Source: Planctomycetota bacterium
GTDB taxonomy: Bacteria; Planctomycetota; UBA1135; UBA2386
DNA: 64,000 nucleotides
Reading direction: 5' to 3'
Assembly: GCA_965228735.1 (NCBI GenBank)
Contig: OZ245838.1
Location: 1,600,001 to 1,664,000, forward strand
Each line of letters opens with the position of its first letter. Position 1 is the first letter of the stretch. The position numbers were made by a program, and so were the translations under genes. Positions 1 through 64,000 of this stretch are shown here, piece by piece. The notes below the pieces were generated by a model. It saw only the letters and a program-made list of their open reading frames with translations. It made no database searches and had not been told where the DNA came from.

Positions 1-53
1 GGCCGCAGGGCCGGCCCATCCGCACGCGCCCAGCCAGGATCGACAGCGCTCAT
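1..53 (-). CDS. 5' end of a gene running off the window (MSAVDPGWARADGPALR...)
   Basis: ATG at 53-51 overlaps the TGA of the 50..307 ORF (ATGA coupling); frame open to the window edge. Confidence 0.45.
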   Translation of the reverse strand, partial: MSAVDPGWARADGPALR

Positions 54-307
54 GACCGTGCTCCAGGATCACCGCCGGCCGCCCGGCCACCGCGCGGATC
101 GAGATCCGGCGCCCGGACGATCTCCCGCCAGTGGTCACCGTGCTCGTCGCGGACCACGAGCCGGCGGCGGCTCGTCAGCAGCAGATCCGTGAGCTGTTCG
201 AAGGCGCGCCGTTCGAGACGCAGGGCAACGGGGCCAACCGTGAGAACCGTGTGGTCCTCGCTGCACGCATCGAGCGCGCAGCAGCCGTTTCGGGCAATTC
301 GTTCCAT
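50..307 (-). CDS. small hypothetical protein (85 aa)
   Basis: Protein-like composition, ATGA overlap with the next gene, AT-rich promoter-like segment upstream. Confidence 0.55.
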   Translation of the reverse strand: MERIARNGCCALDACSEDHTVLTVGPVALRLERRAFEQLTDLLLTSRRRLVVRDEHGDHWREIVRAPDLDPRGGRAAGGDPGARS

Positions 308-410
308 CGATGAACTGCGAGTGAAGTGAGCAGGAGAACAACAGGACGACGCGGCTCGTGACGGTCGCGTCGAGGAGTTGGCGCCGGTCGGCCCCGCCTC
401 GCTACAGCCC

Positions 411-441
411 CACTATTATTGCGACTGCGTCTCAGTAGCAA
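411..441 (-). promoter_or_regulatory. putative promoter with a Fur-box-like inverted repeat
   Basis: Minus strand TTGCTA...AATAATAGT, overlapping the imperfect palindrome ATTGCGACT-G-CGTCTCAGT (418-436). Confidence 0.35.
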
Positions 442-560
442 GAAAAGAACGCAGACATGACCGATGAAGAACCCACGAAGGCGGGCGCATCCCCTTCTCC
501 ACCTGACATCGCCGAACGCTGCGACCGGCCGGGAAATCCCTGGCGACCGAAGAATCCGGG

Positions 561-1136
561 CTAACCGCCCGCAGCCTGCGCGCGCTGCCAGACCTTCTCG
601 ATCTCGGCCTCGTATACGACGATGTCCTCGAGCTCGCGGTAGCGCCCGTCGATGTCCATGCCGAAGCCGATGACGAACTCGTCAGGGATGTCGAACCCGA
701 TGTGATCCGGCACGACGTCCACGACGCGCCGGGACGGCTTGTCGAGGAGCGTCACGACGCGACACGCCTTCGCACCACGCTCGGCGAAGTGTCCGCGCAG
801 CCGCGCGATCGTGCGCCCCGTATCGACGATGTCCTCGATGAGGACCACCGTCCGGCCTGCGCACGGGATGTCCTGCCCGCCGCGCACCTCGACGTTGCCG
901 CTGCTCTCCGTCCCGGCGCCATACGACTTCGCGGCGATCTCGTGCACGGGCAGACCGCCGGGCAACAACCGCTGCAGATGCCGCGCGAGCGGCCGCGCGC
1001 CCTCGACCACGGCGACGAGACACGGGGGTTCGTGCGCGACCTCGTCGGCGAGCAGGCGCGACAGTTCGTGGATGCGCCGCAGGATGTCGTCGCGACTCAG
1101 GAGGACGCGGAAAGGCGGGTGGTTGGAGGCTGTCAT
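561..1136 (-). CDS. hpt: hypoxanthine phosphoribosyltransferase
   Basis: PRT motif VVLIEDIVDTGRT, plus KSYG, LLDKPSRR and DEFVIGFGMD. Confidence 0.92.
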   Translation of the reverse strand: MTASNHPPFRVLLSRDDILRRIHELSRLLADEVAHEPPCLVAVVEGARPLARHLQRLLPGGLPVHEIAAKSYGAGTESSGNVEVRGGQDIPCAGRTVVLIEDIVDTGRTIARLRGHFAERGAKACRVVTLLDKPSRRVVDVVPDHIGFDIPDEFVIGFGMDIDGRYRELEDIVVYEAEIEKVWQRAQAAGG

Positions 1137-1153
1137 GCGCGATCGGCTTCCGG

Positions 1154-3004
1154 TCACGGCATCTGGAACGCGACCGCCGGCGACAGCGCCGGGATCGTGA
1201 ACGTGTTGAGATCGAGGATCACGTGGGCGGCGAACAACGTCGCGCCGGAGAAGACGTTGGGGGTCGGCAGATCGAGTCGCAGCGAACGATAGCCCGCCGC
1301 CGGCATCGCCTGGAACGAGCCCGGCAGACCGAGCCACAGCTGCAGGAACGGATCGAGGTTGAGCGGGATCGTCTGATTGAGGAACGGGAAACCGGGCGTC
1401 GAACCGTAGGCCACGCCGATGATGCTCCAGAGCGCCCCGCCACCGTGATCGAGTGCCGTGCCGTGCACCGTGATCCCGCCGCCATCCGTCGACACCCCGA
1501 CCTGCACCGGGTGCAGCGTCGTGTCCGTCGGATTCATCGCCCCGGGGGAGCCGCGGTCACCGATCCCGAACGGCAGCGGCGCGGCGGCACAGTTCGACGA
1601 CACCGCGCTGGCGAACAGATTGCGACGCTCGGTCGCGATCCCGCTGCCGCCCGGGAACCCGCTCGTGTAGGAGATCGAATCGAGGAAGGTCGAACCCTGC
1701 CGCAGCGTCACCGTCTCGCCGCCGTTGCCGAGCGACATCGTGTTGTACGGGACGGTCATGCCGAGCGGCTGCTGGCCGTTGCGGGCCGGGGCACCGTCAC
1801 GCTGGAACACCATCGGGCGGCCCGGCACGAGCATGAAGTTGCTCGCGATCGTGATCGTCGAGCTGTTGTCCTGGATGCGCAGCCCGGCGAGACCGACCGG
1901 TTGCGGACCGACGTTCACGACCTCGACGTATTCGCCGTTGGTGTCGGGCACGACGGACGGGTCGCGATGCAGCTCGCTGATGCGCACGTCGCCGGCGCCG
2001 AGCTGCGGCACGCTGACCTCATCGCAGTAGAAGTCGAGGAAGTCGCCGTTCTCCGCGGTCGCGCGATAGCGCCGACCGTCGGTGTCGATCCGCACGTTCC
2101 CCGTGACGCCGAACCCGATCGTGTTCGAGCTGCCGCGCGTCGTGCTGAGCATCGCCCGCGCTGCGGCGGCCTGGACGATCCGATTGGTGACGTTGATCGT
2201 CGGGTGCCCGTAGGGATTGCCCGTGCCGCAGCTCACCAGCGCGAGTTCGGGGTCGAGCCGCGTCACGAGGTTGGTGTTGGTCGAGGTGTTCGAGCCGTGG
2301 TGGTTGAGCTTGTAGACGTCGACATCGCCGCAGGCGAGCGCCGCTGCACTCTCCACGTCGACCGTGCTGTTGCCGCCACCCGTGAGGTCGCCGCCGAGCC
2401 ACATCGAGAAATCGCCGTAGTCGAGCCGCAGCACGACCGACCGCGAGTTCTCTTCCTGCGACGAGGGGATCGGGTCGATGAACGCGCCGCCGAGGACATG
2501 GCCATCGCGCGCGATGCACGTCGCGGTCGCGCCCCCGCCGAGCTGGAAGACCTGGCCGACCTGCACCGTGCGGCGCCGCGCCCCGGCCGCGTTGAGGTAG
2601 TCCGGCATCTGCGAGCTGCCGTTGTTCCGGCGCAGGTCGCCGCGGTCGTAGGCGAACACGAACGGGCGCGCGTTGAGCAGCTCGTCGAGCCCGCCCATGT
2701 GATCCGTGTGGAAATGCGACAGGAACGTGAAGCCGTAGCCGGTCGGCTGCAGCTGGTTCACGACCGGCAGCATCGACAGGATCCCCTGGTTGTTCGGGCC
2801 GCCGTCGTAGCAGTGGATCGTCCCGTCCGGCGCGCGGATCACGACGCCGTCACCCTGACCGACGTCGACGAGCACGACCGTGAGACCGGTCGGCGCGTCG
2901 GCTTCGCCGTTCTGGGCGGCGAGCTGCAGCCCGAACGAAACGATGGCGGCGACCAGGGCGAGCGCCCTGGCGAAGTTGGAAGCGAACATGGCGGCGAGGA
3001 CCAT
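1154..3004 (-). CDS. secreted ComEC/Rec2-like metallo-beta-lactamase-fold hydrolase with a lamin-tail-like domain
   Basis: Signal peptide; DVGQGD, SHFHTDHMGG, HHGS, NPYGHP motifs; ISE...GEYVEVVN...LGNGGETVTL segment; start uncertain (3019/3004/2989). Confidence 0.8.
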   Translation of the reverse strand: MVLAAMFASNFARALALVAAIVSFGLQLAAQNGEADAPTGLTVVLVDVGQGDGVVIRAPDGTIHCYDGGPNNQGILSMLPVVNQLQPTGYGFTFLSHFHTDHMGGLDELLNARPFVFAYDRGDLRRNNGSSQMPDYLNAAGARRRTVQVGQVFQLGGGATATCIARDGHVLGGAFIDPIPSSQEENSRSVVLRLDYGDFSMWLGGDLTGGGNSTVDVESAAALACGDVDVYKLNHHGSNTSTNTNLVTRLDPELALVSCGTGNPYGHPTINVTNRIVQAAAARAMLSTTRGSSNTIGFGVTGNVRIDTDGRRYRATAENGDFLDFYCDEVSVPQLGAGDVRISELHRDPSVVPDTNGEYVEVVNVGPQPVGLAGLRIQDNSSTITIASNFMLVPGRPMVFQRDGAPARNGQQPLGMTVPYNTMSLGNGGETVTLRQGSTFLDSISYTSGFPGGSGIATERRNLFASAVSSNCAAAPLPFGIGDRGSPGAMNPTDTTLHPVQVGVSTDGGGITVHGTALDHGGGALWSIIGVAYGSTPGFPFLNQTIPLNLDPFLQLWLGLPGSFQAMPAAGYRSLRLDLPTPNVFSGATLFAAHVILDLNTFTIPALSPAVAFQMP

Positions 3005-3048
3005 ACCAGATGCGGCCACGGCGCCGCGCCATCGATATGCTGCGTCGC

Positions 3049-3909
3049 GTGAACTGCCGCACCGGCTACCACCGCGCAGACCGAACGTCTGCGCCTTTCC
3101 GCATCATGCTGCTCGCCTTGCTGATCGTGGTGCCCGCGTGCGATGACAAGGGCCCGACGCTCGGCACGATCGACGCCGGAGCACTGCAACTGGACAGCGA
3201 CATCGCGCGCTGGGAGCGCCTCGACGAGCACGAGCCACCACGCCGCCTGCGCGACCCGCGCACGGGCGTCGTCTTCCGGCGCGTCGAACCCGGATCGTTC
3301 CCCCAACACCTGCCGCAGCTCGACATCACGCGGACGATCCGCGTGAGCCGCCCGTTCCTGCTCGCCGAGACCGAGTTCACGGCGGGCCAGTTCCGTGCGT
3401 TCGCGAGCCGGGCCATCGCCGGCCCGACCCTGCCGACCCCGAAGCAGGACGAGCTGCCGATGCCGTTGTCGTTCGACGACTCGGTCGCGCTGTGCGATGC
3501 GCTCGGCTACCGCCTGCCGACCGAAGCCGAATGGGAGCTCGCGTGCCGCGGCGGCCACGCGGACGCGACCGCGCCGTGGTCGACGCCCGCCGCCGTGCGC
3601 GAGCACGCGTGGTTCAACGCCAACGCGGGCAGCGGCCCCCAACCCGTCGCGACCCGCACGCCGAACGCGCTCGGCTTCCACGACATGCTCGGCAACGTCT
3701 GGGAATGGTGCATCGACTACTACGAGATGGCGCCGTTCGGGACCGACCCCGCGCCGGTCGATCCGCAGACCACCAACGTCATGCCGGGCCGCGCAATGCG
3801 CGGCGCCTCGTGGTTCACGCCGGGCAACCCGCAACCGACGGACCGGTCCCAGGACTTCCCGGCCACGCGCAACATCTTCTACGGCCTCCGCCCAGCCCAC
3901 GACCTCTGA
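3049..3909 (+). CDS. formylglycine-generating-enzyme (SUMF1/FGE-sulfatase) family protein, probable lipoprotein
   Basis: YRLPTEAEWELACRGG, PNALGFHDMLGNVWEWC, RGASW; lipobox-like VVPAC; start 3049 or 3106. Confidence 0.85.
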   Translation: MNCRTGYHRADRTSAPFRIMLLALLIVVPACDDKGPTLGTIDAGALQLDSDIARWERLDEHEPPRRLRDPRTGVVFRRVEPGSFPQHLPQLDITRTIRVSRPFLLAETEFTAGQFRAFASRAIAGPTLPTPKQDELPMPLSFDDSVALCDALGYRLPTEAEWELACRGGHADATAPWSTPAAVREHAWFNANAGSGPQPVATRTPNALGFHDMLGNVWEWCIDYYEMAPFGTDPAPVDPQTTNVMPGRAMRGASWFTPGNPQPTDRSQDFPATRNIFYGLRPAHDL

Positions 3910-3913
3910 GGAT

Positions 3914-4012
3914 TGGCGGTACCGAACCCGTTTCGAATCCGCCACGGAGCGACGAGCGCAGGTGGCGCTGCCGAACCGCGTTGGCGAACCTGGTCGATGG
4001 CGGATTCGAAAC
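3914..4012. repeat. 115-bp palindromic REP/REPIN-like element, copy 1 (left arm, spacer and part of the right arm; interrupted by the intron)
   Basis: Arm TGGCGGTACCGAACCCGTTTCGAATCCGCCA at 3914-3944; inverted arm split into 3998-4012 and 6005-6020. Confidence 0.9.
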
Positions 4013-6004
4013 GCCGGGTGGCCCTGGGGGTCTCCCCCCAGGGCTCCCACAGATCCGGACGTGCGCGGCTAACGCATCCGGCTCGTCAGCGACAAGGGCT
4101 CGCTGCGTAGACCGACCGGGTCAGCCGGGGCGGAGGAAGCGGGTATGCACGCAGCAGTTGCTCGAAGCGGGCCCACGACATGTAGGCCGCCCGCGAGCGC
4201 CGGCTCAGCCACCGATGCCAGATGCGACGGGCCTCGTACCATACGCGACGTAACGCAGCAGAGTTGCCGGTCACGCCGAAGTAGAGGTAGTGCCCCCGTA
4301 GCTTCGAGCACAGGGTGGAGTACTGGACGCGGACCTTGTCGTGCCGATTGCGACGGCACCAATCCCGTAGCCCAGTCAGGGTACGGGTCACGACGTGTCG
4401 TGTGGTGCGCCGCTGCACGGTCCATCGGCCGCGCCGGGAGCGTGACCAGTGATGGGTGAAGCCCAGGAAGTCGAAAGTGCCGCTCCCCGCCGCGCCGTCT
4501 TCGGGCGGTTGGAAGCGGACTAACCGGGTCTTGTCCGGATGCAGTGTGAGGCCGAAGCGCCCGAGCCTTTGGGCCAGGATCGACGACATCGCACGTGCAT
4601 CGGCTTCGACGGCAAACAGGATCACGAAGTCGTCCGCATAGCGGACCAACTCCGCGCGACCGGCAAGCCTCGGCTTGACTTCCTCGACAAACCAACGGTC
4701 CAGCACTGCGTGCAAATAGATGTTCGCCAGCAGCGGCGAAATCACGCCTCCTTGTGGGGTGCCTTTGCGAGAGCGATGCAGCGCACCGTCCTCCTGCACC
4801 CCCGCCTTCAGCCACTTGTCGATCAGTCGACGGAACACTCCGTCGCGCACCCGCTGGTCGAGGATCGCTCGCAGATGGGTCGGCTCCAGGTTGTCGAAGA
4901 AACCTTGGATGTCGACTTCCAATAGCCAGCCGCCACCCATCGACATCGCATGCTTCCAAAGCGATTCCAGTGCCGTGTGCGGCGAGCGACCGGGACGGAA
5001 GCCGTGCGAGCAGTCCAAGAAGTCCTGCTCATATACCGCCTCCATCACTTGCGTCACCGCCCGCTGCAAGACCTTGTCCTCCAGCGTCGGCACTCCGATT
5101 GGACGCGTGCCACCCTTCCCTTTCGGGATGTGCACGCGCCGGACCGGTGGTGCGCGATAGCGCCCTGACTTCGCGCGTTCGTGCAGGTCCGCGAGGTTGC
5201 CCTCGAGATCCTGCTCGTAGTCGCGAGCCGTGACGCCGTCGACACCAGGAGCTTTGGACTTCTGCGTGCGGCGATACGCCTCCCGCAGAAGCGCGATGTC
5301 CATGTGGTGTGCCAGTGTGGTCAGGACCAGGTCTGGTCGCTGCCTCGCCAGCTCCGCTACCCGCCGGAGTTTCGTGGAGACCTGCTCGGAGCCCGTCGTC
5401 TCCGTGGTCGGTCCGTCCAGCGGTTCCTTGTCGCCGGTGACGCCCTTCCCTCCGCCGGGTCCCCGTGGGGCGGGTTCCCCGGACTCTTTGGTACTATGAC
5501 GCACTCCGACTCCCTCGTTGGCGTCCCGCGTCGCTTCGTTTCCTTCGCTCGGCGGTACCGGCCGTGTGTCCGGATTCCTTGACGGCACCGACGCGGACAC
5601 GACGTCGCGGCCCTGGAGAGTTGGTTTCCGGGCCCCAGCCGGAGTTGACGATCGGACCAATCGAGGGGATCCCAGGTTCCTGGGGAGTCCGATGGATGCG
5701 TGCGGTCGTTCTCAGGACCCCGGAGAGACTTCCGGGCCAAGCCGGTTGCGGCCCTTCCATGTTGCCTTCCGATGAACCCACCACGTCGGCTCTCTCGCTG
5801 TCGGTACTTTCGGGGCTCAGTCGCGCCGCCCACATCCTCGCTGTCTACGCTTCGCAGCGGCGGTTACCCGGTCGCCACGCAAGACTCGCTTCCGGCTGGT
5901 GGCTAGCCTTCGCCGGGCGGGTTTCGTCACCCGCGGGACTCCAATACGGGGTTCTCATTCCTGTCAGGTCATGATTTCTCCCGTCCAGGCTTCGCCTGGC
6001 GCAA
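4013..6004 (-). mobile_element. group II intron (IIB-like), 1992 nt
   Basis: Domain V GAGCCGGATGCG...GTCCGGATCT (4084-4051) with AGC triad; domain VI with a bulged A 7 nt from the end; 5' end TTGCG; removing it restores the flanking palindrome arm. Confidence 0.92.
4086..5420 (-). CDS. ltrA: group II intron reverse transcriptase/maturase, no endonuclease domain
   Basis: APGVDG, RPIGVPTLEDK, GFRPGRS, GTPQGGVISPLLANIYL, RYADD, FDFLGF, domain X; start codon uncertain (see findings). Confidence 0.93.
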   Translation of the reverse strand: MDGPTTETTGSEQVSTKLRRVAELARQRPDLVLTTLAHHMDIALLREAYRRTQKSKAPGVDGVTARDYEQDLEGNLADLHERAKSGRYRAPPVRRVHIPKGKGGTRPIGVPTLEDKVLQRAVTQVMEAVYEQDFLDCSHGFRPGRSPHTALESLWKHAMSMGGGWLLEVDIQGFFDNLEPTHLRAILDQRVRDGVFRRLIDKWLKAGVQEDGALHRSRKGTPQGGVISPLLANIYLHAVLDRWFVEEVKPRLAGRAELVRYADDFVILFAVEADARAMSSILAQRLGRFGLTLHPDKTRLVRFQPPEDGAAGSGTFDFLGFTHHWSRSRRGRWTVQRRTTRHVVTRTLTGLRDWCRRNRHDKVRVQYSTLCSKLRGHYLYFGVTGNSAALRRVWYEARRIWHRWLSRRSRAAYMSWARFEQLLRAYPLPPPRLTRSVYAASPCR

Positions 6005-6020
6005 AGGTTCGGTACCGCCA
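6005..6020. repeat. remainder of the right arm of palindromic element copy 1 (5' exon carrying IBS1/IBS2)
   Basis: AGGTTCGGTACCGCCA is the reverse complement of 3914-3929 with one mismatch. Confidence 0.9.
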
Positions 6021-6024
6021 ACCT

Positions 6025-7143
6025 CTATCGGAGAAGTCGCTCGCGTTGCAGGTACTCGTGGATCACCCGGGCCTGGATCGCGTGGCCGACGTCGTTGGCG
6101 TGCTGATCGCTCGGATGAGCCCAGAGGTCCTGCTCGTCGCCGTCGTAGGCGAGGAACGCGGGCAGCAGGTCGAGCGTGCGAATGTCGTTGTCCGCACAGA
6201 ACGACGTCACCAGCTCGTGCACCGGCCGCAACGGGTAGAGCTCCGGCTCGAGCTGCGACAGCATGGGGAAGACGCAGACGACGAGCGGGACGCCGCGCGG
6301 CCGCAGCGCGTCGCGCAGCGCGAGCAGGCCCTCGCGCGTGCCGCGCCACATCGGACTGTCCTCCTCGATGCGGCTGCGGAAGTCGGTCATGCGCTGCCGC
6401 GCGCGATACTGCCGAACGAGCTGCACCGTGTGATCGAGCGCCAGCGAGACGCCGCCGAGCACCGGCTCGAGCGGGACCGCGCGATACGTCAGCATGCCGA
6501 TCCGGACATCGATGTCGTTGAGGCACAGCCCCACGAGCACGAGATCGGGTTCGAAGTGGATGCCGTTGTCCCGCACCCAGACGTGGTAGCTCGACGGGTC
6601 ACTGCCGGCCGTCGCGAAGCCGGCGTTGATCACCTCCACCGGTCGCGCGAGCTCTTCCCGCAGCCGGGCCTCGAGGACCTGCGGCCAGCTCAGGTCGAGC
6701 CGCACGCCCATGCCATAGGTCATCGAATCGCCGAGCGCGAGGACGCGGTACTCGTTCGGCGCCTTCTGCACGTCGAACTCGAGATCGCGCAGGCCGAGAC
6801 TGTTGGTGTCGATACGCACGCAGCCGTGCTCGTCGAAGTAGTCCCAACGCGGCGCCGGGCGATACCCCCACCGCAGCTTGAGGTTGGCGAGCAGCAGGCC
6901 GTAGGGCGGCTCGGTGAAGCCGTTGTCCGCCGAGAAGTCGCTCGTCGCCATCTTCCCGGAGTAGGCGATCACCTCACCGAGCGGCACCTCGAGCCCGGCG
7001 TCGGTGAAGTAGATCGGATGCGGGGCGACCGGCCGGCCCCGGATCCGGAGCCCGGCTTCGATGAGCAGCACCGGCGCGATGATCCCGAACGCGATCAGAC
7101 CGAGTTTCTTGCCGAACCCGATCCTGCCGCGACGTCGAACCAC
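6025..7143 (-). CDS. membrane-anchored SGNH/GDSL hydrolase family protein
   Basis: N-terminal TM helix; TNSLGLRD, LALGDSMTYG, VINAG, CLND, DQHANDVGH. Confidence 0.87.
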   Translation of the reverse strand: MVRRRGRIGFGKKLGLIAFGIIAPVLLIEAGLRIRGRPVAPHPIYFTDAGLEVPLGEVIAYSGKMATSDFSADNGFTEPPYGLLLANLKLRWGYRPAPRWDYFDEHGCVRIDTNSLGLRDLEFDVQKAPNEYRVLALGDSMTYGMGVRLDLSWPQVLEARLREELARPVEVINAGFATAGSDPSSYHVWVRDNGIHFEPDLVLVGLCLNDIDVRIGMLTYRAVPLEPVLGGVSLALDHTVQLVRQYRARQRMTDFRSRIEEDSPMWRGTREGLLALRDALRPRGVPLVVCVFPMLSQLEPELYPLRPVHELVTSFCADNDIRTLDLLPAFLAYDGDEQDLWAHPSDQHANDVGHAIQARVIHEYLQRERLLR

Positions 7144-7225
7144 GAAGGCATCGTGCGCCCGTTCGGTCGCTGCCGCAACCCTGCCGCCGGTCGCGCCGAC
7201 CGGCGCGCCATGGCATAGTCGCGCC

Positions 7226-8473
7226 ATGCCGGCTCACGACCGCCCCGCCGTCCGCCCACTCGACGTGCAGCGCATCGAACACAGCGACGGCCCCGGCATC
7301 GTGCTCGTCGATCGCCTCGGCATCAGCGAACCGTCGTTCATCCCCGAGGACCTGCTCCCGATCGTCGGCCGCTGCACCGGCGAGTGGACGCTCGGCGAGA
7401 TCCGTGAACAGGCCGCACCGCAGTACGGCGGCGAACTCCCCGCCGAGTTCGTGCAACAGGTCGTCGATCAGCTCGAGGATCGCGCGCTCCTGCTCGGCGG
7501 TCGCTTCGAGACCGCGATCGCCGAGCGCGCCGCGCAGTTCATCGCCGAACCCCGCCGGGCGGCCAGCCATGCCGGCTCCGCGGGCTACCCGGCCGACGCG
7601 GCGGCGCTGCGCGCGGCACTGCGCCGGCTCGTGTCGACCGACTGCCTCGCGACCGGGGCGGCGGCCCCCGTGCGCGGCCTCGTGGCGCCGCACATCGATC
7701 TCGCCCGCGGCGAGCGCGGCTACGCCGCGGCCTACGGCCATCTGCTGACCGCGGAACCCGCCGACCTCTACGTGATCTTCGGCACGGGTCATGCCGGACC
7801 GAGCGCTCCCGTGACCGGCCTGTCGCTCGACTGGCAGACGCCGCTGGGCATCGCGGCGACGGACCGCGCGTTCGTCGAGCACGTCCACCGGGCGATCGGC
7901 CCGCCGCGCCCCGGCGACCTGCTGATCCACCGCGCAGAACACAGCATCGAGTTCCAGGTCTTGCTGCTGCAGCACGTGCACGAAGCGCTCGGCATCGCTC
8001 CGCCGCGCGTCGCGGGCTTCCTCTGCGGCGCGCTGCCGTCCGCTACGGGTGACCCGCTCACCGAGGACTACTGCCGTGACATCGTGCAGAGCTTCCGCGC
8101 GGCCGAGGCCGGGTTCGCCGGCACCGTGCGCTACATCGCGGGCGCCGATCTCGCGCACATCGGACCGTTCTTCGGCGATCCGGCCCCCGTGGACGACGCG
8201 CGGCTCGCGCAGCTCGAGACGACGGAACGCGCCCGCCTCGCGCAACTGACGAACGGCAGTCCCGGCCCGTTCCACGCGTCGGTCGACGGCAACGGCAACC
8301 CCGATCGCGTGTGCTCCGCGCCCGCGATCACGCTCACCGCCGAACTCGCGGGCGGCGTTGGCGAGCTGCTGCACTACGGCCAGGCGCGCGCGGCCGACGA
8401 TTCGCAGACGGTGTCGTTCTGCGCGATGACGTTCGCGGGCCCGTCACCCGAGCCCGACACGACGCGGCCCTGA
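7226..8473 (+). CDS. amrB: AmmeMemoRadiSam system protein B (MEMO1 family) with N-terminal extension
   Basis: HAGSAGYP, VAPHID, IFGTGH, WQTPLG, EHSIEFQ, ADLAHIG. Confidence 0.85.
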   Translation: MPAHDRPAVRPLDVQRIEHSDGPGIVLVDRLGISEPSFIPEDLLPIVGRCTGEWTLGEIREQAAPQYGGELPAEFVQQVVDQLEDRALLLGGRFETAIAERAAQFIAEPRRAASHAGSAGYPADAAALRAALRRLVSTDCLATGAAAPVRGLVAPHIDLARGERGYAAAYGHLLTAEPADLYVIFGTGHAGPSAPVTGLSLDWQTPLGIAATDRAFVEHVHRAIGPPRPGDLLIHRAEHSIEFQVLLLQHVHEALGIAPPRVAGFLCGALPSATGDPLTEDYCRDIVQSFRAAEAGFAGTVRYIAGADLAHIGPFFGDPAPVDDARLAQLETTERARLAQLTNGSPGPFHASVDGNGNPDRVCSAPAITLTAELAGGVGELLHYGQARAADDSQTVSFCAMTFAGPSPEPDTTRP

Positions 8474-8484
8474 CACTCGCGCCT

Positions 8485-9564
8485 TCAGCCAATCGCTGTG
8501 CGCGCGAGCAGCGCGTCGCCCTCGCGCAGGACTTCGTCGACCGTGATCTGCCGCATGCACTCGTGGTGCCCGAGCGGGCAGATCTTGCGCTGACACGGCG
8601 AACACTCCAGTTCCTTGCGGATGACGATCTGGTGCTCCATGCAATAGCTCGTGTAGTTGGGATCGTTGGGTCCCATGAGGCACACGACCGGCCGATCGAA
8701 CGCGACGGCGAGGTGCCGCGGACCGGTGTCGCCGGTGATCATGAGCGCCGAACGCCTGATGAGCGCGAGCAGCCGATCGAGCCGCAGCACGGGGTCGGTC
8801 ATCGCGATCGCGTCACCCTCGGCCGCGATCTTGTTGCCGAGCTCGACCTCCTTCGGCCCGACGAGCACGAGCGCCCGCATGCCGCGTTCATCCTGCAGCC
8901 GACGCGCCGCGGCGCTGAACCGCTCGGGCATCCACAGCTTGCTCGCGCCGTAGTTGGCGCCGACGGTGAGCAGCACGAGCGGCGTCCCCGGATCGATGGC
9001 CAGCGACCGGAGGTGCTCGTCGACCCAGGCCTCGGCCTCGTCGGTCACGAACAACTCCGGGTGGACACCGCCCGGCGGCAGACCGAGCTCGTCGAGCAGG
9101 TCGTGGTAGTAGTTGGGCATCGGCGTCGGCCAGCGCCGCGGACCCTGGCGCCGCTGGAACCACCGCCGCCGCACGTTCGCCTTGCGCCCGAGATTCATCA
9201 GGCCGGGTCGTCCCTGGCGATAGCCGAGCCGACGCGGGACGCGCGCGAGGAACGGCACGAGCCCGGTCGCGGGGCTGTTGGGCAGGACGACGGCGAGATC
9301 GAACCGCTGCCGCCGCATCGCCGAAACCTGCCGCCACAACGCCGCCGGGCTGCGGAACGACGGCGTGTCCACGACCTCGTCGAACCAGTCGCTGCCGCGC
9401 AGCAGATCGCGCAGGAACGGCCGCATTCCGACCGTGATATGGGCCTTCGGAAAGGCGTCACGCAGTCGGCGGAACGACGCCGTGGCCATCACGAAGTCAC
9501 CGAGCCAATTGGGGGCGCGCACCCAGATTCGGGCTACGGTGTCAGGGTCGAGAGAACGGGCCAT
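8485..9564 (-). CDS. waaF: LPS heptosyltransferase II-like (GT9)
   Basis: RAPNWLGDFVM, GANYGASKLW, TGDTGPRHLA, LECSPCQRKICPLGHHECM. Confidence 0.88.
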   Translation of the reverse strand: MARSLDPDTVARIWVRAPNWLGDFVMATASFRRLRDAFPKAHITVGMRPFLRDLLRGSDWFDEVVDTPSFRSPAALWRQVSAMRRQRFDLAVVLPNSPATGLVPFLARVPRRLGYRQGRPGLMNLGRKANVRRRWFQRRQGPRRWPTPMPNYYHDLLDELGLPPGGVHPELFVTDEAEAWVDEHLRSLAIDPGTPLVLLTVGANYGASKLWMPERFSAAARRLQDERGMRALVLVGPKEVELGNKIAAEGDAIAMTDPVLRLDRLLALIRRSALMITGDTGPRHLAVAFDRPVVCLMGPNDPNYTSYCMEHQIVIRKELECSPCQRKICPLGHHECMRQITVDEVLREGDALLARTAIG

Positions 9565-9701
9565 CGTGCGGAGGGTGCGTGCCTGGCAGCACCGACTCCG
9601 GATCTTGCGGAACCTCGGGGCACAGGACAATCGTCAAAACGAACCCCACCGTGCTATCGTGCCGGGCCGACTCTCGCCGTCCCCCGGGACCGCCCTCAAC
9701 C

Positions 9702-12700
9702 ATGGCATCACCAGCCACCCTCGATCGTCTCTACGCCGAATTCGACAGCCCGCCGGAAGCGATCCGCGCTGTCATCGACCTGCTGGAGGAGAAGGCATCC
9801 CCCGCCTTCCTCGCCCGCTACCGCCGCTGGGCCATCGGCGCCCTGCCGGAGGACCGCGTGCAGGGGATGGCCGATCGCCTGCACGCGCTCGAAGAGCTCG
9901 AGCAGCGCAAGGCCTCGATCCAGCAGCAGGCGAAGGAACGCGGCAGCTGGACGCCGGAGCTCGAGGCGACCGTGCGCGACTCGGTCGACCAGGACCTCAT
10001 CGACGATCTCTATCAGTCGATGCGGCCGCGCCGGCGCGGCCCGGCGATGCAGATGGAGGAGAAGGGCCTCGGCCCGCTCGCGACCGCGATCCAGCACCGC
10101 CAGCTCGGCGAGCAGACGCTGCAGGACGTCGCGGGTGAGTACATCAACGCCGAGCAGGATCTCGACACCGTCGAGAAGGTGCTCGAGGGCGCGCTGCTGA
10201 TCCTCAGCGACAAGATCTCGCACGACCCGCACACCCGCGCGCGGTGCCGCGACGAGCTCAAGCGCGGCGTCTTGCAGGCCCGCGCCGTCGATCCCTCCAA
10301 GGGCGCGAAGAAGTATCAGGACTTCTTCGACTTCGCCGAGCCGATCCAGCGCATCCCGACGGGCCGCATGCTCGCGCTGCGCCGGGCAGAACGCGAGGGC
10401 ATCCTCAAGCTCACCCTGACGCTGCCCGAAGACCGCCACCGCACGGTTCTTCGCGAGCTTCACTGCCAGGACCTCGAGGACGGCTCGCCCCTGCTCGACT
10501 ACTACAACGTGGTCTTCGATCACGCGTGGCAGGCGTTGCAGGAGACCTGCGGCCGCGACGTTCGTCGCCGCATCAAGGAGAAGGCCGACCGCGAGGCCGT
10601 GCGGACCTACGCCCGCAACCTGCGGTCGCAGCTGCTCGCGCCGCCACTCGGCAGCAAGAAGGTGCTCGCGATCCGCGCGAGCGGCAAGGGCGCCTGGGGC
10701 GTGCTGCTCGGCGAGGACGGCTCCGTCGAGGAGTACAAGACGCTGCCGATGCAGACCGAGGAGCAGCAGCAGGGCGCGATCGAGTGGCTCGCCGAGATCA
10801 TCGAGAAGTCCGCGCCCGCGGCGATCGCGGTCCCCCATGGCCGGCGCCAGGCCGCGACGGAGAAGCTGATCACCAGGCTGCGCGAGAAGGCCGAGAAGCT
10901 GCCGATGATCGTGCCGGTCGACGAAGCCGCGTCGACGATCTTCGCGTCGGGCAACGCCGGCAAGAAGGCCATGCCGGGCGTCGAGGTCGGCGTGCGGACG
11001 ACGATCTCGCTCGGCCGTCGGCTGCAGGACCCGCTCATCGAGCTCGTTCGCATGGACGTGCGCGCGCTCGGCCTCGGCCACGTCGACGACGTGCACCAGG
11101 GCATGCTGCAGCGCGAGCTGTCGCACGCGGTCGCCTCGTGTCTCGCTGCGGTCGGCATCGACCTCAACACCTGCGACAAGGACCTGCTGCAGCAGCTGCC
11201 CGGGCTCTCGCCGGAGCAGGCCACGGCGATCCTCGAGCACCGCAAGAAGAACGGCGGGTTCAAGACGCGCGCCGAACTGCTCCACGTCGACGGCCTCGAC
11301 CCGGTCACGGCGCGCAACATCCTCGGGTTCTTGCGCCTCACCGGCGGTGACGAGCCGCTCGACGAGACCGCGATCCACCCCGACGACTACCCGATCGTGC
11401 GCGCGATCGCGACCAGGCGCGGCGTGGAGCCGCGCGAGCTGCTCGGCAAGAACCTGCGCGACGTCAACGCCAACGAGTTCGTGACGGGCGCAGAGGCGGC
11501 CCCGGCGGCGGCAGGCGACGCGGCGGCAGCTCCGGCGACCGCGACACCGGTAGCCGAAGATGCGGCGACGGAGACCCCGGCGCCGGATACCCCAGCGGCG
11601 GAAACCCCGGCGGCGGAGACCCCAGCGCCGGAAACCCCAGCGGCGGAAACCCCGGCGGCGGAGACCCCGGCGGCGGAGAACCCGGCGACTGAACCCCCAG
11701 CGACGGAGAACCCGGCCAATGACGCAACGGCACCCGAGGTGGCCGCGACCGAGCCGACTCCGGCCGTGGACGCCGCGCCGGAGGCGCCCGCGGCACCGAC
11801 TGCCGCAGCACCAGCGGCGATCACCCCGACGGGCGGCATCACGCGCGACCGCGTGATCGCCGTTCTGCAGCAGCTGCAGCGCGAGGGCAAGGACGCGCGC
11901 GGCCAGCTCGTCGACACGCGCAACGAGGGCCTGCACACGTTCGCCGATCTGCGGCTCGACGCCGAGCTGCGCGGCCGGGTCACGAGCCTGACCGAGTTCG
12001 GCGCGTTCATCGATCTCGGGATCGGTCAGGACGGGCTCGTGCACGTCTCGCAGATCCCACCGCATCGCCTGCGCGACGCCGAGCAGACCCTGCGCGTCGG
12101 CGAGGTCGTCACCGTCTGGGTCGTCAACATCGATCAGGACAAGCAGAAGATCTCGCTGACGATGATGAAGCCGCGGCACGTGCAGGAAGGCCGCAACGCG
12201 ACGATCGGTGAGCGCATGGCGCTGCAGAGCGGTCGTCGGCCCAAGCGCGGCAAGCGCGGGGACGGCGAAGGCGGCGGGCGCGGCCATGACCGCGGCGGTC
12301 GCGATCGCGGCCGTGGCCCACGCGAAGGCGGCGAAGGTCGCGGTCGCGCGCCGGGTGGCCCCGGCGGCCCGCGCCGCGGCGCGCCGCGCGGTCCCGGCGA
12401 CCGGGATCGCCGCGAGGGCGGCTTCGGCGGCGGCGGCTTCGGCGGCGGCGGCTTCGGCGGCGATCGGGGCCGCGGACGCGGGCGCGGACCGCGCGATCGT
12501 GGCCCGCAGCGCCAGCGCGTCTACACCGTCGAACCCGGGCAGCCCGTCGAAGCGACGACCAACAGCAAGGGCGAGGTCACCTCGCTCGGCAATCTCGGCG
12601 CCCTGTTCGGCGGCGGCAGCAGCAAGCCGAAGAAGGACGAGCCCAAGACCAGCGAGCCGCCGGCGGATCCGCCCAAGGCGACAACGCCGGAATCGAGCGC

Positions 12701-12782
12701 TCCGACTGCGAACGCACCGGCGCCGACGACCCCGCCACCGGCGGCCGACGGCGGGGCAACCGCGCCCCCGAGCGACTCCTAG
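9702..12782 (+). CDS. divergent Tex-family RNA-binding protein (Tex-N, YqgF-like, HhH, S1) with an acidic repeat insert and RGG-rich tail
   Basis: FLARYR, DDLY..RPRRR, RRLQDPL.EL, PLDETAIHPDDY; S1 motif FGAFIDLGIGQDGLVHVSQ. Confidence 0.88.
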   Translation: MASPATLDRLYAEFDSPPEAIRAVIDLLEEKASPAFLARYRRWAIGALPEDRVQGMADRLHALEELEQRKASIQQQAKERGSWTPELEATVRDSVDQDLIDDLYQSMRPRRRGPAMQMEEKGLGPLATAIQHRQLGEQTLQDVAGEYINAEQDLDTVEKVLEGALLILSDKISHDPHTRARCRDELKRGVLQARAVDPSKGAKKYQDFFDFAEPIQRIPTGRMLALRRAEREGILKLTLTLPEDRHRTVLRELHCQDLEDGSPLLDYYNVVFDHAWQALQETCGRDVRRRIKEKADREAVRTYARNLRSQLLAPPLGSKKVLAIRASGKGAWGVLLGEDGSVEEYKTLPMQTEEQQQGAIEWLAEIIEKSAPAAIAVPHGRRQAATEKLITRLREKAEKLPMIVPVDEAASTIFASGNAGKKAMPGVEVGVRTTISLGRRLQDPLIELVRMDVRALGLGHVDDVHQGMLQRELSHAVASCLAAVGIDLNTCDKDLLQQLPGLSPEQATAILEHRKKNGGFKTRAELLHVDGLDPVTARNILGFLRLTGGDEPLDETAIHPDDYPIVRAIATRRGVEPRELLGKNLRDVNANEFVTGAEAAPAAAGDAAAAPATATPVAEDAATETPAPDTPAAETPAAETPAPETPAAETPAAETPAAENPATEPPATENPANDATAPEVAATEPTPAVDAAPEAPAAPTAAAPAAITPTGGITRDRVIAVLQQLQREGKDARGQLVDTRNEGLHTFADLRLDAELRGRVTSLTEFGAFIDLGIGQDGLVHVSQIPPHRLRDAEQTLRVGEVVTVWVVNIDQDKQKISLTMMKPRHVQEGRNATIGERMALQSGRRPKRGKRGDGEGGGRGHDRGGRDRGRGPREGGEGRGRAPGGPGGPRRGAPRGPGDRDRREGGFGGGGFGGGGFGGDRGRGRGRGPRDRGPQRQRVYTVEPGQPVEATTNSKGEVTSLGNLGALFGGGSSKPKKDEPKTSEPPADPPKATTPESSAPTANAPAPTTPPPAADGGATAPPSDS
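11565..11714 (+). repeat. coding tandem repeat, 10 x 15 bp (A-A/T/P-E-T/N-P)
   Basis: GCG(G/A/C)CGGA(G/A)ACCCC(G/A)-like units in frame. Confidence 0.9.
12417..12461 (+). repeat. coding tandem repeat, 3 x 15 bp (GGFGG)
   Basis: GGCGGCTTCGGCGGC x3. Confidence 0.9.
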
Positions 12783-12801
12783 CGCCGAAACCACGACGAT
12801 C

Positions 12802-13512
12802 GTGGCCGACGTCTTCGTCATCGACCGGGCCGCCCTGTTCGGCGGCCAGTGGCCGCACGGCTTCGTCCCGATCGCGCCGGCCGAGGCGCCCGACTTCCTG
12901 CGGGCCGCCCGGGCCGGCCGATTCGAGCCGCGTCCGACGGCCGAATCGACGCCGGCGTGGAAACAGTGGATCCCCTACTGCGTCATCCGCTGTTTCGATC
13001 CGGCGCGCCCGGACCGCTCGCCGACCGGCCGCCCGACCGGTGTCTTCCACGTCCAGCGCACGAGCGGCCAGACCGAAGCCCGCCTGCACGGCTCGCGGTC
13101 GATCGGCCTCGGCGGCCACATCGACCCGGAGGACGTCGAGGGCTCCGCGGCCGACCGCCCGGAGTCGTTCTTCCTCAACGCCTTATGGCGCGAACTCGAG
13201 GAGGAACTGTGGCTGCCGGACAGCGCGCGGGCTTGTGAGCCCCGCCTCGTGGGCCTACTCAACGACGACACCACTCCAGTCGGCGCCGTTCATGCCGGAC
13301 TGGTCTACGTGCTCGACCTGCCGCTGCCGCTGGCGGCCGCGATCGAGTCGGTACAGGTTCGTGAAATCTCGAAGATGCGCGGGGGTTTCGGCCCCCTTGT
13401 CGAGTTGGCGAGGCTTTGGCAAACTCCTAGCCAATTCGAGACTTGGTCAGCCTTCCTGCTTCGCGACGGTGTCGCCGGTCCCATGGGCGATTCGGCCGAA
13501 CGAACTGCCTGA
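12802..13512 (+). CDS. NUDIX-superfamily phosphoesterase (YmaB/COG4112-like)
   Basis: KQWIPY, EARLHG..SIGLGGHI, RELEEEL, GLLNDD..VG.VH; GTG start. Confidence 0.8.
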   Translation: MADVFVIDRAALFGGQWPHGFVPIAPAEAPDFLRAARAGRFEPRPTAESTPAWKQWIPYCVIRCFDPARPDRSPTGRPTGVFHVQRTSGQTEARLHGSRSIGLGGHIDPEDVEGSAADRPESFFLNALWRELEEELWLPDSARACEPRLVGLLNDDTTPVGAVHAGLVYVLDLPLPLAAAIESVQVREISKMRGGFGPLVELARLWQTPSQFETWSAFLLRDGVAGPMGDSAERTA

Positions 13513-13618
13513 CCAATCCTCGTCCAAGTTCCCGTTCGGGTCACCGACCGGGGGCGCCTCTCAAACCTCAATCCGGGCTCGTGATCCATGCTCACGAGTC
13601 GTCCAGGAGTATCCCCGA

Positions 13619-13840
13619 ATGACCAACCGTAACACCACGCGACCCACCCGCGACGAAGTCTACGACCTGCTGATGAACGCTCGGCAGGCCGACTGGGTCG
13701 AGCTGTCCCTCGAGGACGGCCGCTCGCTCGCAGGCGCGATCATCTTCAACGAGTTCAAGGGCACCGGCCGCCTCATCAACGTCGATGAGGAGTTCTCCTT
13801 CGACTTCAATGTCGATCAGGTCGTCGACGTGAAGATCTGA
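13619..13840 (+). CDS. small protein (73 aa), possible Sm/LSm or SH3-like fold
   Basis: AGGAG SD at 13605-13609, strong GC3 codon bias, downstream terminator. Confidence 0.8.
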   Translation: MTNRNTTRPTRDEVYDLLMNARQADWVELSLEDGRSLAGAIIFNEFKGTGRLINVDEEFSFDFNVDQVVDVKI

Positions 13841-13885
13841 ACCGTGAAGATCCGGACCGTGAAGATCTAGACCGTGAAGATCTAG
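13826..13885 (+). repeat. tandem repeat, 4 x 15 bp (ACCGTGAAGATCTAG consensus)
   Basis: Units start at 13826, 13841, 13856 and 13871. Confidence 0.92.
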
Positions 13886-13943
13886 AGAAGGGCGGCGGAG
13901 TACTCCGTCAGGACGTTCCCCTGCGGAACGAGCCGCCCAGGCG

Positions 13944-13985
13944 ACGGGGCGCGCGGCCAGACACCGCGCGCCCCGTTTCGGTTTT
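13944..13985 (+). terminator. intrinsic terminator
   Basis: ACGGGGCGCGCGG-N7-CCGCGCGCCCCGT followed by TTCGGTTTT. Confidence 0.7.
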
Positions 13986-14062
13986 GCTGCATCGCGCCGG
14001 ACCCGGGTCGTGGCGCCGCTGCCGCGCGACGTGGCTGCGGCCCTCGCGCTAACCTCGAAGGC

Positions 14063-15121
14063 ATGAACCCGCTACCGCGACTCGTCGGCATCGCGACGCT
14101 CCTCGGCGCCAGCGTCCTCGCGCAGGATTCCGCGGCCGCGTGGGCGAAGCGGCTCGAGCTGCCGGCGATGCGGGAGCTCGCGAGTGAACGGCTGCTCGCG
14201 CTCGGCGCACCGGCCGTCCAGGCCCTGCGCGATCGTCTGGACGATCCGCGCCCCGAAGTGCTGCGCTCGGCGGCCTACACGCTCGGGTTCTTCGGCGCCG
14301 CCGCGAAGGGCGCGTGCGAGCGCCTGCACGAGCTGCGGGAGCACGACGATCCTGCCGTCGCGCTCGCCGCGAGGAGTGCCGTGAGCGCGATCGAAGGCGG
14401 CCGCGGCTTCGTGTTCGTCGTCGATTTCGGTGGCACCCTCCGCGAGCTCGACGGCGCGGGCGCGCCACGGGTCCAGATCCCCGATCTCGACACTCCGCGC
14501 TCCGGTCAGCGCCTCGGCAACGGCAACTACCTCGTCTCGACCCCGGCCGGGGCGATCGAACTCACGCCCGCGGGGAAGGAAGTCTGGCGTTCCCCCGACA
14601 TCGTCGCGAACGATGCGCAGCGACTGACCAACGGCAACACACTCATCGCCGCGGCCAACGCCGGCCGCGTCTTCGAGGTCGACGCGAACGGCAAGACGGT
14701 GTGGGAGTTCGCCCGAGACGATCGCGAGTTCCGCCCGGTGTCGTGCCAACGGCTCGGGGACGGCCGCACCCTGATCGCGCACTACGCGCTCGAAGACTAC
14801 GATTCGGGCAGCATTCTGGAGGTCGGGCGAAAGGGCGAAACCGCGTGGGCACTACCGTGGCGGATGCCGGCCCGTGCCCGCCGCCTGCCGAACGACCGCA
14901 CCCTCATCGTCAGCCACCGGCCGGGCCGCGTACAGATCGTCGATCGCGCCGGCCGCACCCTGCAGAGCTGGAACGACGTGCGGATCCCGAGCGCGGCCGA
15001 GTATCTGCCGAACGGCCACCTGCTCGTCGGCGGTGAGGGCTACCTGCGCGAACTCGACGCCAGCGGCAAGCGGGTCTGGAACACGAAGCAGAACTGGATC
15101 ATCGATGTGCGACGACAGTGA
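14063..15121 (+). CDS. secreted HEAT-repeat plus beta-propeller protein
   Basis: Signal peptide, HEAT-like helices, about six repeats of (A)xRLxNGxxLI...VxExxxxGKxVW. Confidence 0.8.
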   Translation: MNPLPRLVGIATLLGASVLAQDSAAAWAKRLELPAMRELASERLLALGAPAVQALRDRLDDPRPEVLRSAAYTLGFFGAAAKGACERLHELREHDDPAVALAARSAVSAIEGGRGFVFVVDFGGTLRELDGAGAPRVQIPDLDTPRSGQRLGNGNYLVSTPAGAIELTPAGKEVWRSPDIVANDAQRLTNGNTLIAAANAGRVFEVDANGKTVWEFARDDREFRPVSCQRLGDGRTLIAHYALEDYDSGSILEVGRKGETAWALPWRMPARARRLPNDRTLIVSHRPGRVQIVDRAGRTLQSWNDVRIPSAAEYLPNGHLLVGGEGYLRELDASGKRVWNTKQNWIIDVRRQ

Positions 15122-15133
15122 GCCCGCCGTTCG

Positions 15134-15535
15134 TCAGCGCTCGAATCCGATCCGCTCGATCGACCAGGCGTCGGACGCCGGCAGACCAGGAATCGCGCCG
15201 CGCAATCGACCGATGAGTTCGCGCTGAGACACCGACGCGCGCAACAACGCCGGCAGGGTCGGCTCGGCCCCCACCCAGACCGAGCCAATCGCCAGCCGTC
15301 GGCCGTCGACGACCACCATCACCGGGTCCCCGCAGTCATCACCAAGCACAGTCCAGTAGCGCTCGTCGGCCCGCGAGTCGGCCGCGGAGTAGCCCGGGGT
15401 CTCGACAAGAACGGCACCGACCCTGCAGAGGTCGATGGCCTCGTCGACCTCGACACAGCGAGTCACGGAGCAACCCGCTTCACACGCCGCGAGCAGCGAC
15501 AGCCCGATCAGCGGCGACGCTCGCGCAGCAATCAT
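15134..15535 (-). CDS. hypothetical lipoprotein
   Basis: Lipobox LLAAC; ATGA overlap with the upstream gene. Confidence 0.6.
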   Translation of the reverse strand: MIAARASPLIGLSLLAACEAGCSVTRCVEVDEAIDLCRVGAVLVETPGYSAADSRADERYWTVLGDDCGDPVMVVVDGRRLAIGSVWVGAEPTLPALLRASVSQRELIGRLRGAIPGLPASDAWSIERIGFER

Positions 15536-15912
15536 GGTCGGCCACCACCGCCGAGGAGCAACCCGAGCTCTTTCTCGACCGACGCCTCGACCTTGGCCAG
15601 CGCCGCGGCGCGGGACGGCGCGCGGAAGCCGTTCGGATCGAGGTCATCGCTGAAGTAGTGCCTTCGCTCCAGTAGCACGAACTCATCGCTCCTCGGCAAC
15701 GACCGTTCACCGGTTGCACCGTCCTCCGGGAACCACGGCTGCATGCACATCAGCTCGAGCTGCCACAGTCGTGCGCGGAACCAGCCCGGATCGTCACGGG
15801 CTTCGAAGAGCTCGAGCCGAGTCGGGTACGGTCCGTCATCCGACATCAGGACATCGAACTCGACGACCTCGACGAGGCGGAAGATCGGGCTCTTCACTGC
15901 GGGAAGCTTCAT
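15532..15912 (-). CDS. hypothetical protein (126 aa)
   Basis: AAGGAG SD before ATG 15912; globular acidic composition. Confidence 0.7.
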   Translation of the reverse strand: MKLPAVKSPIFRLVEVVEFDVLMSDDGPYPTRLELFEARDDPGWFRARLWQLELMCMQPWFPEDGATGERSLPRSDEFVLLERRHYFSDDLDPNGFRAPSRAAALAKVEASVEKELGLLLGGGGRP

Positions 15913-15929
15913 CGTCGACTTCTCCTTCG

Positions 15930-16292
15930 TCACGGCTCGTGCCCGAACGACTCGAGCAACTGCCGCGCCTGATTGCGCGCTCCCGGCCGATGGTGATCCT
16001 CGCGGTCCACGGCGCGGTGACAGGCCTCGACGTAGCTCGCTGCGAGACAGCTCACCGTCGCGAGACCGTAGCGGGCACGGAGCTTCAAGATCCGTTCCGC
16101 CTCGTCGAACAACTCGTCCGTAGTCTCGCTCCGAAAACTCGGCGGGTAATCCTCGGGCCGGAGGGGCGACGCGTAGAACAGCATCGAGTGCGAGCCCGCC
16201 GCGCACGCCCGTAGGCGCCTTGTCAGCTCCCCACAGAACTCGGCCTCGATGGCGTCGAGTTCGCGCAGCTGCTTCTCCATGCGACGGCTCAT
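15930..16292 (-). CDS. hypothetical protein (120 aa)
   Basis: Helical protein-like sequence, 17 bp from the next co-oriented gene. Confidence 0.65.
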   Translation of the reverse strand: MSRRMEKQLRELDAIEAEFCGELTRRLRACAAGSHSMLFYASPLRPEDYPPSFRSETTDELFDEAERILKLRARYGLATVSCLAASYVEACHRAVDREDHHRPGARNQARQLLESFGHEP

Positions 16293-16356
16293 GATCGCAT
16301 GGTCGCAGAACCCGCGCAGAACGGAAACCGCCGGCGGTCAGTACACTGCAGGCGCA

Positions 16357-16665
16357 ATGCGCTCCGTCGACTTCGACAGCCGGGCCGATCACCCGTTCCG
16401 AGCCGTGATCGCCCAGGTCGGGATGTGGGGCGGCTTCCTCGTGTTCGGCCGATCCGGGCTCCTGCCGAGCGACCGACTCCTGGGTGACGCCGAAGCGCTC
16501 GCCGAGCACTGGGCGCGTTTTGAGTTCTGCTTCTGGCTCGGCGCCTGGTGGATCGGCGTGGGCTGGGTCTTCGCGTTCTTGCACTACTACGCGCTCCCAG
16601 AACTCGCGCGCCTGCGCGATTCTCAGTATCGATCGCGGCAGAACCGTGCTCCGATGCAACGATGA
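16357..16665 (+). CDS. small membrane protein
   Basis: Two hydrophobic segments; ATGA overlap with yciH; TACACT upstream. Confidence 0.5.
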   Translation: MRSVDFDSRADHPFRAVIAQVGMWGGFLVFGRSGLLPSDRLLGDAEALAEHWARFEFCFWLGAWWIGVGWVFAFLHYYALPELARLRDSQYRSRQNRAPMQR

Positions 16666-16985
16666 GCGACCGGCGACTGGCATGGGACACCGACATCGGC
16701 GCGGTGAACGAGCCGAAGAAAACGGCCGAGGCGCCACCGCAGGGCGACGGTATCGTCCGGGTCCGACGCGAGACCGGCGGGCGAAACGGCAAGACCGTGA
16801 CGACGATCACGGGCGTGCCTTTCGACACCGCTGAACTGAAGAGCCTGCTCAAGCAGCTCAAGAAGAAGTGCGGCGTCGGCGGCGCCGTCCGCGACTTCGT
16901 GATCGAACTGCAGGGCGATCAGCGCGCGGTCGTCGTGCCGGAGCTCGAGGGCCGCGGCTTCACCGTCAAACTCGCCGGCGGCTGA
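16662..16985 (+). CDS. yciH: SUI1-family translation factor YciH
   Basis: GDGIVRVRRETGGRNGKTVT, LKKKCGVGG, IELQGD, VKLAGG. Confidence 0.93.
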   Translation: MSDRRLAWDTDIGAVNEPKKTAEAPPQGDGIVRVRRETGGRNGKTVTTITGVPFDTAELKSLLKQLKKKCGVGGAVRDFVIELQGDQRAVVVPELEGRGFTVKLAGG

Positions 16986-17153
16986 TCATCGGAATCGCAC
17001 CCGATGGCGGCGAGGAGCCGCGGCATGCTGGCGGCCGCCGCAGCCACCACCGGAAGACGCGCAGCCGCGAACGCTCTGTCGCTGTGCCCGGCCCGGCCCC
17101 AGAATCCGGCGCGGATTCCCGCCCCGCCATACCCCCGACCGAGATACCGACCG

Positions 17154-17519
17154 ATGTCCCGACCCACCGACGACTCGATCCTGTTGCTCCACAACCCGAA
17201 GTGCTCCAAGAGCCGTGCGACCCTCGCGCTCCTCGAGCAACGGGGCGCGACCCTCGAGATTCGGCTCTACCTCGAGAACCCGCTCGGCGAGGACGAGCTG
17301 CGGGACCTGGGGCGACGCCTCGGCAGGTCGGCGATCGAGTTCACGCGCACCAAGCAGGCGGAGTTCGCAGCGGCCGGACTCACGCGCGACTCGTCCGAGG
17401 CCGAGATCCTCGCCGCGATCGCGACAACGCCGATCCTGCTGGAGCGACCGATCGTCGTCCGCGGCGATCACGCCAGGATCGGGCGCCCGCCCGAGACCGT
17501 GCTCGAGTTACTCGACTGA
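17154..17519 (+). CDS. arsC: arsenate reductase (glutaredoxin-type ArsC family)
   Basis: HNPKCSKSR, LLERPIVV, IGRPPE. Confidence 0.9.
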   Translation: MSRPTDDSILLLHNPKCSKSRATLALLEQRGATLEIRLYLENPLGEDELRDLGRRLGRSAIEFTRTKQAEFAAAGLTRDSSEAEILAAIATTPILLERPIVVRGDHARIGRPPETVLELLD

Positions 17520-17527
17520 CGGACGGC

Positions 17528-17552
17528 GCGCTACGGGACGAGCCCGTAGCGC
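17528..17552. terminator. hairpin between convergent genes
   Basis: GCGCTACGGG-N5-CCCGTAGCGC, no U-tract. Confidence 0.5.
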
Positions 17553-17572
17553 CAGCACTGACCAGGACCGCC

Positions 17573-17788
17573 TCAGGCGACGTTCTGCGAGTCGCGATAC
17601 GAGTCGCGCGCGATCGCCACTTCGACCTGCAGCTCGGGATTCGCCTGTAGCTCGGCGAGCAGAGCGTGCGGTCGCAGCCCGCCGTAGTAGGCCGCCTGCT
17701 CGACCGTCGCTCCGAATCTGCGGATCGCCTCGAGGACCAGGTCCAACCGGTGCGCGTTTGCACTTTGGATTACCTGCATGCCCTCCAC
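17573..17788 (-). CDS. small helical protein, possible helix-turn-helix
   Basis: GATVEQAAYYGGL...NPELQVEVAIAR pattern; start 17788 or 17779. Confidence 0.6.
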   Translation of the reverse strand: MEGMQVIQSANAHRLDLVLEAIRRFGATVEQAAYYGGLRPHALLAELQANPELQVEVAIARDSYRDSQNVA

Positions 17789-17877
17789 TAGGACAAGATG
17801 GGCGCCCGGTTCGCGAAATCTCCGTGTGTTAGGAGTTTTGCACCGGAACGAACCGCGCTATCCAAGGCCCAGCGAAC

Positions 17878-17979
17878 GCCCGGATCGGCCCAGTGCCCGG
17901 ATCGACCCAGTGCCCGGATCGGCCCAGTGCCCGGATCGGCCCAGTGCCCGGATCGACCCAGTGCCCGGATCGACCCGGT
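17878..17979. repeat. intergenic tandem array, 6 x 17 bp GCCCGGATCG(G/A)CCCAGT
   Basis: Units start at 17878, 17895, 17912, 17929, 17946 and 17963. Confidence 0.95.
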
Positions 17980-18188
17980 GCCGCACCGCGACGATCGCGC
18001 TCCGAATCCAGTGCAGCTTCGATGGCCGTAGCGCAGCACGTCGTAACCCGGCGCGACACCCGAGGCGAAGAACGCCATCGGGCTGCCGTCCTTACCGACG
18101 GCGGCGCCCTACCGCGCCCGACCGCACCCGCCGATGACTGTCGCCGACGATGCCGCAACGTCGCGCGCTGCCGCTCGAATCGCCTGGC

Positions 18189-18231
18189 CAAAGAAAAGGG
18201 GCGCCGCCGGCCTCGCGACCGACGGCGCCCC
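18189..18231 (-). terminator. intrinsic terminator
   Basis: Minus strand GGGGCGCCGTCGG...CCGGCGGCGCCCC followed by TTTTCTTT. Confidence 0.8.
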
Positions 18232-18264
18232 GAAGATCTCCGACCAGTATCCCGCGGCGCTGGA

Positions 18265-18419
18265 TCCCGATGCGCCAGTCAGTCGAGGACCAGCAATCGA
18301 GACGCCGCAAGTGGCAGGAGTGGGCCGCCCGTTCGGCGCCTAGTTCCGAACGGAACGGCCCATGCTGTCGGTCCCTCCCAAGGTGACCGCCCAACACGCG
18401 CCGAACCGTACGGATCGGG
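18265..18419 (-). ncRNA. structured ncRNA candidate, possibly 6S RNA
   Basis: Closing stem CCCGAT/ATCGGG, apical hairpin 18321-18362, own terminator downstream, no credible ORF. Confidence 0.4.
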
Positions 18420-18502
18420 CCGCCGTGCCGCCACCCTTTTCTTGACGCCGCACCACCATGGCTTGTGGGGTCTTGTGCACAACACCCCCACAACAGGAGT
18501 CG

Positions 18503-19870
18503 TCACGAGATGGACGTCGAGGCGAGCGGCAGCACCACGATGAACGTCGTGCCGCGGCCCGGCTCGGTATCGATCTCGATGCGGCCAGCGTGCCGCTCGA
18601 TGATGCCGTGGCTGATCGCGAGGCCGAGGCCCGTGCCCTTGTCGACGTCCTTGGTCGTGAAGAACGGGTCGAAGACCTGCGCGAGCGCCTCCTCGTCGAT
18701 GCCCGAGCCGCGATCGACGACGCGCAGTTCGAGCTCCGAGTCCCGCAGTTCGCTCTCGAGCCGCACGGTGCTCCCCGCGGGCGAAGCGTCCTTGGCGTTG
18801 AGCAGGATGTTGATGAGCACCTGCAGCAGGTGGTTCGGCGAGCCTTGGATCACGGCGGCCGGCGGCAGGGGTTCGGGATCGCAGGCGAGGTGCACCCCGG
18901 CCGAACGGAACGGCACCTTCACGAGATCGGCGGCCTCGCGCAGCAGGCCCGGCACGTCGAGCGGCCTCATCTCAAACGGGGTGTCGCGCGAGAACGTCAG
19001 CAGACCGTCGGTGATCTTCGCGATGCGACGCGTGTGCTTCTCGATCGTGTCGAGCTCGCCGAACAGCGTCTCCTGGTCGTCGCCGTCCTGCACGCGGTAG
19101 CGCAGGATCTGCACCTTGTTGGCGATGACGCCGATCGGATTGTTGATCTCGTGGCTGACGCCGGCGGCGAGCGTGCCGACGGACGCGAGCTTCTCGCTCG
19201 TGGCGAGGTTGCGCGACAGCCGCAGCAGCTGACGTTCACGATCGCGCAGGCGCGACAGCACACTGGCGACGAAGTAGATCGAGAAGATCAGGGTCGCGCC
19301 GTAGGCGAACAGCAGCAGCAGGAACCCGAGCGGCTCGATCGCGTCGAGCCGGTAGAGCCCGAGCGGCAGCGGGTGGTGCGCGAGCCAGCCGTAGAACTCG
19401 GCGAACCCGAGCGCCGCGAGCAGCACGAGGCTCGAGATCCCGACGATCACCGCGGCGCGCACGGACAGCACGAGCGCGGCGATGAACGCGTGGAACAGGT
19501 AGAACAACGCGACCGGGTTGGTCACCCCCCCGCTCCAGTGCAGCAGGGCGGTGAGCAACAGCAGGTCGACCGCGATCTGCAGGTAGACGTGCCGCCGCAC
19601 CCGCGCGAGCGGCCACTGCCGAAGGCGGCGATAGACCGCGATGTAGACGCCGTCGACGAGCGCGATCACCAGGCCGAGCACGTAGAGCGGCCAAGGGTCC
19701 GGAATGATCGCGAAGCCGTGCGCGGCGAGGGCGGTGAGCCACACGACGCTCGCGGCGACGACGAGCCGCAGCCGGTTGAACCACAGAACCTGCGAGCGCA
19801 GCGCCGCGACCTCGTGCGCCTCGTCGGGCAGCACCATCGCCGGGGCCGGAACTGTCGCGCGGTCACTCAT
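18503..19870 (-). CDS. membrane sensor histidine kinase (NtrB/PilS-like)
   Basis: Multiple TM helices; EKLASVGTLAAGVSHEINNP, NILLNAKDA, DRGSGI, FDPFFTTK, GTGLGL. Confidence 0.95.
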   Translation of the reverse strand: MSDRATVPAPAMVLPDEAHEVAALRSQVLWFNRLRLVVAASVVWLTALAAHGFAIIPDPWPLYVLGLVIALVDGVYIAVYRRLRQWPLARVRRHVYLQIAVDLLLLTALLHWSGGVTNPVALFYLFHAFIAALVLSVRAAVIVGISSLVLLAALGFAEFYGWLAHHPLPLGLYRLDAIEPLGFLLLLFAYGATLIFSIYFVASVLSRLRDRERQLLRLSRNLATSEKLASVGTLAAGVSHEINNPIGVIANKVQILRYRVQDGDDQETLFGELDTIEKHTRRIAKITDGLLTFSRDTPFEMRPLDVPGLLREAADLVKVPFRSAGVHLACDPEPLPPAAVIQGSPNHLLQVLINILLNAKDASPAGSTVRLESELRDSELELRVVDRGSGIDEEALAQVFDPFFTTKDVDKGTGLGLAISHGIIERHAGRIEIDTEPGRGTTFIVVLPLASTSIS

Positions 19871-20778
19871 TCGCGGAGCCGGGAATCGTACTCGGCACGT
19901 GAGTAGGACAGGACCGCCAACGTGAGCAACACGGTCGTGAGGATCGCCAGCGCGAGCACGGGGCTGCCGATCACGTCGTCGCGCAGCGCCCGGTCGCCGG
20001 GCCAGAGGATGCGTTCGAGGCGCGAATCCGGGTTGACGCGGTCGATCAGCAGGCGCCGCAGCGGGTCCGACACGGTCAGCGCGCGGATACCCGCGGAGAC
20101 GGGCAGCAGCGCCGTCACCATCTGCGTCACGACGAACACCGCGGACCATACGAGCGGGCGCCGGAACGTCGCGGCGACCCACGCGCCGAACGCTGCGTAT
20201 GCCATCGCGCCGAGCACCGCCATCGCGAGGAAGGCGTAGAGCGGCTCGCGCACGACGCCATCGCCCCAGATGTCCGGCTGCAGTGCGACGCCGACGAACA
20301 GGCCGATCACGCCGATCATCACGAGCACCGCGGCAACCGTGAGCGCGGCGAGCCATTTGCCGAGCAACAGCGCCGTGCGCGCGACGGGGCGCAGGAACAG
20401 ATACTGGAACGTGCGGTCCTCGATGTCACCGTGGATGGCCTGCACCGCGAGGTACATCGTCGCCCATGGCAGCACGACCCAGGTCTGGAACCACCACGCG
20501 AGAAGGCAGTAGAGATCGTGGCCATCGAGCCGGTTGCGCGGGAACCCCGCGAGACCGAACGCGAGCACGGCGCCGATGAGTTCACCGATCAGGAGCAACC
20601 ACAGGAGCCGGTTGCCGAGGAGCAGCCGCAGCGACTGCTGCGCGGACACCAACGTGGTCGCTACGAAACCGAGGCGGCCGGCAGTGCCGGCGCCGGTCAG
20701 CACACCGGCCCCGCCGCCGGCCGCACTGGCCCTGTCGCCAGGCCCACTGCTGTGTCGACCGTCCCGTGCTGCGATCAC
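19867..20778 (-). CDS. ABC-2 type transporter permease
   Basis: About six TM helices; DIEDRTFQYLFLRPVAR..LLLGKW. Confidence 0.88.
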   Translation of the reverse strand: MIAARDGRHSSGPGDRASAAGGGAGVLTGAGTAGRLGFVATTLVSAQQSLRLLLGNRLLWLLLIGELIGAVLAFGLAGFPRNRLDGHDLYCLLAWWFQTWVVLPWATMYLAVQAIHGDIEDRTFQYLFLRPVARTALLLGKWLAALTVAAVLVMIGVIGLFVGVALQPDIWGDGVVREPLYAFLAMAVLGAMAYAAFGAWVAATFRRPLVWSAVFVVTQMVTALLPVSAGIRALTVSDPLRRLLIDRVNPDSRLERILWPGDRALRDDVIGSPVLALAILTTVLLTLAVLSYSRAEYDSRLRE

Positions 20779-21779
20779 GAGACCAGGCTCCCGAACACGA
20801 ATCCGAGGTCGTCGTCGAGCGGTTCGATCGCGCTGATCCCGGGCTCCCAGTCGGCCGCGAGCTCGGTCAACGCGCGGAAGAACCCCGAGAGTTCGTCGAC
20901 CGTGACTTCGAGCACGGCGTCGGGCAGCACGCGAACGCCGCCGACGTGCGGCAGCGCGAGCAGCCGTGCGGCCAGCGCGCGTTCGTCGCCGCCGACGATT
21001 CGGAAGCGGCGCGGCTGCCCCGGCAGTTGATCGCGGAGTTCGTCGACCCGCCCCTCCGCGAGAACGCGACCCTGGTGGATGAAGACGACGCGGTCCGTGA
21101 CGCTCTCGAGCTCGTGCAGCACGTGACTGCTGACGACCACCCCCACCCCGCGCGCCGGCAACCCACGGATCACGGCGCCGAGCTCGCGGCGGGCGATCGG
21201 GTCGAGCCCGGTCATCGGTTCATCGAGCAGCACGACACGGGGCTCGTGCGCGAGCGCCTGCGCGAGGCGAACGCGCTGCCGCATGCCCTTGCTGTACTCG
21301 CGAATGCGCCGGTCCATCGCGTCGCCGAGCCCGAGTTCGGCCAGCACGTCGCCGGCCCGTTCGCGCGCCGCCCGCCGCCCGAAGCCGTGGTAGCGCAGCA
21401 ACCACGCGACGAACGTCCGGCCCGTGAGTGACTCGTAGAGCCGATCGGTGTCCGGACAGAAACCGACGAGCCGCCGCGTGTCGCGCAGGCCGGCGGGCTG
21501 GCCCGCGACGGTGACCGCGCCCTGGCTCGGCGCGAGCAGTCCCGCCGCGATCTTCATCAGCGTCGACTTGCCGGCGCCGTTCTTGCCGACGAGCCCGACG
21601 ACCTCGGTAGATACGGTGAACGACACGCCCATCAGCGCCGTGATCGCGCCGTACCACTTGCTCACGTCGCCGAAGTGGAGCATCGCGGCGGCGGGCGGCG
21701 CGGCCTCGGGCGCGGCTGCCCCGGGGATTGGCGACCCGCGGACTGGCGACCCGGGGATTGGCGACTCGGGGCCGCTCAT
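20775..21779 (-). CDS. ABC transporter ATP-binding protein
   Basis: GKNGAGKST, YSKGMRQR, LLDEPMTGLDP, SSH; N-terminal 3x SP(I/V)(P/R)G repeat. Confidence 0.93.
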   Translation of the reverse strand: MSGPESPIPGSPVRGSPIPGAAAPEAAPPAAAMLHFGDVSKWYGAITALMGVSFTVSTEVVGLVGKNGAGKSTLMKIAAGLLAPSQGAVTVAGQPAGLRDTRRLVGFCPDTDRLYESLTGRTFVAWLLRYHGFGRRAARERAGDVLAELGLGDAMDRRIREYSKGMRQRVRLAQALAHEPRVVLLDEPMTGLDPIARRELGAVIRGLPARGVGVVVSSHVLHELESVTDRVVFIHQGRVLAEGRVDELRDQLPGQPRRFRIVGGDERALAARLLALPHVGGVRVLPDAVLEVTVDELSGFFRALTELAADWEPGISAIEPLDDDLGFVFGSLVS

Positions 21780-22669
21780 CCAAGGGCCTCCCGCACGGAG
21801 AACCGTCGGCGTGCCGCGAGCCCGAGCGCGGCGACCACGGAGAACAGCACGAGCAACGCCGGCACGAGCGGGGCGCCGCGCGTCGACATGCCCGCGGCCG
21901 CGCGCGCGACGACCCCGCCAGCGTCCCAGAGGCTGGCCCACGACCGCATCGCCGGACTGTCGAACACCACGGCCATGACGTTCGCGACGGCCGAACTGCC
22001 GACCATGAGGATGCACCATGTCACGATCGACTGGCTCGGTGTCGCGGCGAGGCTCGACACCAGTACGCTGATCGTCGCCCAGCACGACGTGACGACCACG
22101 AGCCCGCCGACGAGTCCGGGCATGAAGCCGACGGTCTCGGCGAACAGCTGCCAGTCGTCAGCCATGAGCACGGCGAACACCCAGAGCAACAGCGGCACGC
22201 CGACGGTGACCAGCGAGATGAGCGCGAGCGCGCCGAGGATCTTCGCGGCCAGGTATCCGACGGGCGTGATGCCGCGCGTCCACAGCAGCTCGAGCCCGTT
22301 CGTCATCCGGTCGCGCGCGACCGCGCCCGCGGTCACGGTCGAGGTCAGGAGCACGAACAGCGGCAGCCCCGGAAACGTCCGCACCACGGCCTCAACGTAG
22401 AAGTCGGGCTGCGTCGGGTCCCACTGCCGAAACGCTTCGGCCCGCGCAGCCATGCCAGCCCGCATGCCGCCGAAGTCGACGACACCGAACCAGACCATGA
22501 GGACGAACAGCTTGACGACGAACGGCAGCACGCAGACGCAGAACACCGCAACGCCCCACTTGCTGCGGAAGAGGTGACCGAACTCCTTGCTCGCGAGCGG
22601 CAGCCAACGGCGCCAGCCCGGAACGCGCGCGAACGCCGCGCCGCGGTAGCCGAGATCGCGAATCGTCAT
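21776..22669 (-). CDS. ABC-2 type transporter permease
   Basis: TM helices; ARDR..NGLELLWTR.IT..YL.AK. Confidence 0.85.
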   Translation of the reverse strand: MTIRDLGYRGAAFARVPGWRRWLPLASKEFGHLFRSKWGVAVFCVCVLPFVVKLFVLMVWFGVVDFGGMRAGMAARAEAFRQWDPTQPDFYVEAVVRTFPGLPLFVLLTSTVTAGAVARDRMTNGLELLWTRGITPVGYLAAKILGALALISLVTVGVPLLLWVFAVLMADDWQLFAETVGFMPGLVGGLVVVTSCWATISVLVSSLAATPSQSIVTWCILMVGSSAVANVMAVVFDSPAMRSWASLWDAGGVVARAAAGMSTRGAPLVPALLVLFSVVAALGLAARRRFSVREALG

Positions 22670-23664
22670 GGCGTCGCCCCTTTCGACGGGGTGCCGCGCG
22701 AAGGCGCGCGGTCGCCCGCTCGCGCGTCGGCAGTCAGGACCTCGGGGCCCGGCTCCGCGGCGGCGTCGACGACCTGCAGGAACGTGTCCTCGAGCGTCCG
22801 TCGCGCCTCCTGCAGCTGGCGCACGCACCCACCCGCCGCGAGCACCGCCCGGTAGAGCACCTGGAGCGGCAGCTCGGCCGGCAGCGTCGCGATCCAACGG
22901 CCCGCGCCGTCCGGGTGCAGCCGAACCGACGCCTCGACGTGCGGCGTGAGATCGAGCTCCCGAGGTTCGACCGCGAAGGCCACGCGACGTTCCGCGACCT
23001 GCGTCAGCTCCCGAATCGAACCGGCAGCAACCACCCGACCCGCAGCCAACACCACGACATGCTCACAGACGGCCTCGACGTCCTGGAGGATGTGGGTCGA
23101 CAACACGACGGACTTGCCATGGCGGGTGCACAGCGAACGAATGAGGTCGAGCATCTCGGTGCGCCCGTCCGGATCCAGACCGTTCGTGGGCTCATCGAGG
23201 AACAACACCTCCGGATCGTGCACGAGCGCCGCCGCGAGCTTGGCCTTCTGCCGCATGCCAGCGCTGTAGGTCGACACGCCGCGGTAACGCTGTTCTTCGA
23301 GCCCGACGAGGTAGAGCGCCTCGTGCGCGCGCCGCCAGGCATCGCGCCGGGGCAGGCCGCTGAGCCGACCCAGTGTCGCCACCATCTCGAAGCCGGACAT
23401 CCCCGGCAGGTGCGCGTCACGCTCGGGCATGTAGCCGACGCGTTCTCGCACGATCGTGCCAGGCGCGCCGGCTGGCACATCGAGAATCTGGAGGCGCCCG
23501 GACGCGGGACGCACGAGCCCGAGCAGAGCCTTGAGGATCGAGCTCTTGCCCGCCCCGTTCTGCCCGAGCAGGCCGCTCGCCCCGTTCGGGAACGTCAAGG
23601 ACACCGCGTCGACCGCGGTGTGCCTGCCGTACCGAATGGTGACGTCGTCGAGCAGAACCGTCAT
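22666..23664 (-). CDS. ABC transporter ATP-binding protein
   Basis: GQNGAGKSS, YSAGMRQK, FLDEPTNGLDP, STH. Confidence 0.93.
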   Translation of the reverse strand: MTVLLDDVTIRYGRHTAVDAVSLTFPNGASGLLGQNGAGKSSILKALLGLVRPASGRLQILDVPAGAPGTIVRERVGYMPERDAHLPGMSGFEMVATLGRLSGLPRRDAWRRAHEALYLVGLEEQRYRGVSTYSAGMRQKAKLAAALVHDPEVLFLDEPTNGLDPDGRTEMLDLIRSLCTRHGKSVVLSTHILQDVEAVCEHVVVLAAGRVVAAGSIRELTQVAERRVAFAVEPRELDLTPHVEASVRLHPDGAGRWIATLPAELPLQVLYRAVLAAGGCVRQLQEARRTLEDTFLQVVDAAAEPGPEVLTADARAGDRAPSRGTPSKGATP

Positions 23665-24482
23665 CGCGTCGCCGCCGAATCCGAGCGCTCCCGGTCGGAC
23701 GCTCCCCCGACCGACCCGCCAGCCTCCGACTCGAGCACGGCAGCAAGACCTGCCCATCCAGCGCCACCGGACCCCAGCGCCGTGAGTCGCACATCGACCT
23801 GCCGATCGAATCCCTGCTTGCCGCGCTGATGCACCCGACGCAGCCCCGTCACGCGCTTCCGGCCGCGGCCGAGTCGCTCGAGGAACGCGATCGACTCGGG
23901 CCGCGACGGGTCCGCGTGCAGCACGATTCCATCGGGCGCGAGAGCGCGCTCAACAGTCGCCAACAGGCCCGCCGCTCCCGAGGCGTGGTAGCTCACGTCC
24001 GCGAGCAGCACGACATCGATCTTCCCATTGAGCTCCGCCGTCCGCACCGGGTCGTCCCAACCGCATTCCAGCTCCTGCACACTGCCCGCTGGATCCACCA
24101 CCCTCGCCCCGTTCCAGGTCGCGAACGCCAGCGCGTCGGCCTCCCGATCGAGGAACGTAACCCGCGCCCCGAGACTCGCCGCCGCGAGCCCCGGGACACC
24201 GAGCCCGCAGCCGAGGTCGAGCACGGCGCGACCACGCAGCCAGTCCGTCGCGCGGCTCCAGCGCGCGAGCGCCCAGACCATGCCGAGGCTGGCAGGCCAG
24301 ACCTCGACCCAGTACGGCGGCTCGTCGTCACGTCGGAACGACCGGGCCCACTCCCCTTTGCGCAGGAAGTCACGGGCAGCGGGGACCACGAGCCGCAGGG
24401 AACGATCCCCCACGGGCACCGAGATCGACCGCGGATCGTACCGTCGCAGCCGATCGTCCTTGCGCGCCTCGGGAACCGTCAC
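23661..24482 (-). CDS. class I SAM-dependent methyltransferase (Methyltransf_16/METTL21-like)
   Basis: PYWVEVWPAS, VLDLGCGLG, LLADVSY, ADPSR; start uncertain. Confidence 0.85.
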   Translation of the reverse strand: MTVPEARKDDRLRRYDPRSISVPVGDRSLRLVVPAARDFLRKGEWARSFRRDDEPPYWVEVWPASLGMVWALARWSRATDWLRGRAVLDLGCGLGVPGLAAASLGARVTFLDREADALAFATWNGARVVDPAGSVQELECGWDDPVRTAELNGKIDVVLLADVSYHASGAAGLLATVERALAPDGIVLHADPSRPESIAFLERLGRGRKRVTGLRRVHQRGKQGFDRQVDVRLTALGSGGAGWAGLAAVLESEAGGSVGGASDRERSDSAATR

Positions 24483-24562
24483 GTGCCCTTTGTAGCAGTT
24501 GTCAGCGCGGAACCGTCGCGGGCGTGCCGCGAAAGTCTGCCCCCAGCGGAGCATCGGAAACG

Positions 24563-24608
24563 AAAAAAGCGCCCATCCCGGCAGGCGAGGAGCCTGAGGA
24601 TGGGCGCT
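24563..24608 (-). terminator. rRNA operon terminator
   Basis: Minus strand AGCGCCCATCC...GGATGGGCGCT followed by a T-run. Confidence 0.8.
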
Positions 24609-24616
24609 GAAGAATG

Positions 24617-24725
24617 ACCCGGCGCTGACCTACTTTCGCACAGAGCACTATCATCGGCCCTGGCTGCTTGACTGCCGTGTTCGGAATGGGAACGGGTATT
24701 TCCAGCCAGGTATGGGCACCGGGAG
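24617..24725 (-). rRNA. rrf: 5S rRNA (short, ~109 nt)
   Basis: CCCGTTCCCATTCCGAACACGGCAGTCAAGC; terminal helix CCGGTG/CGCCGG. Confidence 0.95.
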
Positions 24726-24870
24726 ACGCATTGAGACCGCGATGGGGATCGCGGCGCTGTCCGTCAGGGTGCACGGCTGCTGCCGGCACGCGCTCACGAA
24801 CGAGCGCAACTCGCGCTCAGGAAGAGAGACCGCTGGGGGTCTTCGAGTCCACTTGAAGTGGAATAAATGA

Positions 24871-27792
<2,922 letters not shown>

Positions 27793-27832
27793 TGATTCTC
27801 ACTCGAGATCCTCAACGATCTCTCTTCCTGAA

Positions 27833-27850
27833 CCCGAGTTGTCAAAGAAC
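27833..27850 (-). promoter_or_regulatory. boxA-like antitermination/processing motif in the ITS
   Basis: Minus strand GTTCTTTGACAACTCGGG; near-copy in the rRNA leader. Confidence 0.6.
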
Positions 27851-27922
27851 GAAGCGCCGCGCGGATACCGCGGGCGCTGTGCGTTTGCAGTCTCTTCTCC
27901 GAGCCGCTCGGCATGGCCGAAT

Positions 27923-27998
27923 TGGTGGAGACGAGGGGAATCGAACCCCTGACCTTCTGGTTGCAAACCAGATGCTCTACCAATTGAGCTACGTCCCC
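27923..27998 (-). tRNA. tRNA-Ala(TGC)
   Basis: GGGGACGTAGCTCAATTGGTAGAGC...TTGCAA...TCCACCA. Confidence 0.97.
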
Positions 27999-28047
27999 GC
28001 CCTACCGGGCGCGGGCGCAGCCGTCAGCGGCAGAGCTCCACACCGAA

Positions 28048-28124
28048 TGGTTGGCCTAGGTGGATTCGAACCACCGACCTTACGCTTATCAGGCGTACGC
28101 TCTAACCAGCTGAGCTATAGGCCA
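28048..28124 (-). tRNA. tRNA-Ile(GAT)
   Basis: TGGCCTATAGCTCAGCTGGTTAGAGC...CTGATAA...TAGGCCAACCA. Confidence 0.97.
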
Positions 28125-28284
28125 CAGCGACCGAGACCGATCACTCCGCGACGCGGATGACCGAACTCGAGAAGAGAAAGTAGGGTGGCCTCGAAAAGAC
28201 TCGCGCGTGAGTCCTGTGATTGCACATCGAGCGATGACCGGCGAACCCGGAGGTCCACCCGCGCCGCTCGCGGCAACTTTCCTT

Positions 28285-29843
<1,559 letters not shown>

Positions 29844-30056
29844 TGAGTTCATCCATTTCTTCTTGTCGCGATCACGACCGGCACGCGCCTCTCGACGCCC
29901 GCCAACCGCGATCCAGCTGACCGACACGGACGCTGCGACACACTTCCAGCCAACCGAGAGCCCAGACCCGAAGGCCTGCACCAACTGCTGCTCGAAGTGC
30001 CCGTCACAACGTGACTTCCGTGTCAGCTCTTGCTCACACGCTTGCTTTCGAGGCCA

Positions 30057-30074
30057 CCCAGAATGTCAAAGATC
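30057..30074 (-). promoter_or_regulatory. boxA-like motif in the rRNA leader
   Basis: Minus strand GATCTTTGACATTCTGGG. Confidence 0.6.
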
Positions 30075-30115
30075 GACCCTCGGGGCTGGCGATGCCTCGC
30101 CGCGAGGGGGCGAAG

Positions 30116-30143
30116 AAGCTAGCGCGCGGCGAGTCCTGGTCAA
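30116..30143 (-). promoter_or_regulatory. sigma70-type rRNA promoter
   Basis: TTGACC-N16-TAGCTT followed by a GC-rich discriminator. Confidence 0.7.
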
Positions 30144-30272
30144 GCTTCGGCTGCCGGATTTTGTGACCGCGCTGCGGTGCGCCGGGGGGCCCGGCCGACC
30201 GCGCGCTTCGGTCGGCGGCGGCCGGGGCCCGCGGCCGACGCCGGGCGGTCGACCGAACCCGTGACGGCGAGG

Positions 30273-31046
30273 CTAGCTACGGCAGGCAACGAGCGCGCTC
30301 ACGACGCCCGCATCGGCACCCCGGAGGACCGCCGCGCAGGCCCGTAGCGTCGCCCCGGTCGTGAACACGTCGTCGATCAACAACACGCTGCGCCCGCGAA
30401 CCAGCCTCCCCTCGGCCGCGACCTGGAACGCGCCCTCGACGTTGCGCTCCCGCGAGGTCGTGCGCGGGTCGCCCTGGGGCCGGGTCGCCCGCGCCCGCAC
30501 CAGCACAGCGCTGCCGAGCGGCCAGCCCCACCGCTCGGCGATCCGGCCGGCAAGCCAGGCCGCCTGGTCGAAGCCGCGCTCGCGGCGCCGCGTCCGGTGC
30601 AAGGGCACCGGCACCACGACGTGCCGGGACGCGGACGAACGGCACTGCCGCCAGGCCTGCCGCATCGCGCGCGCGAGCAGGAGACCCGCCGCGACGTCGC
30701 CGTCCAGCTTGAAGCGGCGCACGAGCGCCCCGCCGGTCCCGGCGAAGCGGAAGGGCGCTACGAGTTGCGCGAGGTTGCGCAGCGGCCGGTGATCGGCGAT
30801 GCAACCGCGGCCCGGCACGACCGGCTCCCCGCAGCGCGGACAGCCGCCGGCTCGCCGCACGAGACGACGATCGCAGACGTCGCACAACGCGCCCGCACCG
30901 CGCTGGCCGCAAGCCGCACAATCGGTGCGGAACAGGGTCTGCGCCGCACCCTGCAGCAGTTCGCGCGCCGGCCGACGCCAACCACGGAGTAGTCGAGCCC
31001 GGAGAACGTTCACATCCGGGTGCAGCGACGGCCTGCAGAACGGCAC
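30273..31046 (-). CDS. comF: ComF family protein (double zinc ribbon plus PRT domain)
   Basis: CAACG...CDVC...CPRCG, VPVPLH..R.RERGFDQA, LLIDDVFTTGATL; start uncertain. Confidence 0.88.
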   Translation of the reverse strand: MPFCRPSLHPDVNVLRARLLRGWRRPARELLQGAAQTLFRTDCAACGQRGAGALCDVCDRRLVRRAGGCPRCGEPVVPGRGCIADHRPLRNLAQLVAPFRFAGTGGALVRRFKLDGDVAAGLLLARAMRQAWRQCRSSASRHVVVPVPLHRTRRRERGFDQAAWLAGRIAERWGWPLGSAVLVRARATRPQGDPRTTSRERNVEGAFQVAAEGRLVRGRSVLLIDDVFTTGATLRACAAVLRGADAGVVSALVACRS

Positions 31047-31196
31047 GGAATCGGCGACCGATACTGGACCGCTGCCTGGTTCCGGAGCGATCGGAGGACC
31101 ACGTGGAACGCCAGAGCTTCGCAGGCGGCCGGCGGATGCCCGCCGTTCGAAGCAGATTGCGGCGCGTGCGCGCGGGATCCCGTTGAGCGAAGCGGG

Positions 31197-31553
31197 CTAT
31201 CCCTTCGGCACGCCAGAGCCGGCGTTCGGCACGCCCGAGCCACCCGGCTGCCCGTTCTGCCGCCGCGGTCGCGCGACGCCGGCCATCGTGAGCAGGTCGC
31301 GTACCGTCCGATGCGATTCGACGGGATGGCGCAGCGGCACATCGTCGTGGATCTCGTAGTGGTTGCGCCGGCCGTCGCGCGTGCGGGTCAACGCCCCGCA
31401 AGACTCGAGATCATTGACGATCGCCTGCACGGCGCGTTCGGTGATCCCCACTCTCAGCGCCACATCGCGGACCCGCGCGTCGGGTTCCTCGGCCAGACAC
31501 ACGAGCACGTGCGCGTGGTTGCTCAAGAACGTCCAGTGAGAGTTGCCGGCCAT
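31197..31553 (-). CDS. winged HTH transcriptional regulator (MarR/AsnC-type)
   Basis: WTFLSNHAHVL, RVRDVALRVGITERAVQ, GRRNHY, LRHPVE. Confidence 0.9.
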   Translation of the reverse strand: MAGNSHWTFLSNHAHVLVCLAEEPDARVRDVALRVGITERAVQAIVNDLESCGALTRTRDGRRNHYEIHDDVPLRHPVESHRTVRDLLTMAGVARPRRQNGQPGGSGVPNAGSGVPKG

Positions 31554-31662
31554 CGTTCTACTGGCAGCCCAAGACCGCAGGGGCGCCATGGAAGTATCGT
31601 CCGAGTCACACCGGGGCGCAAGACAACTGAGGGAAAGCACCGGAATCGTGCTTCATCCATAC

Positions 31663-31679
31663 TGCGGGAAAATCCCGCA
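31663..31679. promoter_or_regulatory. candidate operator palindrome
   Basis: Perfect TGCGGGA-AAA-TCCCGCA between the divergent HTH and SulP genes. Confidence 0.4.
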
Positions 31680-31902
31680 CGGGCACGGTAACCACCATGC
31701 GATCGGTGGTTTCCGGTGGAGAAGTGCGACCGGTCGGACGCAGCGTTTGCGACTCCGAAATGCACCTCGTTTCCCGATCTTTATTTACCGAAATAACCTT
31801 CTGGAATCGGGGATCCGGTGCACTAGAACGGCCGGATGCAGCGGTGACGGAACCGCCGGCCCACCCGGCCCGAGCCGCCGCCGCCCGACAAGGAGCGCCC
31901 GC

Positions 31903-33534
31903 ATGAAGCTGTTGCAGAACCTGCGTTACGACCTGCCCGCCAGTGTGGTGGTGGTCTTCGTCGCGATCCCGCTTTGCCTCGGCATCGCGCTCGCGAGTGG
32001 CGCACCGTTGTTCGCCGGGCTGATCGCGGGCGTGATCGGCGGCATCGTCGTGGGCGCGATCAGCCGGTCGCCGCTCGGCGTCTCCGGCCCCGCGGCCGGC
32101 CTGGCCGTGATCGTCTACAACGCGATCGAGACGCTCGGCAGCTTCCCGACGTTCCTCGTCGCCGTCGTGCTCGCGGGTGTGATGCAGGTCGCGATGGGAC
32201 TCGCCCGCGCCGGCACCCTGGGCTACTTCTTCCCGTCCGCGGTGATCAAGGGCATGCTCGCCGGCATCGGGATCATCATCGTCCTCAAGCAGATCCCGCA
32301 CGCGTTCGGCTACGACGCGGACCCGGAGGGCGAACTGCAATTCATCCAGCCCGACGGCGAGACGACGCTGAGCAGCCTGTCGCGCATGCTCGAGAACGTC
32401 GAGCCGAGCGCGATCCTCGTCAGCGGCGTCGCGCTCGCCATCCTGCTCGTCTGGGAGAACGTCCTGGCGAAGCGGTCGGGCCTGTTCCGTATCTTCCCCG
32501 GCCCGCTTGCCGCCGTGTGCTTCGGGATCGGCTACGAGGTGATCACCACGAACTACGCCCCGGGCTGGGCCCTGAGCCGTGAGCACCTCGTGAGCGTGCC
32601 CGTGGCGGGTTCGCTCGACGAGCTCCGCGGCCTGATCACGATGCCCGCGTGGTCGGAGCTCGCCAACAGCGCGGTCTGGGTCGCCGCGATCACGATGGCC
32701 GTCGTCGCGAGCCTCGAGACGCTGCTCTGCGTGGCGGCGACCGACAAGCTCGACCCGCAGAGGCGCATTACCCCGACCAACCGCGAGCTCATCGCGCAGG
32801 GCACGGGTAACGCCGTCTCCGGTCTCATCGGCGGCCTGCCGATCACCCAGGTCATCGTGCGCAGCTCCGCCAACATCCAGTCGGGCGGCCGCACCAAGAC
32901 CTCGGCGATCCTGCACGGCGTGTGGCTGCTGCTGTTCGTCGCGCTCGTGCCGAGCCTGCTCAACCTCATCCCGCTCGCGGTGCTCGCGAGCATCCTGTTC
33001 GTCGTCGGCTACAAGCTGGCGCGGCCGGCGTTGTTCAAGCAGATGTGGTCGCTCGGCATGGCACAGTTCCTGCCGTTCATCGTCACGATCCTCGGCATCG
33101 CGTTGACGGACCTGCTCACGGGCATCGGCGTCGGCCTCGCGGTCGCGGTCCTCGTGATCCTGCGCCGCAATTACATGAACTCGCACTTCCTGCACATGCG
33201 GGACTCGGAGGGGCCGGACCATCGGCACACCATCCGCATGCGGCTGTCCGAGGAGGTCACGTTCCTCAACAAGGGCGCGATCGTGAAGGAGCTCGACGGC
33301 GTGCCGGACGGCTCCCTGGTCGAGATCGACGCGAGCGCTGCCGTGGTGCTCGACTACGACGTCGTCGAGGTCATCGAGGACTTCGAGGCGAACGCGAAGA
33401 CGCGCGGTATCGAGGTGCGGGTCATCCGCGAGGCGCAACCCAAGCCCATCCCGATGCAGCCACGCAACCCTGGCCAGGGCGCCGGCAGCGACGAGGGCAA
33501 CGATCAGCGCGCGACGTCGTCCCTCAGCAACTGA
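31903..33534 (+). CDS. SulP/SLC26 inorganic anion transporter with STAS-like C-terminus
   Basis: AIPLCLGIALASGAP, VSGPAAG, NRELIAQG.GN, VIVRSSAN; AAGGAG SD. Confidence 0.93.
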   Translation: MKLLQNLRYDLPASVVVVFVAIPLCLGIALASGAPLFAGLIAGVIGGIVVGAISRSPLGVSGPAAGLAVIVYNAIETLGSFPTFLVAVVLAGVMQVAMGLARAGTLGYFFPSAVIKGMLAGIGIIIVLKQIPHAFGYDADPEGELQFIQPDGETTLSSLSRMLENVEPSAILVSGVALAILLVWENVLAKRSGLFRIFPGPLAAVCFGIGYEVITTNYAPGWALSREHLVSVPVAGSLDELRGLITMPAWSELANSAVWVAAITMAVVASLETLLCVAATDKLDPQRRITPTNRELIAQGTGNAVSGLIGGLPITQVIVRSSANIQSGGRTKTSAILHGVWLLLFVALVPSLLNLIPLAVLASILFVVGYKLARPALFKQMWSLGMAQFLPFIVTILGIALTDLLTGIGVGLAVAVLVILRRNYMNSHFLHMRDSEGPDHRHTIRMRLSEEVTFLNKGAIVKELDGVPDGSLVEIDASAAVVLDYDVVEVIEDFEANAKTRGIEVRVIREAQPKPIPMQPRNPGQGAGSDEGNDQRATSSLSN

Positions 33535-33680
33535 GTGGCGGGAACTGAGAGCGCTGGGCAGCTGACCGGCCGGGCAACCGACTGGCGGGATCACCGGGCA
33601 ACCGGGTCGTCGGGCGCGGGTACCGCGCGGCTTCACGGCTGGCGTGGGCGCGGGCCGCCGCTCACCCGCGGAGCGTTCGC

Positions 33681-34232
33681 TCAGCGCGGCAGTGCGATCC
33701 GGCGCGCGCGCTCGGCGCCCTTCGTCGGCTTCGGTCGCGGGAGCTCCTGCACGCCGAGCGCCTGGCGCACGCGGTGAACGTACATCTCCACCGTCATGTC
33801 CTTGGTGTGCGGCACCCCGAGGATCGCGCCGATCTCCTTCGTGAGCTCCATGTCGTCGGCGAACGACCAGGCCTCGCTCTGGAAGAACTCGCGGAGCATC
33901 TTCTTGAACGCCCGACGCGAGCTGTAGGCCCCGATCGCGTAGACCGCGCACGCGAAACCGATGATCGCAGCGCAGAGCACGAGCGTGCCGACCTGCATGT
34001 CCCACTGGGCCACGACCTGAAGCAGGAACCCGGTCGTGAGGAACAGGAAGCCCAACATGACCTGCATGTTGTTGAGCGCGGTATCGCGGATCCGCATGAC
34101 GCTCTTCATCCCCACGCCCAGGGCGTCGGCGAGCGCCTTGCGCGGTTCGCGCAGGCGGATCGAGTTCGCCAGGAAGAACACCCCGACGACGTTGCAGGTC
34201 AAGCCGACTACGGCAAGTTCAGGACTATCCAT
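33681..34232 (-). CDS. hypothetical membrane protein
   Basis: Three TM segments, typical codon bias. Confidence 0.75.
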   Translation of the reverse strand: MDSPELAVVGLTCNVVGVFFLANSIRLREPRKALADALGVGMKSVMRIRDTALNNMQVMLGFLFLTTGFLLQVVAQWDMQVGTLVLCAAIIGFACAVYAIGAYSSRRAFKKMLREFFQSEAWSFADDMELTKEIGAILGVPHTKDMTVEMYVHRVRQALGVQELPRPKPTKGAERARRIALPR

Positions 34233-34527
34233 GGTGAGGAGAAGCCAGACGTGAGACACCCGGCCCGCCGAGCCGGCCAGGCACCGCGGTGCCAGGACAA
34301 CTGCAACGGGACACCCTGAGCTGACCCACAGGGGTTGATGGCCTTCCGGTCGGGCGACCCGGGGCGAATCGTAGCGAATCCAGGCCCGGCCCGCTACGGG
34401 GATTGTGCGGGTCCGGGGGGATGCCGGGCCCCCGCCATGCCCGGCCCGGACCGGCGCAACCCCGGGCCCGGGATCAAGATCCGAAAGCGGGCTTGCCGAT
34501 TCGGAGATCCTGGCGAGGATGCGCCCG

Positions 34528-34821
34528 ATGTCCGAGATACCGATCGACCGTACAGAACTGCAGCGGCTGTGCGAGCTGGCGCGGCTGCACCTGCCCGCGG
34601 ACCGCGAGGCCGCGCTGCTCGGCCAGCTCCAGCGCATCGTCGACGCTTTCGGTCAGCTGCGCGCGGTCGACACGAGCAGCCTCGACGACGGCGCGGCGCC
34701 GACGGCCACCCCGCTGCGCGCCGACGAGCCCGAAGCCCCGCTGCCGACCGAGGCCGTGCTCGCGAACGCGCCCCAGCGCGCGGCCAACTGCTTCGTCGTT
34801 CCGCGAGTCGTCGACGCATGA
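34528..34821 (+). CDS. gatC: Asp/Glu-tRNA amidotransferase subunit C
   Basis: LARL, LRADEP, LANAP, FVVPRV; precedes gatA. Confidence 0.92.
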   Translation: MSEIPIDRTELQRLCELARLHLPADREAALLGQLQRIVDAFGQLRAVDTSSLDDGAAPTATPLRADEPEAPLPTEAVLANAPQRAANCFVVPRVVDA

Positions 34822-36311
34822 GCGGCGCCCGCATCACGCTCTCCGTGGCGGACCTCGCCGCCTCGATCCAGAGCGGCGAGCGCACGGCGGTCGCGACGGC
34901 GCAGGCCGCGTTGGCTCGCGCCGCGGCGACCAACGACGCGACGGGTGCGTTCCTCGGCATCGACGAGGAACGCGTGCTCGCGGACGCCGCTCGGGTCGAC
35001 GAACGGCGAGAACGCGGCGACGCGCTCGGGCCGCTGGCCGGCGTGCCGATCGCGTGGAAGGACAACCTCGTGCGCGCGGGCGCGCTCGCGACCGCGGGCA
35101 GCCGGCTGCTCGAGACGTTCCGTTCGCCCTACACGGCGACCGTGCTCGACCGCCTCGAACGCGCGGACGCCGTCCTCCTCGGTCGGACCAACCTCGACGA
35201 GTTCGGCATGGGCAGCACGACGGAGAACTCGGCGTTCGCGCCGACGAAGAACCCGTGGGACCAAAGCCTCGTGCCCGGCGGGAGCAGCGGCGGCTCGGCG
35301 GCCGCGGTCGCGGCGGACGCGTGCCCGCTCGCGATCGGCAGCGATACGGGTGGCTCGGTCCGGCAGCCAGCGTCGTTCTGCGGCGTGACCGGCCTCAAGC
35401 CGACCTATGGCCGCGTCAGCCGCTACGGCCTCATCGCCTACGCCAGTTCGCTCGATTGCGTCGGCGCCCTCGCGCACACGGCCGCGGACCTGCGCCCGTG
35501 GCTGGCTGCGGCGGAAGGGCAGGATCCGGCCGATCCGACGAGCATCGCGCCGCTCCGGGACGAGGCCGCGACCGCGCGCGACAACCTCGAGGGCCTGCGC
35601 GTGGGCCTGCCCTGGCAGCTCAACGGTCCCGGGGTCGACGACGAGGTGGCGGCCTGCGTGCAGCAGGCGAGGCAGGACCTCGAGAACCTCGGCGCAACCG
35701 TCACGGAGTGTTCGCTGCCGGCCGTCGAGCACGCGGTGCCGACCTATTACCTCGTCGCCGCGGCCGAGGCGTCCTCCAACCTCGCGCGCTACGACGGCGT
35801 CCGCTACGGCGCGCGCCGCGACGGCCGCCGCATCGAGTCGATGATGGCGGCGACGCGATCGAGCGGGTTCGGCGCCGAGGTGCAGCTACGCATCCTGCTC
35901 GGCACGTTCGCGCTGCGCGCGGGCTATCACGACGAGTTCTACGGTCAGGCGACGCGCGTCCGCGAGCTGCTGCGCCGCGAGTTCGCGAGCCTGTTCGGCG
36001 ACTTCGACGTGCTGCTCGCGCCGACGTCGCCCGTGCCGCCGTTCGCGATCGGCGCCCGCATCGACGACCCGCTCGCCATGTATCTGTGCGATGCGCTCAC
36101 CGTGCCCGCGAGCCTCGCCGGCATTCCGGCGCTGTCCCTGCCCGCGGGTCGCACCGCCGACGGCCGCCCGATCGGACTGCAGTGCATGGCCGCACACAAC
36201 CACGACGAGCTGCTGCTGCGAGTCGGCGAGCTCTTCCAGCAGCACACCACCCATCACGCGGCCCGCCCGGTGCTCGCCGGCGACGACGCCGGTCGGGAGG
36301 ACGCCCGATGA
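34818..36311 (+). CDS. gatA: Asp/Glu-tRNA amidotransferase subunit A
   Basis: Amidase signature PGGSSGGSAAAV, GSDTGGSVRQPA, SSNLARYDGVRYG. Confidence 0.96.
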   Translation: MSGARITLSVADLAASIQSGERTAVATAQAALARAAATNDATGAFLGIDEERVLADAARVDERRERGDALGPLAGVPIAWKDNLVRAGALATAGSRLLETFRSPYTATVLDRLERADAVLLGRTNLDEFGMGSTTENSAFAPTKNPWDQSLVPGGSSGGSAAAVAADACPLAIGSDTGGSVRQPASFCGVTGLKPTYGRVSRYGLIAYASSLDCVGALAHTAADLRPWLAAAEGQDPADPTSIAPLRDEAATARDNLEGLRVGLPWQLNGPGVDDEVAACVQQARQDLENLGATVTECSLPAVEHAVPTYYLVAAAEASSNLARYDGVRYGARRDGRRIESMMAATRSSGFGAEVQLRILLGTFALRAGYHDEFYGQATRVRELLRREFASLFGDFDVLLAPTSPVPPFAIGARIDDPLAMYLCDALTVPASLAGIPALSLPAGRTADGRPIGLQCMAAHNHDELLLRVGELFQQHTTHHAARPVLAGDDAGREDAR

Positions 36312-37738
36312 GCAGCGTCGCGGCGTTCACGACCGTCATCGGCCTCGAGGTGCACGTGCAGCTCGCGACCGCGAGCAAGCTGTTCTCGCCGGCTCCCGCC
36401 GATTCGCTCGGCGATCCCAACACCCGCGTGCAGACCGTCGACCTCGGACTGCCGGGCGTCCTGCCGCGGCTCAACGAACGCGCCGTCGAACTCGCGATCC
36501 GCGCCGCACTCGCGGTCGACAGCGAGCTGCAGCCCGTGTCGTTCTTCGCCCGCAAGAACTACTTCTACCCCGACCTGCCGAAGGGCTACCAGATCAGCCA
36601 GTTCGACCGCCCCTACTGCCGCGGCGGCAGCGTGGCGGTCGGCGACGACCGGACGTGCCGGCTCGAACGCATCCACATGGAGGAGGACGCCGGCAAGCTC
36701 GTGCACACCGAGGCCGGCACGCTAGTCGACCTCAACCGCGCCGGCATTCCGCTGATCGAGATCGTCTCCGAGCCGGACATGCGCACGCCCGGCGAGGCCG
36801 CGACGTTCCTCACCAACCTGCGCGAGATCCTGCGCTTCGCCGGCGTGAGCGACTGCGACATGGATCTCGGCTCGATGCGCTGCGATGCCAACATCTCGCT
36901 CATGCCCGTCGGGGCGAGCGAGTACGGCACGAAGGTCGAGCTGAAGAACCTCAACTCGATCAAGATGGTCCAGCGCGCCCTCGAGTACGAAGAACGGCGC
37001 CAGACCGCGATCCTCGCCGCCTCTGGCACGGTCGCGGCCGAGACCCGCGGGTGGCTCGACGAACGCGGCGAGTCGCGCCCACAGCGCAGCAAGGAGTCGG
37101 CGCCCGACTACCGCTACTTCCCCGACCCCGACCTGCCGCCGCTCGTACTCGACGACGCGCTCGTTCGGCGCGTTCGGGACTCGCTCTCGGAGCTGCCGTC
37201 CGCGCGCCGCGCCCGCTTCGCGAAGGACTACGGCCTGCCCGACTACGACATCGGGGTGCTCACGCAGGACCGCGCCCTCGGCGACTGGTTCGAGGCGACG
37301 GTCGCGGCCGGCGCCGAACCGAAGGCCGCGAGCAACTGGATCATGACCGACGTGCTCGGCGCCGTGCGCGAGTTCAAGATCGGCCTCGACCAGCTGCGCG
37401 TCACCCCGGCGCGCCTCGCCGAGCTGCTCGCACTGCTCGCCAGCAAGGCGCTGACGGCGGTCGCGGCGAAGAAGGTGTTCGTGCACATGCACGAGAACGA
37501 CCTGCCGGCCGCCGATGCGATGCGCGCCCTGGGCCTCGAACGCATCGCCGATCCGGCCCAGCTGCAGCCGCTCGTCGAGGCCGCGATCGCCGCATTGCCG
37601 AAGGCCGCGGCGGACGTGAAGAACGGCATCGAGAAGCCGCTCGACGCCCTCAAGGGCAACGTGATGCGCGCGACCAAGGGCCGCGCCGACCCGCACGTCG
37701 TGGAGACGCTCCTCCGCCAGACGATCGCCCACAGCTGA
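36308..37738 (+). CDS. gatB: Asp/Glu-tRNA amidotransferase subunit B
   Basis: IGLEVHVQL, RKNYFYPDLPKGYQISQ, HMEEDAGK, DYRYFPDPDL. Confidence 0.97.
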   Translation: MSSVAAFTTVIGLEVHVQLATASKLFSPAPADSLGDPNTRVQTVDLGLPGVLPRLNERAVELAIRAALAVDSELQPVSFFARKNYFYPDLPKGYQISQFDRPYCRGGSVAVGDDRTCRLERIHMEEDAGKLVHTEAGTLVDLNRAGIPLIEIVSEPDMRTPGEAATFLTNLREILRFAGVSDCDMDLGSMRCDANISLMPVGASEYGTKVELKNLNSIKMVQRALEYEERRQTAILAASGTVAAETRGWLDERGESRPQRSKESAPDYRYFPDPDLPPLVLDDALVRRVRDSLSELPSARRARFAKDYGLPDYDIGVLTQDRALGDWFEATVAAGAEPKAASNWIMTDVLGAVREFKIGLDQLRVTPARLAELLALLASKALTAVAAKKVFVHMHENDLPAADAMRALGLERIADPAQLQPLVEAAIAALPKAAADVKNGIEKPLDALKGNVMRATKGRADPHVVETLLRQTIAHS

Positions 37739-37742
37739 TCGG

Positions 37743-37857
37743 TGGCGGTACCGAACCCGCTTTGATTCCGCCACCCGCTCCCGTTCGCAACTACCGCGGT
37801 TGCATCCCCTTGCCGCCGGGCGGTGGTGGCGGATCTGAAACGGGTTCGGTACCGCCA
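37743..37857. repeat. 115-bp palindromic REP/REPIN-like element, copy 2 (intact)
   Basis: 31-bp arms at 37743-37773 and 37827-37857 with a 53-bp spacer; same family as the element at 3914. Confidence 0.92.
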
Positions 37858-37901
37858 CTGCTCGAGTCGTCGTGCCGGCTTCATCGCATAGGATCGGTCG
37901 C

Positions 37902-40238
37902 ATGCCCGGCAGCCGACCCTGGACATTTGCCATCGCCATCGGGATCGGGTCGTTGACCGCCCAGACCGAGATCCGCGAGTCCCTCGATCAGGCCGACGGA
38001 CGCTGGCGTCGGGTCACGCTCGTAGCAGACGGGCAGCGCGCCGGCGCCGCGCGGTTCACCGCCGACGATGCCCGCATCGACCTCGGCCCGTGCCCGGTGG
38101 ATTCGCGGCAATCGTTCACGCTGCGCTGCGCGCTCCGCACGAGCCACGCGGGGTTCTGCACGCCGCTCATGGCGCGCGCCGGCAACGCGGTCGGGCTGTC
38201 GCTCGTCATGGGCCGCACGCCCGGACACGTGTCGTTCGAAGCCTGGTCGTGGGGCTCGGTCAAGCTGCCCTCACACGTCCGGGTCGACGACGGCGCGTGG
38301 CACGCGATCGAGGTGGCGTACGACTCCGCGACCACGATGGCCGCGCTGTTCGTCGACGGCGAACTCTCGGGCTGCACGACGCTCGGCCCCGGTCGGTCGC
38401 CGCACGCGACCCTGCGGCTCGGCAACAACATCGGCGCCCATCAGCCGTATCCGGGCGACATCGACGAGGTGTCGGTCACCGCGGGGCACGACCGCGACGC
38501 GCTGTTCGAACGGCTCCGGCCGGTATTGACCGACGCCGAACGCAAAGCCGCGCTCGCGGCACTGCGTGACGTCGCGTTGCCGCGCCGCACCCCCGCCCTC
38601 GCTGCCGAACGCGCTGCCGACTGGCCAGCGCGTCGCGCGGTGGTGCGGGAGCACGTCGCCGACGCGCTCGGCCTCCTGCCCGAGCCACCGAACGTGCCGT
38701 TCGACGTGCAGGTCCACGGCGAGCTGCGCAAGCCCGGCCTGCGACTGCAGCGCGTCAGCTGGATCGGCTTTCCCGGCATGCGGGCGACGGGCTGGCTCTG
38801 GTTACCGGATCCCCGACCAGCAGGTCGACTGCCGACGATCCTCTGCCCGCACGGCCACTGGCAGAACGGCGCGCGCCATCCGGTCGTGCAGGCCCGCTGC
38901 GCCGCGTTCGCGCGCTTCGGCTGGCTCGCGCTCGCCGTCGACAGCGTGCACGTCGAGGACGTCGCGGCGGGCGTGAACTCCGTCGGCGCGATGACGTGGC
39001 ACAACCAGCGCGCGCTGTCGTGGTTGCTCGCGCGCGACGACGTCGATCCGGAACGCGTCGCGGTGACCGGCGCGAGCGGCGGCGGCCAGCAGAGCTACTA
39101 CCTCATGGCGCTCGAGGATCGCATCGCGGCCGCCGCACCGATCGTCATGGCGTGCTACCTGCACGAGATCATCGCCGACACGAGCGCGCACTGCGGCTGC
39201 AATCACACGCCGAGGCTCGTCGCCGGCACCGACGTGCCCGAGATGTGCGCGGTGTTCGCGCCGCGCCCCGCGTTCTTCGGCACGGTCACGGGCGATTGGA
39301 CGCGCAACTTCCCGCGCCAAGGGCTGCCGGAGCTCACGGCACACTGGCAGAGACTCGGCGACCGCGCGCCCGCGTCGCGCCACGCCGACGAGGGACACAA
39401 CTACGACCGACCGATGCGCGAGGCGGTCTACGCGTTCTTGCACGAGCACCTGCTCGGGCAGGTCGGCCCCGTTGCCGAGCCCGACGGCGAACTGTTCGCG
39501 CTCGCCGAGTTCGAGCCGCTGGTGCGCGCTCGCCCGAACGCGACGCTCGATCATCGCGCGCTCGCGAACGAGCACCTCACGCGCCGACGACCGGTAGCAC
39601 ACCTCGCGGCGTTGGCGCCCGGACTGCCAGGGTTGGCGACGCCGCCGATCCGACCCGGCACGCTCGCCTGGCTGGACGATCCGGCGATCGAGTTCCGCCG
39701 CGGAACGGTGACGGGCGAGGACGGCGTGCCGATCCCGATCCGCAGTCGGCGGCAGGCGAGCCCCGACGATCGCGAGGGCTTCACCGCGCCAGTCACGGTC
39801 TGGATCGATCCGCGCGGCAGCGCGACGCTGCTGGCGCATGCCGCGGCCTTCGAAGACTCGGATCACGTCCTCGTCGACCCGCGGCCCTACGGTGAATGGT
39901 CCCAGTTCCGTCAGCCGTGGCAGCGCAACGGCCTGATCCTCGGGCGCGGCGAGGGCTATCAGGCGGCCGTCGACGTCGCGCTGGTGTGCCAGAGCCTCGA
40001 GGGCAGCCCGCCCATAATCCTGCGGGCGCACGGCGAGGCCGGCGTGATAGCAACGCTTGCCGCCACGCTGACCGATCGGGTCGTCGAAGTGCAGACCGAG
40101 CCGCTCGGAGCGACGTATCGCGAGAACGGCAATCGCCGCCCGCTGTGCCCCGAGCTACTGCGCTTCGGCGACCTGCCCGATCTCGTCGAGCGGCTCCCCG
40201 CCCGCGTCCGTCACGTCGTCCTGCCGGCGACGCGTTGA
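37902..40238 (+). CDS. secreted LamG-like jellyroll plus alpha/beta-hydrolase (acetylxylan-esterase-like)
   Basis: VDDGAWH..LFVDG..GDIDEV; LCPHGH, VTGASGGG nucleophile elbow, GHNY. Confidence 0.8.
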   Translation: MPGSRPWTFAIAIGIGSLTAQTEIRESLDQADGRWRRVTLVADGQRAGAARFTADDARIDLGPCPVDSRQSFTLRCALRTSHAGFCTPLMARAGNAVGLSLVMGRTPGHVSFEAWSWGSVKLPSHVRVDDGAWHAIEVAYDSATTMAALFVDGELSGCTTLGPGRSPHATLRLGNNIGAHQPYPGDIDEVSVTAGHDRDALFERLRPVLTDAERKAALAALRDVALPRRTPALAAERAADWPARRAVVREHVADALGLLPEPPNVPFDVQVHGELRKPGLRLQRVSWIGFPGMRATGWLWLPDPRPAGRLPTILCPHGHWQNGARHPVVQARCAAFARFGWLALAVDSVHVEDVAAGVNSVGAMTWHNQRALSWLLARDDVDPERVAVTGASGGGQQSYYLMALEDRIAAAAPIVMACYLHEIIADTSAHCGCNHTPRLVAGTDVPEMCAVFAPRPAFFGTVTGDWTRNFPRQGLPELTAHWQRLGDRAPASRHADEGHNYDRPMREAVYAFLHEHLLGQVGPVAEPDGELFALAEFEPLVRARPNATLDHRALANEHLTRRRPVAHLAALAPGLPGLATPPIRPGTLAWLDDPAIEFRRGTVTGEDGVPIPIRSRRQASPDDREGFTAPVTVWIDPRGSATLLAHAAAFEDSDHVLVDPRPYGEWSQFRQPWQRNGLILGRGEGYQAAVDVALVCQSLEGSPPIILRAHGEAGVIATLAATLTDRVVEVQTEPLGATYRENGNRRPLCPELLRFGDLPDLVERLPARVRHVVLPATR

Positions 40239-41486
40239 GCCGCGGAGCGCGCGCACGAGTCCGAACGCGGCCGCGCCGGTGAGCACGAACACGAGCGGCC
40301 GGAACGGCTGCAGATAGCGCGGGTCCGGAATCACGGGCAGGTACGCGAGCGTCGCCGTGACGACAACGAGGCCGACCGCGCTCGCCTCGGGGCCGAACCG
40401 CCGCCTCGGGTTCCATGCCAACGCGACGGCCCCAACGGCGGCGAGGATCATCACCGGCCAGTGCAGCCACTTCATCAGCAGGTAGCTCGCGCGCATCACC
40501 GGCTGGTCGTCGTACGGGGAGTTCGCGAGCTCGTACACGTAGACATCGACGCCCTGCACGATCTCCCAGCCCCAGAGCCAGACCGGTTTCTCGAACACGT
40601 ACCAGCTCGCGTAGCGCCACGGCTCGGCCGCGACGCGTTCGGACAACACGTCGTAGAGCCCCTGCCACGACGCGCCGAACTCGGGCTGCGCCGGGTCCTC
40701 GTGATACGGGAAGCCGCGCAGCCGTGGGTTCTCCCACACCATGCCGGGGTAGGAGCCGTGGCTGATCGACGCGGTCGCGCGCGCGCTGCCGACGCGTTCG
40801 AGTTCGGTCGTCTGGTTGCGCACGGTCCAGCCGCAGAACGGCAACAGCGCGATCACGGCGAGCGGCAGCGCGCTGCGCAGGCCGTGCGCGCGCCACTCGA
40901 CGAAGCCGAGCACGAACGGCACGAAGAGCAGGACCTCGTTGCAGAGACTGGCGTAGCCGAGCACGAGCGCACCGAGCACGCGTCGTGGCTCGAAGACCTT
41001 CTCGCCGGCACTGCCGAGCCAGAGCCAGAGCCCGAGCGTCAGCACGAACGTCGTCAGACACTCGGTCAGGACGAACGCGGGCGCGGTGACGAGATGCGGG
41101 CTCAGGGCCATCAGCACCGCGGCGGTGAAGCTCGGCCAGAAGTCGAGGAAGCGTCGCGCGAGCAGATAGCCGAGCAGGACCGTCAGGCCGGAGAGCGCGA
41201 CCTGCACGCCCCACAACAGCCGCACCCACGACTCACCGCCGCACAGTCGGCAAACGGCAGCGAACACCGGAAACCCCGGCGACCGGAACGAATCCGGCGG
41301 CGGCGGCTCGCGTTCGGCGAACGAGTAGACGCCGTGCTCGACGAGGTTGTGACCGTACTGCGCGTACTGCCCGGCGTCCGCCCGCAGCGGGTTCGGCTGA
41401 TGTGACGTCGCGACGAAGCCCCACCGCAGGGCAATCGCGATCGCGACGACGATCAGGACCAGGACGGCGCGTTCCGCGGGCTTCAC
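40155..41486 (-). CDS. GT-C/PMT (ArnT/GT39-like) membrane glycosyltransferase
   Basis: DAGQY..GHNL, FRSPGFP, VLTE, many TM helices, PRY. Confidence 0.78.
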   Translation of the reverse strand: MKPAERAVLVLIVVAIAIALRWGFVATSHQPNPLRADAGQYAQYGHNLVEHGVYSFAEREPPPPDSFRSPGFPVFAAVCRLCGGESWVRLLWGVQVALSGLTVLLGYLLARRFLDFWPSFTAAVLMALSPHLVTAPAFVLTECLTTFVLTLGLWLWLGSAGEKVFEPRRVLGALVLGYASLCNEVLLFVPFVLGFVEWRAHGLRSALPLAVIALLPFCGWTVRNQTTELERVGSARATASISHGSYPGMVWENPRLRGFPYHEDPAQPEFGASWQGLYDVLSERVAAEPWRYASWYVFEKPVWLWGWEIVQGVDVYVYELANSPYDDQPVMRASYLLMKWLHWPVMILAAVGAVALAWNPRRRFGPEASAVGLVVVTATLAYLPVIPDPRYLQPFRPLVFVLTGAAAFGLVRALRGSTRRRQDDVTDAGGEPLDEIGQVAEAQ

Positions 41487-41492
41487 GCCCTC

Positions 41493-42836
41493 TCATCGGC
41501 CGTTCCCGGGAAAGACCCGAAGCGTCTTTTCCATCGGCGGCCCCGGGCCGAAGCGCTGCTGCAGCACCACGGACAGCTGGCCCTTGCGGTCGGGCACGAC
41601 AACGACTGCCGCGAACGAACGGTTGCCGGGATCGACGCCGCTGGGACCAAACTGCTCGAACGTGAGCACGTCCACGCCCTCCTCTTCGACGACGTGAGGC
41701 CGCAGACCCGGCCACACGCGAGCGACCTCCGTTGCGAGCACGACGATCGAGCAACCCGCGAAGCTGCACCAGTCGTCGGGCAGATCCGCGAACTCGTCCA
41801 TCTCCTGTCGGAGCTCACGCCACTCCGCGGGCGTCGTCACTCGGCGACAGAGCGCGGTCTCACGACCCTCGATGTGCCGCTCCGCGAACCGATGCACCTC
41901 GAGTCGGGGCGCCGTCGTGGGATCGGGGATGCGGAACCGCGCCGCACGCACGATCTCGTCGGCGTGGCCCGGGACGGAGGCCTCGAGATCGAGGACGCCG
42001 CGAACCCGCGGAACGACATAGAGACCGACCCGCGAAGCCGTGTCCGGCGTACGCCCGATCGGAAGCGGCGAGTCGTAGTCGAACGGGCGCACGACCGCGC
42101 CGGCTCGACCGAAGAAGAACTCGACGAACTGAGCGCCGTCCTCGCGAGCCGCTTGCCGCCGCATCGGCCGCACGAGCACGACCCCGCTCTGGAAGTCGAG
42201 CTGCTCGGAGAACGGGACGAGATCGATGCCCTGCAGACTCTTGCGATAGCGCCAGCAGAAGTCGCGGAACGTCACCACGTCCGTGATCAGTTGCTGCGAG
42301 TCGGGCGGCTCCACGAGCTCGAGGATCAGGGGCAGAATCGCCTTGCCACTCTGCTCACGCGGAGCATTGGAGTCCGCACCGACGATACGAAACGTCGGGC
42401 GGCCAGAACGCGCCGGAGCGTCCGCCTCGAACGCCGGTGGTTCGGCGAACCGGCGATCGTCCGTGCTCACGATGGCGAATCGCCGCTCCACGACCGGCGC
42501 GTCCATCGCCCCTGTCAGTCGCAACACCAGGCGGTCGCCACGCAGAACGTCTGCGATCGCGATCGCACCGCCATGCCCCTGCCCGAGCGGCAGGAAGCGA
42601 ACGGTGTGTCCGGCCGGCGCCGACGGCAAGTCACCCGAGAAGTTGCACGACCGCAATGCGCGTTCCAGGTCGGCCGGCGTCGGCAAGACCCGCAAGAGCT
42701 CGCCCGCGGGACACCCCTCGCCGGCGGCGAGCACCGTCGCGACCGTCGAGGCTTGCTGCTGGGCCATCGTCGAACACGACATCGAAAGGGCCGCGACGAC
42801 GCCTGCCACGAGCAGAAACGGGCATCGGGTCTGCAT
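41493..42836 (-). CDS. hypothetical lipoprotein, possibly tandem PrcB-C-like domains
   Basis: Lipobox LSMSC; three similar alpha/beta segments. Confidence 0.65.
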   Translation of the reverse strand: MQTRCPFLLVAGVVAALSMSCSTMAQQQASTVATVLAAGEGCPAGELLRVLPTPADLERALRSCNFSGDLPSAPAGHTVRFLPLGQGHGGAIAIADVLRGDRLVLRLTGAMDAPVVERRFAIVSTDDRRFAEPPAFEADAPARSGRPTFRIVGADSNAPREQSGKAILPLILELVEPPDSQQLITDVVTFRDFCWRYRKSLQGIDLVPFSEQLDFQSGVVLVRPMRRQAAREDGAQFVEFFFGRAGAVVRPFDYDSPLPIGRTPDTASRVGLYVVPRVRGVLDLEASVPGHADEIVRAARFRIPDPTTAPRLEVHRFAERHIEGRETALCRRVTTPAEWRELRQEMDEFADLPDDWCSFAGCSIVVLATEVARVWPGLRPHVVEEEGVDVLTFEQFGPSGVDPGNRSFAAVVVVPDRKGQLSVVLQQRFGPGPPMEKTLRVFPGNGR

Positions 42837-42859
42837 TCGCGAGAGCTTAGGATCCCGGC

Positions 42860-44284
42860 ATGATCCTGTCGCGCCGCCTGCTCGCCATCGCGCTCTGCGC
42901 GCCCGCCGCCGTCGTCACCGCCCAGGGCGAATCGCCCGTGCCGGATCCGGCGATGCTGAAGATCGGCGCGAGCTACGCGGCGAAGGTGGCCGCATCGGCG
43001 GTCTTCGTGAGCGGCCGCACGATCGAGTCCGTGATGGCCGAGGAGTTCGCGCCCGACACGGCGCTCGACAAGATGCTGCGGCCGTTCCTGAAGTTCGAGG
43101 TCGACGAGGACGAACGGTCGGTCACGGCCAGGCTGCCGTTCCTCAGCGCGATCGCGGTTGCGACGCGCGGTCTCGGTTGCGTGTTGCTGCGGGACGGCGC
43201 GGATCGCCAATCACTCCAGGCACGTGGTCCGGCGGTGGCCGAACCACCGGGGCCACGCGAGTGGCCGCTCGGCGAGCTCGTGCGCGAACCGGCGTCGTTC
43301 GCCGGCATCGACGCGGCCGCCGTGCGCCGCGCGGTCGCCGCGGCATTCGAGGAACCCGCCAAGGGTCCAGAGCGCCGCACGCGTGCGGTCGTCGTCGTCT
43401 TTCGCGGCGACCTGATCGCGGAGCGGTATCGCGAAGGCTACGGCCCGGCCACGCTGCTGCCGGGCTGGTCGATGACGAAGACACTCGTCGACGCACTCGT
43501 CGGCATCCGCGTGCGGCAGGGCAAGCTCGAACTCGATGCCGAGCTCGCGACGCCCGACTGGCCCGCGGCCGATCCGCGCCGCGCGCTGCGCTTGCAGGAC
43601 CTGCTCGGCATGCACTCCGGACTCGCCTGGAGCGAGAGCTACACCGACCCGGGCAGCGACTGCCTGCGGATGCTGTTCGGCTCGAGCGACCACGCCAGCG
43701 TGCAGGCCCGGAACGAGCTCGAGGCCGAACCGCGGTCGCGCTGGCTGTACTCGAGCGGCACGACGAACCTGATCTGCCGCGAGCTGCGCGCGTCGTTCGA
43801 GGGCGACGGCGGCGACGACGCCTACTGGGCGTTCCCGCGGCGCGAGCTGTTCACCCCGCTCGGCATCCAGCGCGGCCTCATCGAGTGCGATCCGAGCGGC
43901 ACGTTCGTCGGCAGCTCGTACGGGTTCCTCACCGCGCGCGACTGGGCGCGGATCGGGATGCTCTACGAACAGGACGGCACGTTCGCCGGTCGCCGCATCC
44001 TGCCGGCGGGCTGGGTCGCGCGCGCGGCAACGCCGGTGCCGGCGAGCGGCGGCCGCTACGGCAGCCAGATCTGGCTGAACGCGGACCCCGACGGCGACGG
44101 CCCGGTGCAGGCGCGCTGGCCCGAGCTGCCGACCGACCTCATGCGCCTCGACGGCCACGAAGGGCAATACGTCGTGATCGTCCCGTCCGCCGATCTCGTG
44201 ATCGCGCGGCTCGGCTGCACGAAGGCGACCGACGCCGGGGTGCGAGAACTCGCCGCGGCCGTGTTCGCGGCTATCGACCGCTGA
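42860..44284 (+). CDS. serine hydrolase, beta-lactamase class C/AmpC-like
   Basis: Signal peptide; WSMTK (SxxK), LLGMHSGL, YSSGTTN, GHEGQY. Confidence 0.9.
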   Translation: MILSRRLLAIALCAPAAVVTAQGESPVPDPAMLKIGASYAAKVAASAVFVSGRTIESVMAEEFAPDTALDKMLRPFLKFEVDEDERSVTARLPFLSAIAVATRGLGCVLLRDGADRQSLQARGPAVAEPPGPREWPLGELVREPASFAGIDAAAVRRAVAAAFEEPAKGPERRTRAVVVVFRGDLIAERYREGYGPATLLPGWSMTKTLVDALVGIRVRQGKLELDAELATPDWPAADPRRALRLQDLLGMHSGLAWSESYTDPGSDCLRMLFGSSDHASVQARNELEAEPRSRWLYSSGTTNLICRELRASFEGDGGDDAYWAFPRRELFTPLGIQRGLIECDPSGTFVGSSYGFLTARDWARIGMLYEQDGTFAGRRILPAGWVARAATPVPASGGRYGSQIWLNADPDGDGPVQARWPELPTDLMRLDGHEGQYVVIVPSADLVIARLGCTKATDAGVRELAAAVFAAIDR

Positions 44285-45272
44285 CCGGCAAGCCGTCGTC
44301 GTCGGGCTGGCTCAGACGCTCGAGGTTCGACCACGGGCCATCGGGATCGGGCACGCCCGGCCCGCGCGGCTGCAGGTAGTCGGCCCAACGGTTCACGAAG
44401 CGCAGGTCACCGGCGACGAGACCGACGAGCGCAGGGTGCTTCGCGAGGATGTTCGCGAGCACCGTCGCCTTGGTCGCGACGGACACGCGTGGCAGCTCGG
44501 CATCGACGGGCCGGCCGTAGCCGAAGATCACGGGCTGCCCATCCGCGCGCGCGAGCTTGATGCGCACTTCGGGGTAGCTGCGCCCGCGCATCCAGCGCTC
44601 GCCGAGGTTGGTCGTGTCGATCTCGAGCAACCGCGGCGCGGCCGGCACGAGCGGCGTGAGCTCGTCGCGCCATTCCAGCGCGATGCCGACGGCCACGAGG
44701 ACGCGCGGCTCGGCGACGGGCGCGCCCGGCTCCATCCGGATGCGCGTGAAGCCACCTTCGCGGTAGAGCCGCACGACGGGCAGATCGGTGCCGGCCACGG
44801 GCGCGAGCGCGCGACCGTCGGCGCCGACGAGGCCGAGCAGCTCACCGTCCTCGGCCTCGACGGCGACGACCGGGCGTCGTAGTTCGACCGCGAGGCGGAA
44901 GCGATCCGGGAATTGCCGCGTCAGGTCGACGCGCCGGATCCACGGGGACGCCTCGAGCCCGGCTTTGAGCCGCAGACTCGCGGGCTCATCGAGGATCGCG
45001 ATGCTGTCCTGCAGCGCCGGCCCGATGTCGGCCATGACCGCGAGCAGCAGCGGCCCATGCAGCCAATCCGGCTCGTGGACGAACCCGACCTGATCGAGTT
45101 CGACCAGCGGGCTCTGCGCGGTCGCCTGCTGGTAGCGCGCGGCGAGCACATCGAGTGCGCGCGGACCGCACAACCAGATGGTCAGCGCGAACGCACCGAC
45201 GACGAAGACCCTTACCGCCCAGAGTCGTTGCGAGCGGTCGCCAGCTGGAGTGGCTTGCTCGTCGCGGGGCAC
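44271..45272 (-). CDS. FtsQ/DivIB-like bitopic protein
   Basis: Single TM helix, POTRA-like PWIRRVDLTRQFPDRFRLAVELRRPV, LVGADG..L, LPVV, DLRF. Confidence 0.6.
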   Translation of the reverse strand: MPRDEQATPAGDRSQRLWAVRVFVVGAFALTIWLCGPRALDVLAARYQQATAQSPLVELDQVGFVHEPDWLHGPLLLAVMADIGPALQDSIAILDEPASLRLKAGLEASPWIRRVDLTRQFPDRFRLAVELRRPVVAVEAEDGELLGLVGADGRALAPVAGTDLPVVRLYREGGFTRIRMEPGAPVAEPRVLVAVGIALEWRDELTPLVPAAPRLLEIDTTNLGERWMRGRSYPEVRIKLARADGQPVIFGYGRPVDAELPRVSVATKATVLANILAKHPALVGLVAGDLRFVNRWADYLQPRGPGVPDPDGPWSNLERLSQPDDDGLPVSGR

Positions 45273-45353
45273 CCGATCCGATTCCGGAGCCGGCGGCCGA
45301 TCACGCCGACGCGATCACCGATCGCGGTGGGCGTGACCGACGCGCGGACTCGA

Positions 45354-45605
45354 TCAGTTGAGGCGCGCGACGACCGGCTTCGGCTCGCCGGACTTGGCCC
45401 GACGGCCACCGCCCGTGAGCGTCTCGCAGTCGTCGACGAAGATCTCGAGCGTGTCGAGCGCGCTCTCGACGACGTCGCGATCGATCGTGACCTCGGCGCC
45501 GCCCTTGGCCGCTTCGAGTTCATGCTCGAGCATCCGCGACAGGACCTTGAGCTGCGAGAGGTGACGGCCGACGAACTTGCCGACGTTGACTTCCTTGTTT
45601 TCCAT
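45354..45605 (-). CDS. small helical hypothetical protein (83 aa)
   Basis: GGAG SD, strong codon bias. Confidence 0.8.
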   Translation of the reverse strand: MENKEVNVGKFVGRHLSQLKVLSRMLEHELEAAKGGAEVTIDRDVVESALDTLEIFVDDCETLTGGGRRAKSGEPKPVVARLN

Positions 45606-46020
45606 GACTGACTCCGACTGTGCGCAGTCAACGAACGGGCTCGAGACTCAAAGGTGCGTTGCCGGGCGGCAATGCACCATTCAGGACCCAAACCGAGGAT
45701 CGCGCGACCACGCGAGTCCCATCTGGCGATGGGAGGTTTTGGGAAGGACCGGATAAGCGAAACACTCCGCAGACCATCGCGGAGCGCCGGCCAGTCTAAC
45801 TCGAACGCGCCCACAAACCAGCACGTTCCTCCCCACCGTGAACGCGTAGTCCTCCCGATTCGCGCGCCGATCCCACGATTGCGCGCCGATCCGTTCACGT
45901 CCTGTTAGGACCATTCCACATTGGACACGCATTCCTGACGGCGCGACACCGAAGCTGCCAGAGCGCCGCGCCAGCGATTCGAGCGTTCCTTTCCCGCGGC
46001 GGCTGTGCGATGCTGCGACC

Positions 46021-48096
46021 GTGGCTTCGCGACCTTCGCCGCCGATCGACCGCACGTTCAAGGGCTACACCCTCAACGACTTCCAGGTCGAGGCCGCGGA
46101 TGCGATCGACGCCGACCACAACGTGCTGCTCGCCGCGCCGACCGGCTCGGGCAAGACGCTCGTCGCCGAATACGCGATCGCCCGCGCGCTCGAGAACGGC
46201 AAACGCGCGATCTACACGAGCCCGATCAAGGCGCTGAGCAACCAGAAGTTCCGCGACTTCCGCGCCGAGGGCCAGCGCGTGGGCCTGATGACGGGCGACC
46301 TCACGCTCGACCCCGACGCGCCGATCGTCCTGATGACGACGGAGATCTTCCGCAACGCGGTGTTCGAGGACCCCGAGCGGTTCGACGACACCGACGTCGC
46401 CGTGTTCGACGAGGTGCACTACGTCGACGATCGCGACCGCGGCACGGTCTGGGAGGAGAGCCTGATCTTCGCGCCCCCCCACGTGCGGTTCATCGGGCTG
46501 TCCGCGACGATCGACAACCTGCACGAGTTCGGCGAGTGGATCCGCTCCGTGCGCGAGCACGAGCTCACGGTCATCGAGCACAGCAAGCGCCCCGTGCCCC
46601 TGTCGCACCGGCTCTACCACCCCGACGCGGGCGTGTTCCAACTCGCGCAGCGCCCGCGCGCGATCGCGCTGCACGAGAAATCGGCGGCCCGCGACAAACA
46701 GCACACCGAACGCGCCGGCCGCGCCGGTCGCCGCGAGCGCGAACGCTCCCGCTGGGGCGACAAGCGCGAACGCAAGCAGGGCCGCCGCATCCACGTCGGC
46801 CCGCGCCCGTACCAGCTGCTGCTCGACCAGATCCAGCACCGGCAGCTGCTGCCGGCGCTCTACTTCTGCTTCAGCCGCAAGGAGTGCGAGATCAAGGCGG
46901 AGCGCAGCATGCACCGGCGGCTCCTCGACCGCCGCGAACAGGGCCGCATCCAGGATCTGTTCGACGAGATCTGCGGTCAGTTCGAGCTGGAGCCGGACGA
47001 CGATCCAGGACTGCGCGGCATCATCGGCCGGGCGCGGCTCGGCGTGGGCTACCACCACGCGGGCATGCTGCCGATCCACAAGGAGGTCGTCGAACGGTTG
47101 TTCACGTCGGGCCTGCTCAAGCTGCTGTTCACGACGGAGACGTTCGCGCTCGGCATCAACATGCCGGCCCGCACCGCGATCTTCGATCTCTTGCGCAAGT
47201 ACGACGGCGTCCAGATGGACTACATGAAGAGCCGCGACTACCTGCAGATGGCGGGCCGCGCCGGGCGCCAGGGCCTCGACAAGAGCGGCCTCGTCATCTC
47301 GATCCTGGAGGACCAGGATCTGATCGACGGCCCGCTGTCGCGCTACCACAGCGGCAAGGTCGAGCCGATCACGTCGCGCTTCAACCTGTCGTACTCGACG
47401 ATCCTCAACCTCTTCGAACGACTCGGCAGCAAGGGCCTGCTCGCGGCCTACGACAAGAGCTTCGCCGCGTTCCAGGCGATGACGGGCTCGGCCAAGGTGC
47501 GCGCGAAGAAGAAGGCCGCGGCCCACGCGAGCCTCGCGCTGCGCGTGCAGGTGCTTCGCGATGCCGGCTACCTCGACGATCAGGAGGTCATGCCGCGCGG
47601 CCGCGTCGCGCAGAAGATCAACGGCTACGAGATCCAGGCGACCGAGCTGCTGTTCAGCGGCGTGCTCGACAAGATGGACATCCATCAGCTCGCGTGCACG
47701 TTCGCGGCGCTGATCTACGAGGAGCGCCGCCGCGCCGACCCGCGCCACCACCGGCGTGAGACCGGCCCGCTGATGCGCGAGGCGAACGCCGCGGTGCAGC
47801 GCTTCGTCGCCATCGAGCACGCCCACAACGTGGCCCACCCGATCAAGGAACCCGACTTCGGCATCGCGCCGGCCATCGACGCGTGGAGCCGCGGCGGCTC
47901 GATCGAGGACCTCGAACGGCTGGCGCACAGCGACGCGGGCGATGCGGTGCGCACGCTGCGCATGGCGATCCAGATGATGCGCCAGGTGCGCATGGCCGTC
48001 GGCAAGGGCGAGCCGCTCGCCGACCGACTCGACGAGGCCGTCGTCGCGATCAACCGCGACGAGGTCGACGCCAAGCGTCAGTTCGAGCTCGGCTGA
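46021..48096 (+). CDS. Ski2-like DEAD/DEAH RNA helicase (HelY-like)
   Basis: APTGSGKT, YTSPIKALSNQK, DEVH, LSAT, GINMPA, QMAGRAGRQG. Confidence 0.93.
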   Translation: MASRPSPPIDRTFKGYTLNDFQVEAADAIDADHNVLLAAPTGSGKTLVAEYAIARALENGKRAIYTSPIKALSNQKFRDFRAEGQRVGLMTGDLTLDPDAPIVLMTTEIFRNAVFEDPERFDDTDVAVFDEVHYVDDRDRGTVWEESLIFAPPHVRFIGLSATIDNLHEFGEWIRSVREHELTVIEHSKRPVPLSHRLYHPDAGVFQLAQRPRAIALHEKSAARDKQHTERAGRAGRRERERSRWGDKRERKQGRRIHVGPRPYQLLLDQIQHRQLLPALYFCFSRKECEIKAERSMHRRLLDRREQGRIQDLFDEICGQFELEPDDDPGLRGIIGRARLGVGYHHAGMLPIHKEVVERLFTSGLLKLLFTTETFALGINMPARTAIFDLLRKYDGVQMDYMKSRDYLQMAGRAGRQGLDKSGLVISILEDQDLIDGPLSRYHSGKVEPITSRFNLSYSTILNLFERLGSKGLLAAYDKSFAAFQAMTGSAKVRAKKKAAAHASLALRVQVLRDAGYLDDQEVMPRGRVAQKINGYEIQATELLFSGVLDKMDIHQLACTFAALIYEERRRADPRHHRRETGPLMREANAAVQRFVAIEHAHNVAHPIKEPDFGIAPAIDAWSRGGSIEDLERLAHSDAGDAVRTLRMAIQMMRQVRMAVGKGEPLADRLDEAVVAINRDEVDAKRQFELG

Positions 48097-49520
48097 GCGC
48101 GTGGGGCAACGCCTGCCGGAGCGCTCGCAGTCTCGGGGAGCGGCCACGCGGCGGCGACCCACAGCCACGCCACGCCGGTCCAGTGCGCGAGCAGTCGCGG
48201 CGCCGAGCTCTTCAGGCTGTGCAGGACGTCGGACTCCGGCGACAGCATGAGAGCCGCGAACACGATGGCGAACCCGCCACCGAGCCAGGCGAGGACGAGG
48301 TTGCCAGGGGCCGTCAGCGCGCGGCGGCGATGCAGGGCGAGCACCAGGAGCGCCACGACGAACGTGAGCCCGAAGCGTTTCGGATCGGTGCCGAACTGCA
48401 GCAGCCCGAGGAGCACGTCGGGGAGGAAAGCGAGCTTGTCGCCGAGGCGCTCGAAACCGGTGACGTACTGCCCGAGCGCCGTCGTGGTGAACTCGTTGGG
48501 GAGCGCCAGCAAGAGCAGCGGCGGCAGCACACCGAGGATCAGGAGCACGACCAGGCGAGTGGCGGCACCGCGCCCCAGCAGGTCGAGACCACGCCGCAGC
48601 AGGATCACGAGAACCGCGCCCGCGACTGCCAGGAAGACCGTGCTCTTCAACACGCGGGCGCCCCCCTCGAAGTCGCGCACGGTGAGCATGTGCGCTCCGA
48701 TCAGAACGACGACGATCGCCGAGGCGCCCACCATGAATGCCCCGCGCCACCACGTCGTGCCGCGCCCGGCGAACACGAACGGGACGAACGGCAGGAACGC
48801 GCCGAGCACGACACCCTCGGGCTTCAGGAGCGGCAGCAACGCGGCCGCGGCAGTGAGCATGAGGCCGTCGCGCAACAGCAATCCCGCGCCGGCCGCCGTG
48901 AGCGCGACGGCGAAGAACATCTCGGCGTAGCCCGAGTCCGCCGACCCGCCGCTCGTGTCGAGGAAGAACGGCACGGTCGCGAACGCGAGGCCGGTTACGA
49001 GCGCTCGCGCGCGGTCGCTGCTGTGGAGGCGGTGGGCAGCTCCCACGCCGAGCGCGACGAACAACAGCCAAAGCAGCGGGAAGAGGAGTCGCCCCACGCT
49101 CGCGACGCAGAGCGGCTGCAGCAGCGGATAGCTCGGGCTGTGGTGGAACGCGGCGGGATCGGCGAACAGCGGATTGTCGAACGTGAGGCCGAGCGCGAGC
49201 GCGTTGGACTTGAGTTCCCACGCCACGATGCCGTCCCAGCCGCGCGACGGCGTCGCGAGCGCACCATAAGTGAGCATGCCGAAGCCGACGAGCACGACGG
49301 CGGCCAGCAACCAGGGCAAGACCACCGGCATCGGTCGTCCCGGCGGCGTGGCATCGGCGGCCCCCGATGCCCATCGCGAGACGAACACGCCGACTACCAA
49401 AGCAACCGGAAGCTCGAACGGCAGCAGTGCGATGCCGAGGATCAGCTGCACGTAGCCGAGCAGCCCGAACAGCGCGAGGCCGAGGATCAGGCCACGCGCA
49501 CCGACGTAGAGCGCGTTCAT
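48078..49520 (-). CDS. polytopic membrane protein, GT-C-like
   Basis: WDG..W.LK, H.SYPLL, GYAE, KPEG; many TM helices. Confidence 0.75.
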   Translation of the reverse strand: MNALYVGARGLILGLALFGLLGYVQLILGIALLPFELPVALVVGVFVSRWASGAADATPPGRPMPVVLPWLLAAVVLVGFGMLTYGALATPSRGWDGIVAWELKSNALALGLTFDNPLFADPAAFHHSPSYPLLQPLCVASVGRLLFPLLWLLFVALGVGAAHRLHSSDRARALVTGLAFATVPFFLDTSGGSADSGYAEMFFAVALTAAGAGLLLRDGLMLTAAAALLPLLKPEGVVLGAFLPFVPFVFAGRGTTWWRGAFMVGASAIVVVLIGAHMLTVRDFEGGARVLKSTVFLAVAGAVLVILLRRGLDLLGRGAATRLVVLLILGVLPPLLLLALPNEFTTTALGQYVTGFERLGDKLAFLPDVLLGLLQFGTDPKRFGLTFVVALLVLALHRRRALTAPGNLVLAWLGGGFAIVFAALMLSPESDVLHSLKSSAPRLLAHWTGVAWLWVAAAWPLPETASAPAGVAPRAQPSSN

Positions 49521-49957
49521 CGCGCCTCCAGTGCCAGCCTGGCTCCGTCGCCGATCAGCGTCACCCCAGCGACCGGTCGCCCGCGGTGTTCCCCGGCGAC
49601 GACGACGAGGCGCTCCTCGAAGCAGCACAGCCGCGGCCAGAGCAGCGCCGGGGCGTACTCGAGCGCATCCTCGGGCAACCCGCGGATCGGCACGATCGCG
49701 TTGTCCGGTGTCGTGCGCAGCAGCTCCTCGATCACCGCGATCGAGCGCTCGACGTCCTCCGGATGGTTCGGGAAGCCATCCTCGAGCCGCCAGCGCACCG
49801 CGCCGCGCGTCCGAAACTCGGCGACCTCTCCCCAGCGCTTGCTGGCCGCGCGCGGCAGCCGCGCGACTCCGATCCCGCAATGGACGATCACGGCGAGCCC
49901 GATCCAGAACGACGTACGCCGCCATCGCGGCTTCGGACTCGTGAGCTCGCTGCCCAT
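49517..49957 (-). CDS. hypothetical membrane-anchored protein
   Basis: N-terminal TM helix; ATGA overlap with the next gene. Confidence 0.65.
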   Translation of the reverse strand: MGSELTSPKPRWRRTSFWIGLAVIVHCGIGVARLPRAASKRWGEVAEFRTRGAVRWRLEDGFPNHPEDVERSIAVIEELLRTTPDNAIVPIRGLPEDALEYAPALLWPRLCCFEERLVVVAGEHRGRPVAGVTLIGDGARLALEAR

Positions 49958-50027
49958 CCGCCGGCAGCATAGGCCCGGCCGCGGCCCGGCGCGACGCGTT
50001 TGACGGCGCCCTGCGCTTCGGCTCTGC

Positions 50028-51068
50028 TTGCGTTCCGTGCCGCCCTTGTCCGTGACCGTGGCGATCCCGTGCCGGGACGCAGGGCCGTTCCTGCGCCCGA
50101 TGCTCGAGTCGCTGCTCGGACAGGTTTGGCCCGACGAGCGCCCCCCGGTGCGCCTGCTGCTCGTCGACGACGGCTCGACGGACGATTCCGCGATCCGCGC
50201 CCGCGAGATCGCCGGCGACCGGCTCGAGATCGAGCTGAGCCGGGAGCCGCGCGGCATCGGCGGCAACTGGAATCGCTGCGCCGAGCTGGCGATCGCGACT
50301 GGTGCGGACGCGTTCTGCCTCGCCCACCAGGACGATATCTACGCCCCGACGTTCCTCGCCCGGCTCGCCGCGGCGCTCGAAGCGCAAGCCGACGCCGGGA
50401 TCGCGCACTGCCGGGCGACCGCGATCGATCAGAGCGGCCGACCCGTCGATTCCGGCGCCGAACGCTACAAGCAGCACTTCTGGCGCGACGGGCCGCAGCG
50501 CGATCGGGCCGCGCAATACCGGCGGCTGTGGAACGGCAACTTCGTGTGCTGTCCCGCGGTGCTGTATCGAGCCTCGGCGTTCACCGCCACCGGCACGTTC
50601 CGCACGGACCTGCGCTTCGCCCTCGACTGGGAGTACTGGTTCCGGTTGCTGCGCACCGGACACGGAATCGCCGACGTCGACGAGGCGCTCGTCGAGTATC
50701 GCCGCCACCCGACGGCCGCCACGCGCGTCGCCACGAGTGACCGTTGGCGCTTCGAGGAGGAGCTCCAGGTCCTCGACGAGGCCCGCCGCGAGGGCATCGC
50801 GGCCGGGCTGTTGTCGGCGACCGCCGGACCGAGTCCCGCGCTGCGCAACAACCTGCTGCACGAGGCGCTCACGGATCTCGAGCGCGGCGATCACCGCGGC
50901 GCCCGCAAGAAGCTCGAGTTCGTGCGCGATCACGCGCCCGAGCTTTGGCGCGACTTCTACGTTCGGACGTTCCGCACGCTGACGCGCCTCGGCCCGCCCG
51001 GCCGCGTGCTGCTCGGCGTTTGCCGCGGGCTCGCGATCCGCTACGGCCTCGGCGGAGCCTCGGGATGA
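50028..51068 (+). CDS. glycosyltransferase family 2
   Basis: VAIPC, VDDGSTD, NWNRC, HQDD, DWEYWFR. Confidence 0.9.
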   Translation: MRSVPPLSVTVAIPCRDAGPFLRPMLESLLGQVWPDERPPVRLLLVDDGSTDDSAIRAREIAGDRLEIELSREPRGIGGNWNRCAELAIATGADAFCLAHQDDIYAPTFLARLAAALEAQADAGIAHCRATAIDQSGRPVDSGAERYKQHFWRDGPQRDRAAQYRRLWNGNFVCCPAVLYRASAFTATGTFRTDLRFALDWEYWFRLLRTGHGIADVDEALVEYRRHPTAATRVATSDRWRFEEELQVLDEARREGIAAGLLSATAGPSPALRNNLLHEALTDLERGDHRGARKKLEFVRDHAPELWRDFYVRTFRTLTRLGPPGRVLLGVCRGLAIRYGLGGASG

Positions 51069-52102
51069 AGCCGCGCGTCGCCGTCATCGTCCTCAACTGG
51101 AACGGTCTCGACGACACGATCGAGGCGATCGATTCGCTGCTCGCGCAGGACTACGGCGACGAGGTCGCGATCCACGTCGTGGACAACGCGTCGGACAACG
51201 GCGAGGCCGCGGCGCTGCTGGCGCGCTTCGGGGACGGGATCACGCTCTACGAGAACGGTGACAACCTCGGCTTCACGGGCGGCAACCACACCGCGATGCG
51301 GCCGCTCGTCGACGGTGGCGAGGTGGACTACGTCGCGCTGCTCAACAACGACGCCGCGGCCGACCCGGCCTGGGTGAGCGCGCTCGTCGAGTGCGCCGAG
51401 ACCGATCCGGCGATCGGCATCGTCGCGAGCACGATGCTCTACTTCGACGATCCGACGGTGATCGAGAACACCGGCGTCGTGCTGCTGCGCAGCGGTGAGG
51501 GCATGCCCCGCGATCGCGGCAAACCGGCAGCCCATGCCGAACGCGCGAACCGCACGCCGATCGGCGCGTGCGGTGGCGCGGTGCTCTACCGCGCCACGAT
51601 GCTGCGCGAGATCGGGCTGTTCGAGGAGGACTTCTTCGCCAACTTCGAGGACGTCGAGCTGTCCTTGCGGGCGCTCGCCCGCGGCTGGGACGTGCGGTTC
51701 GAGCCGCGCGCGAAGGTTCGCCACAAGCTGTCGCGCAGCATCGACAAGGTGCGCGACGAGGCGTTCATGCTGCGCAGCCAGCGCAATCTGCTCTGGGCGA
51801 ACGCCACGCGGCTGCCCTGGCAGGCCCTGTTGCTCAACCTGCCGGCGATCCTCGTGGCCCACATCGCGTTGCTGCTGCTCGCGCCGTTCGTCGGGCAGCG
51901 CCAGATGGCGCGCGTGATCTGGCGTTCCCGCGTCCAGCTGTGGCGGGATCGCGGCGAGGTGCTCGCCGAACGCCGCCGCTTCCGCCCGCTCCGCCGCGCC
52001 CCGTGGCACCGGATCTGGTGGCGCCAGAGCGGCTTCCTGCCGTACTACGTCCGTTCGTTCCTCGACGTGGTCGTGCGCAAGAAGCGCCGATTCTTCGAGT
52101 GA
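51065..52102 (+). CDS. glycosyltransferase family 2 (WbbL-like)
   Basis: VIVLNWNG, VDNAS, NLGFTGGN, LLNND, FEDVELSLR. Confidence 0.92.
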   Translation: MKPRVAVIVLNWNGLDDTIEAIDSLLAQDYGDEVAIHVVDNASDNGEAAALLARFGDGITLYENGDNLGFTGGNHTAMRPLVDGGEVDYVALLNNDAAADPAWVSALVECAETDPAIGIVASTMLYFDDPTVIENTGVVLLRSGEGMPRDRGKPAAHAERANRTPIGACGGAVLYRATMLREIGLFEEDFFANFEDVELSLRALARGWDVRFEPRAKVRHKLSRSIDKVRDEAFMLRSQRNLLWANATRLPWQALLLNLPAILVAHIALLLLAPFVGQRQMARVIWRSRVQLWRDRGEVLAERRRFRPLRRAPWHRIWWRQSGFLPYYVRSFLDVVVRKKRRFFE

Positions 52103-52115
52103 CGCCCCGGCGGGT

Positions 52116-52967
52116 TCACGCCTTGCGCGCCCGGAACACGATCGGCCACATGTGGCCCTCGCGGTACGGGTTGTTGTTGCTCACGATGCCCTGGTTGGGG
52201 TCGTAGAGCAGGCCGATCTCGACCGTGGCGAAGCCGGCTGCGCGGATGTCGTCGAGCAGGGGCCAGCCGTGGTGGTTGAACACGAGGCTGCCCTTCTTCG
52301 ACATCGGGTTGCCGTGGTAGGCCGGCTCGAGGTGGTGCACGAGTTCGCCGTCCAGGACCTCGGCCCGCACGAGGTGCTCTTCGAGGTCGTAGAACGGCGC
52401 GCTCATGATCAGCTGACCGCCCGGCCGCAGCACGCGCGCACACTCGCGCAGCGCCTGCCGGTGATCCGGCACGTGCTCGAGCACGTCACCGTGGAAGACG
52501 ACGTCGAGTTCGGCGTCCTGGAACGACAGCTGCTGCAGGTCCTCGTGCCGCACGTCCTGACCGTGAACGCGCCGCACCTCGCCAGGCCGACAGTCCGGGC
52601 CGAGAAACTCGCTGCCCGTGACGAACGCGAACTCGGCCTGCACGCGCTGGAACAGCGGCGTGATCTGTTCCAACAGCAGCGCTCGCGGTGGCGGCCCGGC
52701 AACGAGCGCACCGAGCGTGGTGCGCAGCAGCCAGAGCATCGTGCGGCCGCGACCGCTGAGACCACACCCGGGGCAGAGGAAAGCCTCGCGCAGATCGATC
52801 CACTCGTTCGACCTCGGCAACGTGAAACCGGTCATCGCGTCACACGCGACGCAGTAGCCCTCTGCCTTGGGGCGTCGCGCGAGCTCGCCCTCCACGCGCA
52901 TGCGCATCGGTGTCAGCTCTGCCGTGGCCGCTTCGAAAGCCGCGCGATTCGAGAACCATCGAAACAT
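52116..52967 (-). CDS. class I SAM-dependent methyltransferase with N-terminal Cys motif
   Basis: CVAC...CPGCG, EDLQQLSF, DVLEHVPD, RVLRPGG. Confidence 0.88.
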   Translation of the reverse strand: MFRWFSNRAAFEAATAELTPMRMRVEGELARRPKAEGYCVACDAMTGFTLPRSNEWIDLREAFLCPGCGLSGRGRTMLWLLRTTLGALVAGPPPRALLLEQITPLFQRVQAEFAFVTGSEFLGPDCRPGEVRRVHGQDVRHEDLQQLSFQDAELDVVFHGDVLEHVPDHRQALRECARVLRPGGQLIMSAPFYDLEEHLVRAEVLDGELVHHLEPAYHGNPMSKKGSLVFNHHGWPLLDDIRAAGFATVEIGLLYDPNQGIVSNNNPYREGHMWPIVFRARKA

Positions 52968-52971
52968 CGGA

Positions 52972-53736
52972 TCAGGTCGGACTCGCCGCGGGCTGCGGCG
53001 CGGAGTTGAGGGCCGCGATGTATTGGCTGCAGACGTCCGCCACGGCACCGAACGCGAGCAACCGCCCCTGGTCGATCCAGGCAGCCTTCTTGCAGATGCG
53101 CTGCACCTGATCGATGCCGTGCGAGACGAGCAGGAACGTGCACCCCCGGTCGATGAACCGCCGGATCGCCTTCTCGGACTTCGACGTGAACCCGGCGTCA
53201 CCGACAGCGAACACCTCGTCGATGAGCAGGATCTCGGGGTCGATGTGGGCGATGACCGCGAACCCGAGGCGCGCGTACATGCCCGACGAATAGGTCATCA
53301 GCGGCGCGTGCACGTAGTCCCCGATATCGGCGAACGCGATGATGTCGTCGAGGCGTTCCTCGACCTCCTCGCGCTGCAGACCGAGCAGCGCCGCGTTGAG
53401 GTAGATGTTCTCGATCCCCGTGAGGTCCGGGTGGAACCCGGCGCCGAGCTCGAGCAAGGAACCGACCCGGCCGTCGACCTGCACGGTGCCGCTCGTCGGG
53501 TACATCGTGCCGGCGATGATCGACAGCAGCGTGGTCTTGCCGGACCCGTTGTTGCCGATGATGCCGACGCTGTCGCCGGGCTCGATGTCGAGGTTGATGT
53601 CGCGCAGCGCCCAGTGCTCCTTCACGGTAGGCGCCTTGCTGCGCAACCGGTCGAGCACGAGGCGCGCGAGGAAGCCACTGCCGGACTGGATCCGGAACCG
53701 CTTCTCGACGTTCGTGAGCTTGATCGAACCAGCCAT
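52972..53736 (-). CDS. wzt: polysaccharide ABC exporter ATPase
   Basis: WALRDINL, GNNGSGKTT, ELGAGFHPDLTG.EN, YSSGMYARLGFA. Confidence 0.92.
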   Translation of the reverse strand: MAGSIKLTNVEKRFRIQSGSGFLARLVLDRLRSKAPTVKEHWALRDINLDIEPGDSVGIIGNNGSGKTTLLSIIAGTMYPTSGTVQVDGRVGSLLELGAGFHPDLTGIENIYLNAALLGLQREEVEERLDDIIAFADIGDYVHAPLMTYSSGMYARLGFAVIAHIDPEILLIDEVFAVGDAGFTSKSEKAIRRFIDRGCTFLLVSHGIDQVQRICKKAAWIDQGRLLAFGAVADVCSQYIAALNSAPQPAASPT

Positions 53737-54545
53737 CAGATGAGGTCCGCGAACTCCTTCTCGTGCACCCAGAACGCGCGCACCCCGACGGCGCCGATGA
53801 TCAGCGTGCCGACCAGGGTCATGGCGAGCACCGTCCAGTCGGGTGGACGGCCGTAGAACAGGATGTTGCGATACGAATCGAGCAGGCCGGAGACCGGGTT
53901 GGCGTGGTAGGCCCACCAGACCCACTCGGGGAGTTCGCCAGCCGCGATCTGGTTCCCCAGCTCGAGGGACGCGTCGTAGAGGATCGGACTGGTCCAGAAG
54001 AGCACCACGAGGACCGACTCGACGATGTACTGCATGTCGCGGTACTTCGTCTGCAGCGCCGAGACCAGGAACCCGACCCCGAAGCTCAGCCCGATCTGCA
54101 GCACGAAGATCGGCCCGAGCCAGACCAGGTTGCCCGTGAGCGTCGGGTGGTTCTTCGGGATCACCAGCAGCCCGAGCACGACGAGCGCGAACGGCAGCGG
54201 GAACTGGATGACGTGCGTGAGCACGACCGACACGGGCAGGATCTGCCGCGGGAACGCCACCTTCTTGACGAGGTTGACGTTCTCCCGGATCGCGCCCGTG
54301 CAGCCGGACAGGCAGACCACGAACAGGTTGTACGGCACGAGCGTCACGAGGATGCTCGCCGCGACGCTGAACTCCTGTTTGAAGATCACCACCCACACCG
54401 TCGTCAGCACGGTGACGAGCACGAGCGGATTCACCACCGACCACAGGAACCCCAGCGCCATGTTGCGGTACTGGACCTTGAGGTTCTTGCTCACCAGGTT
54501 CTGGAGGATGAACCGGAAGCGGTAGAGGTCGAGGAGGGTCTGCAT
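53736..54545 (-). CDS. wzm: polysaccharide ABC exporter permease
   Basis: LKVQYRNMALGFLWSVVNPL, LVKKVAFPR, YRDM, NP, FADLI. Confidence 0.92.
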   Translation of the reverse strand: MQTLLDLYRFRFILQNLVSKNLKVQYRNMALGFLWSVVNPLVLVTVLTTVWVVIFKQEFSVAASILVTLVPYNLFVVCLSGCTGAIRENVNLVKKVAFPRQILPVSVVLTHVIQFPLPFALVVLGLLVIPKNHPTLTGNLVWLGPIFVLQIGLSFGVGFLVSALQTKYRDMQYIVESVLVVLFWTSPILYDASLELGNQIAAGELPEWVWWAYHANPVSGLLDSYRNILFYGRPPDWTVLAMTLVGTLIIGAVGVRAFWVHEKEFADLI

Positions 54546-54602
54546 CCTGTGGGAAGCGGAAAGACGATAGCCCCGCGATCGCCGGGGTCACGCGTTGATC
54601 GG

Positions 54603-56590
54603 TCAGCCCGGGAGTCGCAGGTTCTGCCACCGACCCCGCGCGCGGTCGAGCACGAGCACGGCGAGCTCGGAGCCGAGCTTCTGCAGGTCGGCGGGCACGT
54701 CGACGCGCATGCCGCAGAACAGCGCCGAACCGTCACCCTCGGCCTGCGCGACGTCGGGCCGTTCGAGCCGTGAGTACGGCTGCAGATGACGCGGCCGGAA
54801 GCGCCCGTCGGTCTGGCGCTCCGCGAGGCACACGACGGCCGGCGGAGTGCCCGTGCTCGCGAGCACGAGCCACCCCGAGACCTGTTCGACGTCGCCGGCC
54901 GGCCCGCGACGGACCTCGTCGACGCCCGCCCGATAGTCCGTCGACTCGGCCTCGATCGCGCCCTCGGGCAGCGCTTCGGCTCGCGCACTGCGGCTCTCGC
55001 TCAGGACCCGCCGGTGCAGCCACGTCACGGTCGCGCCCGTTGTATTCTCGCAGTCCCAACGCAGCCAGCATGCCCCGAGTGCCGGCAGCCCACCGGTGGG
55101 CAACGCGGCCTCCGCGTCGAGCAGGCGGACCCCTGCCGGCAGTGACTCGTCGAGCACCACGGGGCGGCCGTCGAGACGAGCGTAGCGCGGACTCTCGAAC
55201 GCGATCGCCGCCTCGTCCGGCGGACGCCAGGCGAACACGAACCGCGCGCCCGTCGCCTCGAGCTCCGCGATCGCACCGGCGAGGCCGCCCTGCCGTTCGC
55301 CGAGACCGAGGATGTCGCGAGGGTCGAGCACGAGAACGAGCTCGCCCGGCGCACCCGGCCAACGCCGAAGTGCGTCGGCGGGCCGCATGGTCCCGAGGAA
55401 GGCGAGCACCGCGACGTCGCAGCTGCTGTCCTGCTGCGCCGTCGGACCGGCCTCCGCCAGCGCGAGCTCCTGCAACCGAACGTCCCATGGCCCGCCGCAC
55501 CCGACGCGCGGCTCAGGCGCACCGTCGGACCGCAGCCGCAGCAGCACGGTGCGCAGCGCCCGCACACCGACGCTCGCGGGCAGGTACGGACACTCCGACG
55601 GATACCGCACGACGAACGCGCCACCAGCTTCCGGGCCGTAGAAGCCCGAGTACGGCCAGTAGCGCAGGAAGCGGCGGTACCGCCCGAGCAGCACGAGACC
55701 GGGCCGGCCGGTCGCGTTGGCGATATGCGCGACGCTGCTGTCGATGCCAATGAAGAGCGCCGCGTCCTGCACGACCTCGATGAGCTCGAGGATGCCCGTG
55801 CTGCCAGCGACGTCGCGCACGCGCGGATCGTCCGGCAACCAGTCCGCTCGTCGCACGCCGACGTGCACGACGTCGAACTCGCTCTCCGCGAGCAGCGTCG
55901 CGACGAGTTCGCGCCAGCCGTCCGCGTGCCAGTTGCGCGCGGACTCCTCGGACTCGCTGTGGACGACGACGTACGGCCGCTGCGATCTCGCGGGCCCCGG
56001 ACTATCGAGCACTGGTCGATCGAGCACCGGTCTGCCGAGATCCGGTCTCGCGAGCATGGGCGCCGAATCCCCGAACGGCAGCCCACCCGCCAGCGCAAAC
56101 GCCCGAGCGAGCGGCCCGTGATCGTAGTAGTCCTCGGTATCCGGCCCGTCGCCGCCCGCGAGGTTGCGCCACGGTTCGCCGCAGCACGCGCAGGTCTTGC
56201 CGTTGAGGTTGAGATCGAAGACCTGCCAGTCACCGAGTGCCGGCACGGCATCGGCGAGTTCGCCGTAGCACTCGACCGCGACGAAGTCGGCGATGCCCGG
56301 CACGAGCAACGCGAGCTCGCGGTAGCGAGCGCGGCCGAACCAGGCGAACCGCAGATCCGGGTGCTGCGTCCGCAACTCGGCAACGATCGCGCTCGCCGCC
56401 ACCATGTCGCCGAGCCGTTCGAGCAGCAGAACCGCCGCCGGACGAACGCCGTCCCGATCACAGGCCGCCGCGAATGCCGCCGCCGATCGCTCTACGCGAT
56501 GAACGTGGCGTCGCCGCCGCGCCCGCCCCCGATACCGCTGCACGGCCGCGTAGATCGGGTCGAGGAAGCGCCGCCCGATGGAGCGCAGGC

Positions 56591-56594
<4 letters not shown>
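54603..56594 (-). CDS. GT9 glycosyltransferase with a large C-terminal extension
   Basis: ERLGDMV, ARNW, FIGIDSSVAHIANA; then FESPRYARLDGRPV and VSGW...RPDVA segments. Confidence 0.8.
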
Positions 56595-57828
<1,234 letters not shown>

Positions 57829-57832
<4 letters not shown>

Positions 57833-58875
57833 CGTCCCCCTTCCGCATGCCACAGGCCATCCGCCTGCAGCGCCTCCACGATGGCGACCGTCACGGCCCG
57901 CGCCGAGTTCGTCGCGATCATCTGCCGCGCCCCCCGGATCGAGACGGCGCGGTCGCCGTCGCCGTTCACCAGCCGCGCCATCGCCAAGACGAGCGCGTCC
58001 GGGTCCGCGCCGATGCGCTGCAGGTGCGGCGGCTCGTCCTGGCCGAACGGCCGCGGCTCGAGACCACCGAGCACGAGCGCCGGACGCGCCGCGAACAACC
58101 CGGCGGCCGCGCTCCACGGCACGGTCCCCGGCGCGGCGCCAGCAACGATCTCGCAGTCCGCGAGCGCCGCGAAGCCGGCGAACGCCAGCCCCGAGCTCGG
58201 CCGGATCGCGGTCACGAGCGCGTCGCAGCGCAGCTCGTCCGCGAGTTCCCGCCATGGCAGGAGATCGGCGTCGCGAGCCGCGGAGACGAGCACGGTCGCC
58301 TTCGCGAACCGCGTCGCGGATGCCGCGAAGAACTCCCGCACGGCGGTGCGCAGCACGTCGAGTTCGGACGTCTCGACCGCAGTGGTCGGATGCATGCCGA
58401 ACACGAAGTCCTCGTCGCGCACCCGGTAGGCCGCGCGCGCATGGTGGCGGACCCGGCCGAACTGACACGCGATACCGATGCAGTGCGCCACCGCGCCACC
58501 GGCCCGCAGGGCTTGCGCGAATCCCGGCGAGCCCGTCCAGGTACTGCGCGCGCGTCGCGCGACCTCGAGCCAGCACCTCGCGTCTTCGCCGCGAACGATC
58601 GGCACGAGGACCGCCGGTACCTTCACGCGCTCGAGCAAGGCGGGCGCATCCGCGAGCGAGGCGGCAACGACGATGGCGCCGCGACCGTCGAGCTCCGCGC
58701 TCTCCGCCTGTCCGGCTCCGAGCGAACCGTCCTGAACGTCGTAGCCCGCCAGCCGCAGGGCGTGCTCCACGCCGCGGGCGAACGCGTCCTCCGCGCCATC
58801 GAGTCCCGCACCGCGAACGAAACCGAAGTCGAGCACGCTCGCACCGACGCCGTGACCCGGGACCGTAGCCGTCAT
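57829..58875 (-). CDS. hypothetical protein, possibly a degenerate GT-B/GT4 fold
   Basis: Overlap-coupled on both sides; Rossmann-like pattern without a clear EX7E motif. Confidence 0.6.
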
Positions 58876-61800
58876 CCGCGCGTCCTCTCCGCGTCGAGCG
58901 CGTTCTTGGTGGCCTGCAGGAACGCGTGGCCGTAGGTGTCGTCGGGCTCGAGATAGGCCGCCTCGGCCCACTCGTTCCAGGCGTTGACGAACATGATCCG
59001 CTCGTCGCCGACGAGGAAGCGCCGGGTGTCCTCGAGCGCGAACTCGAGCCACGTCTGGTACTCCGCAGGCCCGGAGTTCACGAACGCGTGCGAGTCGTTG
59101 CGCCGCCGCGCGGTGTTGTCCCAGCCGGGCATGACGCAGCGAAAGCGCTTGTAGCTCGGCAGATCGCGCGTGCAGAACGCTTCGACCACGCGGCGGTAGT
59201 CGTGCACGACGCCCTGATACTCGGGGTCGCGCTGACTGCTCGGGAGATCGACCGGCTGCCCGCACTCGTGCGGCGGGAACTCGACGCTCGCATCGAAGCC
59301 GTGTTCGCGCGGGTCCCAGCTGCGCCGCATGAGCTCGTGCGACTCGACCGCGACGACGTAGATCGCACCGATCCCGCGCCGGCGACACTCCTCACGCCAG
59401 AAGTCGATCGTGCGGCGGGAGTCCGGCAGCAGCAGCGGGGAGTAGACGAGCACGATCGGCGCACCGTTCACCCGCGCATAGGCCGGATGCTCGAAGTAAC
59501 GGATGAAGTCGTCGATGACCGCCCGGTCGTTGTCCTGGCTGTAGTCCTGCTCGAGCAGCACGTGCTGCGCCTGCCCGTCCCACTGCCGCGTCCAGTTCTC
59601 GTTCGCCCAGCACACGAGAAACGGCAACGTCCAGTCGCGATCCGCGGCGACCTGCTCGACGGGCATCTCGAGGATGCGCCGCCCGCCGAGCCGGTAGTAG
59701 TAGAACGCGAACCCGCCGATGCCGTAGCGCTCCGCGAGCTGGGCCTGCTGCTGCATGATGCCCGGCGTCCGCAGGTCGTAGTAGCCGAGCCCCCCGGGAC
59801 GCCGCGGCTGCCGGTGACCGCGGAACCGCGGCCGGGCCCGGGCGACGTTGCGCCACTCGGTGAACCCTTCGCCCCACCACCGGTCGTTCTCCGCGACGGG
59901 ATGGAACTGCGGCAGGTAGAACGCGAACAGCCGCACGGCGTCGCGCAGCGCGAGGTCCTCACCCCAACGCTCGACGAGCCGTTGCTGGTGGCGATGCGCG
60001 AGCGCGAGCTTGTTGCGTTGCCCCGTCGATTGCGTCGTCTTGCTCAGGTGATGCACCACGGTCGACAGCGGCTCGTAGAGCACGCGGCGGCCATCGGCCT
60101 GCATCTTGAGACAGAGATCGGCGTCCTCGCAGTAGGCCGGTGCGTAGCGCTCGTCGAACCCACCGAGCCGCGCGAAGTCCGACCGCCGGAACGCCACCGC
60201 GGCCGCCGACGCGTAGTCGACGAAGCGCGCGTAGGAGAACCGTTCGGCCGTCGGGTCCTCGAACAACCCGACCATGTCGCCCGCACCGTCGGAGCGCAGC
60301 CGCCCGCCGGCCTCCTGCAACACACCCTGGGGGAACAGGAGCTTCGGGCCGACGATCCCGATGGTCGGATCGTTGAGCCGTTCGAGCAGCGGCTCGAGCC
60401 AGCCAGCGACCACCTGGGTGTCGCTGTTGAGCAATGCGATCACCGCGGCCCGCGCCTCACCGACGCCGCGGTTGCACGTGCGGCCGAAGCCCTGCTGTTC
60501 GTCCTGGCGCACGTACCGCAGGTTGGTCATGCCGGCGAGACACTCCTGCGTCGCCGCGCTCGACGCGTCGTCGACGATCACCACCTCGTACGGAAGGACG
60601 GTGTGCTGTACGATCGAGCCGAGGCACTCGAGCGTCACGTGCAGTTCGTCATGGACCGGAATGACGATGCTCACGGCCGGCTGCCGCGCGCGCTTCAGCT
60701 GGCCGTCGATCCGGCGCGCGGCCGCCGGCAGGTCATCCGCGTCGACGCGGACGAGCTTGGGCGCCGCGGGCGACCACGCTCGGCGCACGTCCCGCCGGCG
60801 ACCCGCGATGTAGTCGCGGAAGCTCTCGAACTCCGCCCAGTGATCGACCGCGGCGTCGATGCCGGACGCCTCAGGGATCGCTTCGTTCTCGGCGGCCTCG
60901 GCCGCGGCATCGGGCGAATAGCTCCATTCCCCCTCGGCCAACGCCTTGCTGCCGGCCCGCAGGTCGGGATGCGGCGCGCGCCACTCGTCGGCGCCGTGCA
61001 GCACGTAGTGCAGCAAGGGACTCATGTCCGCCGTGCCGACGTCGGGGTACTGGCGCAGGTAGAACTCCGGATCGAACAGCCGACCCGGCCGCCGACCCTC
61101 GCGCCAACCCTGCACGGCGTAGTGTACGGCGCACAGGGTGTCGCTGAATTCCGAGACGTCGTAGTAGGTGCGGCGGTAGAACTGCGGGTCGAACAGCCCG
61201 TTCGTCGCGCGGATCGAGCGCGCGACCTTGGGGCGCAGTCGGTGCGCCCACAGAGCAGCGCGCGATGCGGTGCGACCGAGCGCGGCGACGACCCGCCGTG
61301 GCAGCGGCTGCATCGTGTTGCTCGGCCCGGCAGCGCCCTTGAGCGGGTTGCCCGTGACCCCGAGCGCGCGGGCGAGTCCACGAACCCGCGCTCGCAGCCC
61401 GCTCATCGCCGACCCACCGGTGGACTCCCCGCCCGCCGTCGGCCGCGCCGGCGGCATTGCCGGGATCGTGACCGTCTTCGCGGGCTCGGGACCCGCGCGA
61501 TCGACTCGCTCCCGCAACCGCGCGACCTCGGCCTCGGCCTTGGCAGCGCGCTCGCGCAGCTGCGCGATCATCGTCGACACACCCGGATCGCGGATCTCGT
61601 AGACCGCACTCTCGCCGGTGTAGGCATGCGCCTCGCCACCGAACGTCGTATCGAGCAGAGCGCTGCCCAGCAGCGGCGGCAACGGCGCATCCGACGCGAA
61701 CGCGATCGAGTACATCAGCGCGTCGAGATCGCGCTCGAAGTGGAACGCACCGTCGGCCTCGTGCCGCTCGATGAACGTGACTGCCCCGCCACCGCTCGCA

Positions 61801-62396
61801 CTCAGCAGTGACATGTACAATGCCTGCTGCTGCGCGAGTTCGACGTGCGCGAAGTGCTCCGCGAGCAGCGCCCGGAACTCCTCCTTCTCGAGTTCTTCCT
61901 CGTGGAAGTGGTTGTCGTCGTGATGCGCGTTGTAGGGCGTGCGGTTGGGCGACGAGGCGATCAGCATCCCGCCGGGCGCGAGTACGCGTTTGACCTCGCG
62001 CAGGAACTCCTGCTGCTCGTGGATGTGCTCGATCGTCTCGAAGCTCACGACGCAGTCGACCGAGTCATCGCCGAGCGGCAGGCTGCCGCACGCCGCCGCG
62101 AGGAAGTCGAGGTTGTCACGCCCGCCGTACTTCCGGCTGGCGAGCACGACGGTCTCGCGGTCGATGTCCGCGCCGTAGACGTGCGCGGCCGCCTGCGCGA
62201 GCATGAACGAGCCGTAGCCCTCACCGCACGCGATGTCGAGCACGCGCTTGCCGCGCACGGCTGCCGCCGCCGCGAGGTAGCGGTGGTAGTGCTCCAGACC
62301 CGTCGAGCTTCGCGTGATGCTCGGCAGGAACCGCTCCCCCGTGTTGGTGAGCTCGGTCCGGCGCTCCGGTGGCAGGATGGGCTTCACGACCTGCAC
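58872..62396 (-). CDS. multidomain methyltransferase / coiled coil / GT2 / GH99-like (WbsX-type) protein
   Basis: GERF..EHYHRY, VLDIACGEGYG; FDPxFY..Y.DV repeats; VVIVDDAS, LLNSD, YCEDAD; AFYLPQFH..ND.WWG.GFTEW, NAWNEWAE.AYLEPD; start uncertain. Confidence 0.9.
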   Translation of the reverse strand: MQVVKPILPPERRTELTNTGERFLPSITRSSTGLEHYHRYLAAAAAVRGKRVLDIACGEGYGSFMLAQAAAHVYGADIDRETVVLASRKYGGRDNLDFLAAACGSLPLGDDSVDCVVSFETIEHIHEQQEFLREVKRVLAPGGMLIASSPNRTPYNAHHDDNHFHEEELEKEEFRALLAEHFAHVELAQQQALYMSLLSASGGGAVTFIERHEADGAFHFERDLDALMYSIAFASDAPLPPLLGSALLDTTFGGEAHAYTGESAVYEIRDPGVSTMIAQLRERAAKAEAEVARLRERVDRAGPEPAKTVTIPAMPPARPTAGGESTGGSAMSGLRARVRGLARALGVTGNPLKGAAGPSNTMQPLPRRVVAALGRTASRAALWAHRLRPKVARSIRATNGLFDPQFYRRTYYDVSEFSDTLCAVHYAVQGWREGRRPGRLFDPEFYLRQYPDVGTADMSPLLHYVLHGADEWRAPHPDLRAGSKALAEGEWSYSPDAAAEAAENEAIPEASGIDAAVDHWAEFESFRDYIAGRRRDVRRAWSPAAPKLVRVDADDLPAAARRIDGQLKRARQPAVSIVIPVHDELHVTLECLGSIVQHTVLPYEVVIVDDASSAATQECLAGMTNLRYVRQDEQQGFGRTCNRGVGEARAAVIALLNSDTQVVAGWLEPLLERLNDPTIGIVGPKLLFPQGVLQEAGGRLRSDGAGDMVGLFEDPTAERFSYARFVDYASAAAVAFRRSDFARLGGFDERYAPAYCEDADLCLKMQADGRRVLYEPLSTVVHHLSKTTQSTGQRNKLALAHRHQQRLVERWGEDLALRDAVRLFAFYLPQFHPVAENDRWWGEGFTEWRNVARARPRFRGHRQPRRPGGLGYYDLRTPGIMQQQAQLAERYGIGGFAFYYYRLGGRRILEMPVEQVAADRDWTLPFLVCWANENWTRQWDGQAQHVLLEQDYSQDNDRAVIDDFIRYFEHPAYARVNGAPIVLVYSPLLLPDSRRTIDFWREECRRRGIGAIYVVAVESHELMRRSWDPREHGFDASVEFPPHECGQPVDLPSSQRDPEYQGVVHDYRRVVEAFCTRDLPSYKRFRCVMPGWDNTARRRNDSHAFVNSGPAEYQTWLEFALEDTRRFLVGDERIMFVNAWNEWAEAAYLEPDDTYGHAFLQATKNALDAERTRG

Positions 62397-62547
62397 CGTA
62401 ACGCCCCCACGCGACCGCCGCGACTGCGCGGGCGCCACGGACCCGGCAAATCTTTCGGCGCCCGCCGGCATTGGCGGTGTGGAGAAAAGCTCCCAGTTCG
62501 CGATTCGGCGCGGCGACGCGCGCCCGCACCCGCACCCGCAGCGCGCG

Positions 62548-63459
62548 TCACATGAACGCCGTGTCGCCGGTCACGCCGACCGTGCGACCGTCGACCTGCT
62601 GGTAGCCGTAGCGCGGCTTCGGCGGCAGCTCGCCGCGGTGCGAGAAGAACGTGTCGTGCTGGTGCACCTGCACCGCCTTGGGCGCGCAGTGGTAGACGAC
62701 GCTCCAGCGCGTCGCCGACGTGTCCTCGGCCGGCAGCCCGCCGTGCGGAGTCTCCGGATGCCAGACCACGACGTCACCCTGCCGGATCTCCGGGACCACC
62801 TGGGTACCCCACTCGGGCGCCTTGCGGATGACCTCGCCGTTGTAGAGCTCGAGCGCATGCATGAGCACGTCGGCATCGCTGGCACCCGGGCACTGCGCCT
62901 TCGCGGTCTCGTGGAACGGCACGGCGTCGAGCTTCTGGCGATGCGCGCCCCGGTAGTAGAACAGCGGCCCCGCCGCCGGACTGACATCGCGCAGCGCGGT
63001 CCAGCAGCCGACGAAGTAACCGTTCGGCCACGTCGCGAAGTGCGGGGTATCGCGATGCACCGGCTGCTGCGTGCCGTACTTGAACGTCAGCGACGAGTAG
63101 ATCCCCGCTTCGCTGCCGAACACGAAGTCCAGCAGCTCCATGATCCGGACGTTGAGCCCGAGCTGCAGCGCGGCGCGCGAGGTGCGGTGGAAGTTCACGA
63201 GGCGCTTCTCACGGCCGAGGTCGTCGAGGTTCTGCGCGACGTAGCGCTGGTTCTTGCGGCAGTAGTCCTCGTAGTCCGCGATCACCTGTTCGCACAGCGC
63301 CGCCGGCTGCATGTCGCGGAGCACGACGAGCCCATCGCGCGAAAGCGACGTCGCCGCCTCCTTCACCCAATCGGGTTGCTTGCTCATCGCGATCCGACGC
63401 TCCGCGTCGGGCGCATCGATCCACAGTGGCGGCAGGAGCGGTTGAGACGGCGTCGCCAT
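62548..63459 (-). CDS. phytanoyl-CoA dioxygenase (PhyH) family Fe/2OG enzyme
   Basis: QPVHRD, WTALRDV..GPL.YY.GAH, GDVVVWH...HGG, TRWS. Confidence 0.88.
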   Translation of the reverse strand: MATPSQPLLPPLWIDAPDAERRIAMSKQPDWVKEAATSLSRDGLVVLRDMQPAALCEQVIADYEDYCRKNQRYVAQNLDDLGREKRLVNFHRTSRAALQLGLNVRIMELLDFVFGSEAGIYSSLTFKYGTQQPVHRDTPHFATWPNGYFVGCWTALRDVSPAAGPLFYYRGAHRQKLDAVPFHETAKAQCPGASDADVLMHALELYNGEVIRKAPEWGTQVVPEIRQGDVVVWHPETPHGGLPAEDTSATRWSVVYHCAPKAVQVHQHDTFFSHRGELPPKPRYGYQQVDGRTVGVTGDTAFM

Positions 63460-63520
63460 GACGCGCAAGAAGTAGTCGGGGCCGTCGACACGGTCAAGCG
63501 CGCCGCGCACTGGCGTGCGA

Positions 63521-64000
63521 TCAGGCGCGCGACCGCGGCAGGTCCGCGAACCCGAACTTCTGATGCAGCACGTCGAAGAAGTGCGTAGAGCCCGGGATCA
63601 GATGACGGAAACGCCACGGTGCCGGCCGCAGCTCGGCCCGGCCGCCGAGCGGGATCGCGAGTTGGACCTGGCCGTCGATCTGACACGAGGCCTGCCGCTT
63701 GAGACCGGTCTCGACGACCTCGATGTCGACGCCGTCCCGCACGGGCATGACGATCGGCCGGGTCGTGAGCGTGTGCGACGCGAGCGGCGACAGCACGAGC
63801 GCGTCCAGGCTCGGCACGAGCACCGGCCCGCCGACCGCCATCGAATAGGCGGTCGAGCCCGACGCCGTTGCCGCGATCAGACCGTCGCCGCGGTACGTCG
63901 CGATGTCGACGTCACCGCGCCAGACCCGCAACCCGATCATCCCGCCGACCGACCGCCTGGTGACGACCGCATCGTTGAGGAATGGCACGGGCTCCGACCG
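63521..64000 (-). CDS. nadK: NAD kinase (3' part; 5' end outside the window)
   Basis: LND, GDGLIAATASGSTAYSMAVGGP, HTLTTRPIV, IDGQ. Confidence 0.92.
   Translation of the reverse strand, partial: RSEPVPFLNDAVVTRRSVGGMIGLRVWRGDVDIATYRGDGLIAATASGSTAYSMAVGGPVLVPSLDALVLSPLASHTLTTRPIVMPVRDGVDIEVVETGLKRQASCQIDGQVQLAIPLGGRAELRPAPWRFRHLIPGSTHFFDVLHQKFGFADLPRSRA

Follow-up and report, generated by a model that had tools for sequence, protein, structure and literature searches.

The target repeats of a group II intron in a planctomycete genome carry mismatches to the guide sequences of the intron mainly in one of their two inverted arms, the one that we call leading-oriented, whose IBS strand is the lagging-strand template. 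This strand-specific erosion is the distinctive result of the analysis, the targeting of inverted repeats itself having already been published for RmInt2. We read it as target-site escape, in which arms exposed on the lagging-strand template would have been selected to lose the IBS2 landing code, and assign this reading a probability of about 0.6. The intron lies in a window of 64,000 nucleotides (the whole stretch of DNA that was analysed) taken from a genome, G000, of 7.19 Mb in a single contig, and the features of the locus are collected in Table 1.

The intron and its guide sequences

Both boundaries of the intron and its EBS1 and EBS2 motifs are those given in an earlier note on this DNA, which had them right. 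The element has the domain I and domain V/VI structure of a group II intron, encodes an RT/maturase and is inserted exactly, without target duplication, between a 5′ exon closing with GAACCT and a 3′ exon opening with GTTTCG. The RT/maturase ORF scores 345 bits against TIGR04416 (cut-off 300) and its sole Pfam match is RVT_1, a nuclease or endonuclease domain not being found with Pfam or NCBIfam. The DV-DVI region, with a DV loop of sequence UUAGC, matches RF00029 weakly (E 1e-4, 31.9 bits, under the gathering score of 40) and folds with z = −3.7; domain I gives z = −1.24 in single-sequence folding. Group II introns make a contact between their first and penultimate bases, and among 45 related introns base 1 (window 6004) and the penultimate base (4014) covary, G occurring with A in 30 and T with G in 10, with 5 exceptions; the window intron belongs to the T/G type.

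Table 1. Features of the intron locus and of other elements in the window (window coordinates).
Feature	Position	Strand	Remarks
Group II intron, 1,992 nt	6004 to 4013	-	5′ TTGCG, 3′ CCGGC; one of 10 genomic copies
RT/maturase ORF, 405 aa	4086..5303	-	ATG at 5303, real start possibly further upstream; YADD motif
Domain I core	5707..5925	-	Rfam RF02005, 123.5 bits
Domains V-VI	4013..4086	-	AGC triad, 5-nt DV loop, long DVI stem
EBS1 (GGGUUC)	5774..5779	-	pairs with exon −1 to −6
EBS2 (GUACCG)	5802..5807	-	complementary to exon −8 to −13
EBS3 (C)	5715	-	pairs with +1 G
Invaded arm, 5′ half, leading-oriented	6005..6020	-	IBS1 6010-6005, unpaired −7 at 6011, IBS2 6017-6012
Invaded arm, 3′ half	3998..4012	-	+1 G (IBS3) at 4012
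Spacer, 53 bp	3945..3997	.	identical to spacer of filled doublet G000:6838625; differs in run X4
Partner arm, lagging-oriented	3914..3944	+	perfect, empty
Second doublet, empty	37743..37857	.	minus-strand arm 37857-37827 leading-oriented, IBS-intact
GDSL lipase-like gene	6025..7227	-	upstream, on the intron's strand; stop codon 5 nt from arm
FGE-sulfatase domain gene	3010..3909	+	downstream, convergent
rRNA operon and two tRNAs	24617..29842	-	co-oriented with replication

The guide sequences were assessed by covariation. From 110 related-RT loci fetched, 68 with a usable 5′ boundary were retained and 51 distinct introns, the window intron among them, were left after removal of near-duplicates; the partner of each exon position was sought as the domain I column showing complementarity in the largest number of introns. 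Exon positions −1 to −6 map in order onto 5779-5774, with 34-46 of the 51 introns complementary against 13-16 expected, positions −9, −10 and −11 map onto 5806-5804 (37-39 of 47-50 introns, 13-14 expected), and position +1 maps onto C5715 (34 of 40 introns, 12 expected). Covariation thus supports all three contacts of IIB-type target recognition, EBS1, EBS2 and EBS3, the last of which was absent from the earlier note. No convincing partner for −7 was found among the 51 introns, and no covariation was resolved among them for −8, −12 and −13, where the alignment is gappy; the EBS2 of the window intron is itself fully complementary. The Rfam RF02005 alignment assigns EBS1 to a terminal loop and leaves EBS2 unpaired, but single-sequence folding partly buries EBS1 (unpaired probability 0.07-0.82). 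The predicted placement of EBS1 in a domain I loop, which had also been proposed earlier, has the support of the Rfam model and of covariation and is not borne out by single-sequence folding.

The target repeat and the strand bias of insertion

Ten copies of the intron are present in G000, of which eight are uninterrupted, 99.95-100% identical and variable at a single position only. The other two (G000:339710-344444 and 6550593-6553893) are broken up by multicopy insertions 1.3 and 1.4 kb long, and the 1.4-kb insertion encodes a transposase that we take to be IS256-like. The near-identity of the intact copies suggests recent arrival, unless the copies have been homogenised. All ten junctions fall, with no target duplication, at one base of one 31-bp REP-like arm, the position that the earlier note had proposed to score.

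A scan of G000 for this arm (family A) at ≤7 mismatches gave 135 matches, one of which, a self-palindromic double match, was removed to leave 134 arms, compared with none at ≤8 mismatches in the reversed genome. The arm folds as a hairpin, and all but 14 of the 134 arms, which are singles, are paired in inverted doublets; there are 60 of these, 53 of them having a spacer of 53 bp. By codon-model gene calls none of the 60 doublets lies within a predicted gene and 33 lie between convergent genes. The arm was found in none of 90 other genomes of the bacterial family, so that an intron-free genome carrying family A is not to be had among these relatives; the nine metagenome loci share 99.7-100% identity with G000. 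In being multicopy, intergenic, species-specific and made of hairpins paired in inverted doublets, family A agrees with REP/REPIN elements, but the REP/REPIN tag GTAG or CGTC is not present in it, and it is classed as REP-like only, its conserved motif being GTAC. The spacers (for example window 37774-37826) are deeply diverged, with a mean best match of 32 of 53, and in many of them GCAAC persists close to one end and GTTG close to the opposite one. At G000:6118568, 6828389, 6191220, 2670435, 5556088 and 6788824, units of another REP family, family B, lie within family-A arms or spacers or are fused with them.

A Y1/HUH transposase gene with a C-terminal HTH (G000:6715991-6717016) has family-B units on its flanks, together with half of a family-A arm. 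A profile search of the genome with PF01797 gave no match and the gene emerged only through NF047646, at a loose threshold (51 bits, under the cut-off of 80); the protein itself scores above cut-off for PF01797 and carries the HTH. It is at most a candidate for the cognate RAYT of the repeats and more closely resembles subclass 2.1/TIRYT as described in the available portions of 10.1101/279083 and PMC3733652; similar GTAC units also lie on either side of its homologues in relatives.

The arm at 3914, previously treated as a separate element, is the partner arm of the invaded doublet. The three unoccupied arms named in the earlier note are present in the window, and the 13-mer core that it called invariant differs at EBS-paired positions in 51 of the 134 arms. 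The minus-strand arm of the second doublet is a predicted open target, with insertion between 37842 and 37841, and the GDSL lipase-like gene next to the window intron is the likely source of read-through transcription. Filled copies include one with an altered −7 and one, the window copy, with a G-U pair at −1, both variants being filled as EBS-IBS pairing predicts.

The sequencing runs were searched for empty and filled alleles, a comparison that the earlier note had suggested. In X4 the contig carrying the upstream gene leaves the reference at 6005 and goes on with the remaining arm, which is the empty allele; in runs X1, X2, X3 and X5 the upstream contig enters the intron. The ratio of intron to flank depth, which does not equal copy number, is about 5 (X4), 10 (X2), 12 (X5), 16 (X3) and 18 (X1), and is a rough sign of ongoing spread. 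The X4 spacer at the window locus is the spacer found behind the copy at G000:6550577, and in G000 the window locus and G000:6838625 have one identical spacer in common. Filled loci seem to have swapped spacers, although misassembly across 2-kb repeats could have the same result; such exchange suggests conversion, which would mask the age of the intron. The proposal that an endonuclease-less intron chooses a multicopy, intergenic, palindromic repeat by EBS-IBS pairing is upheld by the ten junctions, the covariation, the empty allele of X4 and the location of every doublet outside predicted genes, and none of the findings named beforehand as counting against it (unrelated flanks, buried EBS motifs, a repeat with two copies) was obtained.

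The origin of replication was placed at the GC skew minimum at 4.57 Mb, beside dnaA, with the maximum at 1.25 Mb. With an intact arm defined as one matching at −13 to −8, −6 to −1 and +1, T being permitted at −1, 9 of the 24 intact leading-oriented arms are filled compared with 1 of the 59 intact lagging-oriented arms (p = 3e-5). The two arms of a doublet are thus not equal targets, and the idea that the repeat offers sites on both strands is not supported. None of the 43 mismatched leading-oriented arms is filled (p = 3e-5 against the intact ones), and 15 intact leading-oriented arms are still empty. The combination of a missing En domain with a bias towards the lagging-strand template is that of endonuclease-minus, fork-primed introns such as RmInt1, and the same bias is known for RmInt1 and RmInt2 (PMC4615759 and PMC5894124, in the portions available). 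The insertion pattern is as expected for fork-primed homing, by which the intron would be primed at the fork.

Strand-specific mismatches and their explanation

IBS mismatches are found in 43 of 67 leading-oriented arms and in 8 of 67 lagging-oriented arms. Among discordant doublets, 33 have the mismatch on the leading arm and 3 on the lagging arm (p = 2e-7), and the mutated side changes strand at the origin, the two replichores giving 18:2 and 15:1. Positions −12 and −11 account for 37 of the 49 leading-arm IBS mismatches, mostly one per arm and in six alleles, and the two are never mutated in the same arm (0 vs 5.1 expected, p = 0.0014); the remaining IBS positions hold 12 leading versus 4 lagging mismatches (p = 0.077). 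Doublets with the most similar spacers bear different −12/−11 alleles, so the mutations look independent. No imbalance between the arms is seen outside the IBS (38 vs 45); the counts for C columns (15 vs 15) and for the remaining G columns (3 vs 2) are likewise even, and a general strand-biased mutation was rejected on these grounds. The direction of transcription was likewise rejected as the cause, since the bias holds in all gene contexts (convergent 16:1, tandem on the lagging strand 8:0, tandem on the leading strand 7:1, divergent 2:1).

Three other sets of repeats were compared. The 65 family-B doublets in G000 have no strand asymmetry (3 vs 8), a control to be read with the caveat that family B, by its sequence, differs from family A outside the IBS too; 23 of its leading-oriented arms deviate at the EBS-paired positions only at −12, and the intron occupies none of them. 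In genome G028, where no match to the window intron was found, a search for the homologous REP at ≤3 mismatches gave 87 units that could be oriented among the matches listed (100 of 101), and 5 of 35 and 10 of 52 of these are mutated in leading- and lagging-oriented units respectively (p = 0.77), so that the bias is absent here as well. In genome G301 the corresponding figures, 6 of 18 and 3 of 21, lean in the direction seen for family A, but the GC skew there is weak and 15 further empty units could not be assigned to a strand.

By extrapolation from RmInt1 and RmInt2, read-through transcription of the intron would be followed by splicing, and the intron RNP would reverse-splice into the single-stranded lagging-strand template, where a nascent fragment would prime the cDNA; each doublet would then have one vulnerable arm and one nearly safe arm. 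Homing of this RmInt-like, fork-primed kind, taken jointly with the target identity, the EBS1/2/3 complementarity, the filled and empty alleles, the 9:1 strand bias and the strand-specific IBS mismatch excess observed here, makes up an account that we hold to be very probably correct. Target-site escape adds that filled loci may be costly to the host, as identical 2-kb copies would recombine, and an allele whose vulnerable arm has a single IBS mismatch would therefore spread. Selection would be channelled to −12 and −11, positions that also differ between REP families, because the conserved core of the repeat (−10 to −2) tolerates little change. The excess of IBS mutations in precisely the arms that the intron uses puts in doubt the earlier view of these sites as harmless. 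Against escape, the mismatch excess lies mainly at two positions, −12 and −11, and −12 does not covary among the 51 introns. RmInt2 inserts with −11 unpaired (PMC4615759, in the portion available), so a single IBS2 mismatch need not block homing. The intact leading-oriented arms that are still empty and the young look of the present copies also weigh against escape. In its favour, the EBS2-IBS2 pairing of IIE/IIF introns is described, in the available part of PMC3753933, as dispensable for splicing and is proposed to act in homing. That the two selfish elements are engaged in an arms race, dozens of exposed arms having independently gained guide-breaking mutations with their mirror arms intact, has in our judgement only slightly better than an even chance of being right.

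The same asymmetry could be produced by survivorship, if filled doublets were deleted wholesale and those that survive were already mutated in the vulnerable arm; the process would still be driven by the intron, with no allele selected at a standing locus. We consider this unlikely. The 14 single arms are in its favour, 6 of the 7 leading-oriented singles being mutated and most lagging-oriented singles intact, and purifying selection on intron-loaded genomes has been argued for Enterobacteriales (PMC3522654, in the part available). At the lagging-arm rate, however, the 43 mutated survivors would require some 300 lost doublets by an arithmetic estimate, no intron remnants were found in the genome beyond the 10 copies, and deletion by itself leaves the mutual exclusion of −12 and −11 unexplained. 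It is distinctly unlikely that the Y1/HUH transposase makes the asymmetry, doublets that lose GTAC on the lagging-template strand becoming immobile and accumulating while the intron uses the remainder. Family B, the most direct flank of the Y1 gene, is without strand asymmetry, as is, among the matches listed, the REP of a 50%-identical enzyme in G028, and the commonest allele (C at −12, 13 of 37) retains GTAC and matches family B; these outweigh the presence of a family-A half arm beside the gene, the identity of −11 as the G of the conserved GTAC, the clustering of mismatches at and beside that motif and the action of IS200/IS605-type enzymes on the lagging-strand template (bioRxiv 10.1101/279083, in excerpt).

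The arms might have been eroded, before a late arrival of the present intron, by an older or another strand-biased element whose site overlaps, either a previous intron allele or an IS. The present copies are near-identical and the spacers deeply diverged, and a second group II RT, 43% identical, is encoded at G000:7172428; but the eroded columns lie in the IBS of the present intron, the 3′ flank of the second intron contains no family-A arm, and the conversion suggested by spacer exchange would hide the age of the present copies, which leaves this reading improbable. Strand-specific mutation at GGTACC, or avoidance of it as a restriction site, with no selection by the intron, is highly improbable. 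Positions −12 to −7 do form this palindromic hexamer and take most of the mismatches, but avoidance was rejected because the genome has no shortage of the hexamer (observed/expected 1.27) and variants of it show no strand skew across the genome; moreover, the mirror columns of the lagging arms show no matching excess (−8: 1 vs −11: 20), and the mutual exclusion of −12 and −11 would not be expected from mutation alone. We give next to no weight to a spread mainly by homologous recombination between repeat arms rather than by retrohoming: two filled loci do have an identical spacer, and the empty allele of X4 has the spacer of another filled copy in G000, but 8 of the 10 filled loci have spacers of their own, and recombination would favour neither the lagging-strand template nor IBS-intact arms.

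Group II introns are thought to occupy neutral places, and their cost has so far been argued indirectly. Each doublet serves as its own control, with an identical arm on the other strand, and selection against being a target becomes readable site by site. Should the arms race be real, it would provide direct, internally controlled evidence that 'safe-harbour' insertions cost the host, it would mean that bacterial repeats evolve target-site immunity, and it would form part of a wider pattern in which an intron clade re-programmes its EBS to the palindromes of Y1 transposases. An intron could in this way shape the sequence of a REP family. The six natural −12/−11 alleles are a ready test set for the role of EBS2-IBS2 in the homing of IIE/IIF-type introns.

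Related introns and known systems

The earlier note knew of no described system of this kind. A literature search, with most subscription journals outside its coverage, found neither EBS-programmed homing into REPs nor a strand-specific decay of targets described, but the inverted-repeat logic had been published for RmInt2 (PMC4615759). The papers cited below are compared on the portions of their text available. A plasmid search gave no named class, the best match having 56% identity. G000 also contains a second, single-copy group II intron (43% RT identity, G000:7171750-7173750) and a distant RT (27% identity, G000:4720047-4720886).

Related introns with other EBS sequences are associated with other palindromic repeats in three further genomes. 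In G301 all 7 RF00029 matches adjoin a 63-copy hairpin repeat, as does an eighth copy with a damaged 3′ end. In G057 a 56%-identical intron, recovered at its 5′ junction, begins where a motif ends that its EBS1 matches; this motif has 198 matches, including one beside the Y1 gene. Multicopy Y1 elements in G094 have 18 palindromic ends, one of which contains a related intron. These genomes were chosen for palindromic-looking flanks and therefore give no frequency; together they suggest that introns repeatedly settle in Y1-linked palindromes or repeats like them. Not every intron of the clade targets repeats, the flanks being unrelated beyond the IBS in five multi-copy groups (L042/43/47/49, L055/57/59/60/61, L028/30/31, L046/48 and L039/54). 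Among the related loci, the introns of L027, L039, L046, L048, L054 and L063 lie directly after a self-complementary 12-mer (TTTCCGCGGAAA-like), and those of L001, L012 and L023 lie in short tandem-repeat tracts.

Like the REP/REPIN and TIRtron elements of Y1 transposases (PMC3733652, 10.1101/279083), family A consists of intergenic inverted hairpin doublets with fixed spacing, mostly between convergent genes, and related units flank an HUH-Y1 gene with a C-terminal HTH of subclass 2.1/TIRYT-like type; its motif is GTAC in place of GTAG or CGTC, and its mobilisation by the Y1 enzyme is putative. A group II intron of Pseudomonas putida KT2440 is also REP-associated, in 2 of 9 copies compared with 10 of 10 here (PMC1525189). 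Class C (IIC) introns likewise use multicopy intergenic hairpins, namely terminators (PMC3522654) and attC sites (PMC7923331), but they are without EBS2 and read structure (PMC3522654); membership of class IIC was rejected because the EBS2 of the window intron covaries and its insertion falls within the hairpin arm and not after the hairpin. The introns of class F or IIE-IIF (Ge.ur.I1, Pe.th.I2; PMC3753933, PMC3552965) share with the window intron an IIB-like fold, an RT/maturase without endonuclease, an EBS2, a 5-nt DV loop (PMC3753933) and a long DVI stem. On these features the window intron is a candidate for this class; repeat targets are not described in the available text of these two papers.

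The closest parallel in targeting is RmInt2 of Sinorhizobium meliloti GR4 (class D, IIB3), which sits in the inverted repeats of ISRm17 (PMC4615759, PMC5894124). Both introns lack an endonuclease, recognise the target by EBS1, EBS2 and EBS3, prefer the lagging-strand template and are present in several identical copies, and for both an inverted-repeat target guarantees one usable site per element. They differ in that RmInt2 targets the ends of an IS and the window intron a 115-bp, non-coding, REP-like doublet of 60 copies, and in their tolerance of mismatches, RmInt2 accepting an unpaired −11 and the window intron occupying no arm with a mismatch. Strand-specific decay of the target, which the available text of PMC4615759 and PMC5894124 does not describe for RmInt2, is seen in the targets of the window intron.
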